Assembly: GCA_026770705.1 (NCBI GenBank)
Contig: JANJGN010000011.1
Location: 71,982,001 to 72,046,000, forward strand
DNA from: Isurus oxyrinchus
Taxonomy: Eukaryota
Length of the DNA stretch: 64,000 nucleotides
Reading direction: 5' to 3'
Shown here: positions 1 to 64,000 of the stretch, piece by piece
How the letters are laid out: each line of letters begins with the position of its first letter
How positions within the stretch are numbered: the stretch's first letter is position 1
The notes under the pieces: model-generated
Seen by the model: only the letters and a program-made list of their open reading frames with translations
What the model was told of the DNA's origin: nothing
Database searches by the model: none
Program-made: the position numbers and the translations under genes

Positions 1-1147
1 GGGTCCGTGTCTGCCACCTTCACCGTCCATTCTACTGTTACCAATGCACCCTCACCCTCCTATCCACCTACCCTAAAATGGGCTCCCTCTGCCCCCCTCA
101 CATTCACCATACCCTCCTACCACTCCCATCTTCAGTTTGCTCCCCAGGAGGTAGTCATTGACTCCACAGACCCCTTGCTTGCATGTTCACCTGGGCACCC
201 CACTCCCTTACCTCCTCCTCCACCCTTACTCTCTCCTTCCCTCCGAGCTCCCACCTCCCCCTGACACCTTCCCCCCCTCCGAATTCCCTCCTCCACGGAC
301 ACCATCCCTCCTCTGAACTCCCTCCTCCCCCCCGACACCTTCCTCCTTTCGAACACCCTCCCTTACACCTTCCTCCCCACTTGCACCTACCTCCCCATTT
401 GCAGCATTCTCCCCTGCTACACCTTCCTTCCCCCAAACTCCCTCCTCACCCCGTACTCCCTCCCCCCAATGGCACCCTCCTCTCCCCTCCCAACCCCACC
501 TCCGGACACCTTTGTTCCCACCCTACCAATCTCACCTCCCTGACAGCTTTGTACTCCCCTCCCAACCTCACCACCCCCACACCTTCGTCCTCCCCATCCC
601 AACCTCATACCCCCCGACAACATCCTCCCCCCTCCCAACATCAGTCTGCTGGTACGCCTTCCTCTCCCACTCACACCTAGACCTTCCTCTCCCCCCCTTC
701 ACCAATCATCCGTAGCAGCCCATTCCCAAGACCGTGATGCTCTGAAGCAGGCCCAAAGCATCAACAGTGGCCTCCCACCTTCTGAGAGCTGCTTCGTGGT
801 GAAGCCATGTGCATGAGGATCCACCCAGCACGTGGTGCACATGTTCCTCCAGTAGCTGTAGGGCTCCAGCATCTTCTTCTCCTCGGGTGTCCGCAATCTG
901 AGCCCGACTTCTGCTTATCACACTTGTCCAGACGTGTTCTGAGCTGGTGTAACAGTAAATAGGGTGTGGAGGGTCCATTCTGGTCGGGCCTTACTTTGCA
1001 TTCCATTACTGGCCTCCAGCAGGATTCATGGTCCATCATGGTGAACACCATTGGATGATCCAGCTGTGATTTCACGCTGGCGTGAAACTGAATTCTCCTC
1101 CCACCCGCCATGGCACCCACCACCAACGGGAGCGGACGATTCTGTCT
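1..1147. mobile_element. Degenerate DNA-transposon-like relic with a long C/pyrimidine-rich low-complexity tract
   Basis: 1-720 is C-rich on +. The end near 1130-1147 (GCGGACGATTCTGTC) resembles the ...GATTCTGCCC/GATTCCGCCC termini of the Harbinger-type elements elsewhere in the window. The Pro/Gly-rich ORFs are compositional artefacts. Confidence 0.4.
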
Positions 1148-1779
1148 ATGGTTTTGAGTTGTTGCCTTCTACTGCTGATTTACAAAATTTAATGGCCATT
1201 AATCTACTTGTTAAAAAGAAAAAGGAAGGAGTTATTGCGCCCACATTGAGATTTCTAGAATTTGACATTAATGATAGCAAAACTACAGAAAAGAAGCTCG
1301 TCACAATTCTTTCCATTGTCATTAAAACTGCAAAAAAACAAACTCTATTCCAATTCTACAAGCAGAAAATGTGGCAACTAGTGATTAAACTAAAAGAAAC
1401 ATGCAAATATCACAAGATTAGCTTCCGTGTTACATAAAATCATAATACTGGTTTAAAATGGTTTTCAACAATGTTTTCTAATCTCCAGCATATCTATAAA
1501 TTAAAGTGCTTAATATCACAACAAATGTTTCTTCCTATTTACATTAGGTAGCTTGGTGGAAGAGACTTAAGTCCAAAATAAGCTAGTATATAATCATTAT
1601 ATGGAAATTCACAGAGTGTTATGGACATCTTCCCAAGTGTGTTTTCTCTCTAAGCTACTACTCTTATTTTAAACTAGCAGGATGAAATTAATGTTGGTAG
1701 TTGATAAAGATTCATTCATACATGAGACTTCATAACCAAATAACATACAAAAATAAGTTGGATGTAAGCTTGGGCTCTT

Positions 1780-2520
1780 TGGCATCTGTTATTTGAGCAC
1801 CCTAAGTGCCATTCACTGCCCACACAAACTTCTGCTATAAATTGCACCAGGCGCAATCTTTTATGTGTGTGGCTTCTTCCGGGCTGGAGCTGGAGATATT
1901 AACAACATCTTGTAGTTTGCCATCTACTGTTGCACTGAGACGCTTATGCAAAGAAAGTTTCCTACTTGTTATTCTCTCTTTCCAGAGAAAAGAAGGCACA
2001 GTGAGCACTTCAGGATTATAGGCTTCCCCACTGTGGAGGGTGCCACTAACTAAACACAATTTGCTTTGCAGGTAGCACATGTCAACTCTTCCATGTACTG
2101 GAGTCAAAAGGGATTCCACTCCCCCAATGTCCATAGGTAGTGCATCATACGGGTCAATGCCCAGCATCCTGGATCCTGGCAGCAGTCATGATGCCTTCAT
2201 TCTGCAGCTGTCTGCTGCGCCAGCTGCATTTTAGCCACCATGGCAAAGCAAAGGGTGGTTACTGGCCAACTAGCCTATCTGTGGTAACATGGCTCATGAT
2301 TTGGATTCGCAACACATGCATACATGTGCAACATGCATACATTGAGAGCAATGCTCTCACAAGACATGTGATAGAGCAGGCAATTGGAGAGCTGAAGTAA
2401 CAATTCTGCTGCCTAGACTGCTCTGGGGGATCCCTGCAGTAATCAACTGATAGGTCTGAAGTTTCATGGGGGGTCTCCCTGCATGCTACACAATTTTGCC
2501 ATCATGAGGAGACAGTCCTT
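1780..2520 (+). pseudogene. Degenerate Harbinger (HARBI1-like, DDE_Tnp_4) transposase
   Basis: Hand translation across stops and frameshifts gives SQKGFHSPNV, GSSHDAFILQ, GWLL, TWLMI and RHVIEQAIGELK*QFCCLDCSGGSLQ, matching Harbinger motifs NRKGxHSxNV / PGSxHD / IExxIGxLKxRFxCL. Confidence 0.8.
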
Positions 2521-3429
2521 GTCAACAGAGTAAGTGCTTGAGATGGGGGAGGAGGAGGAAGAGGGGGAGCAGCAAGGTGGAGGAGGATGAAGAGAGGCAG
2601 CATCCAAGACTGCTTGGACTGCATGTGAAGAACTAATTTAAGTGCAATATTGAAATTCTTGTCTGAGTCCTCTGCAGCAGAACTCATGAGCAGCCTCACC
2701 CTCAGCGAGCTGGCACCTGCAATATACTTGCTCTCTGCCCTGGTTGCTGTCTCCTGCCTCTAATCTATCCATTTCATTAGTATCTGAGCTGGTCAGAGAG
2801 AGCATGAAATCAAGTGATGGCATGTCTTCTTGAATTTCCTCCACTGCCTGGCCAGGTCGTACTTCGTAGGTATCTAATATCAGAAAAGTACATAGGTAAG
2901 GTTTGGTGAGGGGAAGAAGGGGAAGTAAGAGGAGCATGCTTATACCACCTGAAGCTTTTAAATCAGAAGAGATTGTGGGATCAAGAGGAAGTGAGATATG
3001 AGAAGGAGGAATAGGTATGAGGATATGGAATCTTCAGTTGATTCAGCCCTGCTGTTCGTCACAGGCTCAGCAATGGCTGCTCCAATAATGGCCATTACCA
3101 TCATTGCTTTGAGTGTTAGGACCACTTGTTCCCCTACAGTTATCTCTGGCTGCATTTGGTTCTGTACCACTTTCCCATGCGAGAGAGAGGGAAGTATGTC
3201 AGTAAGTGTTGTGCAATCTGTTTGGTGGATGTGGGTGTCATGGTCAAATGGCAGGCAATTTTTGCAAGCTGTGAGATGTGCATGTGAGGCATGCAGCAGT
3301 GCTATGTGTGTGATGGTGCAATGGGGTATACTAATGTTAGGAAGGAGTCCTCATTGATAGGGATTGTTGAAAAATGGGTGATGGGCATGTGGTGAATTCA
3401 GGAGTGTCTAACGGTGTAGTTAGTAGGAT

Positions 3430-3660
3430 ATGACATTTGAAAGTGCATCCACATGAGCACTCATGTGAGGTCTTTGAGCTTGTGGCTCCTAGAATGAATT
3501 TCAGAGGACGATCTGCTCGATGTACTTTTTGTGTATATCTGAAGAGCCTCTTGCCCTCTGTGGAATCAGGGGATCTCTATATTTTCCACCTCCTCCATCA
3601 AGGTCTTCAGTGCAGCATATCAAAATCTTGGAGCCTGCTGTCTTCTTTGTTGCCTCATTC
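3430..3660 (-). pseudogene. Degenerate Myb/SANT-like accessory gene of the Harbinger element
   Basis: Minus strand reads RQQAPRF*YAALKTLMEEVE, like the start of Myb_DNA-bind_5 domains. It is convergent with the transposase, as in two-gene Harbingers. Confidence 0.55.
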
Positions 3661-3739
3661 TTCGTTGTTTTGCAGTTCAGATTCAATTCCCTCATGACTT
3701 GCATGACTCTTCATGATGTTGAACAGCATTACTATTGCT

Positions 3740-4375
3740 TAATCCCCCACCATCAATATCCTAGGGGTCACTGTTAACCAGAAGCATAACTGACCGAGCA
3801 ATATAAATACTGTGGTTACAAGAGCAGGTCACAGGCTATCAGATCTGTGATAGGTAACTCATCCCCTGATTCCTCAAAGCCCATCCACCATCTGCAAAGC
3901 GCAAATTAGAAGTGTGATGGAATGCCTAGTCCTGTGGCTTCAACAACATTCAAGGAGCTTAACACCATTCAGTCCCCTTGATCAGCACCGATCCACCATC
4001 TTAAAATTACATTCCCTCCACTACTGGGATACAGTGGTAGCAGTGTGTACCATCCACAAGATGCACTGCAGCAATGCTTTGACAGCATCTTCCAAACTGC
4101 GACTTCCACTGCCCAGAATAACAAAGGCAGCAGGCACATGGAACCACCACCATCTGCAAGTTCCCCTCCCAAGTCACACATTATCCTGACTTGGAATTAT
4201 ATCACCTATCCTTCCCTATTGCTGGGTCAAAATCCTTGAACTCAGCACTGTGGATGTACCAACACCATATGGATGGCAGAGGTTCAAGAAGGCAGCTCAC
4301 CACCACCTTCTGAAGGGCAATTAGAAATGGCCTTGCCAGTGATGCTCACATCTCACAAATGAATTTTAAAAAAAT
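3740..4375 (+). mobile_element. 3' fragment of the tRNA-headed LINE family
   Basis: Homologous to the reverse complement of the 3' part of 11250-14418 (TVVAVCTIHKMHCSN). Ends in ...CACATCTCACAAATGAATTTTAAAAAAA. Confidence 0.85.
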
Positions 4376-7300
4376 GACTGCCAGCTCCTACTCCAGACAC
4401 AATGCACCTCCCTTTTCAGAGGTACAGGCTAGCTTTAATCAGTGCCTGGATGTGATTATTTTGGAACCCTTGCTGATGCATGTATCCAATAAGCTGTGGT
4501 GTTACTGCTGGCTGCACGCAGCAATCATCCTAATGATCAGGTTGCATGAAGTTGGCATGCTGCTTGCATTTCAATAAACAGGAGGGGTTTAATTGCACAT
4601 TGCAATCCCCCTGCCTATTTTAGGGTCTGTCCAATTTAGCTCCCATTATGTTTGTTTTTATAGTCATAATAACTTTGTGTCAAACGTATGCAAGTGCATT
4701 ACAAATACCTGATGACCCTCAACAAAAAATGATATACTGAAGGAAAGTGCCCTCTATGCAGCTTTTATGATTGTAATTTTTTATCGCTTATACCAATAAT
4801 GTCAACACATTCACGCATACAAATAGGATTATCATTCCAGGGGTGGATCAGATTTGTTTCAAGTGGGAACTATAAAATTATTCTTGTAATGCTAATGTTC
4901 GAAACCTTAATGTACTGATATCAAATATTTAAAATCTCATATCTTTAAACCAACCAATTCCAGTTCTCCATGTGCTTGTCTTTAATGGCGCCAAAAAATA
5001 ATCAAATTATTGGCTACCACGTTCTATAAGTCTGTTAGTCACTTCTACTACTATCACAACTCTCAGATTGTGATTAATAAAACACTATAAATAATTGGTC
5101 ACAAAATGATTCCAAATATCGTCTTTATATGTTAGCACATTTCCTCCATTCACATGGTGCATTATATGTCTTGAAATAGTTGAAGAGCAGACACAATGGA
5201 GAGTCTGGGTCATGTAAGTGATGTTAATTGTCTGACACACTTGGCCAAAAAAAAGAAGATAGCATATAGCTCATAATGCAAACTGTCATTTTCTGAATGG
5301 AAATATCCAACACCATCCAATGATGTCACCAGAATAAACAATAATATTATAGAATAATTAAACATAATCAATTTTCAAGCATAACAAAACAAAATCTTTT
5401 AATTCTATAGTATATCAATAAACTCCTTTTTCTTTGGATTATTTTCAGTGATAAACTATTTGTAGGTTTGATTAAATATCTTGGCAGCTGATCAGCATTG
5501 GAGCTTCTCATTAGCTCATATATTGCCAACAAATGAAAGTTATGGCATAAATTAAATGTATAAAAATTGCTCATCTGTGAAATACATTTTTTTTTAAAGT
5601 GAAATTTGCTTTACAGTGTAGATTGTAATGATAGTAGAAAACAGAAAATAATTGCCCAGGCTTCACCACTAACTTACCAACTATCTCCATTACCTCACTG
5701 CTCAAAATGTCTTCCTTAAGTCTCTGTTATTCCTTAATGTCTGTTATTTAACCGTCATTTAATTTCATGTAATGTTGATTTGAGTGCAGGAAGATTGTGA
5801 GGTTACCTGGGAACGATACAGATATACAAATCCTAAATTATAGAGAACAGCAAAAGGTATCACTTAAAATAAAGTAAAATTAATATAAAAATGCAATATT
5901 GTGCAGTAATAAAGTTACACATATAGTATTAAAAATTAAGTCCTATGCTCTCAAACACGGATATAGATGGAGTTGTAAAAGTTAGCAGTAAAAAATCTAC
6001 TTGAACTCAAATGTCAAATTTAGAGTGCAAAATCATTATGCTTTTGGCATTTCAGTCTTTCCATAGAGATGTCTCTAGCTAATGTCTGGCATAAAACCAA
6101 TGCAGGTGCTATACAAATACACCTAGTATATGTAATTATTGATTGGTTTATAATGCTCCTTCAGTTTTATAAAATTTTCTAGATCATATAGAAGTAATGT
6201 AGTTCCTTTAAGAAGAAAGCAGTCAGGGAAGTATGAATAATATCTCCAAAAGAAAAGTTGCAGCCTCCCTTGCCCAGGCGCTCCTCTTCAAATGCAAGAT
6301 CCTCCCTAAAACTCCTCCCTGCCTACATACAATTGGACAGGGAGCCAGGGATCATCTGATCTTCCTTCCCACCCCCTACCACCCACCCACCCACCCCAAA
6401 CCCCCCACTCCCCACAGCCACTTTGCAAGTACCTGTAATTGTAATAGTCCAACTAAGATCAACTATCTCAGTAAACATTGACAATCGGACCTCTTTTGTC
6501 CTGGCTTGTGAGGCTAGCTAATCACTACTTTAACCAACTGAGTGACAGGACAAGTGGGATGGAAATGCTACACCCATCCATTTATTTGACGATTACTTTT
6601 AATGAATTTAAATATCTGTTTTGCATTGATCACATTTTTCTGTGGAGGTATTTGGCAAGGACTATAAAAAGAACAGTAATGGGTTTATAATAAACAAAGT
6701 TATATTATGAACAGTGAATAAAATGTTCACTATATATAGTATGACAACTTTTATTTTTTGCAACTGTAGGCAAACCATTGAAGAAAAAATAAATTGTGCT
6801 TTTTTTATTCGTTCTTGGGATGTGAGCATCGCAGACAAGGCCAACGTTTATAGCCATTCCTAATTGCCATTGTACGAGTGCTGGTGAGAACCCTTCTTGA
6901 ACCACTGCAGTTAGTGTAGTGTAGGTGCACCCTCAATGCTAAGGAGGGAGCTCAAGTATTTTGCCCATCAACAATGAAAGAACAACAATATAGTTCCAAG
7001 TCAGGATTGGTGTGTGACTTGGAGGGGAACTTGCAGGTGATGGTGTTCTCATGTGTCAGCTACCCTTGTCCTTCTAGGTGGTAGAGGTCACGGGTTTGGA
7101 AGGTGCTGTTGAAGGAGCATTGGGGAGTTGCTGCAGTGCATCTTGCAGATGGTACACAATGCTGCCACTGTGTAGTAGTGGTGGAGGAAGTGAACTTTTA
7201 AGGTGGTGGATGGGGTGCCAATCAAGTGGGCTGCTTTTTCCTGGATGGTGCCGTGTTTTTGGAGCTGCACTCATCCATTCAAGTGGAGAGTATTCCATCA

Positions 7301-8157
7301 CACTCCTGACATGTGCCTTGTGGATGGTGGACAGGCTGTGGGGTGTCAGGAGGTGAGTTACTTGCTGCAGGATTCCTGGCCTCTGACTTGTCCTTGTAGC
7401 CATAGTATTTATGTGGCTGGTCCAGTTAAGCTTCTGGTCAATGGAAACACCCCAGGATGTTGGGGGAAATCAGTGATGGTAATGTTGTTGAACATCAAGG
7501 GGAGATGGTTAGATTCTCCCTTGTTGGAGATTGTCATTGTCTGGCATTTGTGTGGCATGAATGTTCCTTGCTAGCCCAAACCTGGATGTTGTCTAGGTTT
7601 TGCTGCATGTAGGCATGGATTTCCTCAGTATTTGAGGAGATCTAAATGCTGCTGAACACTGTGCAATCATCAGTGAGCCATCCCCACTTCTGATCTTATG
7701 TTGTGGGGGAAGATCATTGATGAAGCAGTTAAAGATGGTTTGGTCTAGGACACTACCCTGAAGAACTCCTGCAGCGATGTCCTGGAACAGAGATGATTGC
7801 CTCCAACAACCACAACCATCATCCTTTGTGCTAGGTATTACTCCAACAATTGGAGAGCTTTCCCCTGATTCCCACTGACTCTAGTTATGCTAGGGCTCAT
7901 TGATGCCTCACTTGGTCAAATGCTGCCTTGATCTTAAGGGCAGTCACTACTACCTCCCTTCTGGAATTCAGCTTTTTAGTTCATGTGTGGACCAAGGTTC
8001 TAATGAGATCTGGAACCAAATAGCCCTGGCAGAACACAAACTGAGCATTGGTGAGCAGATTGTTGCTGAGTAGGTGCCACTTGATAGTAGTCAATGACAC
8101 TTTCCATCAATTTACTTATGATTGAGAATAGACTGATGTGGCAGTAATTGGCTCATT

Positions 8158-8912
8158 GGGTGGAATCTTCTTGTGGCATGGGGGGATCTTGCCTGCCGGC
8201 TGGAGACCTGGCAAGATACCTGCAGTGCCTCTTTACGGGAAGGCCTACCAAGTCATACACCAATCAGGCAGTGGTGAGGCCACCAGTGGGTCTTCCCCTG
8301 GAATCAAGACCTTTGGCGCAGAAGTCCTGACTAGCAAGTGCCACTGGCCAATCAGAGGCCAGTAGCTCTTCTGCTCACTGAGAAGGCCGTCACTGCTAAT
8401 GTAAGCACAGGCATCAGAGTCCCAGGATCACGGAGGATGCAGGCTACAGGCAAATAATGTGGGCGAGGGGGGGGGGGGGTCACAGTGTTGGGGGTAGCAG
8501 GAGAGGAGGGCAGGGAGCTCAGAAACAAGAGCAGGGGGTGGCTCTGAGTGGGCCACCCCTCCTTCTCAATGCACTAATTGCCTTTGGTTGAGGGAACCCC
8601 CCCAAACCCTCTGAAGTGACAAGCTGCCTGCACAGGTTCCCCTGTCGGCACGCCACTTGGTGACAGCCCTGTTTGCAGCTCAGTTAATCCCAATAGCAGC
8701 AGGATAAGGCCCTTAAATAGTTCTTAGATCGCCCCTGAAGGGCCTCAATTGGCAGCGGGATGAGAAGGTTGACCAGGGGCCTTCCTGCCCAGAACTTAAT
8801 TCTGGTGGAGCTAGAAAGACAGCGGGGTTCAGGTAGGGTTCACACACCCTACCTGAGTAAACAACCTTCCTGCCTCCAGGCTCACCACTAGCTAGAGCAG
8901 AAGATTCCGCCC
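8158..8912. mobile_element. Non-autonomous Harbinger-type DNA transposon (MITE-like)
   Basis: TIRs GGGTGGAATCTTCT / AGAAGATTCCGCCC (13 of 14 complementary). 3-bp TSD ATT at 8155-8157 and 8913-8915. The LINE sequence rejoins across it. Confidence 0.85.
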
Positions 8913-9722
8913 ATTGAATTTGTTCTGCTTTTTGTGGATAGGACACACCTGAGCAATCTTCTACAATGTCAGGTAGATTGCCAGTGTTGTAGTTGCACTA
9001 AAACAGCTTGGCTAAGAGTGTTGCTATTTCTGGAGTATAAGTCTTCAATATTGTTTTAAGGCCAATAGCCTTTGCGGTATTCAGCATCTTCAGCTGTTTC
9101 TCGATATCACATGGAGTGAATCGAATTGTCTGAAGGCTGGCATCTATGATTGTGAAGAGCTAGGAGGAGATGGATCATCCACTTGGCACTTCTGGCTGGC
9201 ATTAGATGCAAATGCTTCGGCCTTGCTTTGCATTGACGTGCTGAGCTCCCCCATCATTGTAGATGGTTGTGATTTTGGAGCTTCCTCCTCTGGTCCATTG
9301 TTTAACTGTCCACCACCATTCATGACTAGATGTGGTAGCACTGCAGAACTTTGGTCTGGTATCACTTAGCTCTGTCTTTAACATGCTGCTTCTGCTATTT
9401 AGCACGTTTGTAGTCCTGTGTTGTAGCTTCACCGGGTTCGCACCTCATTTTTAGTTACGCCTGGTGCTGTTCCTGCCAATGCCCTCCTGCACTCCTCATG
9501 GAACCAGGGCTGGTTGCCTAGCTTGATGGTAATGGTAGAGGATCTGCTGGGCCAAATGGTTATAGATTGTGGTTGAATATAATTCTGCTGTAATTGATGG
9601 CCCACAGTGCCTCTTAAATGCCTACTTTTGAGCTGCAAAATCTGTTCTGAGACTATCATATAGCATAGTGGTAGTGCCACACAACACAATGCAGGGTGTC
9701 CTCATTTTGAAGACGGGACTTC

Positions 9723-10417
9723 GAGTGGAATTTTCCAGTCCCACCCCCTGTAGCGGATTTAATGGCGGGCATGGGGAAACAATGCAATGGGAGCTGAAAA
9801 GTCAGTTTCTCTCCAGCATAAAATGATGGCAGGACCTTGCGCTCCCGCCCACAATGACAGAGGCTGGCGTGAAACCGATTTGCATCACATTGATGGGATG
9901 CAGATGAAGGCCTGACTGGAATTGCTCTCCATCCCCCAATCGTCCACGCACCAGCAGGAAATCAGGTCCGTCCAGAATACATCTGGGCCAACACGGCACA
10001 TACATATCGGCACTTTCATGAAGAAAGCCTGGGTCAGCCTCTGGAGCTCGGGATGGAGGCCTCCAGCGATCGTGGACTCTGAAACATGCTGTAGTGTGTG
10101 GGGGGAGCATCTAACAAGTGGATCTTCCTGCTTCAGAGTGTTCCTGGAGGTCCATCTTTTACCTTCAGGAGGTCCATCTTCTATCTTCAACGTTGGGTCA
10201 GTTATGTCCAGATGCCATTTAAAAATGGCACCCAGATATGGAGCACAAGTCATCCAGCCTGCCCACTGTGTGATAGGTCGTAAAACCCCACAATGCATAA
10301 ATTTAATGAGGCCGGTGTCATGCAATATAGCAGGAGTTCTCAGCAACCTCCACGATGGGAAACCCCCCCCACCAGGCCCCGCCACTAGACTTAGTCCCAG
10401 AATGGAAAATTCCGCCC
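9723..10417. mobile_element. Non-autonomous Harbinger-type DNA transposon
   Basis: TIRs GAGTGGAATTTTCCA / TGGAAAATTCCGCCC. 3-bp TSD TTC at 9720-9722 and 10418-10420. Nested in the LINE. Confidence 0.85.
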
Positions 10418-11249
10418 TTCATCTCCTGTATTGGTAACTCCTATGAATACTGTCACGGATAGATATATCTGTGGCAGGTAGATTGGTAAGGGTGAGAACA
10501 ACAAGGTTTATCACTCTTGATGGTTCCCCCACCGCCTGCTGCACACCCAATCTGGCAGATACATCCTTCAGGACTTAGCCAGCTTAGCCAGCAGTGGTGT
10601 TACAGAGCCACTCTTGGTGATGGACATGGAAGTCCCCCAGGCTGAGTACATTCTGTGCCCTTGTCAGCCTCAGTGCTTTCTCCAAGTGGTGTTCACCATG
10701 GAGGTACCACTGATTCATCAGCTGAGGAGAGCGATAGGTGATAATAAGCAGGTCTCCTTGTCCATGTTTGACCTGGTGCTATGAGACATCATGGGGTGGG
10801 GAGGCAATGTTGAGAACTCCCATGACCACTCACCCCTGACTGTATACCATTGTGCCGCCACCTCTGTGAGGTGGGACAGGACATACCCAGGGCTGATGAT
10901 GGAGGTGTCAGGGACATTGACTGCAAAGTATATTTCAGTGAGTATGACCATGTCAGGTTCTCAGGGACAACTCTCCCAATTTTGCTGTCCAGATGTTAGT
11001 AAGGAGGACTTGGCAGGGTCAACTGGGCAGGGTGTGCCTTGGCTGTTTCTAATGCCTAGGTTGATGACAAGTGTCCATCCAGTTTTATCCTTGTTCAACT
11101 TCTTTGTAGTAGTTTGATGCAACTGAGTGATTTGCTTGACGATTTCAGAGGGCAGTTAAGAGTCAACCACATTGCTGTGGGTCTAGAATCACATGCAGGC
11201 CAGGCCAGATAAGAAGACAGATTTCCTCCCCTAAATTACATTATTAATC

Positions 11250-14200
11250 TTTTTTTTATTTATTCATTCACAGGATGTGGGCTTCACTGGCTGGTCCAGC
11301 ATTTATTGCCCATCCCTAGTGGCCCTTGAGAAGGTGGTGGTGAGCTGCCTTCTTGAACCGCTGCAGTCCATGTGGTGTAGGCACATCCACAGTTCTGTGA
11401 GGGAGGGAGTTCCAGGAGTTTGACCCAGCAACAGTGAAGGAATGGCGGTATATTTCCGAGTCAAGATGATGAGTGACTTGGAGGGGAACCTCCAGGTGGT
11501 GGTGTTCCCATCTATCTGCTGCCCTTTTCCTTCTAAGTAGTAGTGGTCATGGGTTTGGAAGGTATTGTCTAAGGAACCTTGGTGAATTCCTGCAGTGCAT
11601 CTTGTAGAAGGTACACACTGCTGCTACTGTGCATTGATGGTGGAGGGAGTGAATGTTTGTGGATGTGGTGCCAATCAAGCGGACTGCTTTGTCCTGGATG
11701 GTGTCAAGCTTCTTCAGTGTTGTGGGAGCTGCGCTCATCCAGGCAAGTGGGGAGTATTCCACCACACTCCTGACTTGTACCTGGCAGATGGTGGACAGGC
11801 TTTGGGGAGTCAGAAGGTGAGTTACTCATCGCAGGATTCCTGGCCTCTGACCTGCTCTTGTAACCACAGTATTTATATGGCTAGACCAGTTCAGTTTCTG
11901 GTCAATGGTAACGCCCAGGATGTTGATAGTGTGAGATTCAGTGATGGTAATGCAATTGAACATCAAGGGGTGATGGTTGAATTCTCTCTTGTTCGAGATA
12001 GTCATTGCCTGACACTTCTGTGGCAGGAATGTTACTTGCCACTTGTCAGCCCAAGGCTGGATATTGTCCAGCCTTGCTGCAATTGGACATGGACTGCTTC
12101 AGGATCTGAGGAGTCGCAAATGTTGCTGAACATTGTGCAATCATCAGTGAACATCCCCACTTCTGACCTTATGACGGAAGGAAGGTCATTGATGAAGCAG
12201 CTGAAGATCGTTGGGCCGAGACACTACCCTGAGGAACTACTGTGGTAATGTCCTGGAGCTGAGGTGACTGACATACAACAACCACAACCATCTTCCTTTG
12301 TGCTAGGTATGACTACAACCAGTGGAGAGTTTGCCTCCTGATTCCCATTGACTCCAGTTTTGCTAGGGCTCCTTGATGCCACACTTGGTCAAATGCTGCC
12401 TTGATGTCAAAGGCAGTCAGTCTCACCTCACCTTGGGAGATCAGCTCTTTTGTCCATGTTTGAACCAAGGCTGTCATGAGATCAGGAGCTGAGTGGCCCT
12501 GGCAGAACCCAAAATGGCATCAGTGAGCAGGTTATTGCTAAGCAAGTGTCCCTTGATAGCACTGTTGATGACCCCTTCCATTACTTTACTGATGATCGAG
12601 AGTAGACTGATGGGGCGGTAATTGGCCGGTTGGATTTGTCCTGCTGTTTGTGTACAGGACATACCTGAGCAATTTTCCACATAGCTGGGTAGATCCCAGT
12701 GTTGTAGCTGTACTGGAACAGCTTGGCTAGGGCGTGCGGCAAGTTCTGGAGCACAAGACTTCAGTACTATTGCCGGAATACTGTCAGGGCCAGAGCCTTT
12801 GCAGTATCCAGTGTCTTCAGCCATTTCATGATATCACGTGGAGTGAATTGAATTGGCTGAAGACTGGCATCTGTACGCTGGGGACCTCTGGAGGAGACTG
12901 AGATGGATCATCCATTTGGCACTTCTGGCTGAAGATTGTTGCGAATGCTTCAGCCTTATCTATTGCACTAATGTACTGGGTTCTTCCATCTTTAAGGATG
13001 GGGATATTAGTGGAGCTTCCTCCTCCAGTGAGTTGTTTAATTGCCCACCACTATTCACAACTGGATGTGGCAGCACTGCAGAGCTTTGATCTGATCCGTT
13101 GGCTGTGGGATTGCTTAGCTCTGTCTATCACTTGCTGCTTAGGCTGTTTGGCATGCATGTTTTATAGCTTCACCAGGTTAACACCTCATTTTTAAGTACG
13201 CCTGGTGCTGCTCCTGGCATGCCCTCCTGCACTCTTCATTGAACTAGGGTTGACCCCTGGCTTGATGGTAATGGTTGAGCGGGGGATATGCCGGGCCATG
13301 AGGTTACACATTGTGTTCAAGTACAATTCTGCTGCTGCTGATGGCCCACAGTGCCTCGTGGATGGCCAGTCTTGAGTAGCTAGATCTGTTCGAAATCTAT
13401 CCCAGTTAGCACGATGGTAGTGCCACACAACATGATGGAGGGTATCTTCTATGTGAAGGTGGGACTTCGACTCCACAATGACAGTGCAGGAGTCACTCCT
13501 ACCAATACTGCCATGGACAGGTGCATCTGCAGCAGGCAGGTTGGTGAGGATGAGGTCAAGTATGTTTTTCCCTCTTGTTGGTTCCCTCACCACCTGCCAC
13601 AGACCCAGTCTAACAGCTATTTCAATTAGGACTCCATCAGTAGTCCCTCACCCAGAGTACATTCTGCACCCTTGCCACTCTCAGTGCTTCTTCCAAATGA
13701 CGTTCAACATGGAGGAGCACTGATTGATCAGCTGAGGGAGGGCGGTATGTGGTAGTCAGCAGGAGGTTTCCTTGCCCATGTTTGACCTGATGCCATGAGA
13801 CTTCATGGGGTCTAGAGTCAATGTTAAGGACTCTCAGGGCAACTCCCTCCCGACTGCATACCACTGTGCCCCACCTCTGCTGGGTCTGTCCTGCCAGTGG
13901 GCCAGAACATGCCCAGGGATGGTGATGGTGGATCCGGGACATTAACTGCAAGGTATGATTCCGTGAGGATGACTATGTCAGGCTGCTGCTTGACTAGTCT
14001 GTGAGACAGCTCCCCCAATTTTGGCCCTAGCCCCCAGATATTAGTAAGGAGGACTTTGCAGGTCAACAGGGCTGTGATTGCCGTTGTTGTTTCCGGCATC
14101 TAGGTTGATGCTGGGTGGTATGTCCGGTTTCATTCTGTTTTTGTGACTTTGTTAAAACTGAATAGCTTGCTAGGCCATTTGAAAGTGACAGTGGATCTGG

Positions 14201-14418
14201 AGTCACACGTAGGCCAGACCTTCCCTGAAGGGTATTAGTGAACCAGATGGGTTGTTACGACAATGGTTTAATAGTCATCATTAGACTTTTAATTCCAAAT
14301 TTTTATTGAATTCAAATATCTACCTTGGCGGGATTCAAACCTGGGTCCCCAGAGCACTACCCTGGGTCTCTGGATTACTAGTCCAGCAACAATACCACTA
14401 AACCATCGCCATTGCCTC
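11250..14418 (-). mobile_element. Apparently full-length (~3.2 kb) single-ORF LINE (APE endonuclease + RT) with a tRNA-like 5' head; ORF disrupted
   Basis: APE: LLTNIWGL...QPDIVILTESYL (from 14099), TTYRPPS, VREPTRGKNILDLILTN. RT: GPDSIPAIVLK, ANYRPISLLSIISKVME. C-term: VEYSPLAWMSAAPTTLKKLDTIQDKAVRLIG. A-rich tail at 11250. Confidence 0.9.
14325..14412 (-). promoter_or_regulatory. tRNA-like head of the LINE (Pol III A/B boxes)
   Basis: Minus strand: A-box TGGTTTAGTGG, anticodon-like arm CTGGA-CTAGTAA-TCCAG, long variable-arm hairpin CCCAGGG...CTCTGGG, B-box GGTTTGAATCC. Confidence 0.75.
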
Positions 14419-14924
14419 CTCACCTCTGTAATTTCATGTTCATTATTAAAGGTGCTTTCATACCCATAATATAATGTTATGCCTTAAAGGAAAACATTAA
14501 AATAAACTTTGTCATATGTCAAACCACCCTAACATCACAGCTATACTTAGCAGTCCCAGTGCATGACGGCATATTTTGGAGGAAATATATTTTTAATAAT
14601 AAATATCTGTAAGTTATTTATGTATTTGGTTCTAACACTGTTGATAAACAATTCAAACTCTTCTCTATAACTTCATTATAACTCTTCGCTTGGATTAGTC
14701 CTCAGTATTGGTTACTCTTTTACATAGCAATTTTCTTACCAATTTTTTTGCTTCCCTTAATTCCCTTTTGAAGTTACCTCAATGCTGCTGTATGATTCCT
14801 TGACAACTGGTTGTTTTCCAATACCACTATTCACGTGTGAGCATTAGCAAGTTATTCAACACCAGATGCATCATAGTTAATCATAAACCTCTTCTGACCT
14901 GACTTCCATACACATGTATCTAAT

Positions 14925-16588
14925 AGTTGTTTGGTACCACAGAACTTGAGTGTTGCTGAAAAAAGAGACATGTCTAAGCTTTTCACCTTGCACTTATCAG
15001 GACACTTGCAAGAATACCCGTATAAGTGGGAAAACAGCAGCTTATACTGTATGTGAAGAGAGTGTTGATTGGCTGGCAAGTGGTGTTGTCATGGAGAATG
15101 CACCATTGATGGTGACTGACAGTTAATTGTCAAGCATTGTTTGAAATTTAAACCAGGCAGCTTGACCCTGATTGGTCAAGGCATTGCCCTAAGGAATGAG
15201 TCAATGAATGGCTGTCAGTTATTTTGTTTAGCTGAAATAGGCGCAGTGTATGTACATGTTCTTTCTGTCTGCAAAGAACAGGACCTGTGTATTAATACAT
15301 GTAGCTTCCAGTATGTGCATATGCGCCACATTGTGAGCCCGACTGACAACTTTAAATTGATTGTCAACGTAATTCTTAGCACTTTGAAGATCATGTAGCA
15401 AATGTTATCCAATTGCGGAATCACATCTAATGTTGGACACTGTGTTTTGAGTTTTTCAAGCATGGGCTGGAGGGTATGGCCTGTACTCTGTCCGTGTCGA
15501 ACAGTGGCTAGGATATGCTGTTTGATATGATCCACCCTGTCTTTGGGACGTATGGGTTACATACCTAGCATCACACTGGCACCAAAATTCATATACCACA
15601 GTATTCATTTGTATGATAGGCAGAACATCTTTTCAGCTTGACAGCAACATCCTGTTAGTGGCGAATACCACTCATGTTGCTACTGCATAGTAGCAGCGTA
15701 AAACAGATGGCTTCATCTGTTGCTCAAATTTTTGAGATACCTTGCCCTTCCAGCGTAATCTGAGGTAGACAGGGCACTTTTCAGGGATGAAAGCGATGGC
15801 CTTAACCCAGTTCATTAGTTTGTGTGGTATACAGAATGATCTGATCAGGGTAGCCATTATCCCGCAGGATGCCTTTGATGGGCCCTATTTCAGCATCAAG
15901 CTTGCATGGTGAGCAAAATATTCAGGCCCTATTTACAAGATTGCCGAAAAGACCAACCTTATAGTATGTGGAACTGTAAGAATCCCAACGCACATATTGA
16001 CCAGTGAAGGTAGGCTTGCAGTAGACTGTTGTAGAGATTCCCCCAGGCAGATTTCTCAACTAGTACCTCAAGGAAGGGGAGTTAATTTAACTGCTCCATT
16101 TCATAGGTGAATTTGAGCGCAGGATGGAGCCCATTAAGACTTGTAAGGAAATTGTTACATGCAGCTGCGGATTTAAATATAGCAAACATATCATCTACAT
16201 ATTGGAAATAGTTGAGGGATAGGAGATTAGGTGTCAATCAATCGAAGAGATATTTCTCATGGAGCCCAACAAAGATGTTTGCAAGAGCTGGGCCTAAAGA
16301 GGATCTCATGGCAACAACATCTATTTGGGAATACATGGTGTCATTAAAATTGAACTCAACTGCATGAGTTGCTGAGTTCACAAGTTCAATGAATACTGAT
16401 TCACATGATGGTGGCAGGTCTTGATCGCCATGATATAGTGCTGGCCTTCGCAAATGTGAAGGAGTCCTTCACCATGTATGTGAAGGCCATATAGGATTTG
16501 CATTTCGATAGCAATGCTGTGTCCATGTGTTCTTTTGATATTGCTAGCCTATTCAGCAATGTTCTACTTAAGGAAGCCATAGGTATTT
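14925..16588 (-). mobile_element. Degenerate Penelope-like retroelement (RT + GIY-YIG) with inverted 5' segment
   Basis: Minus strand: FNFNDTMYSQIDVVAMRSSLGPALANIFVG, YFQYVDDMFAIF, VVYEFWCQCDARYV. Plus strand 16455-16588: SMCSFDIASLFSNVLLKEAIG (an earlier RT motif, inverted). Confidence 0.85.
14971..15004 (-). ncRNA. Decayed minimal hammerhead ribozyme motif in a Penelope-like 3' end
   Basis: TGTC-CTGATAA-GTGCAAGGT-GAAA-AGCT-TA-GACA: stem I TGTC/GACA, core CUGAnGA with one substitution, GAAA, palindromic stem III. Confidence 0.6.
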
Positions 16589-17769
16589 ATGATGCTTTCC
16601 CTCACCTTCTATTTTTGGGAGAGCATCAAAGTGAGGGATAGCATTGTTGCACCTGGAATACTTTTGTTTGGTAATGTCAGAATCAAGCATCCACATTTCA
16701 GGCATAGCACAGGCCAGAAAAAAAAAGCAGAGTTCCCTCTGCTTGCAAAAACTTGCTCTAACAATATCCCCATAAAAACAACCCTCAACTATGTACAAGT
16801 GGGAATATTTCTACTGTCATACATCATTATTACATTTCAAATGTTCACTTGTATTATAGAACCACTTCCAAATGGAGCATTCCTACCATTGCTCTGGCTT
16901 TGATCAGCTAGGTCAGCAATGACAGTGAATTGCACCTGGGAACTTTTTGGCTGATATAACTATGTGACTTAGCTACTACAAATCATTTGGGTCATTAGAG
17001 GAATGTTGGAACACCGCGGCACCAATGTCATAAGACAACAGTGAATGTGCCATTTATTTCTGGCACTCAATCCTTCCCTGGCTGGGAAATAGTTGCACTC
17101 ACTAGTGATTGACAAACTGCATCAGCGGCCTTTATAAGGCTTTATAAGCGGGATGGACAATGGCCTGTCCAGGACAGAAAAACTGGTGGATGGTGATACC
17201 ATTGCTTGTCGCATTTTACCTAGCTGCTCTGGTTCTAGCGCCTCTGGAAGTGTGAATTGAAACTGTTCACCTTTTTATATGGGTCTCTGCATCCCACACA
17301 CTAATCACATCTCAGTTGTGTTAACAGCTCTATTGTCAAAAATCAGTGTTGTTGACAACAGAACTGTTTGATAAATTTATTGTAAGTGAGGCAGTTAATT
17401 TTGTATCAAATTAAAGGCAGGTTTGTGCTGATTCCCCACACCCAATGAAAACTGGGTTAAGCAGATTAAATGTTAATGTTTATCAATGCTTAGCAGCAGC
17501 AGTCAGGAGGAGGCGGAACATGAAAATCGATAATCAGATGGAATCATGTGTAATATTACCAATTTATGGCTTATAAAAGTGTTAAAACAAAACATATTTT
17601 CTTGGACCAAATTGTTGGCATTTTGGATTTTAATATGCTGTTTTATAAGTGAGCTTCATTTGTTCTGCAACTATTCTGGAGTCATCAATTTAAAATTAAC
17701 TGATTTGAGGAAACTACATATAATACTGTACTAACTGGGGAAGAATTTTATATCAACAGTCATTTGGGG

Positions 17770-18310
17770 CCACAAGGACCACAATCAATAAAGTATATTT
17801 ACATATAAATCACTGGTTAGGCCCCAGCTGGAGTGTTGTGAGCAATTCTGGGCACCACACTTTACGAAGGATGTCAAGCCCTCAGATAAGTGTAGAGAAG
17901 ATTTACTAGAATGGTAGAAGGGACACAGAACTTCAACTACACAGACAGACTAGAGAAACTGGAATTGTTCTCCTTAGAACAGAGAAGGTTAAATGGAGAT
18001 TTAATAGAGGTGTTCAAATTACGATCAGTTTTGATGAGTAAAGAAGAAGCTGTTTCTAGTTGATGCAGGTTGCTGATTGGCAAGAACCGGAGGCGAGATG
18101 AGGAGATTTATGTTTTACACTGCGAGCTGTAATGATTTGCAATACATTGCTTGAAAGAGTGGTGGAAGCAGATTCAATAATAGCTTTCAAAGAGAATTTG
18201 AACGTCTATTTGAAAGGGGGAATTTTTCAGAGATGGGCAGGAGAATGAAACTAATTGGATAGCTTTCAAAGAGCCAGAACAGGCACAGTTTTTTCTCACT
18301 GTATCAGATT
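17770..18310 (+). mobile_element. CR1 LINE 3' fragment
   Basis: YKSLVRPQLECCEQFWAPH and RLEKLELFSLEQRRLNGDLIEVFK are typical CR1 ORF2 C-terminal motifs. Confidence 0.85.
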
Positions 18311-18360
18311 CGATACCTATATTGCATTTATCACAAGTCTATGTACAAGATACAATGACA

Positions 18361-18962
18361 TAGCCACCCTGTAACTTTGCAGAATGCGCCTGTGGGAACA
18401 CACCTTCAGTGCATTCTGCAGAACAATACAATAAAACCCAAATATATAATGGCTAGATTTAGGTCTTCAAACCTCTTTAGCATGACTTTATCTGTACATG
18501 ATCCAGCAGCATTTTGAATTAATACCGCACATGTTGTAATAAGGTCCTTTTCCACAAGTTCTGCTAAGGAGTAGATGAGAAATAATGAGGAAGCATATAT
18601 GCTAACAAGGATGTACAAAAGCAAAATACAACGGATGTTGGAAATCTGAACTAAAAACTGAAATGCACAGTATGGCTTTATGCAAGTTGCCTGAATGCCT
18701 TGTCTGTCATGGAAGGGTATATGGAATGGACAGAACCAAGAACGTAGCCTAAATAAACAATTTATGAAGTAGAGGAGGGAGGCCAAGAAACATATATGGC
18801 ACATTAATCCATTATAGCAAAAAAAATCTGTTAAACAACTTAATAACGAAATAGCAACCCTGTTACTTGCACTATATGCCCTTGGGAATAAACCTTCAGA
18901 GCACTCTGCAGAAAAACAAGATGGTAAAATCCAAATATGTAATGGCTAGGTTTAGCTCTTCA
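18361..18962. repeat. Diverged local direct duplication of a ~110-bp unit (18361-18469 and 18852-18962)
   Basis: TAGCCACCCTGTAAC...GGGAACACACCTTCAGTGCATTCTGCAGAA...AATGGCTAGATTTAGGTCTTCA versus TAGCAACCCTGTTAC...GGGAATAAACCTTCAGAGCACTCTGCAGAA...AATGGCTAGGTTTAGCTCTTCA. Confidence 0.8.
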
Positions 18963-20169
18963 CGGCCTGGGTACTAAACTTGCAGAAAAGTTCCACAATG
19001 TAAATGAAAATCATGCAGGCTCTAGAACAGGCAACCTGCTCCACCAGTGACATCTGGCAATGAAGATCAAAATCTACCGCATTATCTCTAAGCTTAGAGA
19101 AACAAAAGGTGAAAGTCTGCAAATATCACCAAAATGCTTACTTTACAGGGCCAGTTCTCTCCCTACTTCCTCCTCTCCCGAATGCCACAGTACCTCCTCC
19201 AGGTTCTCATGGTGAACCTTGACTGTTATTTTCAGTAGGCTACTTGACCATGAACAACATTACAATTTAGCCTGATCATGTCCTCACCCAACATCCTTAT
19301 GCGCTTTCTAGCACAGATCATTGATAGCAAGCTGTTATAAGAATCTTGGCTTATTTTTCTCTTCTCTAGTTTACTGGTATTGAAACTAATAATTGCAATC
19401 CAATGTTGCCTAGCTGAGATCAGCTGACCTTCTGCAAGCATGAAATAGAAACTGGGCTCATCTTATCTGTTTCCGTAGGGAGGCAAGACACAGCACCTTT
19501 ACCTACTAGCCAGTGAGAGAGCCACACATTTTTGAGATTAACAACTGGTTCCCAACAGTCAGTGCAATCACTTAGTAGTGAGCAGAATAAATTATTATCA
19601 GAGAAAATTATGAAACTGAGGTTCAAAACAAAACTTAGATATTTTCAAATTTAAAACAGATTCAATTTTATAATTAAATAAAAGGCAATTAAAATGAAGT
19701 AAGAAAGTAGTTCAATAATATATGCATATAAATATTTTTGCATAGACTTGTAAAAGAAGCTCTATTGGCTTTGAAATTATATGGTTACAAGCACGATTTT
19801 TTGAAACAAGCTTAAAAATGCTATTTGCAGTACATTTCAAAACTGGAATGTTGCTGTCATTACATGGCAGGTACAGCAAGATGTACTATTAACTACAGGC
19901 TTTAGATACACAATCATTCATGTATTTATGCAAGCATGAGCAAAAAGAGGTGAAGGCAATCTCAACTGTACCAAAACCACAATATACTAAGTTTTGCGGT
20001 TTTAAGGGGACACGAAAACCAAAAGAAAAGTTGCACGCAATTCTGTTATTTAATGACAGCAGTCTGCATTCAAAATTCACGAATCGTCGGTTAGGTTTGG
20101 ATGAATGTTGTTTGCAAGATCAATGTGCAGAAATTCAATAATCAAAGGGAACCAATAATGATTCTTTTT

Positions 20170-21350
20170 TCAACACCGCCCACGTTGTTATGAAATGAAA
20201 AGAAAGACTTGACACACGAAAGCAGCGGATAACAGCAGTTCATACAAATAGATACATGACATTAAGCTAAGAGTTTTAAAAGTTCCGCTTAAATCTACAC
20301 GGTCGGTCTGAAAGTTGTTCCCCACCCCCCCCCCCCCCCCCCCTCTCGAACCTTTGAGAAACCGAAGCTGAGGAGATGATTGTGGGTGACTGACTAAGTG
20401 GCTGAGGTTTACCTTCTGCCGCTGCTGACGCCTGCCGGGTGTCTCCACATGGGCGACCCACTGCTGCTGTCAGGTGCGCGGTCACTGGGCACCACCGGGC
20501 GGCTGCGGCTCACCAGGAAAGCCGGGCTCCTACATGGTTTCTTCTCGTTGTATCTCATGTTGTAAACGCATCTCAAGGCAGGGAACTAAACCTGGGGCAA
20601 CGAAAACAGTGAAATCCGCAGATTTCCTAATCACCATAGAAACTAGTAAATGGCAGAAACGCATTTAAAAAAAGAACTGATTATATAATCAATCCAATTC
20701 TGTCACTCTTCGCATAAAGTGATGATGAAGGAAAACTGACACAAAAAATGGGATAAATAAACATGAAATAGGTCAGAGATTTTGTTTTTCCTCTCTGTGT
20801 TGCTCTCAAACCGGATTGTAAAATTTGTTTCGTCCCCCCCCACCCCGCCCCCCGTCGGGTAAAACAGACCTCTCTGACTGGAACAAGAGGAAATGATCCA
20901 CTGACCTAAATATTTTTCCAAACATCTGTGACCTTTTTCTGGCTCCTGTGGGAGGAGACAGGCGCGGGTCCAAGGAACGGAGCCAAGAGAAATCTGCGGC
21001 AGGGAGGTGAGGTTCCTGTGGCTGGAGATGGGGTCCATTTGCCATTCTTGGCACGTCGGAGCCTTTCACTCACACGGAAGCACCGCCGGACTCACTGTGA
21101 AGAGATTAATTTAGTAACTGGGGCTGGCCGCAGAAACCATTGAAAAATATGCGCGGAGCCATGGACAAATTCTAGGCAGAAAGGGGTGCCACCCTGCTCT
21201 TGGTTCACTCCGAGATGACAGCATATTGACGCTGGCTGCTCGGTGAGGTGCGTTTTTTCTTTTTGGAAAGTAGGTCAGTAACTTCAATGTTCAATCTCCT
21301 TCCGTCATTGCGCCGAAATTAGCCACTCCTTATGTAAGATGTTGCGACGT
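20170..21350. promoter_or_regulatory. CpG-island-like region, probable promoter or first exon(s)
   Basis: Dense unmutated CpGs in non-repeat sequence within an otherwise CpG-depleted window. Minus-strand donor GAAG|GTAAAC at 20413/20412. Plus-strand donor-like GAG|GTGAGG (~21006) and TCG|GTGAGG (~21242). Poly-C run at ~20325-20344. Confidence 0.65.
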
Positions 21351-22441
21351 TTCAAAATATGATGGCTAACATTAACAGCTAGGAGTTTTGACATTAAGGT
21401 CTTTTGGATTTTGAGATGGTTGCGCTTGAAAGCAGCTAATCTCAAAGACTTTTAAAAGTCTGCAGTGAATGAACAAGTCTCAATTACACTGAGACACACT
21501 TTCCAACATATTCAATGGCTGCTGCAGCACGGTCCTTATGTTGCTCTGAGCAGGGGAGTGAGACTTGTGGACAGTAATGTGGCTGGAGTTGAATCGTTAA
21601 TAATAAAAATGAAAGCATTCGGCCAGTCTTTTGGAGATGGTTGGGGGACACATTCTGAAGAACTTTCCTTTAATGTGATCTAATCAATGATTTAAGGTCC
21701 AGTGGTGGAAGGACCTGTGGAAACATAAACAATCGGGTTAATGTTTCAGTTCGATGACCTTTCGGAGTTCCGACGAATCGTTAACCTGGTTTATTTCATA
21801 GCTAAAGGGTAGACATAAAAAGCAAATTCCACTTCCTATCTTGTTAAAACCATGGGAAAAATAATAAAATTCTATCCCTCTCGAGGGCTGATTAATAGTT
21901 TTTGGCATTACCTTTCTTTTAATTGCAAACAAAACTATCCAGCAACTTCCAGCTCCTGGCCATGGCCGTGTCTAATAACCCTCCATTCAAAACCTGATTG
22001 CCCAAGGAAGCAGGGGCACACTGTCCCTAATGCTTTACCAACACGCCTGTCAGTCAGATCGACTATCCCTTCCCCGCAGAAATCCTAGACGTGTTCACAC
22101 GACCAGAGACTTTCTCCCCACAATGGGTGTGATTTTAACTTGAGAACGATGATGAATTTATTTTATATCCCTGGTTATCATGGCTTTAGTACACGTTTTT
22201 CAATGCTAGCAGTCTGTATCCTTTTTAAAATCTTTGCAAATTTATTTTGTTTTAAATCAAACTTCTAAAGCATATTTTAGCTCCAGAATTCTTTTCGTGA
22301 TGACAAAAATGAAGAGAAAAGCTGAAATGTGAATCTGTCAAAAGGGTTTTGCTCTTCCATGCTTTTGTGAATCAAACTATTGTATATATAATTCCTTCTA
22401 CCATTGAAGGAGACCAAGGATTGGAGTTTCCTGCCGGCAGA

Positions 22442-22779
22442 TTTTTTTTTCATTTGTTCATGGGATGTAGGCATCTCTGGCTAGGCCAACATTTATTGCC
22501 CATCTCTAATTGCCCTTGTTCAGAGCACATTTAAAAGTCAACAACATTGCTGGGTGTCTGAAGTCACATGTAGGCCAGATCAGATAAGGACAGCAGATTT
22601 CCTTCCCTAAAGGACATTAGTGAACCAGATGGGTTTTTACAACAATCAGCAATGGTTTCATGGTCATCATCAGACTTTTAATTCCAAATTTTTTTTATTG
22701 AATTCAAATTTCGAACCCAGGTACCCAGAGAATTATCCTGGGTCCCTGGAATACCAGTCCACAATGCCATCACTTCCCC
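22442..22779 (-). mobile_element. SINE composed of the LINE's tRNA-like 5' region fused to the LINE 3' tail
   Basis: Matches the 5' region of the LINE (about 14160-14415), then switches at CTCTGAA to CAAGGGCAATTAG...AATAAATG...CATCCCATGAA plus poly-A (the LINE 3' end). Confidence 0.85.
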
Positions 22780-22884
22780 ACTGGTGGCGCTGGAGATGAG
22801 GAACAGTGTTGGTGGTCATTGATCAGCTGCACATTAAGTTCATGAGCAATCTCTAACCACAATGTCATGGCCCACTACTTTGTA

Positions 22885-23259
22885 ACTCTTTCGAGTACAA
22901 ACACGTTTCCCTCTGTTCCTATTCAGATGAAGTTACATTGTTTGCCATTGTGAGATTTGAACTCTTGATACTCTTTTGAGCACAAACCCGTTTCCATCTG
23001 TTTCAGATGAAGTTACATTGTTTCATAGTTGACCATTGTGAGATCTGAACTCTCAATCTTGGGGTTACAAACCCAGTACCATAACCACTTGGCTATTTAG
23101 GCCAAGCAAAATTCAACTTGGGTGTGGATATGTAACTCTTTCGAGTGCAAACCTGTTTCCATTGAAGTTACATTGTTTCATAGCTTGCCATTGTGAGATC
23201 TGAACTCTTGATCTTGGGGTTACAAACCCAGTGACATGACCACTTGGCTATTTAGCCAA
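22885..23259 (-). mobile_element. Tandem (about 2.5 units) tRNA-derived retroposon with 15-bp TSD
   Basis: TSD GCCCACTACTTTGTA at 22870-22884 and 23260-23274. Unit head GGCCTAAATAGCCAAGTGGTTATGGTACTGGGTTTGTAACCCCAAG...GAGTTCAGATCTC is tRNA-like with TGT at the anticodon position. Confidence 0.8.
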
Positions 23260-23289
23260 GCCCACTACTTTGTATTTAAACACAAACTA

Positions 23290-23625
23290 GTGCCACTAAT
23301 AAAAGACTAGCTAATCCTGAGGCCCAGGTTAATGATCTGGGGACATGGGCTCAAATCACACCATGGCAGCTGGTGGAATTTAAATTCAATTAATAAATCT
23401 GGTATATAAAGCTAGTCTCAGTGAGGATGATCATGAAACTATCATCAATTGTTGTAAAAAACCATCTGGTTCACCAATGCCCCATTAAGGAAGGAAGTCT
23501 GCCATCCTTACCTGGTCTCACCTACATGTGACTCCAGACGCACAGCAATCTGGTTGACTCTGAAATGGCCATTAGGTTTGTGCAACAAAGGCCTGCCAGT
23601 GATGCCATTTCCCATGAAAGAATAA
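23290..23625 (+). mobile_element. SINE of the same head-plus-tail family as 22442-22779
   Basis: GACTAGCTAATCC...AAATCTGG...CCATCTGGTTCAC...TGACTCCAGA...CCCATGAAAGAATAAA. Confidence 0.75.
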
Positions 23626-24140
23626 AGGGATAGTTCAGCTGTGTAATGAAATCACACAAACTTGAAATGCTGTTGTGACTGTTTAGTGCAAAGATATATT
23701 TATGACAGAGCTGGGGATGGGTGCCCAGGAGGGCTCAGGGAGTCCAGAAGTAAGTGAAACACACCTGCCAGTGGTGTGTTTCAACCCAGACACTGCATTT
23801 GCACTGAATTCCTGGTGCCCTGACCAACTTGCAAGAGTGAACGTGATGACGATTCGCTTGAGTCAATTTCAAATGAATGATTTAAAGGGTCACTGCATGG
23901 ATGACAGTTGGATTGTAGATATGGAGAAAAAGGGGAAGAAACTGGCATTATGGAGTCCCAACCACGCAAGGCTGCGACTCACTTCTTGGATGCCTCCATC
24001 TGATGTTGCTAACTGTAAAAGCATGCAGGGAGATACACTTAGATAAAAGCAAAATACTGCGGATGCTGGAAATCTGAAACAGAAACAAAAATACCTGGAA
24101 AAACTCAGCAGGTCTGACAACATCTGTGGAGAGGAATACA

Positions 24141-24175
24141 GTTGATGTTTTGAGTCCCTTTGACTTCATCAGAAC
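24141..24175 (-). ncRNA. Decayed hammerhead ribozyme motif
   Basis: GTT-CTGATGA-AGTCAAAGGGACT-CAAAAC-ATC-AAC. The GAAA box is mutated. Confidence 0.5.
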
Positions 24176-27100
24176 AAAGGTAATAGAAAAATGAGGTGAA
24201 ATATAAGCTGGTAGAGGGGGGTGGGACAGATAAAACTGGATAGGGGGCCAGTGATAGGTGGAAGCAAAGAGAGATTGCCAAAGATGTCATAGACAAAAGG
24301 ACAAAGGGCTGTTGACGGTGGTGATATTATCTAAGGAATGTGCTAATGGGGACATTAATGGTAACAAGCAGGACAAGCTAGTGGGGGTGGGGTGGGAGGA
24401 AGGGATTGAAATGGGCTAAAAGGTGGAGATAAAACAATAGATCAAAATAAATTTAAAAATTGGTGGGAAAAGAAAAATATATTTTTTTTTTAAATGATAA
24501 ATTATTGGAAAAAGGGGGATCAGAAAGGGGGTGGGGATGAAGGAGTGAATTCATGATCTGAAGTTGTTGAACTCAATATTAAGTCCGAAAGGCTGTAAAG
24601 TGCCTAGTTGGAAGATGAGGTGCTGTTCCTCCAGTTTGCGTTGAGTTTCACTGGAACATTGCAGCAGGCCAAGGATGAACATGTGGGTATGAGAGCAAGG
24701 TGGTGTGTTGAAATGGCAAGTGACAGGGAGGTCTGGATCATGCTTGAGGACAGACCGAAGGTGTTCCTCAAAGTGGTCACCCAGTCTGCGTTTGGTCTCT
24801 CCAACGTAGAGGAGACCGCATTGGGAGCAGCGAATGCAGTAGACTAAATTGAGGGAAGGGGTCACTATCATGATTTTGGGAGGGAGAGGAAGGTGTGTGG
24901 GCGGATGCACGGGAGATGGGCCAGACACGGTTGAGGGCCCTGTCAACCACCGTGGGTGGAAAACCTTGGTTAAGGAAGAAGGAAGACATGTCAGAGGAAC
25001 TGTTTTGGCAAGTAGCATCATCAGATCAGATGCGACGGAGGCGTAGGAACTGAGAGAATGGGATGGAATCCTTACAGGAAGCAGGATGTGAGGAGCTGTA
25101 GTCAAGGTAGCTGTGGGAGTCGGTGGGCATTGGTGGACAGTCTATCACCAGAAATTGAGACTGAGAGGTCCAGGAAGGGAAGTGAAGTATCAGTGATGGA
25201 CCATGTGAAAATGATGGAGGGTTGGAAATAGGAAGAAAAATTAATAAATTTTTCCAGATCCAGTCGAGAGCACGAAGCGGCACCGAAGCAGTCATCGATG
25301 TACCGGAGAAACAGTTGTGGAAGGGGGCCTGAGTAGGACTGGAACAAGGAATGTTCCACATACCCCATAAAGAGACAGGAATAGCTGGGGCCCATGCGGG
25401 TACCCAAAGCCACACCTTTTATTTGGAGGAAGTGAGACGAGTTTAAGGAGAAATTGTTCGGTGAGAGAACAAGTTCAGCCAGATGGAGGAGAGTAGAGGT
25501 GGATGGGAATTGTTCAGGCCTCTGTTCGAGGAAGAAGTGGAGACCCCTCAGACCAACCTGAAAACAAAGTCAGGGTTGGACCTGAGAGAACGGAGTTCAG
25601 CAACTTCAGAGAGAGACAGGTTAGAGTGGGTGAGAGGAGCAGAGAAATTGAGACGACTGATGTCACGCCGACAGCTCTCAATGAAAAAATCAAGAGCAGG
25701 TAAGAATCCAAAGGGAGGGGTCCAGGTGGAGGGAGAATATTGGAGGCGGGTAAAAGTAGCCGTTGAACGGGGAGGGAACTCCTGCCCAAAGAAGTGAGCA
25801 TGGAGATGAAGGAGGTGGAAGAAGAGTTCAGCATCGTGCTGAGCCCGAAATTCATTGAGGTGAGGGTGTAAGGATATGAAACTGAGTTCTTTGCTGAGCA
25901 CTGAACATTCAGCATCAGAGAGGGGAAGGTCAGAGGGTGTGGTGAATACACGGCCAGGGCTGGGATTGGAAGACAGGATGGGGACAGAGGGACAGGCAGG
26001 GGTCGAGGGTCCTGGATGGGCGTTAGTGTTGATGAGTTGTTGGAGCTTGCATTTCTTTGCACCTGAAAGAAAGAGACAAAGTTTCTTGTTGAGGCGTCGG
26101 ATGAGATGAAGAATAAAATGAAACTGGGGGCAAGGACAGCTTAGAGATAAGGTGCGTTGGTGCTGCTGGAGGGAGAGGTCGAGTGTGTTCATATGGCGGC
26201 GCATGGCACTGAGTGTGGATCTCAGAATGCGACGAGAACAGCTGTCCCAGAACCATGATAGTGTCCCCCTTGTCCTCACTTATCACCCCACCAGCCTCTG
26301 AGTTCAAAGGATCATCCTCCGGCATTTCCGCCAACTCCAGCATGATGCCACCACCAAACACATCTTCCTTTCACCCTCCCCCGGCAGCTTTCCAAAGGGA
26401 TCGTTCCCTCCGGAACACCCTGGTCCACTCCTCCATCGCGCCCTACACATCAATCCCCTCCCACAGCACCTTCCCATGCAACTGCAGAAGGTGCAACACC
26501 TGCCCCTTTACTTCCCCCCTCTTCACCGCCCAAACACTCCTTTCAAGTGAAGCAGTGCATCACTTGCACTTCCCTCAATTTAGTCTACTGCATTCGCTGC
26601 TTCCAATGCGGTCTGCTCTACGTCTGGAGAAACCAAACGCAGACTGGGTGACTACTTTGTGGAACACCTTCGGTCTGTCCGCAAGCATGACCCAAACTTC
26701 CTTGTCACTTGCCGTTTCAACACACCACCCTGCCCTCATACCCACATGTCCGTCCTTGGCCTGCTGCAATGTTCCAGTGAAGTTCAACACAAACTGGAGG
26801 AACAGCACCTCATCTTCCTACTAGGCACTTTACAGCCTTGCAGACTTATTATTGAGTTTAACAATTTCAGATCATGAACTATCTCCTTCATCCCCACCCA
26901 CTTTCTGATCCCGCTTTTTCCAATAATTTATAATTTAAAAAAAAATATATTTTTCTTTTCCCATCTATTTTTAAATTTATTTTGATCTATTGTTTTATCT
27001 TCACCTTTTAGCCCATTTCGATCCCTTCCCCCCACCCCACCCCCACTCGGGCCATCTGCCACTATCTTGTCCTGCTTGTTACCATTAATGTCCCCATTAG

Positions 27101-27261
27101 CACATTCCTTAGATAATATCACCGCCGTCAACACCCCTTTGTCCTTTTGTCTATGACATCTTTGGCAATCTCTCTTTGCCTCCACCTATCACTGGCCCCC
27201 TATCCAGTTCTACCTGTCCCATCCCCCTCGACCAGCTTATATTTCATCTCATTTCTCTATT

Positions 27262-27298
27262 ACCTGATGAAGAGTCATAGGGGCTCGAAATATCAACT
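27262..27298 (+). ncRNA. Hammerhead ribozyme motif (core intact, flanking stems decayed)
   Basis: CTGATGA-AGAGTCATAGGGGCTC-GAAA-TATC-AACT. Confidence 0.55.
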
Positions 27299-27770
27299 GT
27301 ATTCCTCTCCACAGATGTTGTCAGACCTGCTGAGTTTTTTCAGGTATTTTTGTTTTTGTTTCAGGGAGATGCACTTGCCTGCCGATGGGAAGAAGAAGTC
27401 TGCTACTGAGAACAAAAAGGCATGGTGAGCAGGAGGACTGTGGTCCTATGTTCATGGTTACAGTGCTGGAAGTGGTTTAATGAGCTAAACACAGCAGGAA
27501 AGTTGGGTACAATGGCACATTCAGCTACTTCCAGGCCTGTATGTAACAAGACCTAGACAAAATTTATGCATGGCCTGATAAGCGACAGGTAAAATTTATG
27601 CCACACAAATGCCAGGCAATGACTATCTCAACAACCGAAGATCTGATCGATGACATGCAATAGCATTATTATATAAAAACAAAAAAACTGCGGATGCTGG
27701 AAATCCAAAACAAAAACAGAATTACCTGGAAAAACTCAGCAGGTCTGGCAGCATCGGCGGAGAAGAAAAG

Positions 27771-27809
27771 AGTTGACGTTTTGAGTCCTCATGACCCTTC
27801 AACAGAACT
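27771..27809 (-). ncRNA. Decayed minimal hammerhead ribozyme motif
   Basis: AGTT-CTGTTGA-AGGGTCATGAGGACTC-AAAAC-GTC-AACT: stem I AGTT/AACT, stem II, palindromic ACGT stem III, GUC site. Two core substitutions. Confidence 0.6.
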
Positions 27810-27853
27810 TGAGTTCGAGTCCAAGAAAAAGTTGAAATATAAGCTGGTTTAAG

Positions 27854-27935
27854 GTGTGTGTGTGGGGGGGCGGAGAGAGAGAGAGAGAGAGGTGTGTGTG
27901 TGGGGGGCGGAGAGAGAGAGAGAGAGAGAGGTGGA
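27854..27935. repeat. Duplicated compound microsatellite (TG)n-Gn-CG-(GA)n
   Basis: Two adjacent copies of GGTGTGTGTGTGGGGGG(G)CGGAGAGAGAG... inside the Penelope 3' region. Confidence 0.9.
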
Positions 27936-30129
27936 GGGGGGGTGTGGTTGTAGGGACAAACAAGCAGTGATAGAAGCAGATCATCAAAAGATGTCAACAA
28001 CAATAGAACAAAAGAACACATAGGTGTTAAAGTTGGTGATAATATCTAAACGAATGTGCTAATTAAGAATGGATGGTAGGGCACTCAAGGTATAGCTCTA
28101 GTGGGGGTGGGGAGAGCATAAAAGATTTTAAAATATTTAATAATAATGGAAATAGGTGGGAAAAGAAAAATCTAAATAATTTATTGGAAAAAAAAGGAAG
28201 GGGGAAACAGAAAGGGGGTGGGGATGGGGGAGGGAGCTCACGACCTAAAGTTGTTGAATTCAATATTCAGTCCAGAAGGCTGTAAAGTGCCTAGTCGGAA
28301 GATGAGGTGTTGTTCCTCCAGTTTGTGTTGGGCTTCACTGGAGCAATGCAGCAAGCCAAGGACAGACATGTGGGCAAGAGAGCAGGGTGGAGTGTTAAAA
28401 TGGCAAGCAACAGGGAGGTTTGGGTCATTCTTGCGGACAGACCGCAGGTGTCCTGCAAAGCGGTCGCCCAGTTTACGTTTGGTCTCTCCAATGTAGAGGA
28501 GACCACATTGGGAGCAACGAATGCAGTAGACTAAGTTGGGGGAAATGCAAGTGAAATGCTGCTTCACTTGAAAGGAGTGTTTGGGCCCTTGGACGGTGAG
28601 GAGAGAGGAAATGAAGGGGCAAGTGTTGCATCTTTTGCGTGGGCATGGGGTGGTGCCATAGGAGGGGGTTGAGGAGTAGGGGGTGATGGAGGAGTGGACC
28701 AGGGTGTCCCGGAGGGAGCGATCCCTACGGAATGCCGATAGGGGGGGTGAAGGGAAGATGTGTTTGGTGGTGGCATCATGCTGGAGTTGGTGGAAATGGC
28801 GGAGGATGATCCTTTGAATGCAGAGGCTGGTGGGGTGATAAGTGAGGACAAGGGGGACCCTATCATGTTTCTGGGAGGGAGGAGAAGGTGTGAGGGCGGA
28901 TGCGTGGGAGATGGGCTAGACACGGTTGAGGGCCCTGTCAACGACCGTGGGTGGAAAACCTTGGTTAAGGAAGAAGGAGGACATGTCAGAGGAACTGTTG
29001 TTAAAGGTAGCATCATCGGAACAGATGCGACGGAGGCGAAGGAACTGAGAGAATGGGATGGAGTCCTTACAGGAAGCGGGGTGTGAGGAGCTGTAGTCGA
29101 GGTAGCTGTGGGAGTCAGTGGGTTTGTAATGAATATTGGTGGATAGTCTATCACCAGAGATTGAGGCAGAGAGGTCAAGGAAGGGAAGGGAAGTGTCAGA
29201 GATGGACCACGTGAAAATGATGGAGGGGTGGAGATTGGAAGCAAAATTAATAAATTTTTCCAAGTCCTGACAAGAGCATGAAGCGGCACCGAAGTAATCA
29301 TCGATGTACCGGAGAAAGAGTTGTGGAAGGGGGCCGGAGTAGGACTGGAACAAGGAATGTTCCACATACCCCATAAAGAGACAGGCATAGCTGGGGCCCA
29401 TGCGGGTACCCATAGCCACAACTTTTATTTGGAGGAAGTGAGAGGAGTTGAAGGAGAAATTGTTCAGCATGAGAACAAGTTCAGCCAGACGGAGGAGAGT
29501 AGTGGTGGATGGGGATTGTTCGGGCCTCTGTTCAAGGAAGAAGCTAAGGGCCCTCAGACCATCCTGGTGGGGGATGGAGGTGTAGAGGGATTGGACGTCC
29601 ATGGTGAAGAGGAAGCGGTTGCGGCCAGGGAACTGGAAATTGATGATGTGACGTAAGGTGTCAGAGAAATCACGGATGTAGGTGGGAAGGGACTGGACAA
29701 GGGGAGAGAGAAAGGAGTCAAGATAACGAGAAATGAGTTCATTATTATAGTTGAACTCCTGACCACCAAAAGCCTGAGGGGTCACCATTGACAAGAAATT
29801 TAACTGGACCATTCATATAAATACTGTGCCTGCAACAGCAGGTCAAAGGTTGGGAATTCTCTGTGAGCAGTTCACCTCCTGATTCCCTATCTCCCTTTCC
29901 ACTATCTATAAGGCACAGGTCAGGAATATGATGCAATACTCCCAACTTGCCTGGATGAGAGCAGCTCCAATAAGACTTGGCACCATCCAAGACAAAGCAG
30001 CCTGTTTGATTCATGTTTAATTTGGTTGGCTATAATTTATGTTAAAGTAAAAGCTACAAAAAGTGGAATCTTGTTGATAATTTCTTCACCTGAGCGTCAT
30101 TCAATAAATTTGGTTATTTTGGTTTACAG

Positions 30130-30770
30130 CTCCTCCACCAAAATCGTAACACGAGGGACAGGAATAGATTCAGTAACAAGGAATCGGGTTTGGACTGGTG
30201 ACTGAAAACAATGACTTCAGTATTTCCAATTTTTAATTGGGGGAAGCTTATGCTTGTCCAATGCAAGATGTGCGATAAGCAGTCTGATAATTTAGCAACA
30301 GTGCTGAGGTAGAATTGTGGGTTGTCAGCGTACGCTATGCTTTTGAATGATGCGGCTGGGGGTAATGTATAGGTAAGAAGTAGGAAGCTGGCCAAGGATA
30401 GATCCTTGGGGAATACCAGAGGGAACGGTGCAGGATCAGGAAGAGAATCCACTGCAAATGATACTCTGAATACAAATAGATAGATAAGAATAAAACCAGA
30501 TGAGAGCAGTCCTTCCTAAATGGACAACTTTGCAGAGGATGGTGTGGTTAACCATGTCAAAAGATGCAGAATGTCGAGGAGAATGAGGATGGAAAGTTTA
30601 CCTTTCTCACAGATATGTGTCGCTGTGACTTTGATGACAGCTGTTTTGGTAAAGTGGCAGTGGCAGAAACCTGATGGGAGAGATTCAAACATGCAGTTCA
30701 GGGAAAGATGGGCATGCATTCCGGAGAGGATAACATATTCAAGGAATTTGACCAAGCTTTTGGCTATGTG
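30130..30770 (-). mobile_element. L2-type LINE RT fragment
   Basis: SGFCHCHFTKTAVIKVT...KGKLSILILLD, AYADNPQFYLS and QLKIGNTEVIVF are L2-like RT motifs. Confidence 0.75.
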
Positions 30771-31129
30771 CCTACTATCGCCTTAAGTGGTTCAATGTTT
30801 AATTTTGCTTTATAATGCTCCTGTGAAACACTTTGGGACATTTTATTAAATTAACAGCACCAAATAAACCTAAGTTGTTGATGTTATTGTGGTTGCTACC
30901 AGGTAATCACTCACTAACTTGCAATATTCTGCTCCCTTGTTCCAAATCTAAATGTACAGTAATGGAATGAGAGCCTTTTCCTATTTATATATGCCGTGGG
31001 GTCATTGCCATGATAACTGATGGCTGCATACTGCTTTCAATGAGGCTTTGTGCTTTTAGAAAGTCTGCTGCCTGGTAGAAGTGCTGCTCCCTTGTGTTCT
31101 GGTGCCTCCTTTGCAATGGGAAAGTAGTA

Positions 31130-31625
31130 GGATATCAATTCATCTGTTTTGCTGTGAATGCCACACTTATTCAGATACAGAGCCTTTAGTTCTGGATTTT
31201 TAATATTTTTGTAACCTCTTGCCTTATCTGCTGATGGATTCTTAGGTTTGTACACTCTGTCCCTCCCTGTTGTGTTCTGATCATAATTTGCCTTATTCCT
31301 ACTTTGCTCTCTTGCCTTGTCTTCTCTATTTAATTTATCACATCTTCCCAAACTTGATTCCTTGCCCTCACTATTTAGTTTAAAACTCTCTCTACTGCCC
31401 TAGTTATGCAACTCACCAGATCACTTGTCCCAGCATGGTTCAGGTGAAGACTGTCCCAATCTACGGCTCCCACTTTCCCTAGTACTGGTGCCATTGCCTC
31501 ATGAATTGAAACCCATTTCTCCCACGCCAATCTTTGAGCCATGCATTAACTCTCTGATCTGATTTACTCTGCCAATTTGCTTGTGGTTCATGTAGTAATC
31601 CAAAGGTTATTAACTTTGAGGTTCT
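31130..31625 (-). mobile_element. CR1 fragment spanning the ORF1/ORF2 junction
   Basis: ELKALYLNKCGIHSKTDELI (APE start). Upstream sequence resembles 56300-56520. Confidence 0.65.
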
Positions 31626-33524
31626 GCTATGATTGTCAATAGTGGGAAGGATTCATTTTTGTAAAAAAATGTACATTGTGGTGACCTTCACAGTCAGACA
31701 GGCAGGGTTGTTCCTGCAGATCTTACTGAAGTTGAAAAAGTCATAGCTCTGTGACAACCCCTCTTACAAACTGTAGATGGCAAAGGTAGGCCTTTTCAAA
31801 CATCCCAAATAGGTCTCCATAAGTCTAAGAACTCATATCATGGGATGGGGCCTTGAGTGAGATGCATCTACCTTTGTTCCCTCTGGATAAGTTCCTCTTC
31901 TTCCTGCAAGTGCATCACTGCCATTCGGATATCAATGGAATTTCCATGCTAAATGCTGTGTTTGCAGCTAATTAAAAAATAGTTACCAAAATAGCCTTGC
32001 AGTACAAAAACAAAGCAGCAGATATGATAATAGAGATAAAATTTTTCAACAAGCACAAAAAAAACTTAAAATGCTAAACTAAACTATGAACCACGCCTTT
32101 AATAATTAAACTTCTAAAAGGCAGAACAGCAAATCCCAACTGTGGCTTTTTTAAACAGATGAGCAGTACTGTGAAAGAATGAACTGGTGAAAAGGTTCCT
32201 TCCTTCCTCCCTCCTCACTCCCTCCCTCCCTTCCTTCCTGCCAACAATTATCATAAATTGAAGCCATCATGACTGGTGAATAAAAGCATATTTTTACCCC
32301 TAAAAACCTCTATTGCTGGTCATTCATCACTTGGAGACTAGGGGAAAGTAACCTTTGGCATTTATTAAAATATACTTGATTCATAAAAATTGTAAAAGTA
32401 CATTACATGACAGGTCGAATTTCATTTTACATTAAGCGCTATACAGATCATTTCTTTCAATACAGTACGAGATGTTTCACTATACTTGCCGTTTTACAGA
32501 TTATATTTACAATGTACATTTACATTCCATGTCAAGCATTCTGTGATGTGAAGCCCAAGGGATTAGGTAGACATATAGGCACATCCATAATACCCTGTAC
32601 TTTGGAGAATCCTGCAGGGAAACTATTCCTAAAGTTGTTCGCTGGAACTCCCTCCTAGATGTGCCTGGACCTGTAGCAATGAAAATCCAATTGTATAAAT
32701 TCCAAAAATTATCAAGGAACCATTAGTTCAAATTTCAGAAATTTCCTCAAAGCCTAGAATGTGCTTGCCTCCATTGACAATTTCATATGGACAAGCTTAA
32801 AACACAGCACATCCCTTGTGGGAGGATTGGAGAATTACACACAGACTTGTTAAAGCATTACCATAGATTTCAATATGAAAATACAATTTTCACTTCATTC
32901 TTTGCATTAAGATTATGTGCTGTACCAATTTGAGTGGGGATCCAGCAAATAGGAGTCTTGCTTAATTTCCCAGCATAGAAGGAAGTGCTCTAAACTAGTG
33001 GAACCAAGCCTGCCAGGCAAAAATATCAGGCTGTGGCTTGTGATAATAATAGCCTAACAACTGCCACAATGCTCAGTGTGACCTGCCATTAGATAAATAA
33101 TATATCCATTGAGCCCCATGTGTACATTTATGGTTATTTTGATTCTGTTGATATAGCTGTGCTGATGTGGGAGAAATTTAAACTGAACTTGAGAAAAAGC
33201 TTGATAACATGCAGTTTTAAAATATTAACTGGGATAATTTGGGGATAGGGAAGAGCATAGAACAATGACCCAGTCCAAACACCTAAACAAATCTTGGGGA
33301 TGAGAGCACTTTGAACAACAAAAACTTATTTAACAGCTAGTTATTCAAAACCTCCTCAAAAATGTGTGAATGTAATTTTCACATATAATGTTGTAAATAC
33401 TAGGTTTCTTGTCATTTTCGTCACAGATGATCAGGATCTGAGCATCTGCAATGCAGCAATGGTATCTCCATTGCTGTGGTATAGCAAATTTACTGAAACA
33501 ATAAATTACATGAACAACTGACAC

Positions 33525-33975
33525 TGAAGGAGAAAAACCTGCATTTATATAGTACCTTTCACAACATCCCAAAGCACTTTACAGCTAATGAGATACTTTC
33601 AAAGTGTAGTCACCATTGTAATGTTGGAAACAACAAATTTTTGCACAGCAACTTCCCACAAAAGCAACATGATAGTGACCAGATAACATGTTTTTTTTTA
33701 GTGATTTTAATTGAGGAATAAATATTGGCCAGGACACTGGGGATAAACTCCCCTGCTTTTCTACAACATAGTGAAATGGGATCTTGTATGTCCACCTGAG
33801 ACAACAGATATTATTTAACATCTGATCCAAAAGATGGCACCTCCAACAGTGTAGCACTCCTTCAGTACTATATTATAATGTCAGCCTTGATTTTTGTGCT
33901 CACGCCCTGGCATACAGCTTGAATTCACAATCTCATGACTCAGAGGAAAGAATGCTATCAACTGAGCCACAGCTT
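33525..33975 (-). mobile_element. tRNA-derived Deu-core SINE (SacSINE1/AmnSINE-like) with L2-type tail
   Basis: Head GCTGTGGCTCAGTTGATAGC...GAATTCAAG; core GTACTGAAGGAGTGCTACACTGTTGGAGGTGCCATCTTTTGGATCAGATGTTAAA; tail AAAGTGCTTTGGGATG...GAAAGGTACTATATAAATGCAGG. Confidence 0.75.
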
Positions 33976-34134
33976 ATGTACAATACCAACCATTATAAGT
34001 TAAGTTAAAAGCTACTTTGCATTGCTTTATCCTTTCCAAAACTTCTTGTCTCTATTATTTATATCATAAAACCTTTACTTTATTCCTTTTGTTAACGTAA
34101 CTATAAAGTAGATTTTTCCTCCCCACCTTACCTC

Positions 34135-34596
34135 TGAAATGGGATAATTGAAATGATTTCATATTAAAATTGATATAAAAACGTGCATTAATAAGTTTTA
34201 GAATAGACAATTTAACAGCTTTACAATAGACAAATGTAGTGAGATCTCTTTTGAGGCATGATGGGACATTTAGACAATACTATAGGCATAATGGGATATG
34301 TAACTAGCACCGTGGGAGCCTAGCTTAATGGCCTTCACCGGATGGGCAAACAAATGTTCAGGCGATAAGAGCATAGACAAGGAGGCGATAGATCCAGACG
34401 TTAACAGCCTCCCAGCCTGAACAATCATTGGGTTTTGTGATGTATGTAACTGAAGGTTGTAACTAAAAATGTTACACAGCCTTGGTATCAGGGTCACCCT
34501 TTAGAATCAGGCTATGTTTCTCCCAGCATATGCTTGTAATAAAGTTCTTCATTACTTGAAGCTCACAGACTTGAGAGTATTTTTATTACCAGAACA
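34135..34596 (+). repeat. 5' LTR
   Basis: TGAAATGGGATAA...TTACCAGAACA. AATAAA at 34538-34543. Aligns end to end with 39084-39576. Confidence 0.92.
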
Positions 34597-34598
34597 AT

Positions 34599-34616
34599 TG
34601 GCATAATTGGCAGGTT
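34599..34616 (+). promoter_or_regulatory. Primer binding site, decayed tRNA-Ser type
   Basis: TGGCATAATTGGCAGGTT versus the complement of the vertebrate tRNA-Ser 3' end, TGGCGTAGTCGGCAGGAT (14 of 18; two differences are CpG-type). Lies 2 nt after the LTR. Confidence 0.7.
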
Positions 34617-35931
34617 CCTTGCAATATTGGTCGCTGGCACCAGATTGAATGTTGTCAGTAGAGGATGGGTGAATATGTTCATTTACCACCCATTAGATAG
34701 GGTGGTCGCCATTCAAGATGGGAAGCCAGTGGTCTGGTTTTAGAATTCAAACCAGAGTATGGGTCTGTGAGTGGAGTAGCTGAGGACAGTGTGGCACCAA
34801 ATAACTAACGGCCGTGCGGTAAAGTGGTACAGGCTGTTTCCTAGTGAGAGCTCTGAGTATCCCAAGTAAATGGAATAGACTGTTTCCTAATGTCTGGTAC
34901 AGTAAGAGAACCGTGAAAACAGGAAGGTTCCATTTCCTAGTGAGGAAAAATAGTTGTAGTCAGACTATAGACGTAATATCAGCCACAGCAGGCAAAAATT
35001 TAGATTAGGGTCTCGAAAAGTCCCCAACAGGATTTTTGGCAAATAACCTAAAAAAGTGAAATTTTTAAAAAATTGATGTAAGTTACTAAAGCTTTTTGTG
35101 CTGGGGAGAGAAAGAGATAGAGAGAGGTACCCCTGGATGGCAGTGGGGTGGGGAGGGAGGTGGGGTGGATGGTGGGGGATGTATGTGGGGGGGTGTGGAG
35201 GGAGATGATGTTAAAGAGCAGTGACATTCAGAGGCTCATTTTGATTGTCCCTGTAGAGGGAAGTCTCAAAGATCCCTTTTCCCCCACCATTGCTACTTGA
35301 AGTTTTGTTTAGAGTATGAATGTTTTAAGTGTTCAAATTAATGTTAGGAAAATGGAAATATATATATCTTTATATATGTGTGTGTTTGTGTGCAATGAAG
35401 AATTTGTGTGTGAGCTTTACTGTGGTTTCTTCCCTAAATTGTAAATTAGAGTTTTAGCACTTTGAGTTAAAAAAAAACTCACAATGAGGATTGTTAGTCG
35501 GGTTAAAGGAAAGCAAAGCAATGCTTTAAATTATAAAATTCAAGTTGAGATTTCCAGCCAAAAATCACAATTTGAATATATTCTAAAAAGATACAGCAGG
35601 TTTCAGACTAGCAGGGAGTTAAGTCTTTCCACCAGCAGCTTCAACTTTCAGGCTGCTGAATTAATCCATTCCATCTCAAGTAGAATGGACCCTTGTGCTT
35701 TTATTTAGAAATAACTGCAAATGCAATAACATTTCTAGCAGCTTGAAGAATCTAAGAAGTTATCTGCAGATTTTCAATGTGGCATAGACATAGGTTAGAG
35801 GCTTTACCTTTAAATAAAATGACTTAACCCATTCAGGCTAATTGTTATCTTCTGCTTGGGAACAGGAGATCTGTCAGCAGAGAAGCAACCAGCAGCTCGA
35901 TTAACTATTTTGTTTCAGATAAATCAGAGCA

Positions 35932-38845
35932 ATGGCAATCTGAAGAACAGCAGCTGCTGTGATCACCCTCTTAACAGTAACAGAAGCATGGGAGGTGCCT
36001 ACCGTGAACGTCAACAAAACCACCTGTCTGCATCCAGGACAATACGTGCAGCTACCTAAAGGAGGGAATGGAGGGTGGATAAGGAAACCAGGCAGTTGGA
36101 TTTCTGATGGAGTCACTACTAGCAGTCATTGTGTTATTCAAGTTGTGTTATCAGAAAGGGTGAATGGGACACAAATAACACTGCCTGGAACCGGGACCAT
36201 GTTCCGCCTACCAAATCCATGGTCCTCTTGCAATGGTACAGTGGCATCTAGGCTGTTCGAACCCATGGGGTTTGCCAGTGCCTCTTGCTAGCGGCACATC
36301 ACCAAATCCAACTGAACCTACACTATCAGTATGGTTAATGTGACTGATGTACAAAGTGTTTTTGGTCCAGGTTCTGGGCTGGGTATTTACTATTTAGCAT
36401 GTAAGGAAACTTGGAATAGTGGTATTAATATCTTAAAGGTGAAGACAACTATGAACATCATGGCCAGATGGACTAATCTGCCCCATTGTCTGGGAACCAG
36501 GATTAGAGGGACAATACTGTCAAGAACGGTGTTTGGATGTTATTAATCAGCTTGGTTGTAGCGATACACAGTGTTTGATTAGTCAACTTGCGGATATCAG
36601 AAACCCACTAAGCGCCAGCCCTCATGTCACCGACCCGGATAGGGTAGTCAAAATTGGGAAACCCAAAGTGGTATTACATGATGTCATGATGGTGACCTTA
36701 GAAGTGACCTACAATTTGACCGGGCTCATCCAAACTCTATTAGCAGTTTGTGGTGATCATTAGAATTGGCTAGTTGAGCAAGTGTCTGATACACGATTTC
36801 CACACCTGCATTACCCTGGGAAATCCAGGATATCCAGAGGAAGAGATGGAGTTTCTTGGGGGATGTGGGGGGTGGTGTTTGTTTGGAAGTGCCAATTCAG
36901 CCTTGAACTCACTGCAAATCTCCAATATAAATGATTATGTCTCTTGGGTAACCAAGGAGACCACAAGAGGGCTGCGGTTCACAGCATGGGGAACTGAATA
37001 CACACTTATGGCTGTTCAGGTCCTGGGAGAAGATATGATGGAGGGATTAAAACTTCTCTCCCAGGTCATCATGAATGTAACAGATTTGAAGTCTAAGGTG
37101 GGGTGGGGTGGGGGGAGGGGGCTGCATGTGACATGTTGGCTGCGGACTTGACAGATAACATTAGGTCAGATGTTGAAGATATAAGATTTGGTACTGCGCC
37201 TTGACACATATATCAGGGTGTGGAGAAATTAGACCTTATCAATTTACAGGAAGATGGCAGGAATTAGTAGTTACACAGCCTTTTAGAGGAGGTATGGGAG
37301 ACACAATAAAGTTTCTGGTAAGTATACCACAGGACATACTAATGGAACATACTGGGGGGAAATAAATTCAAATCCCTGGAAGTGGAAAAGAGTGCGTTGG
37401 TGTACCAGCTGGGATCCCGCAGACTGGGTGACTGCTTTGCGGAACATCTTCGGTCTGTCCGCAAGCATGACACAGACCTCCCTGTCGCTTGCCATTTCAA
37501 CACTCCATCCTGCTCTCACGCCCACATATCCATCCTTGGCTTGCTGCATTGTTCCAGTGAAGCTCAACACAAACTGGAGGAACAGCACCTCATCTTCCGA
37601 CTCGGTACTTTACAGCCTTCTGGACTGAATATTGTGTTCAACAATTTTAGATCATGAACTCTCTCCTCCATCTCCACCCCCTTTCCAACCCCCCCTTTTT
37701 TTCCCAAGAATTTATATAGATTTTTCTTTTCCCACCTATTTCCATTATTTTTAAATGTATTTCCATCCATTGTTTTATCTCTACCTTTTAGCCTATTTCT
37801 ATCCCTTCCCTTCACCCCACCCCACCCCCACTAGGGCTATCTGTACCTTGCTTGTCCTGCTTTCTACCCTTAATTAGCACATTCCTTAGATAATATCACC
37901 ACCTTCAACATCTCTTTGTCCTTTTGTCTACGACATCTTTTGGTTATCTCCACCTATCACTGGCCCTCTATCCAGCTCTACTTGCCCCACCCCTCCCTTA
38001 AACCAGCTTATATTTCACCTATTTTCTATTTTTACTTAGCTCTGTTGAAGAATCATACAGACTCGAAATATTAATTGTGTTCCTCTCTGCAAATGCTGCC
38101 AGACCTGCTGAGTTTTTCCAGGTATTTTTATTTTTTTTTAGGATCCTGGGATTATCTGGTTCTGGGCTCGAATAGCACCCTTTTAATGACAACACAAGAA
38201 TGTTGTACTGAATCGCAGCATTACATCTTACATCATTTGCTCCTCTAGTACCCTGAATCCATCAGCCATTGTGGTGTCAGTTAACTCTCTTGAAAAGGCC
38301 TGTAAGGTAATCCAAACCTCCCCTGCACAGTGGTGCTTTTTGATGGGCAGGACAAAATTCAAATGTGGAGGATTAGAATACAACAATAACCATACCTCCT
38401 GCTTACAGCTCACTGACTCCTTTATGGTGGAGGACTTTCATCTAGTGGGTAGGGTCCTCACTGGTTATGTATTCAGTCCATGGTGGGACAGTACATTAAA
38501 TATCGATGACACCCCGGGCCAGATAGCTTGGGTAGTGGCGGAAAGGGCCCTAACCACTACCAGGAGGTTTATGGAACAAAACCATCGAGCAATTATGAGG
38601 GGCAGGTAAACCTAGCCACAGGAGAGGCTGGGAAACTGGAAGACTCAGCTAGAAATCAAGTCAAAGTGGCAAGAATGCAGTTTAACTGGTGGGTAGTAAG
38701 GAGGATGGCAGCGGTTGTTGTGTCTATTGAGGTCCTGCTAGTTAGTCTCTGTATTTGCTGTTACCAGAGACTGATGGTATCCCAAGCAATACAGATGGTA
38801 ATGTTGGCTAATAAAGGATATAACCCCAGTATCCACCACAACTGA
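35932..38845 (+). pseudogene. env: Disrupted env-like class I fusion glycoprotein gene (F-type features)
   Basis: Acceptor TTTTGTTTCAG at 35908-35918. Signal-like MAI*RTAAAVITLLTVTEA|W. Several N-x-S/T sequons. QRKR|WSFLGDVGGG at 36835-36870, then LFGSANSALNSLQI, a Cys cluster, and C-terminal TM AAVVVSIEVLLVSLCICCY. Multiple stops and frameshifts plus a Penelope insertion. Confidence 0.8.
37418..38140 (+). mobile_element. 5'-truncated Penelope-like element inserted in env
   Basis: RRLGDCFAEHLRSVRKHD...LEEQHLIFRLGTLQPSGLNI plus a 3' region like 27674-28240. TSD GGATCC at 37412-37417 and 38141-38146. Confidence 0.92.
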
Positions 38846-39071
38846 AGTTCCCCTCCCAAGAAGCTTGGGAACATTTATGAAGATTTTGCTATCAAATGAA
38901 ATGATCGTTCCAGACCTAGCTTAGGGCTTTAGGACTTAGGCAAAGCCGTAAGAGAACAGTAGGGTAGCAGGCCCGAAGCCCAATGGACTCTAGAATATCC
39001 CTAGAGCCACTGGTAGGTGGAAGGTCTTGGGAATATCCTGCCTGGGCCAGGTAGTGCCTGACCAGAGGTCC

Positions 39072-39082
39072 AAAAGGAGGGA
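39072..39082 (+). promoter_or_regulatory. Polypurine tract
   Basis: AAAAGGAGGGA one base upstream of the 3' LTR TG. Confidence 0.8.
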
Positions 39083-39083
39083 T

Positions 39084-39576
39084 TGAAGTGGGATAACTGA
39101 AATTATTTCATATTCAGATTGATATTAAAATGTGCATTAATAAGTTTTAGAAATTAACAGCAATAGACTAAACAAATTTAGTGAGATCTCTTTCTAGGCA
39201 TGATGGGACATTTAGACAAAACTATAGGCACAATGGGATATGTAGCTAGTACGGTGGGTACCTAGCTTAATGGCCTTCACCGAATGGGTAAACAAATGTT
39301 AGGGCAATAAGAGCACAGACAGGGAGGCGTTAGACCCAGACATTAACAGCCTCCCAGTGAGAGAATAGAGAAGACCTGCAGCCTAAACAATCATTAGGTT
39401 TTGTGATGTAGGTAACTGAAGGTTGTAATAAAAACTATAAATATGTTACACAGCCTTGGTATCAGAGAGAGATGCCCTGTAGAATCAGGCTGTGTTTGTC
39501 CCAGCATATGCTTGTAATAAACTCCTTGCTTACTTGAAGCTCACAGGCTTGAGAGTGTTTTTTTTTAACCACAACA
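39084..39576 (+). repeat. 3' LTR
   Basis: TGAAGTGGGATAA...TAACCACAACA. TATAAATA at 39436-39443 and AATAAA at 39516-39521. Confidence 0.92.
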
Positions 39577-42500
39577 CTTCCCATGGAGTATCTTTTGTTC
39601 TCGTTGAAGTTATTGGTGCAGCACTGCTCATGGAGGTTTCCTCACTATTGAGTCCCGTGACCAGCATTTTAACAGATAAACATTCACCATGGTCTGGTGC
39701 TTGACTGTCTCACTCCGGCACAATGTTCAACATCAGCATCAAAACATAAAACTTTCCTCAATTTAAAGTGTAACTGCAGGCCCCCAGAGCAATAGAAAAC
39801 ACCTAGGATAGAATTGGATTTGCAGACAGAGAGGGCCATAAAATTCCCTGGGTGGCCTTTTTGCCACCCTCCTGCCTGTATCTGACCTGTCCGCAATTTT
39901 ACAGGTCACTTAGTGGTGTCTTCCAGCCCTGGCTGCACTTTTGAGGCCTGTGGGCAGAGTTCAGGGACGGGGCAGGGGAAGCTCAGCAGGTTATCTTGAT
40001 TGGGTCTTGGGTGGGCCTCCCTTACTGGCTCCCTTTTGAAATCTGATTGGCTGGCAGCTCTCTGAGGCAGGACTTCTGCCCAAGTTAGGTGTGAAAAGCC
40101 TGCCTCCAGTCAATTAACCCTCCTTGGAGTATTAAATGGCCCCAGGACAGGGATGCATTCTTCGCCGAATTCTCTAGTAATGAAAATGTGAAAAGTGGCC
40201 AACAGAAAAATTCTGCCCCTAATCACAAACAACACAGTTGGCTCAGAAGTTTTATTGAATTGTTTAAATTGTATAAATCACTCAAATCACACATTTCTGA
40301 GTTGTAAATAGTCTGTTTTCCTAAGTATTTTAGACTGCTGGAGCAAGCTGAAAATTGCAATCTAGTGATGCATTTCTCACACAGAAAGGCTTTTCTACAA
40401 GGGTTAGAACTCCCTTGGATTTTTCTATATGCTGTGGTGCATTCTTTGTACTTTTCACTCCAAGATGGTGAAAACTATAATTCCATGATGCATCTTTTTC
40501 ATACAGCAAAATTTTGTCAACAGCGTCAGAAAACACTAGAACATAGGCAAATTGAAATTTCTAATTCAAGCCACAGACTATAGGCTGAAGGACAGGCCTA
40601 TGTTGGTAAACTTCTTACAGAAATTTATAACTTTAAACTCACCCATAAAATTTGGTTATTTTGAGTTTTGAAAAATTGTGTAAAGCTTTATCTATTGTGT
40701 TATGTTGTACATGTTAGGAAAGTATTTCATGGTCCTATTGACTCCACAGAAATGCAGCAGGCTGGGACTTCTAGTTGTTCAATCACCCAGAACTCCATCC
40801 CACAAACACCATTTAATAGGGCATCACAGAAATGCCCACTGCGTCTGTGAGAATGCTGTTCAAAGAAGGGAAAGCTAAGGCCTGCATTGACTAGAAAAAA
40901 TAAGCAAACTTTTTAGCATCTAATTCGGAAGCAGAAGAACCACATAGCGAGGGCTAATTAATCCTTTTGGGTTTGAGTGCCTTTTGCTCTTGTATCTTCC
41001 GGCTCTATTTTAGGCCAAGAATGTGACCTATGCCTACAGTCAGCGGATTTAGGTCTCACTGGCACTAATGGGCAATTTGGGCATGACTCCTGGGAAATGC
41101 AGGTCAAGCTAGTATTGCCCACAAATTGTAGACGCAGAAAAATTGAGTGCCTGTTCGCTCTGAAATGCAATTAGCTGAACTTCTAGGAGGAAAACCAGTG
41201 GATGCACATTCTGCCTCAAATTATACTCCTGTCAGAGATAAGGTGGAATTGATCAGCTCCCACACTTTGTGCAATTTCTGGGCTGTTATTTAAAACTGTG
41301 TACACTCAATGCTAAAGAAATAAAATAGAAGATGAACATATTGAGGGAATTATTTTGCTATTATTTAACATTCAATCAATTAGTAAATAAATAAGTGCCT
41401 TTTAAAGAAATCACTGATTTTGAGAAGGATGATAATGAAAAGAGGATAACATGAAGAGAAGGAGTAAGTAAAGGTCAACTCAACCCATGAGTTCTTGCAC
41501 TGTGTTCATCTGCCACAACTTCTTTGATCCCGCATGGTGCGCCACCTGCTTTTTCACACACATGGCAGCTCAGAGTCTTTCATCCAGGAGAAACGAGCAA
41601 GTAGAACTGAGTACTTCACAGAGCTGAAGGAGTGGGGAGTGGGTGAGAATATGCCACTATCCCAGCAGAGGCCAATAAAAATCATGTCTATGCTTCTGCA
41701 GTTGGACCCAGAGACATGTTATTTAGGAAAGGGAGGATGTTTGAGAAACATTATGCCCACCTGCAAGGCCCTGAGGACAACATTTGAGATGTGCGGCAAC
41801 TGACAGGTGCAAGAGAAAATACTGCGTTAGGTTGGTTTGTGTTCACTTTGGAGACTGTTCTATTAAGGTGAATATGCACTGAAGACCTGCTTTGTTATTC
41901 ATGGAGATTACAGAAAAAAGGGTGCTGCTGTTCCATCTGATTTATTTAATCAGGTGGTTATTATTGATGTGGACCTGTAGGGGAAAAGAGACCTGATGTA
42001 TCCTAATGCTGTAGAATGGGTACAGGATTAAGGGTTAGTTCTTTATTTAAAGGGGGAGAAGGAGTTATGACACTCATGGCTAAGGTCGGCTGTGTCAAAT
42101 TGGTTGTGTCTGATGCCTCTTGCAGCAGTCACTGAGGAGTCCACTGAGTTACTAATGATCTATTCCATTTACTTATGTCCCTAAAGCTGCTGAGCCACCT
42201 TTCTGGATCATGAACTTAAGCAGTAAAAGTAGATTTACCTGTTCTTGTATATATCTTGAGTTTTGGGTCTGGAGTTTCCCACAGGCTTCGGGAACCCAGT
42301 GTCAGGATCAAATGGGGGTCTTGAGCCCAGACCTGCCAGCAACAAGTCCAAGGATGCAACCTTGCAGGAAGTGACCTCCTAATTGCACCTCCATGCACAT
42401 CATCTTATTAAGGGCAGTGAGCAGGTTCCTGATGCTGCAGGTCCAATCAGAGGGCTGGTAGCTCTGGAGCCTCAACAGCCCAACCAGGAGAGATGGGCAT

Positions 42501-43486
42501 GGAGGTGCCCTTGCTGGTCAACACAGAAGGGCTGCAAAAGAAAACTCCCAAAGCTGATAGGGATTTGGAGTGGAGGGGAAATCCTTCCATAGGATAGGAC
42601 TCAGCTGCTTTTGTATGATGTTGTATGTGCCTGCGTGCCATTGTAATGTAAAGGTGCTCAGCAAGGCAAGGCTTAATGTGGGACTGGAGAATAGCACCGC
42701 CCATGGTATGATGCATTGAGTCACATGGTAATAGATCGAGAAAGCAGTCTAGAAAGAACACTCTGGGACCAGCCTGCATGGCGGTAACAGCACCATGCAT
42801 GACAGTAGCCTGGGATCTGTAAATAGTTGAAGGCTAACAATAAATGGTTCATGTTGAAATGTACAAGTCTCAATATCTCATCATTGAGACATCTAAAGAA
42901 CCCATATTACAACAACTGCGTCTGTGGCCTTTCATCCTCATGTCTCCGTAACTGGGGCATGGATCCTCCCTCTCTGATGACTCCCAGGCCTGCCTCAGGT
43001 TGGCCACTTCCAATGAGCTGGCGGTCTCCACAACTGGTGGGGGCCACTCTGCCAGTGGGGAAGTTCTGACCACACCACTAATCGAGCCTTACCACCTTAA
43101 TTGGCTGCTGCCTCCATGAAACAGGCAGCCTATTCTGTTACCAGCTTGACCATGGGAAATTTCCCTGGCAGCGGGAATGCATTGGTGAGCCATCCTGACA
43201 CGACACCACGCTATTTTTCCGGTCTCCAGACTCCAACCCAGTCTCCGTAGAGTCAGGAAAATACAACCCTCTGTCTATACCCATCTGTTGACTCCTACCC
43301 TGCAATCTGTGTTATCTAGAATCTTGTTTACTTCCTGGATTACCTATCTATCTAGTTTAAACAGTTTTCAATTGTGGCCTCAATGCTCCTCACAAATCTT
43401 TCCAGTTCTATTTTGTTTAAGTGCTGTCCGTCTCTTCCATGTTCATTCATTTTGTTCTGAAAGTATTTCCATGTTACCAATCTAAG

Positions 43487-45133
43487 TTTTTTGTTATTCA
43501 TTCATGGAATGTGGCTGTCGCTGGCTAGGTCAGCATTTATTGCCCATCCCTTATTGCCCTTGAGAAGGCAGTGGTAGGCCGCTTTCATGAACTGCTACAA
43601 GTCTGTGTGGTGAAAGAACTTCCATAGTGCTTTAAGGGAGTTCCAGGATTTTGATCCAGCAACAGTGAAAGAAGGGTGATTTTTTTCAAAGTCAGGATGG
43701 AGTGACTGGAAGGTGAACTTACAAACTTCAAATGTTCCCATGTGTCTGCTCCCCTTGTCTTCTCATTGGTAGGGGCTGTGGTTTGGGAGTTGCTGTCAAA
43801 GGCAGACTTGGCAAGTTGCTGCAGTGCATCATGTAGATGGTATACACTCCCACCAGCTCACCAGTGGTAGAGTGAGTGAATAATTAAGGTGGTGGACTGG
43901 GTGCCAATAAAGCAGGTTGCTTTGCCTTGAATGTTGTGGCAGTTTCTGCCTATTGTTAGAACTACAACCATCCAGATAAGTGGAGAGTATTCCATCACCT
44001 GTGATTTGTGCTATGTTAGATGCTGGAGAGGCTTTAGGGAGTCAGGAGGTAAGTCACAGAATTCCCAGCTTCTGACCTGCTCCTGAAGCCACAATACTTA
44101 TATGGTTGGTCCTATTCCATTTCTTGTCAATGTTGACCCCAGGATGTTGGTGGTGAGGGATTCAATGATCATTATGCCATTGAATGTCAAGGGGAGATGG
44201 TTAGACCCTTCCTTACGAGGATGGTTATTGCCTGGCAACTGTGGCACCAATGTTACTTGCCATTTATCAGCCCAAGCCTGAATGTTGTCCAGGTTTTGCT
44301 GCATGCAGACAAGGACAGCTTCAGTACCTAAGGAGTTGTGATTGGATCTGAATACTATGCAATCATCAGTGAACATTCCCAGTTCCGACGTTATTAATGG
44401 AGGGAAAGTCATTGATGAAGCAGGTGAAAATAGCTGCAACTATGACACTACCCTGAGGAACTCCTGCAGTGATGTCTTGCGGTTGAGATGATTGGTCGCT
44501 AACAGCCGCTACCATCTTCCTTTATGCTAGATATGACTCCAAACAGTGGAGAGTTTCCCCCCTGATTCCCATTGACTCCAGTTTTGCTAAGGCTCCTTGA
44601 TGCCACACTTGATCATGGAATATTTCCCACTTGCCAGGATGAGTGCAGTTCCAACAACACTCAAGAAGCTCAATACATTCAGGACAAAGTAGCCCGCTTG
44701 ATTGTCACCCCATCCACCACTTTCAACATTCACTTCCTCCACCACCCACACGCAGTGGCAGCAGTGTGTACCATTTACAAGATGGAGTGCGGCAACTCAC
44801 CAAGGCTCCTTTGACAGCACCTTCCAAACTCGGGATCTCCACTACGCCTAAGGACAAGGGTAGCAGACACTTGGGAACACCATTACCTAAAAATTCCCTT
44901 CATAAGTCACACAAAATCTTGACCTAGGGCTATAGTGCCGTTCCTTCACTGTCACTGGATGAAAATCCTGAAACTCCCTTCGTAACAGCACTGTGCGTGT
45001 ACCTACACCACCCCTGGACTGCAGCGGTTAAAGAAGGCAGCTCACCATCACTTTCTCAAGGGTAATTAGGGATGAGCAACAAATGCTGGCATAACCAGCA
45101 ACGCCCACATCCCATGAAAGAACATAAAAAAAT
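43487..45133. mobile_element. Two oppositely oriented 3' fragments of the tRNA-headed LINE: minus 43487-~44610, plus ~44612-45133
   Basis: Both outer ends are LINE 3' tails (CATCCCATGAA...A-rich). Minus part includes GMFTDDCIVF...QQNLDNIQAWADKWQVT. Confidence 0.8.
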
Positions 45134-46789
45134 AATTGGAACAGTGACTGCGCTTTAGAAGTAATTGTCTGTGAAGCATTTTGAGATGGCTTGAGGGTCT
45201 GAAAGGCAGTATAAAAATGCTAGTTCTTTCTCTCCATTAGTAGTTGATCCCCTATGACATTGCTTATGGATTTAAAATGGATTCATCTCTTTTACCTCCC
45301 TCTCCTGTGGCTGTGGTTGAAGAGATTATACAACCTTAGAAATCTATCATAGTTTCATACAGATTTTAATAATAGATATACTGTAATAAAACTCTTACAT
45401 TATATAGTTGTGGAAGGAGTGGTATTGGTAGATCAAATTGCTTTTTTGCATTTCATGTTTCTTTGTGTTGTTAGAACATCAAATTAAAGCCTAATTTGCT
45501 TAATAGCAACTGCTTTCAAATAGTTGCTATATGCTAATTGAAAATAGTGCCAATGTTAATTATCCACCTGTAATAAAAAGAGAAAACGCTGGAAATACTC
45601 ATAAGTCGGGCAGCATTTGTGGAGGGAGAAATAGAGTTAACGTTTCAGACCAATGACCTTCTGCCAGAGCCTTCCAGCATTCGAATGGCTTAATTTGAGA
45701 ATGCTGTTGTCACAGTGAAGGGCAGGAACTGGGTGTTTGGAAAATTGTTGAAGGAGCGCAGCTTGTATTTCATGGTCATGGAAGTTCCATTGACTGTATA
45801 CAACTGGTAAATGAGGAGTACATGATTTCTGGAGCCAGATTTTGTTTTTTTAATTATCCACCTATTAGGTCACAAAAACAGGTTCCACCTGCCTTTGAAT
45901 GAAAAACATGACCCAGTTTGTAATGAATGGCAAATAACCTCAAGGGTGTTTTTTTCACCTTTACACCATGAATGCACATCAAGAATGAGCAAGTTATTAT
46001 TCAAGCTAAGCAAGCAGCAACTGGAATTAAAATTTCAGTTCAATTTACTGCACATAGGAAAAATACAAAATATAAGGCCATATAATTGTAAATTTTATTT
46101 TCTAAAAAGACTATGCTCTGACCTTTCTTGTAGAAAATGTGATATATCATGAAAAATAAAACATTTTTATCATTTACACACTGGGCAAGGAAGAGTTCCC
46201 CAAATAACTCCAGATTTGCGTTTATTGTGGTATTGACCTAAATCAGTGCTGATTGGGCAGTTTCTGCCAACAACATGATGTATTAATCAGGTTTATTGAA
46301 CAAAGAAGCAGATTGCTCTTAGAGGACCTTTCTGTAAGGAGACCGCTAGCACTCTCATTATCTGTTAGCTTGCCCATCAGACATGACAGTGGATATGGAA
46401 GGAAGACTATTTCGGTTTATATAATGACTAACATGATGAATACAGATATTAAGATTTTGAAAGATGCTGCTTCAAATATTAACAATTTAAGGGGAAGGCT
46501 GTCAGACTGTAGAATCAGAGTGAAGGAGTATTGTATAAGGTTCATCCTTTCAGTCAGATGACTAAAATGTGTAAAAGTGAGTAATTTATTTTCTCCACTG
46601 ATAAACAGGATGAATCCCTGTGTAGAAGTAACAAAAGAACTTTCCATGCCGGAAAACTAGGAGAAACACACAACAGCATCCCAGAAGATAACTGCTTCAC
46701 AAAAGCTGACAACTCAAAATCAAACCTGAATATAGAACAATGACATATAAGGAACAATTTTGTAATCTGGGGGTCATAGCAAGGTTAAT

Positions 46790-47880
46790 GGAATTTTAGC
46801 CTTTTTAGCTAGAGGACTAGAATACAAGGACTAGAAGCTATGCTTTAGCTATACAAAGCCCTGGTTAGACAACACCTACAGTACTGTGAGTAGTTCTGGG
46901 CACCACACCTTAGGAAGGATATTGGCCTTGAAGCAAGTACAGCACAGATTTACTAGAATGCTACCTGGACTCCACAGCTTAATCTACAAGGAGAGATTGA
47001 TCCAACTACAGTTGTATTTCCTAGAATTTAGAAGGCACGGGGCTTATTTGATCGAAGTTTTCAAGATATTAAGGGGAACTGACAGGGTAGATTGACAGAG
47101 ACTATTTCTGCTAGTTGGGGCATGAAGGGCAGTCATTATGGAAAAATTGGAGCCAAAACCTGCGCAGAATGAAAGTAGGAAACATTTCTTCAAGCATAGG
47201 GTGATAGAAATTTTGGAACTCTCCTCCACAAATAACAATTGATGAAAGATGAATTGTTCATTATAAAACTGAGATCGATAGATTCTTGTTAACCAAAGTT
47301 ATTCAGGGATATTGGGCAAAGGTAGTCTAGGTCACAGAGCAGCCAAGATCTCATTGAATGGCAGAACAGGCTCAAGGGGTTAAATGGCCTCCCCTGTCCC
47401 TGTTTCACACTATACAAAGCTATGGTTAGACTGCATTTGGAGTAATGTTTACAGTTCTGGGCACTATACCTCAGCAAGGATTTATTGACACTGGAGAGAG
47501 TGCAGTACAGATTCACTAGAATGCTACCAGGGCTCCAAAGCTTAAATTATGAGGCAAGATGACATAAACAAGACTTGTAATCCCTGGGATGTAGAAAGTT
47601 AAGGGGACATTTAATTGGAATTTTTAGGATTTTGAAAGGAATTGATAGGGTAAGGAGATAGAGCTTTTTAAGCTGGTGGGTAGTTTAGGACATGAGGACA
47701 CAACCTTAAAATCAGAGGTAGGCTATTCAAGAGAGAAGCAAGGAAACACCTCTTCATGCAAAGTGTGGGAGAAATGGAGAACTTTCTCCTACAAAAAACT
47801 GCAAATGCTAGGTCAAGTAATAATTTTAAAACAGATTGATAGATTTTTGGTATTAAAGAATATGGAGCTTTAGCATATGG
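46790..47880 (+). mobile_element. Two tandem CR1 3' fragments
   Basis: YKALVR...ALKQVQHRFTRMLPGL...LIEVFKILRG, repeated from ~47410 (YKAMVRLHLE...FWALY...RVQYRFTRMLPGL). Confidence 0.8.
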
Positions 47881-48529
47881 ATGGATTTGAGATGGAATCT
47901 TCTGGTCCCACCAGCAGTGGGAAGCTTAGAGGGTGGGGGAACTTAACTTGGGGTGAGGCAAAAAAATCAGTTTCCCAACAGCAGATGAATTTTGGCGATT
48001 ATGTTCTCGGGACTTTAAAGGCGGGCTGAGCTTCCCGACAAACAATGTTGGGAAACCCTTTTGCATACATTATCATATCATGCATGTTTATTAAAAGACC
48101 AACTCACTGGAATTAAGTTTCCCATCAGCGAGAAATTGTAAGTTTCTGCCACATTGTACTATTTAGGGAGCATCTGTAAATGTCAGCCTATGCTTGAGAC
48201 AGGGTGGTAGCAGTGCATGTTGTGTGGAGGATGACCAAGGAAGGAAGGAAAGGATAGTGGGGAAGGGTGGAGCAGTGGCCAGGCAAAGACAGAAGGGATA
48301 ATGAAGGCTCTCCAGGTGCCCTTTAAATATAGTGCCCAGACCTTCAACCCCATGGGGTAACGGCGGGGACAGCAACTTCCTGCCTGCCTCTGTTGCGAGA
48401 ATCGGCGAGCTCCTTGCAGATGTATATTTAATAAGCTGAACAGTGCAAGATTGCGCGTGGTGAGCCATCCTGCCCTCCAGCATAAACCACTTCCATTTCT
48501 GCGCTTGCCATCAAATGTAGACTCCAGAA

Positions 48530-49430
48530 TGGAAGATTCCTGCCTAGGATACAGATCAGCCATGATCACATTGAATGGCACAACAAACTCATGTCCCGGA
48601 GAGTACACTCCAGTTTTGCTGCACAGCATGGAAGAGACAGCTGTTATGAGTGATAAGCCCAACTTGATTGATGGAAAGAATGGATGTTATGGGCTGTCTC
48701 CAACGGTGGCAGGGACCATCATGTCTCACCACCCAACTCAAGTCATGCATCCCCTAACTAGTGAGGTGCTGACCCGCCATGGTCCATCTGCTTCAAAGGT
48801 TCCTTGGAGTTTAGAGTTTCTCCTAAACAAGTGGACCAAATCCATTGCACCAGGCAAACAAACAAAAAGAAAGAAGATGCCAAAATTTTGATTGGCAAGC
48901 TGGAACTTCAGGACCATTCGCACTGAGCCAACTGATGACTTGCAGCTGGTCGATAATGCATGCAAGACAACTGTGATCAAACATGGAGCTTGGTAGGCTG
49001 ACTATTGACATAGCCTCCCTACAAGAGACGAGACTCACCTCAAGTTGATTTCTGAAAGAGAAAACATTACACCTTCATCTGGGGGAGGAGTTCAAAGGAA
49101 ACACATGAATAGTGTAGGCTTCACTGTAAGAAACTCATTACTCTCAATGATAGCACCCCAAACAAATGGTTCAGAATGTTTTCTCTCTATCTGCCTGTCA
49201 ACTCAAACAGGCCTAGGGTATCAGGACCTCAAGAATATCTATGCTCCAAGGCTGTGCTCCACTACAGAGGTGAAAGGAGCTTAACACTCCTATGGGAAGA
49301 ATTTCTAAATCAGAACATTTTTACCTACTTGGGAATTTCAATGTAAGAGTGAGCATAGGCCATGAGGCATGGTCCTCCTGACTCGGGACATCATGGCTTG
49401 TGAAAGATAAATGAGAACAGGCAATGTTAT
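48530..49430 (+). mobile_element. RTE-type LINE 5' portion (APE endonuclease start)
   Basis: LASWNFRTI...ELGRLTIDIASLQETRL, VGFTVRN, IYAP and LLGNFNVRV, read across frameshifts. Confidence 0.8.
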
Positions 49431-49501
49431 GAATATGAGGTTTTATAAGATGGTTATGTTTTAGACTGTCTCTTTTGATTTAGGGTAAAATAGAGTGCCC
49501 T

Positions 49502-50131
49502 GGGGTGAATTTTCTCCCTGTCGGGGGGGTTGGGCAGGAATGGGCATGGCCACCCATGATCGGTTGCGCGCCGCCATTTTACATGGGCTGGCCAGTTAAG
49601 GCGCACCCAGAAGGGAGAATAGACTGAGTCAGGGCCTGTGCTCTTTTGCGGATGTGCGTGAAAGAACACAGAAATCTCCCTGAGGCACAGAGCTGCCTCA
49701 GGGAGATCAGTCTGATTTTTAAAAATTTTAATAAAGACAAAAAAAAAATGTTTAAGACATGTCCCCTCATGTGACAGCGTCACATGAGCTGGGACATGTC
49801 AATGAACTTTAGTAAAAAAAAATTATTAAACTTTAAAAACCTTCATGAAACCTCATTCCACCCATGGATGAGGTTTCATGATAAATGCGAAGGCCATCTG
49901 GGCTCTTCGCCTGCCCACCAACATTAAGGTTGGGTGGGCAGCTCGGTTAAGTATTTTAATTGATATTTAAATGCCTTAACAGGCCTTTGACAGCTCGGTG
50001 GGCACGCAGCTGACTCCAGTGTGCGCCTGCCGAACTGAATATTTGAATGACACGCCCGACATCACTGTGCGTCATTTTACGCGTCGGCAAGCAGGGGCCC
50101 GCCCCCGCTCACCAACCCAAAGATTCTGCCC
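49502..50131. mobile_element. Harbinger-type MITE
   Basis: Termini GGGGTGAATTTT / AAGATTCTGCCC. Internal palindromes (CTCATGTGAC...GTCACATGAG; AAACCTCAT...ATGAGGTTT). Homologous to 61599-62297. Confidence 0.8.
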
Positions 50132-51039
50132 TTGGAAAAGTGGGATAGTGTGAAGTTGTATTGGACTCTGCCCAGCAACAGGCTAGGTGATGGTTACCAT
50201 GGGGACACAAGGCCCAGGTCAAGATTGACAGAAACCCAAAGTGCCATATTTCACACCTGAATAAAAAGAGAGAGGCAGATGTTTTTGCTTTGACTTAAAG
50301 ACTCCCAGGTGTCCTGATTTAAAAACCCTGGACAGAGAGAGAGAGAGAGGGAGACAGTATCTTGGAAAGTGACCAGGACAGCACTGCTGTGGTCAGCAGA
50401 GGCTGTTTTCTCCCACATTAGGACCTTGCTCACTTTGAGGAGTGTGCCATTGCGCTGACTGGTGAGCACATGGATTGTGCCTGTAGTGACTGTGAGGTCG
50501 GCAGCGAACACCCTTGTGAGGATCCTGCACCACATCATCCCTCTATCAGTGCAAATGTGAGCACACTCTCTTCTGCTTTTGACTGTGCCACCATGCACTA
50601 ATTATCTCTATTTTGGTTTACAAGGAGCTTTGCCAAGCAACTGATGCCCTTAGCCAGCCAGTTCCTCAGCTCCATCCAGGTCCTTGCCTCCAGCCAAGAG
50701 GCTTCCTCCTCCATTGAAGAGTTGGAAATAAGCAGCCTAGAAGGTTCATCACAGTGCTTACCCACATCCTCCACCAGCACAGAGACACACACCTCCATGG
50801 GACCTAGATCCAGAGCAGACTCGGGTTCACAATCTGGCAGTCACCACACGGATACGTGTCCGCAGCAGGAGGAGGCAGGTTCAGCAGAGCTCCCTGGCAC
50901 TAGGAGGACTGCTGGGGTTCACTTTCAGTCGTCCATCTGAGCTGATCTGCATCACTGCCCACCCACTGACCACACTCCCATGCAGCACCTGCTCTCACCC
51001 ACCACAAGTCTTGTTTCACTTTTGAATTAGACAGCATGG

Positions 51040-51872
51040 TGGTGATTCAGTTTTTTATTCACTTCCGTGTCCTTTCCCCTTGCCCAGTCACCCATTTTCT
51101 TTCCCCCATCACTGTTAACCTCCCTGGCATCACCTTTCACCTCTCCTCCAATACATGCCAGCCACAACCCAATTCCTTCGGGAATGTCCAGGTGAACGTG
51201 CACGTTCACTTCCTTCCCAAAATCCCATCTACATCTACATTAACCTCCCTGACTTCCTCCTTCCCACCACAAGGTTCAGTGCCTGCCTCCGAGGCCCAAC
51301 TAATCACCCTCGCCATTCCTTCTACCATTACCGTCACACCCTCACCCTCCCACCCTACCACATCACTCTGCCTTTGGTCATTCTCATCATTCCCTTGTAC
51401 CACACCCACCCTCAATTCGTTCCCCAGGGGGCAGTCATGGATTCATCAAAGACCTCCCTTGCACATTCATTTGCATTTCCCCCACTCCAGACCCCTTCCC
51501 CCCTCCGGACCGGACCCCCTTCCCCCCTCCGGACCTTTTCCCCCCTTGGAATCCCCTCCCCCCCTTGGAACCCCCTACATCTTTGGTACCCCTTCCCCCT
51601 TGAAACCCCTTCCCCCAGTCCCAGACTTCCCCCACTTAGGCCTCCCCCCTCCGGACTCCCCCACCCTCCCACTTAGTCCTTCTCCCTTCCAGACTCCTTC
51701 AGACACCCTTACTTCTTCCACCAGCTTTAGTCCTTCCTCTCCAAATCTTTCTTCCAACCTTACTTCTTTCTTCACCCTTACTCCCTTCCCTCTCCACAGT
51801 CCTTCTTCCCGCCCGGACTCCCATCCCTCTCCGCACTCCTTCCTCCCTCTAGACTCCCCCCCTCTCTCCACT
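51040..51872. repeat. C/pyrimidine-rich low-complexity tract
   Basis: Imperfect CCCCTTCCCCCCTCCGGA-like repeats. The 281-aa Pro/Ser ORF is compositional. Confidence 0.8.
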
Positions 51873-52789
51873 CTGTTGTGATCCGGCAGATGATGTGTGC
51901 CAGGCGGATCAAATCCACGAGGGAAACTTGATCGTGCTATCACAATGATTTTGCAATTTGTATTTACTTCAAGATGCATGCCCTGAATTCAGAGGTAATA
52001 AGTCCACCAAAACTTTAGAGACTTTTTAAAAACTAAAATTAAAATATTTATTAACAAAAGAGAAGATTTCAAGCACATACATAGAACTACAAATTACTAT
52101 TATAATAACTCCTAAAATCCCTAATTAACTTGGCCCCCCGTTACACCCCCTTTAAGACAACGGTCCAAAAATAGATTTTAGATTTTAAACAGACCCAACA
52201 ACTTAACACAATACCCTGGGTACTGGAATTCAAACTGGCTCTCTCCAGCTTCGGTTTATGTTGACAGCAGGTTTATGCACAAATGCTGGAGGCTTCATAA
52301 AGGCTATTTCACACACTCCTATTAGATCTTACAATGCCTTCCTCTGACACATAGCCTCATTTTCCTTTAAATATGTTTTTCCCTTTTTAATATGTAAATG
52401 TTATTGTTTCATAAGTCTTTAAAACTGTATCTTCCTCATAACATAAAAACTTTCATGTTGTCACTATATTGTCAATAACCCTTAAGAAAAACAAACACAT
52501 TCCTTAGCTTGCTTGTCTGGCTATTTGTAAAGAACCTAAAATCCCTTTAAAATCCAAATCCCCTTTCATCTATCTAAAAATAGAAATTCCTGTCACACCT
52601 TCCCTGCTAAGACCCCAGCCATGTTTTCCTACTTAATATTTCAAAGACACTTCCACACCTTACTTCTTGAGATAACTTCAAGGGCAGAAATTTTCGCTTG
52701 GCGGGAGGGTGTACACTCGGTGGGTGGGCGCACGGCCAGCCTGCTCAAGCGTGAAATAATGCGCATTGAATTCAGCCAAGCATGCTTCA

Positions 52790-53353
52790 GCTGTAAATGG
52801 ACAGACTCACATTTGTAAAGAGTTTGATTTGACCATCAGCATCAGGAAGACAGAATCATGGCCTAGGATCTTGCCATACTGCCATCAATCAGCATTGACA
52901 AAGTAACTCTGGAGGTTGTTGATAACTTCACAGATCTAGGCTCCACAATCCGCAGCAATCTGTCACTTGATCAATACACACATTGTAAAATCTGCAGCTG
53001 TTATGTCTAAGTTGAGTAAGAGAGTGTGGAACAACAGCAACCTGACAGAGAACAGCAAAGTCTCTAAGTCTACCAAGCCTGCATTCTCAGTGCACTCCTC
53101 TACAGTAGTAAGATCTGGCTAGGCAGGAGAAAAGGCTGAACAATTTCCATCTCCACCATGTTAGATGTATCCTTGGCAGGATATGGTCACCAATTCAAAA
53201 ATCCTGGAGCATGCTAATTCTCTCTGCATACACTTATTGCTAAATCAACAATGCCTGTGCTAGCTTGGCCCTGTTCATCAGATGGATAACCCAAAGTCTT
53301 TCTGTTGGATGAACTGGCTACTGTTGGACATCCGTACTTCCCTACAAGGACAC
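52790..53353 (+). mobile_element. RTE-type LINE, RT C-terminal part
   Basis: CKEFDLTISIRKT, TLEVVDNFTDLGSTI, LSKRVWNNSNLT, YQACILSALLYSS, ending at YKDT. Confidence 0.8.
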
Positions 53354-56300
53354 TCATAGACTCATAGACGTCTACAGCACAGAAGGAGGCTATACAACCC
53401 ATTGTGTCCATGCCGGTCAACAAAGATCTGACTATACTAACCTCATTTTCCTGGAGGCTATGACAATGCAAGTGAATTTCTAAATACTTCTTAAATGTTA
53501 TGAGAGTTTCTGACTCAACCACCACTTCAGGCAGTGAATTCCAGACTCCCACCACCTAAGGATGAAAACATTTCTCCTTAACTCCCCTCTTAGCCTTCTA
53601 TCTCTTACCTTAAATGTATGCTTCCTGGTTACTGACCCCTCTACTAATGGAAAAACTGCCTTCCTATCCACCCTATCCATGCCCCTCATAATCTTATACA
53701 CCTCTATCAGATCCCCTCTCAACCTTCGTTGCTCCAAGGAAAACAATCCCAGCCTATCCAATCTTTCCTCATAGCTCAGACCCCCATGCCCAGGCAGTAT
53801 CCTGGAAAATCTCCTCTGCACTCTCTCCAGTGCAACCACATCCTTCCTATAATGTAGTGATCAGAATTGTACGCAGTACTCCATTGTGGCCCAACCAGCA
53901 TTTTATACAGTTCCAGCATAACCTCCCTGCTCATGTATTCTATGCCTCGGCTAATAAAGGCAAGTACTCCAAATGCCTTCTTAATCACCTTATCTACCTG
54001 CTCTGCTACCTTCAGGGATCTATGGATATACACACCAGGGCCCTCTGATTTTCAGTACTTTCCAGGGTCCTACCATTCATAGTATAATCCCTTGCCTTGT
54101 TATCCCTCCCCAAGTGCATTACCTCACATTTTTCCGGTTTGAATTCCATTTGCCACTGCTCTGCCCACTTGATATCCTCCTGCAATTTACAGCTATCATC
54201 CTCATTATTTACCCCCTACCAATTTTCGTGTCATCCGTGAACTTATTGATCATAGCCCCTACATTTAAGTCCAAATTATTTATGTACACCAGAAACAGCA
54301 AGGGCCCCAGTGTCAAGCCCTGTGGAAACAGACTTCCAGTCACAGACACATCTCTCTACCATTACCCTCTGCTTCCTGCCTATCAGCCAACTTTGGATCC
54401 AATGTGCCACTTTGTCTTGGATCCCACGGGCTCTTACTTTCTTGACCAGTCTGCCATGTGGGATCTTATCAAAAGCCTTGCTAAAGTCCATGTAGACCAT
54501 ATCAAATGAAATACCCTCATCAACACTCCTGGTTACCTCCTCAAAAAATTGGATCAAATTTGTCAAACACGACCTTCCCTTAACAAATCCATGCTGACTA
54601 TGCCTGATTAATCTGTGTCTCTTCAAGTCCATATAAGAATTCTTTCTAGTAACTTCCCCACCACCGAAGTTAGATTGACTGGCCTGTAATTTCTTGGTCT
54701 ATCCCTTCCTCCCTTTTTTAATAATGGGACAATGTTAGCAATCCTCTGGCACCTCACCTGTGGCCAGAGAGGATTTGACAATTACTGCCAGGGCCCCTGA
54801 TATCTCTTCCCTTGCCTCCTTCAACAGCCTGGGATGCATCTCATCCGGGCCTGTGGATTTATCCACTTTTAAGGCTGCTAAACCGGCTAGGACATCCTCT
54901 CTCTTGATGTTAATTTCATATAATATTTCACAGTAATCCACCCTGATGTCCAAATCTGCGTCATCCTTTTCCATTGTGAAGACCAACGCAAAGTATTCAT
55001 TAAGGACTGTACCCGCATCTTTTGAGTCCACACACAGATTACCTCTATAGTCCCTAATTGGCCCTACTCTTTTCCTAGGTATTCTCTTGCTCTTTATATA
55101 TTTAAAAAAAAACCCTTTGGACTTTCCTTTATTCTACCCACCAATGCTTTCTCATGCATTCTTTTAGCTTTCTTAATTTCCTTTTTAAGATCCCCGCTGC
55201 ACTTTTTGTACTCCTCTAGGGACTCTGTCGTATTCAGCCCTTGGAATCTGCCAGAAGTTTCTCTTTTTCTTAATCCTAACCTTTATGTCCCTTGACATCC
55301 AGGGTTCTCCAGACTTGGCCCCCGCTTTGTCTTTATGGGAACATATTTTCCCTGTCCTCTCACTATTTCCTCCTTGAATGCCTCCCACTGCTCTGACACG
55401 GTTTTATCTGCAAATAGCTGCTCCCAGTCTACTTAGGCCAAATTGCATCTCATCTTAGTAAAATTAGCCTTTCCCCAGTTTAGAATTTTTATTCCTGGCC
55501 CAACGTTATCCTTTTCCATAACTATCCTAAATCTAACTGAGTTATGGTCACTATCTCCACAATGCTCCCCTACTGATACACCTTCCATCTGCCTGGGCTC
55601 ATTTCCAAATATTAGGTCCAGAACTGCCCCCTCCCTTGTTGGGCTTTCTACATACTGACTAAAAACATTCTCCTGGATGCAACTTAAGAAGTTTACTCCC
55701 ACCCTTCTTGCATGCTAAAACTATCACAGTCAATATTTGGGTAGTTAAAATCCCCTACTATTACTGCCTTATTATTCTTACACATCTCTGAAATTTGATT
55801 ACATATTTGATCCTCTATCTCTCCCTGTTTGGGGGCCTATACTACACATCCAACAGCGTGTTTGCCCTCTTTTGTGTTTTTTATTTCTACCCATATGGCT
55901 TCATTTGATGATCCTTCCAAGATATCATCTCTCCTCACTGCTATAATTGATCCCTTGATTAATATTACAAACTCTTCTATCCCCCTCTCTATCCCATCTG
56001 AATACCCTATAACCAGGAATGTTGAGCTTCTAAGACTGTCCTTTTAGCCAAGTCTCGGACAAAGCTATGATATCATACTCCCACATGCCCATCTGTGCCC
56101 TCAGCTCATCTGTCTTATTCCTCAGGCTCCTTGCATTAAAATATATTCCGTTTAGCCTTGCTAAACTCTCTTCTTTCTTATCTAGCCTGTGTTTCCTCTG
56201 CCTTCCAGACTAACTCACTAGTGTTTTAATTTCTAATTCCATCTCAGCTTCTCTCCTCTCTGAACTACTTTTCAGGATCTCACCCCCCCCTGCCAAGTTA

Positions 56301-57392
56301 GTTTAAATCCATCCCAAAGCGTTGGCAAATCTTCCCGCGAGCATATTGGTCCTGTTCCTGTTCAGATGCAACCTGTCCAACTTGTACAGGTCCCACCTCC
56401 CCCAGAAACGGTCCCAATGCTCCAGGAATCTAAAGCTCTGCCTCCTGCATCATCTTTCCAGCCACGCATTCATCTGCTCTATCCTTCCGTTCCAATGCTC
56501 ACTACTGCATGGCACTGGGAGTAATCTGGAGAAGTCCTGCTTTTCATTTTCCTGCCTAATTCCCTAAAGTCAGATTGCAGGACCTCATTTCTCTTTCTTT
56601 CTATGTCATTGGTCCCAACGTGGACCATGACCTCTGGCTGTTCACCCTCCCCCTTCAGAATGCTCTGCAGCCATTCCATAACACCCTCAAACCTGGGACC
56701 AGTGAGGCAACATGCCATCCTGGAGTCACGTCTATGGCCGCAAAAGTGCCTAACTACTCTCCTCACTAATGAATCCCCTACTACCACAGCCCTTCCACAC
56801 TTCTTCCTCCCACTCAGAGCAGCTGGGCCCCCACAGTGCCATGGCCTTGGCTCTGGTTGACCTCCAGAGAGGAACTGTCACTCTCACTGTTTTCCAAGGC
56901 CGAAAAATGGTTTGAAAGTGAGGTGTACTCAGGGGATTCCATTACTACTTGTCTGGTCCCCTTCTTCTGTCTGGCGGTCACCCATTCTCTCCCTGCTGCT
57001 CAAGCTCTAAAACCTGCACACATGGTGATCCAGACCGCCAGGAGAGTCTATAATTTCCCATATAGCACAGGATGTGCAAATCATGGGACTGAGCTCCCCA
57101 GACATATCTTAACTGAATAGAATAAGACCCTTGCTTTTATTTTACCCTTCCTCCTACTTGAGTATAGACTAGGTGCTAGATCCTCTAGATAGACTAGGTC
57201 CTCTAGGTGCTGTGGCTGCCTGTCCTAGGGTCCTCCTTTCGCACTCTCCTCTCGTTGCTGCTACTGCCTGTCCCTGGGTCCTCCTCCCGAATTCTCCTCT
57301 AGGTGCTGCTGACTGCCTGTCCCAGGGTCCTCTTGCACTCTCTCTAAGTGCTGCTGACTGCCTGTCCCAGGGTCCTCCTCTCACACTCTCCT
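53354..57392 (-). mobile_element. Near-full-length degenerate CR1 LINE (ORF1 SGNH esterase; ORF2 APE-RT)
   Basis: ORF1: VVGDSLVR...VHVGTNDI. APE: YVESPTREGAVLDLIFGN, GDSDHNSVRF. RT: SQHGFVKGRSCLTNLIQFFEEVT, VYMDFSKAFDKIPH. 3': LFSLEQRRLRGDLIEVYK and an octamer tail (GTCTATGA)n at ~53354-53369. Confidence 0.93.
57168..57392. repeat. ~44-bp tandem repeat in the CR1 5' region
   Basis: About four imperfect units of CTCTAGGTGCTGCTGACTGCCTGTCCCAGGGTCCTC...CACTCTC. Confidence 0.85.
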
Positions 57393-57640
57393 CCTGCCTG
57401 CGAGATATGAATATGACGGACACTTACACTGACAGGCAATTGTCAACGGCTGTGACCTCTGGAGGCTGACTGTCTAAAGGGGCATTGGAAGAGGCGAGCA
57501 GAAGCAGGAAGCCCATCTGGTGGAGAAGAGGGTGCAGAGAAAACAGGGGCCAGCGAAACCTGCATCTTCTCAGTCCAGTGTCTTCACCTGCAGCAAATGT
57601 GGCAGAGACTGCCATGCCAGAGTGGGCACACAAACTGGCC
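57393..57640 (+). mobile_element. RTE-type LINE extreme 3' end with zinc-finger-like motif
   Basis: Resumes CLRDMNMTDTYTD after the CR1 and ends VFTCSKCGRDCHARVG. Confidence 0.75.
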
Positions 57641-59167
57641 TGGAAAGGAACTATGGCATAAAACTTAAGGCTGTGGTGATCTTAAATTTATTCAGTTGTT
57701 TGTAGGTTGGGCTGCAGCAGATGACATGACTTAGTCACCGAGCTGCAGTGAAGTGAAGGCAACAAAGTCAAGTGTCCCTGGAGATGTCCAAGTATGACTG
57801 GTGTGGTCAGTAAACAAGAATCCTGAGGTTATGGCAGATGTCTTTGCATCTTGCAGGTGATGGCCCATCAAGATTAACCAGCAGTGTGAAAGATGGCATG
57901 ATGAGTGTCATCCTCCTAACCTAAGATACTATTTGCAACACTGCAGCTATTTAATACGTTAAATGCAAGTGAAGCAAAACAAAAGTAATTATTGTACAAG
58001 AACGCAATTCCAAGGGACACCCCCCAAATAAACTTGCAAAATGATTAATGTACAGACTGAAAAATGCTGCCATTGAAAATAAAGAAGTCTTGAACAGCTA
58101 AAATACATTCTAAAAGGCTCTACTGAGAGATTCCAATGTTGTGGGTAGAGCATCATCCAATTTCAAACAATTAAATGTGGGATCTTATTTGAATACTTTA
58201 AAAAGGACTTGCACATAACAGGAATGTAGCATCCTTGAACTGGACCACCCCCAATCATATCTTACAAAACCAACCACACTGAGAAGCAGACACACAAGGT
58301 TAAGTGCCCAATTTTCATCTGCTCTGCAGTCATACCAGAGGCCTGGAAAATTGGAGCATTCATATTGCTTATTGTATTATCAATTGTTCATGTCTGTTCA
58401 TAGCCTTTGCAATTGTCCCTGTAGGGATTCCTTTCAAGTAAGAGTCTCAGATTCTGCCTGTATACTCGAGGGGTATGAATTGTATGTCTGATTCCAAATC
58501 AGTCAGCATGCTGTTGGAACTGACTTGTGACAGCTCTTGAGTTATCGAAGATAATTTGATGTTATTTTGCTTCTGTTTCAATTTCAAAGCAGCAAGTGAT
58601 GTAAATGCAGGATGAGCTAAGGCTAATGCAGAACTATGCAAATATTCAATTTCCTCCATTAACTTTGCAAGGTGGAAATTGTAATGTGTAATAGTCTGGA
58701 GGTAATAACCAGAATTTTGAGACATTATTTGAAACAAGGACCATGAATCAACTAAAATTTAATCTCCTCCTTAGCTAGGAAAGTGGTGATTTAGTCATTT
58801 GGGATGTAGATAATCATAGATATAAATCTATCATTTATGAATATATAAATATATGACATTTGACAGTGAATCATCTAAGGAACGGTATTTTACAGATTGT
58901 TTCAATAAGATACTGAACTATGTTCTTGCATATAAAATGTTCTGTTTTGCTAATAAAAAAGATTAATGAATGTTTTATACATATTATACAGTAAATCTTA
59001 AATTTTAATATACATTCCCATAACACGTATGCCTCACTTAGGACTATGCATCCAAGAGAAAAATGTTATATATACACACACACACTTTTTCCTTTAGAAC
59101 TGGCAACATAAAAGCATTTGGCTATTTGGCCAACTGTCTTTGCAAAACTTGAATGCAGGGAAATTTA

Positions 59168-60617
59168 GGCCAGGGTTTTCCATGCCCCCCCTGGTATTGG
59201 GCATGTTCACTGGAGTGAGCAGACAATATGGCGCGATTGGTTTCATGATGGCGTCAAACCAGTTTGCGATCGTCCTCTCAGCCTGCCAGTGGCGGACTCC
59301 AATTCCTGCCTTTGGACCTCAGGAACCTCATTGTAATACATCAGCATATCATTAGAAGGCCAGACTGCTGGACTCACATTCCCCCCCCTCCCTGTCGCTG
59401 GATCGTCTGTCCACGTTGGTGAGAAATCATGCCAACGTGTTTCACAACAGCACATAAGTAACCTGTACCTATCAAGCTGCACTTCACTTGGGACTTCAAG
59501 GTTTGTTTGCCAACCTTGCTTCAGTCAGCACTCGCAGTCGCTGGATCAAAATCCTGGAACTCCCTCCCTAACAGCACTGTGGGTGTACCTACACCACATG
59601 GACTGCAGCGGTTCAAGAAGGCAGCTCACCACCTTCTCACGGGCAACTAGGGATTAGCAATAAATGCTGGCCCAGCTAGCGGAGCCCACATCATGCAAAT
59701 GAATAAAAATGTCATCAGCGCCAGGCTTCACAAACAGCACCACATCACTTTTAGGGGGGGCTCATGGGTAGGTCTCTAACCACCAGATCAGCCATATATG
59801 GGTGGCTTTTCAATTGCTGCAGGACAAGGCCTTGTTTGGGGAAGGGGAGAAATAGCCTGAGGCAAGGGAAGTGGCTGCAGGACGAGAGCTGTACTGGGGA
59901 AGGAGGATATCCCAGGGGGTGTGTGGGGGCTCCTGTTAATCTGTGCAAGTGGCCTCAAGATGGTGAGAGCTGAGGAGGCAGTCTCCAGAGGAGATGAAGC
60001 CAGATGGACATGTGAGGGTATGTGTGTGAGAATGGGTGGTGATGTCCCTTGAGCTGGCAGTGAGTGAAATACCAGTGAATGTGTGATGGGCTTGAGTGTG
60101 TGAGTTTAGAGTGATGAGATGGTTGTCATATCCTGGCTGCAAGGATGAGATCATTCATCCTCCATCTGCATTGAATGGCCAACCTCTTCTGTGCAACATT
60201 GGCACTGACCATTGCTGCCATTGCCTACCAAGCTGGAGTGGTAATGTAGCTGCCCCTCCTGCAGCCAGAACTGGTGTACAGGACAGCACAGTGAGCCTCC
60301 ACGGCATCCAAAAGTTTCTTGAGGGCTGCAGTCTTCTTCCCTTTCGAGGCCATGTTCTCTTTGTTGCAGTCCTGGGCTGGAAGCACTGAGCATGGCTGTA
60401 CTTTAAATGTGGTGCCTGGCATGATAAAGCAGCGAGGTGATGGTGTGGCAGGTGAATGAGAGTCCGCTTGCCATGGAAATTGCATGTTTCCTGGGAATGC
60501 ATAATGCGGTGGGTTTGGGATGATATGGTGTGAAAGCCCACCATCGCGGCCTGTGGGTAAAACATCATTTTACCCACCCGCTACCACGCTTAGTGCAAAT
60601 CTGGGATGATTCCGCCC
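59168..60617. mobile_element. Internally deleted Harbinger element retaining the Myb/SANT-like gene remnant
   Basis: TTA TSD at 59165-59167 and 60618-60620. Termini GGCCAGGGTTTTCC / GGATGATTCCGCCC. Contains a LINE 3' tail at ~59540-59710. Confidence 0.75.
60130..60353 (-). pseudogene. Myb/SANT-like DNA-binding domain remnant
   Basis: MASKGKKTAA..KLLDAVEAHCAVLY...TTPAW*AMAAMVSANVAQKRLAIQCRWRMNDL fits the Myb_DNA-bind_5 pattern W..VA..VS......R...QC..R.NDL. Confidence 0.8.
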
Positions 60618-61598
60618 TTAATGTACCCAAATATTCTGAGGTGTGTGGCAATAGAGCTGCTGGCTCTGAGTTCCTAGAAATGAAAGCTAATGCATAACTT
60701 TGATGAGGTTTCTGAAAAGAACGCTCTTTGAGTGGAGATGAATCCAAACAAACTAAATGTTCATAGCAAGGCAGATAAATTTTTGTCCACACTTAGCTCA
60801 CAAGATAACAGTCGGGCAGCTGTTTTTATAATGATTATTATGCACTGTGAAATTAAACTGATTGTATTTGCATTCTTACACTTGATTTTGGACACAAATG
60901 GACAATAAACACTAGTTTACATGCTGGATACATAAGAAACTGATAAGCATGATGCATTAGATTATGTGGTGTGTTTCTAATATGACAGGAAAATCAATAT
61001 TGTAATGGTGAAAAATATGATTGTGTTCATTTTGAATAAACTCATTAACTGCACTAATTTGTGATGTCCACATTAAACAGAATAAGTTCTGCACAGTTAA
61101 TAACAAACTGCAGATGTAACCACATGTCTTCCATTAAAATAATTAAAATTCAATTGGAATAGAAATTGAACATTAAAGGGTAAAGTTCTATGTACAGAAT
61201 TGATCAGACAGAAGTTTGTGCCTGGAGGTGGCAGCTCCATATACACTATGACTAAGATTAGAGGGAAAGGTTGTACAAATAACTCACTATCAGCTGGACT
61301 AATGCATGCTGCTGTAGTGAAGTTAGCCAGTGCTGATAGCACTATTCCTTTTGGGCTGCCATGACACAAAAAAAGTTAGCGTGAATTCATTAACTAGGCA
61401 GAGATACAATTTTATTTCTATATAAAGGGACATTGTTTATTTCTTGGGGAGATTTAAGGCAGGTCAAATTCTCCCAACAACGAGGGACCTCTTATCTTAA
61501 CCTTCTGAAAAAGCACCATGTTATCCATTGGGCGTATATATATATTTGTCATTGGATCGGAATTCACTCTATGTTATTTATGTAACTACAAACATTAT

Positions 61599-62297
61599 GG
61601 GCAGAATTTTGCCCTTGATGGGTGGGCGGGCCTGACCGATTCAGCGGCAGACGGGCAGCCAATTGCCGCCGCTGAAACCGGCCCCACTGCCATTTTAAGT
61701 GGGCGGGCCAATTAAGGCCCATCCAGCATGTTGCCCAATGGGAAGCAATGTGCGATTCCTGTGCGGTTGGGGGCGTGGAGGATTCCCCAACTGTCAGAGT
61801 CCGCTCTTTCACGCATGCGCACGAAAGAGCGCACATCTCCCTGAAACACACCACATAATCTAAGTGCTGACTCAGGGAGATCGCTGAAACTCTGTGAAAC
61901 TCTAAAAATAGAAAAATTTTAAAATCATTAACGTTCCCCTCATGTGAAAATGTCACATGTGATGGTTCATGTTAGTGAAGAACACAAACACTTCATTAAA
62001 AGTTTTTAAACCTGATATCAAACCTCATCCTGTCACTGGATGAGGTTTGTAAAAAAATCACTTACCAGCCGGCCTGTTGGGCCCGTGTGCCGAGCCGAAG
62101 TTCGCACGGGCCCCTCAAAATCCTGGTCGATTGGTAAGTTAATGGCCTTAACAAGGCCTTTAATTAACGGTGGGCGCGCCTCCCGCTGCATAGCGCACTC
62201 ACCGACAGAAATATCGCGATGCTGCACACTGACGCCAGGATGCTTGCACGACATTTTAAGCGCTGGTGTGTGAGCTCCGCCACCCACACGTCTGCCC
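61599..62297. mobile_element. Harbinger-type MITE
   Basis: Termini GGGCAGAATTTT / TCTGCCC. Same internal palindromes as 49502-50131. Confidence 0.8.
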
Positions 62298-62506
62298 TGA
62301 TATGACTGCATCAATGCTTATAAATCTGGTAAAGTTTTTTTTATGGGCATCTCACCAGGCAATTGACTGGATTGTCTTAATGATCATCAATCTATATTCT
62401 GTCAGTTTAATGTTTGTGAGCTTGATTTGGATGCTAAACGCACCAGAATGACTTCAGAAGTAAATCCTAAGCTGTGAAATTCAATTCTGTGGTATTCTGA
62501 ATACAG

Positions 62507-62680
62507 GACCTTTGCATGGTCTCATTGTGCCCTTGCGTAAAGGGCTGTGCACCTGGAAATGGGGAAGGAAATTCACTGCTGTGGCAGGTCTCACAAGTCT
62601 GCAGCAGCAGCAACAGCAGCAAAGTCCAAAAATCAAGCATGAGAAGGTCTTCAGCCCAATGTCCTTGGAAAAGAAAAAAG
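62507..62680 (+). other. Candidate internal exon of an unidentified transcript
   Basis: TACAG|GACC...AAAAAG|GTAAAC, 174 nt (multiple of 3), two frames open, short CAG/CAA run. A further acceptor TTTTTTTTGCAG lies at 63081-63092. Confidence 0.35.
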
Positions 62681-64000
62681 GTAAACTCTGGATCCTGTGT
62701 CTTTCCTGCCTGTCTTCTTCCATCCTTTGATAGGGAAGTAATTTGGCATCTTCTGGACTTCTTTAAAAATGGGTGCCAGCCAGCAAGTGAACAAGCAAAT
62801 GAGATGGGTGCACCAAGAATGTCATCTCCCATGCCATTAATATTATAACCATTAAACGTATGCTTATTGAAGTCTTAAACATTCTGCATCATCACCCCCA
62901 GAAATAGTGGAATTTACTAAAAAGCCTTAAGACCTGCTATCACACATTGTGTACATTGCAACACTCCTGGGGTGCAAATGAGAAGAAATCAGCACCTTAG
63001 TTATTATTGTGAAAAAGCCAAAAAGATGATATAATATTTATAATTTAGAATACCATCTTTAAAATTCCAGCATCTAAGTGTTTTTTTTGCAGATGTATGA
63101 GGTTGCTGTACTCACGGTTGTCTGGAGGCCTTGTGTTCAGTTAACATGTCAGTCTAAATACCATCAGACCGAGAAGGATTATATTGAAATAAGCAGTGGC
63201 ATTACTTTATAAAGGACATGCTGGGCTCCCATTTAGTTACAACCTGAAGCTATTGATATCCAGCTGTGTAGTTTAATATATCCTTTCTACATGACAACCA
63301 AGCTAACAGTGCTGCATAACTATAATCAATTTTATAGTCAATGTTAAACATATCAGAAGAATTAGATTTAGTTCTGTTCAGGCTAGAGACAACTAATAGT
63401 TTTGGCAGAATTAATTTCTTATTTTTAACATGGTAAAATATTCAGATTATTAAGCTGCATTTCTGATCTCAGCTGCTCTGGACTGATGGGCAACAAAAAA
63501 TTGTTTGTATGGTCCTCGGCAGCCATTTGTCACATAAATTGATGTGTCCTCAATTCACTACTCCTCAGCCAACTGGCCTGAATGGGATGAACATGGAGAG
63601 GAAACTAAAGTTGGAGGGGCACAGTGGGGAGGGCTGTATATCCTGAAAAGAGCGAATCTATCCATGAAAAAAATTCCATTATTAATATAATTACCATCTC
63701 TATCATAGAGTCACAATAGACCTAATATTTTCCAAATATTCAATGAATATTCGTAACCATTCTAAAGATTTCCATGGGGTGATGAAGCAAGGAGTGAGGG
63801 GTGTAGGAGGTAAGTAGCAAGCAGAATCTGAGGAATGGAGGGTGCAGACTGGAATGTATAGGGGCCAAAGATTGCCTAAGTTTGATGGGTATGTGGAAAT
63901 ATTTCAAACGATGATGAGAATTTGAAATACAGGCAGCTCATGGACTTGGGTGATGAGAGGGTTGGTGAATATTTGAGAACTTGTGTGGGTGAAAGCTTGG

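Follow-up and report, generated by a model that had tools for sequence, protein, structure and literature searches.

What does a provirus with an envelope gene and no enzymes represent in a shark genome, and which type of envelope does it encode? The question is raised by the element at positions 34135-39576 of the window, the whole 64,000-nucleotide stretch of Isurus oxyrinchus DNA that we analyzed (contig JANJGN010000011.1). A first-pass annotation had described it as an env-only LTR element encoding an F-type fusogen, possibly a non-autonomous, loki-like lineage mobilised in trans. We consider it probable, at roughly 75%, that the element is one decayed member of a pol-less endogenous retrovirus (ERV) family with many copies. 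The Env of this family is predicted to adopt the paramyxovirus F-type fold, and its helpers were likely fish retroviruses of the snakehead/epsilon grade instead of lokiretroviruses.

We found the complete proviral frame that had been proposed, with all features on the forward strand. The 5' LTR (34135..34596) and the 3' LTR (39084..39576) both have TG..CA termini, share 409 of 458 aligned bases (89%, K2P 0.116) and are flanked by an imperfect 4-bp target-site duplication (34131..34134 and 39577..39580, one mismatch). The 5' LTR is followed by a decayed primer-binding site (PBS) of the tRNA-Ser type (34599..34616), and a polypurine tract (PPT, 39072..39082) precedes the 3' LTR. This PBS is a decayed form of the one present in 12 other stretches, and its complement was found within tRNA genes, which were called Ser at three of the four loci tested. 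Between the PBS and env lie the leader and the 5' portion of a non-coding cassette (34617..35873), common to the two subfamilies, A and B, and a splice-acceptor-like pyrimidine tract with AG, a sequence match only (35904..35918). Once the insert at 37418-38146 is subtracted, the internal sequence measures about 3.76 kb, close to the 3.8 kb reported earlier. Searches of the window for gag, RT, tether, RNase H and integrase gave zero matches, in line with the annotated lack of RT, RNase H and integrase motifs. Genome-wide, the 5' LTR has at least 55 matches (40 of 241 candidates scored), and of the named protein homologues, that of Scyliorhinus torazame is the nearest.

Two later events would have altered the window copy. 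The insert at 37418..38146 (729 bp) carries a 6-bp target duplication and is missing from the three sister copies checked, so the annotated insertion itself stands; a Pfam search of it gave no match, and we presume it to be the 3' end of a Penelope-like element from a GIY-YIG C-terminal motif. The other is a one-off deletion with 4-bp microhomology at its junction (35870..35873), through which the copy lost the remainder of the cassette along with the integrase tail, 1.5-2 kb that relatives retain; no other copy compared runs contiguous across this junction. The description as env-only is overstated: the family is pol-less, but the strictly env-only layout is restricted to the window copy. An origin of this copy from spliced mRNA was ruled out, as the acceptor tract is still there and the junction is one of microhomology. 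The window copy is dead, and there is no sign of a host role.

The env gene is split by the insertion. Its 5' part (35932..37417) encodes a signal peptide, a Cys-containing N-terminal domain, an F2-like strand and helix, a basic site (36835-36846), the fusion peptide and a helical region, and its 3' part (38147..38845) a Cys-rich beta region, a second helix, a transmembrane helix and a short tail. Together they span about 728 codons, in which the frame changes about eight times and several stops occur; all the motifs quoted for the annotated 720-codon disrupted glycoprotein were found across them. Approximately 300 residues precede the cleavage site, while some 420 codons lie downstream of it, matching the very long post-cleavage subunit (about 400 residues) described previously, and this order of basic site, hydrophobic Gly-rich peptide and then about 400 residues to the end is that of F-type proteins. 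Gamma-type Env is characterized by an ISD, a CX6CC motif and a short TM subunit; as the annotation had stated, no CX6CC or ISD-like motif occurs in any frame of the window, nor in the intact homologues. All shark env copies examined are broken. Intact homologues, among them XP_056102113.1 and XP_026091406.1, occur in cyprinid and other fish, with 410-419 residues after the basic cleavage site, and a partial one in turtle; the intact teleost homologue P0006 has a profile E of 2e-65.

Most copies of the family share one pol-less design. The typical order is LTR, Ser PBS, leader, non-coding cassette, integrase tail, env, PPT and LTR, and the cassette takes the place of gag-PR-RT in 50 of 59 env-family insertions (31/39 plus 19/20), RT being present in four of the 59; copies were chosen by score, so these fractions are not a census, and RT absence refers to 10-kb stretches. 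A minority, which match these copies in LTR, PBS and env type, lack the cassette and carry gag-PR-RT-tether-RNase H-IN-env, the order from gag to env lying between LTRs in stretches L048, L054 and L113-L115. Pol-bearing partners with the LTR and env type of the window copy (71-75% DNA identity) are L026/L112 and L030, whereas L048 and L113-L115 are partners for subfamily B by LTR and PBS. Their gag has a CCHC knuckle, and they carry a tether plus RNase H, which is not diagnostic since other retroviruses have it too. The cassette has stops in all six frames common to B copies, and its net divergence between the subfamilies is 0.039, against 0.26-0.31 for env. Codon periodicity was found in none of 12 cassette windows, a test with little power at 0.04 divergence, so that the count of common stops is the more telling one. 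The proposed non-autonomy is therefore upheld by a common, enzyme-less structure, and the copy survey also recovered its enzyme-coding partners.

To assess the fold of Env, we modelled a sister copy whose identity to the env pieces of the window is 41-51%; one row of the alignment used was SnRV Env. The model has low confidence (pLDDT 47.7, pTM 0.35). The predicted layout places a strand and helix before the cleavage site, a long helix after the fusion peptide, a beta-rich middle and a second helix before the membrane anchor. Foldseek against the PDB gave nine matches at E<=0.001, and those listed are exclusively paramyxo/pneumovirus F. The best match, 1ztm (E 1.2e-5, probability 1.00), supports a three-domain F fold built from both subunits, albeit at a TM-score of 0.26 on a pLDDT 48 model. 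Against BFVD there were 26 matches at E<=0.001, mostly viral glycoproteins, including WEHV-1 Env, WDSV Env, baculovirus F, PIV3 F and foamy Env. Other approaches were negative. A first model, from a shark-only alignment with one of 32 rows in the wrong frame, reached pTM 0.22 and had no clear match in BFVD or VIA-align; Pfam searches of the env pieces and intact homologues gave nothing relevant and no PF00523 match; querying a protein word index ('longer' only) with env and RT returned none, which is weak evidence; and an Atlas search with a broken shark env piece showed low recognition and unrelated matches. The predicted F-type Env agrees with the annotated fusogen, and the best PDB match was to F, not to gamma-type TM.

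The RT of the partners does not share the lokiretroviral ancestry that had been suggested. Partner RT forms a clade (97/94) inside a 99/96 clade with SnRV, the loki-like row lying outside, and it groups among snakehead/epsilon/gamma-type retroviruses, with its placement between SnRV and epsilon/gamma not fixed. The tree has a single loki-like row, named by eye against the loki supplement, and its references are mostly without names.

Could the family simply consist of ordinary proviruses that each lost gag-pol after insertion? The existence of full-length copies, and the last deletion of the window copy, which is indeed one-off, would fit such a history. For the family it is refuted because junctions are shared: of 34 B copies of the cassette type, 26, which lie on different contigs, rejoin integrase within 17 bp of a single point, and the shared cassette is missing from every RT-bearing copy (0 of 19 RT-selected stretches). 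We thus regard independent loss as highly improbable, and a one-off event as describing only the extra deletion of the window copy. The env of the pol-less family looks like a passenger. One common deletion takes out the fusion peptide in 8 of 17 A copies, the group close to the window copy, and 16 of 26 copies of the sister subfamily B have the same frame offset near the env start; therefore, many copies spread without working Env. A pol-less lineage could instead have kept env under selection for a time, as Env for helpers or for reinfection, with later sub-lineages losing it. In B copies, the 499 codons of the fusion core hold no stop in common, in contrast to the neighbouring integrase tail with its common frame shifts, so there may have been a period of function; the fusion peptide is retained in seven of 17 A copies and in the window copy; and third positions are enriched among env variants common to at least three copies (46% versus 32%, p=8e-4; A copies 55% versus 35%, p=0.008). 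However, the dead integrase tail shows a like excess (46% versus 28%, p=0.003), which means that helper 3' halves taken up repeatedly could produce the signal, and large sub-lineages expanded with broken env. Past selection on env is accordingly an unlikely, if not negligible, alternative to the passenger reading.

Doubt of another kind concerns what Env resembles. From a poor model, the F likeness might reflect only the helix-strand-helix order generic to class I fusogens; TM-scores of 0.13-0.27 with rmsd above 18 Å across the fold matches speak for this, as does the sequence level, where PDB searches (one protein, two profiles) did not match F. Yet gamma/beta TM, HA and filovirus GP2 are absent among the PDB matches listed, and a separate method applied to a different, intact protein yields the same families, as P0006 matched Fusion_gly, Baculo_F and Gypsy-env clusters (0.93, 197-204 shared features). 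A generic resemblance therefore seems improbable to us. The annotated alternative, a non-autonomous lokiretrovirus lineage in cartilaginous fish, would draw on the F-like Env and dual RNase H, which are loki features (PMC7947760), and on the existence of non-autonomous, though gag-only, loki families (Bhikhari). Against it, an AU test rejects joining partner RT with the single loki-like row (p=0.010), RT and RNase H resemble the SnRV/WDSV rows of the loki supplement by eye, and the long N-terminal domain is missing from loki Env, whose pre-cleavage part, also by eye, is short. In addition, two rows of the loki survey give zero of four chondrichthyan genomes as positive. This idea is already largely refuted, and we consider it very unlikely.

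Among the known systems closest to the family is snakehead retrovirus (SnRV). Its RT lies beside partner RT in the tree, at 35-50% identity, and the Env layouts are alike by eye, with a long N-terminal part, a basic site and a Cys-containing subunit of about 400 residues. The two Envs are collinear over 248-312 columns, but at a score of 23.2 versus a shuffle maximum of 24.7, and sequence likeness (HMMER, hhalign) was not above shuffles. The shark RT clade differs in that it shares the sister group of SnRV with epsilon/gamma-type rows, and the family has a simple, Ser-primed genome and mostly pol-less copies. SnRV-like ERVs include the elephant shark CmiERV lineage I (Han 2015, PMC4422223). 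The predicted Envs of WDSV and WEHV-1, which lack gamma-type hallmarks (PMC9967133, PMC3758190), rank 3 and 5 in the BFVD search (E 1.5e-6 and 8.9e-6) with a TM-score of only about 0.2; they are longer (1159-1317 residues versus about 730), and their RT motifs are unlike those of the shark partners by eye. Epsilonretrovirus Env has been treated as a distinct, uncharacterised type (PMC3758190, PMC9967133). Retroviral F-like Env has been placed in lokiretroviruses (PMC7947760) and foamy viruses (PMC11468914). Lokiretroviruses are characterized by an RT clade sister to all other retroviruses, an RNase H that groups with foamy viruses, an integrase close to CGIN1 and an Env related to Mononegavirales F. 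They likewise have an R-x-K-R site and a tether plus RNase H (Wang and Han 2021, PMC7947760), whereas shark partner RT is off the loki branch, shark Env has an extra N-terminal domain, and no coding cassette lies where loki has smc. The predicted helix/strand order is also like that of foamy Env and paramyxo/pneumovirus F ('class Ib'-type topology; Fernandez et al. 2024, PMC11468914), foamy Env being matched at E 5.7e-4; in contrast to foamy viruses, the shark family has a cleavable signal peptide instead of a long leader peptide, and partner gag has a CCHC knuckle. We found no statement in the literature searched on F-type Env in SnRV or epsilonretroviruses; Calcraft et al. 2024 may bear on this. 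Trans-copied non-autonomous ERVs likewise keep LTRs, PBS and PPT, have lost the enzymes, carry a foreign or non-coding middle and are numerous (Bhikhari). The shark family differs from them in retaining env, not gag, and in having the same cassette on two LTR/env lineages. Further non-autonomous ERVs copied in trans are ETn, recKoRV and EAV-HP.

Our model, drawn from element structure, suggests that pol-less RNA would be packaged, reverse-transcribed and integrated by helper proteins, through complementation in trans. The cassette would have passed between two helper lineages by recombination, and env would have been carried along within the 3' half, often already non-functional. The window copy would afterwards have undergone the microhomology deletion of the cassette end and integrase tail, and the Penelope-like insertion. 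The family is a plain example of hitch-hiking, in which the same non-coding cassette rides on two helper lineages.

F-type Env probably reaches the orthoretroviral side, because the model also matches the predicted Env of walleye epsilonretroviruses, and it is likely to occur in more retroviruses than has been assumed, because the enzyme-carrying relatives group with ordinary fish retroviruses, not with lokiretroviruses. A more tentative possibility, which we hold to be doubtful at present, is that F-type Env is the old, widespread retroviral envelope, retained in the loki, foamy, snakehead, walleye epsilon and shark/teleost/turtle lineages, with gamma- and beta-type Envs as the replacements. 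If true, this would account for the Env of epsilonretroviruses, so far uncharacterised, and would reverse the view that it was a recent acquisition (PMC9967133). The family combines a predicted F-type Env with an SnRV/epsilon-grade RT, has homologues in fish and turtle, and is linked by fold to the Envs of WDSV and WEHV-1; existing sequences therefore make it possible to test where retroviral Env came from.

The ERV copy at 34135-39576 retains LTRs beginning with TG and finishing with CA, which are identical at 409 of the 458 positions aligned (K2P 0.116) and bear out the proviral frame proposed in the first-pass annotation. At published rates of 2.2e-9 and 2.2e-10 per site per year, this divergence gives an age of ~26 to 260 million years, depending on the rate chosen. 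The PBS is a decayed version of one present in 12 other stretches; its complement lies inside tRNA genes called Ser at three of the four loci tested, making it Ser-type. The gag, RT, tether, RNase H and integrase of relatives match nowhere in the 64-kb window, in agreement with the absence of RT, RNase H and integrase noted before. All env motifs named earlier were found, across about eight frame changes and several stops, and a search of env for CX6CC or ISD-like motifs was negative, as reported. The 729-bp insert in env is flanked by a 6-bp target duplication and is missing in three sister copies. The Penelope-like element that interrupts env with its 3' end also forms a cluster at 24000-29800, where its copies lie in both direct and inverted orientation.

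The window copy also lacks the integrase tail and the 3' part of the cassette, the common middle segment that replaces gag-PR-RT in most family copies. Because this joint, a 4-bp microhomology, occurs in no other sampled copy, the 'env-only' layout is an accident of the window copy, whereas the family itself is pol-less. The window copy is a real, dead member of a non-autonomous ERV family.

In the 4.98-Gb genome, the LTR had at least 55 matches and one env piece at least 150; as 150 of 293 env candidates were scored, copy counts are lower bounds. Three LTR matches (G000:C3:199466289, 199872152 and 200269191), spaced by ~400 kb and aligned over almost the same span, are likely a segmental duplication. 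We sampled 59 env-family insertions as 10-kb stretches, 58 chosen by env score and one by LTR pair. They split into subfamily A, to which the window copy belongs, and subfamily B, with a different LTR and an env protein ~40% identical. The cassette was present and RT absent in 50/59 (31/39 plus 19/20), RT was present without the cassette in 4/59, and neither was seen in 5/59. The env-carrying, non-autonomous lineage suggested by the first-pass annotation stands as a pol-less family, its strict env-only layout being confined to the window copy, and RT-bearing partners with matching LTR, PBS and env do exist. Among 19 additional stretches chosen by RT, none carried the cassette and six lay in insertions with this env. 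The other 13 (L117-L130; for example G000:C7:117189500-117199499 and C1:155419500-155429499) have a closely related RT and no env-profile match, and their Env may be of another type or absent; if so, Env would have been swapped inside one RT clade.

The cassette is non-coding, since each sense frame holds 38-46 common stops over 1857 columns, against none over 499 codons of env. Its divergence between A and B (0.039) is far below that of env (0.26-0.31), which is best read as passage between the subfamilies by recombination. Of the B cassette-type copies, 26/34 re-enter integrase within 17 bp of a single point. B cassette-type copies have tandem integrase tails, A-like then B-like (L052:5663-5847), marking the recombination point of two lineages. 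Four B cassette-type stretches (L058, L061, L062 and L139) retain tether/RNase H, an intermediate structure; in the first three the env start is also in frame.

Copy structure, common junctions and partners matching in LTR, PBS and env were observed directly. Our model suggests that the pol-less RNA would be copied by helper Gag-Pol, through complementation in trans in the sense of PMC8922424 and PMC10435555, and that the cassette would have moved between lineages by template switching. The window copy would afterwards have suffered the deletion and the Penelope-like insertion. ETn, recKoRV and EAV-HP are non-autonomous ERVs copied in trans.

The RT of partner L030 scored 75 bits to MLV, 74 to foamy virus and 52 to Ty3 RT. 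The sole relative among viral contigs was L086, whose RT is identical to the SnRV row of the lokiretrovirus paper's supplement (PMC7947760). We built two RT trees, a quick one with 56 rows and a careful one with 25 chosen rows, from single-frame pieces, some under half length, with reference labels set by motifs and Pfam. The shark RTs, with one unnamed protein, form one clade (support 97/94), nested together with epsilon- and gamma-type rows in a group (95/96) that is sister to SnRV. The single loki-like row falls outside (99/96), and constraining the shark RTs with this one reference was rejected (AU p=0.010), so the proposed loki-like affiliation was abandoned. By RT sequence, the helper is probably an SnRV/epsilon-grade virus, at grade level only.

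Sequence-level searches of env, Pfam and PDB among them, found no F. A profile run against 1.84 billion proteins returned 40 matches at E<=0.001; among the ten looked up, the named homologues belong to a catshark, to teleosts (cyprinids and others) and to a turtle. The homologues in the 444-member P0006 cluster, P0007/P0058/P0059 and P0008 include intact ones in cyprinids, annotated 'uncharacterised', and a partial one in Caretta caretta. A Carassius cluster of only four members, intact in two species, is possibly a domesticated gene. A first structural model, built only on shark copies, was not informative. The second used a 43-row alignment including fish and other homologues and SnRV Env, with sister copy L067 as target and stops as X (pLDDT 47.7, pTM 0.35). 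Its listed PDB matches were all paramyxo-/pneumovirus F (best E 1.2e-5, prob 1.00, TM 0.26). In BFVD, 26 matches reached E<=0.001, among them the Env proteins of WEHV-1 (1.5e-6), WDSV (8.9e-6) and feline foamy virus as well as the F proteins of baculovirus and PIV3. Rows 1, 4 and 12 of the BFVD matches are proteins from a negev-like virus, a fish filovirus (Wenling thamnaconus) and an abalone herpesvirus. An intact fish homologue outside every fold target scored 0.93 to the Fusion_gly, Baculo_F and Gypsy-env clusters by language-model features. These fold and language-model matches make the predicted F-type fold, claimed in the first-pass annotation, likely, with poor global superposition. SnRV Env is similar in layout, but its sequence likeness is no higher than that of shuffles.

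Among A copies, 8/17 share a junction deleting the cleavage site and fusion peptide, 2/17 lost them by other routes, and 7/17, like the window copy, retain both. A common frame offset close to the env start affects 16/26 B copies, with 7/26 in frame. Sub-lineages with common env lesions thus spread without functional Env. Env may nevertheless have functioned for a period in the pol-less lineage: the fusion core has no common stop while the integrase tail has common frame shifts, and env variants common to several copies are in excess at third positions. The dead integrase tail, however, is equally enriched, so that this test does not tell selection apart from helper sequence having been acquired repeatedly. 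As broken-env sub-lineages multiplied, env as a passenger is the better reading.

Wang and Han (PMC7947760) present F-like Env as a loki trait, and two of their table rows give lokiretroviruses as absent from four chondrichthyan genomes. Elephant shark has SnRV- and epsilon-like ERVs, their Env fold not being described in the relevant part of Han (PMC4422223). Fernandez et al. (PMC11468914) demonstrate that foamy Env is F-like and assign orthoretrovirus Env a separate class; epsilon Env is called distinct and uncharacterised (Henzy and Johnson, PMC3758190; PMC9967133) and a recent development (PMC9967133). The F-like proteins in the Viro3D account (PMC12583693) include Metaviridae, fish retroviruses not being named in that section. 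Related sources are Chary and Hayashi, PMC4977317, the Bhikhari preprint, the RBD preprint and PMC8672886. The literature searched held no statement of F-like Env for SnRV- or epsilon-type viruses; Calcraft et al. 2024 may contain one. We conclude that the family combines a likely F-type Env with a putative SnRV/epsilon-grade helper, and its interest lies mostly in what this would imply about how widespread F-type Env is among retroviruses and how old it is.
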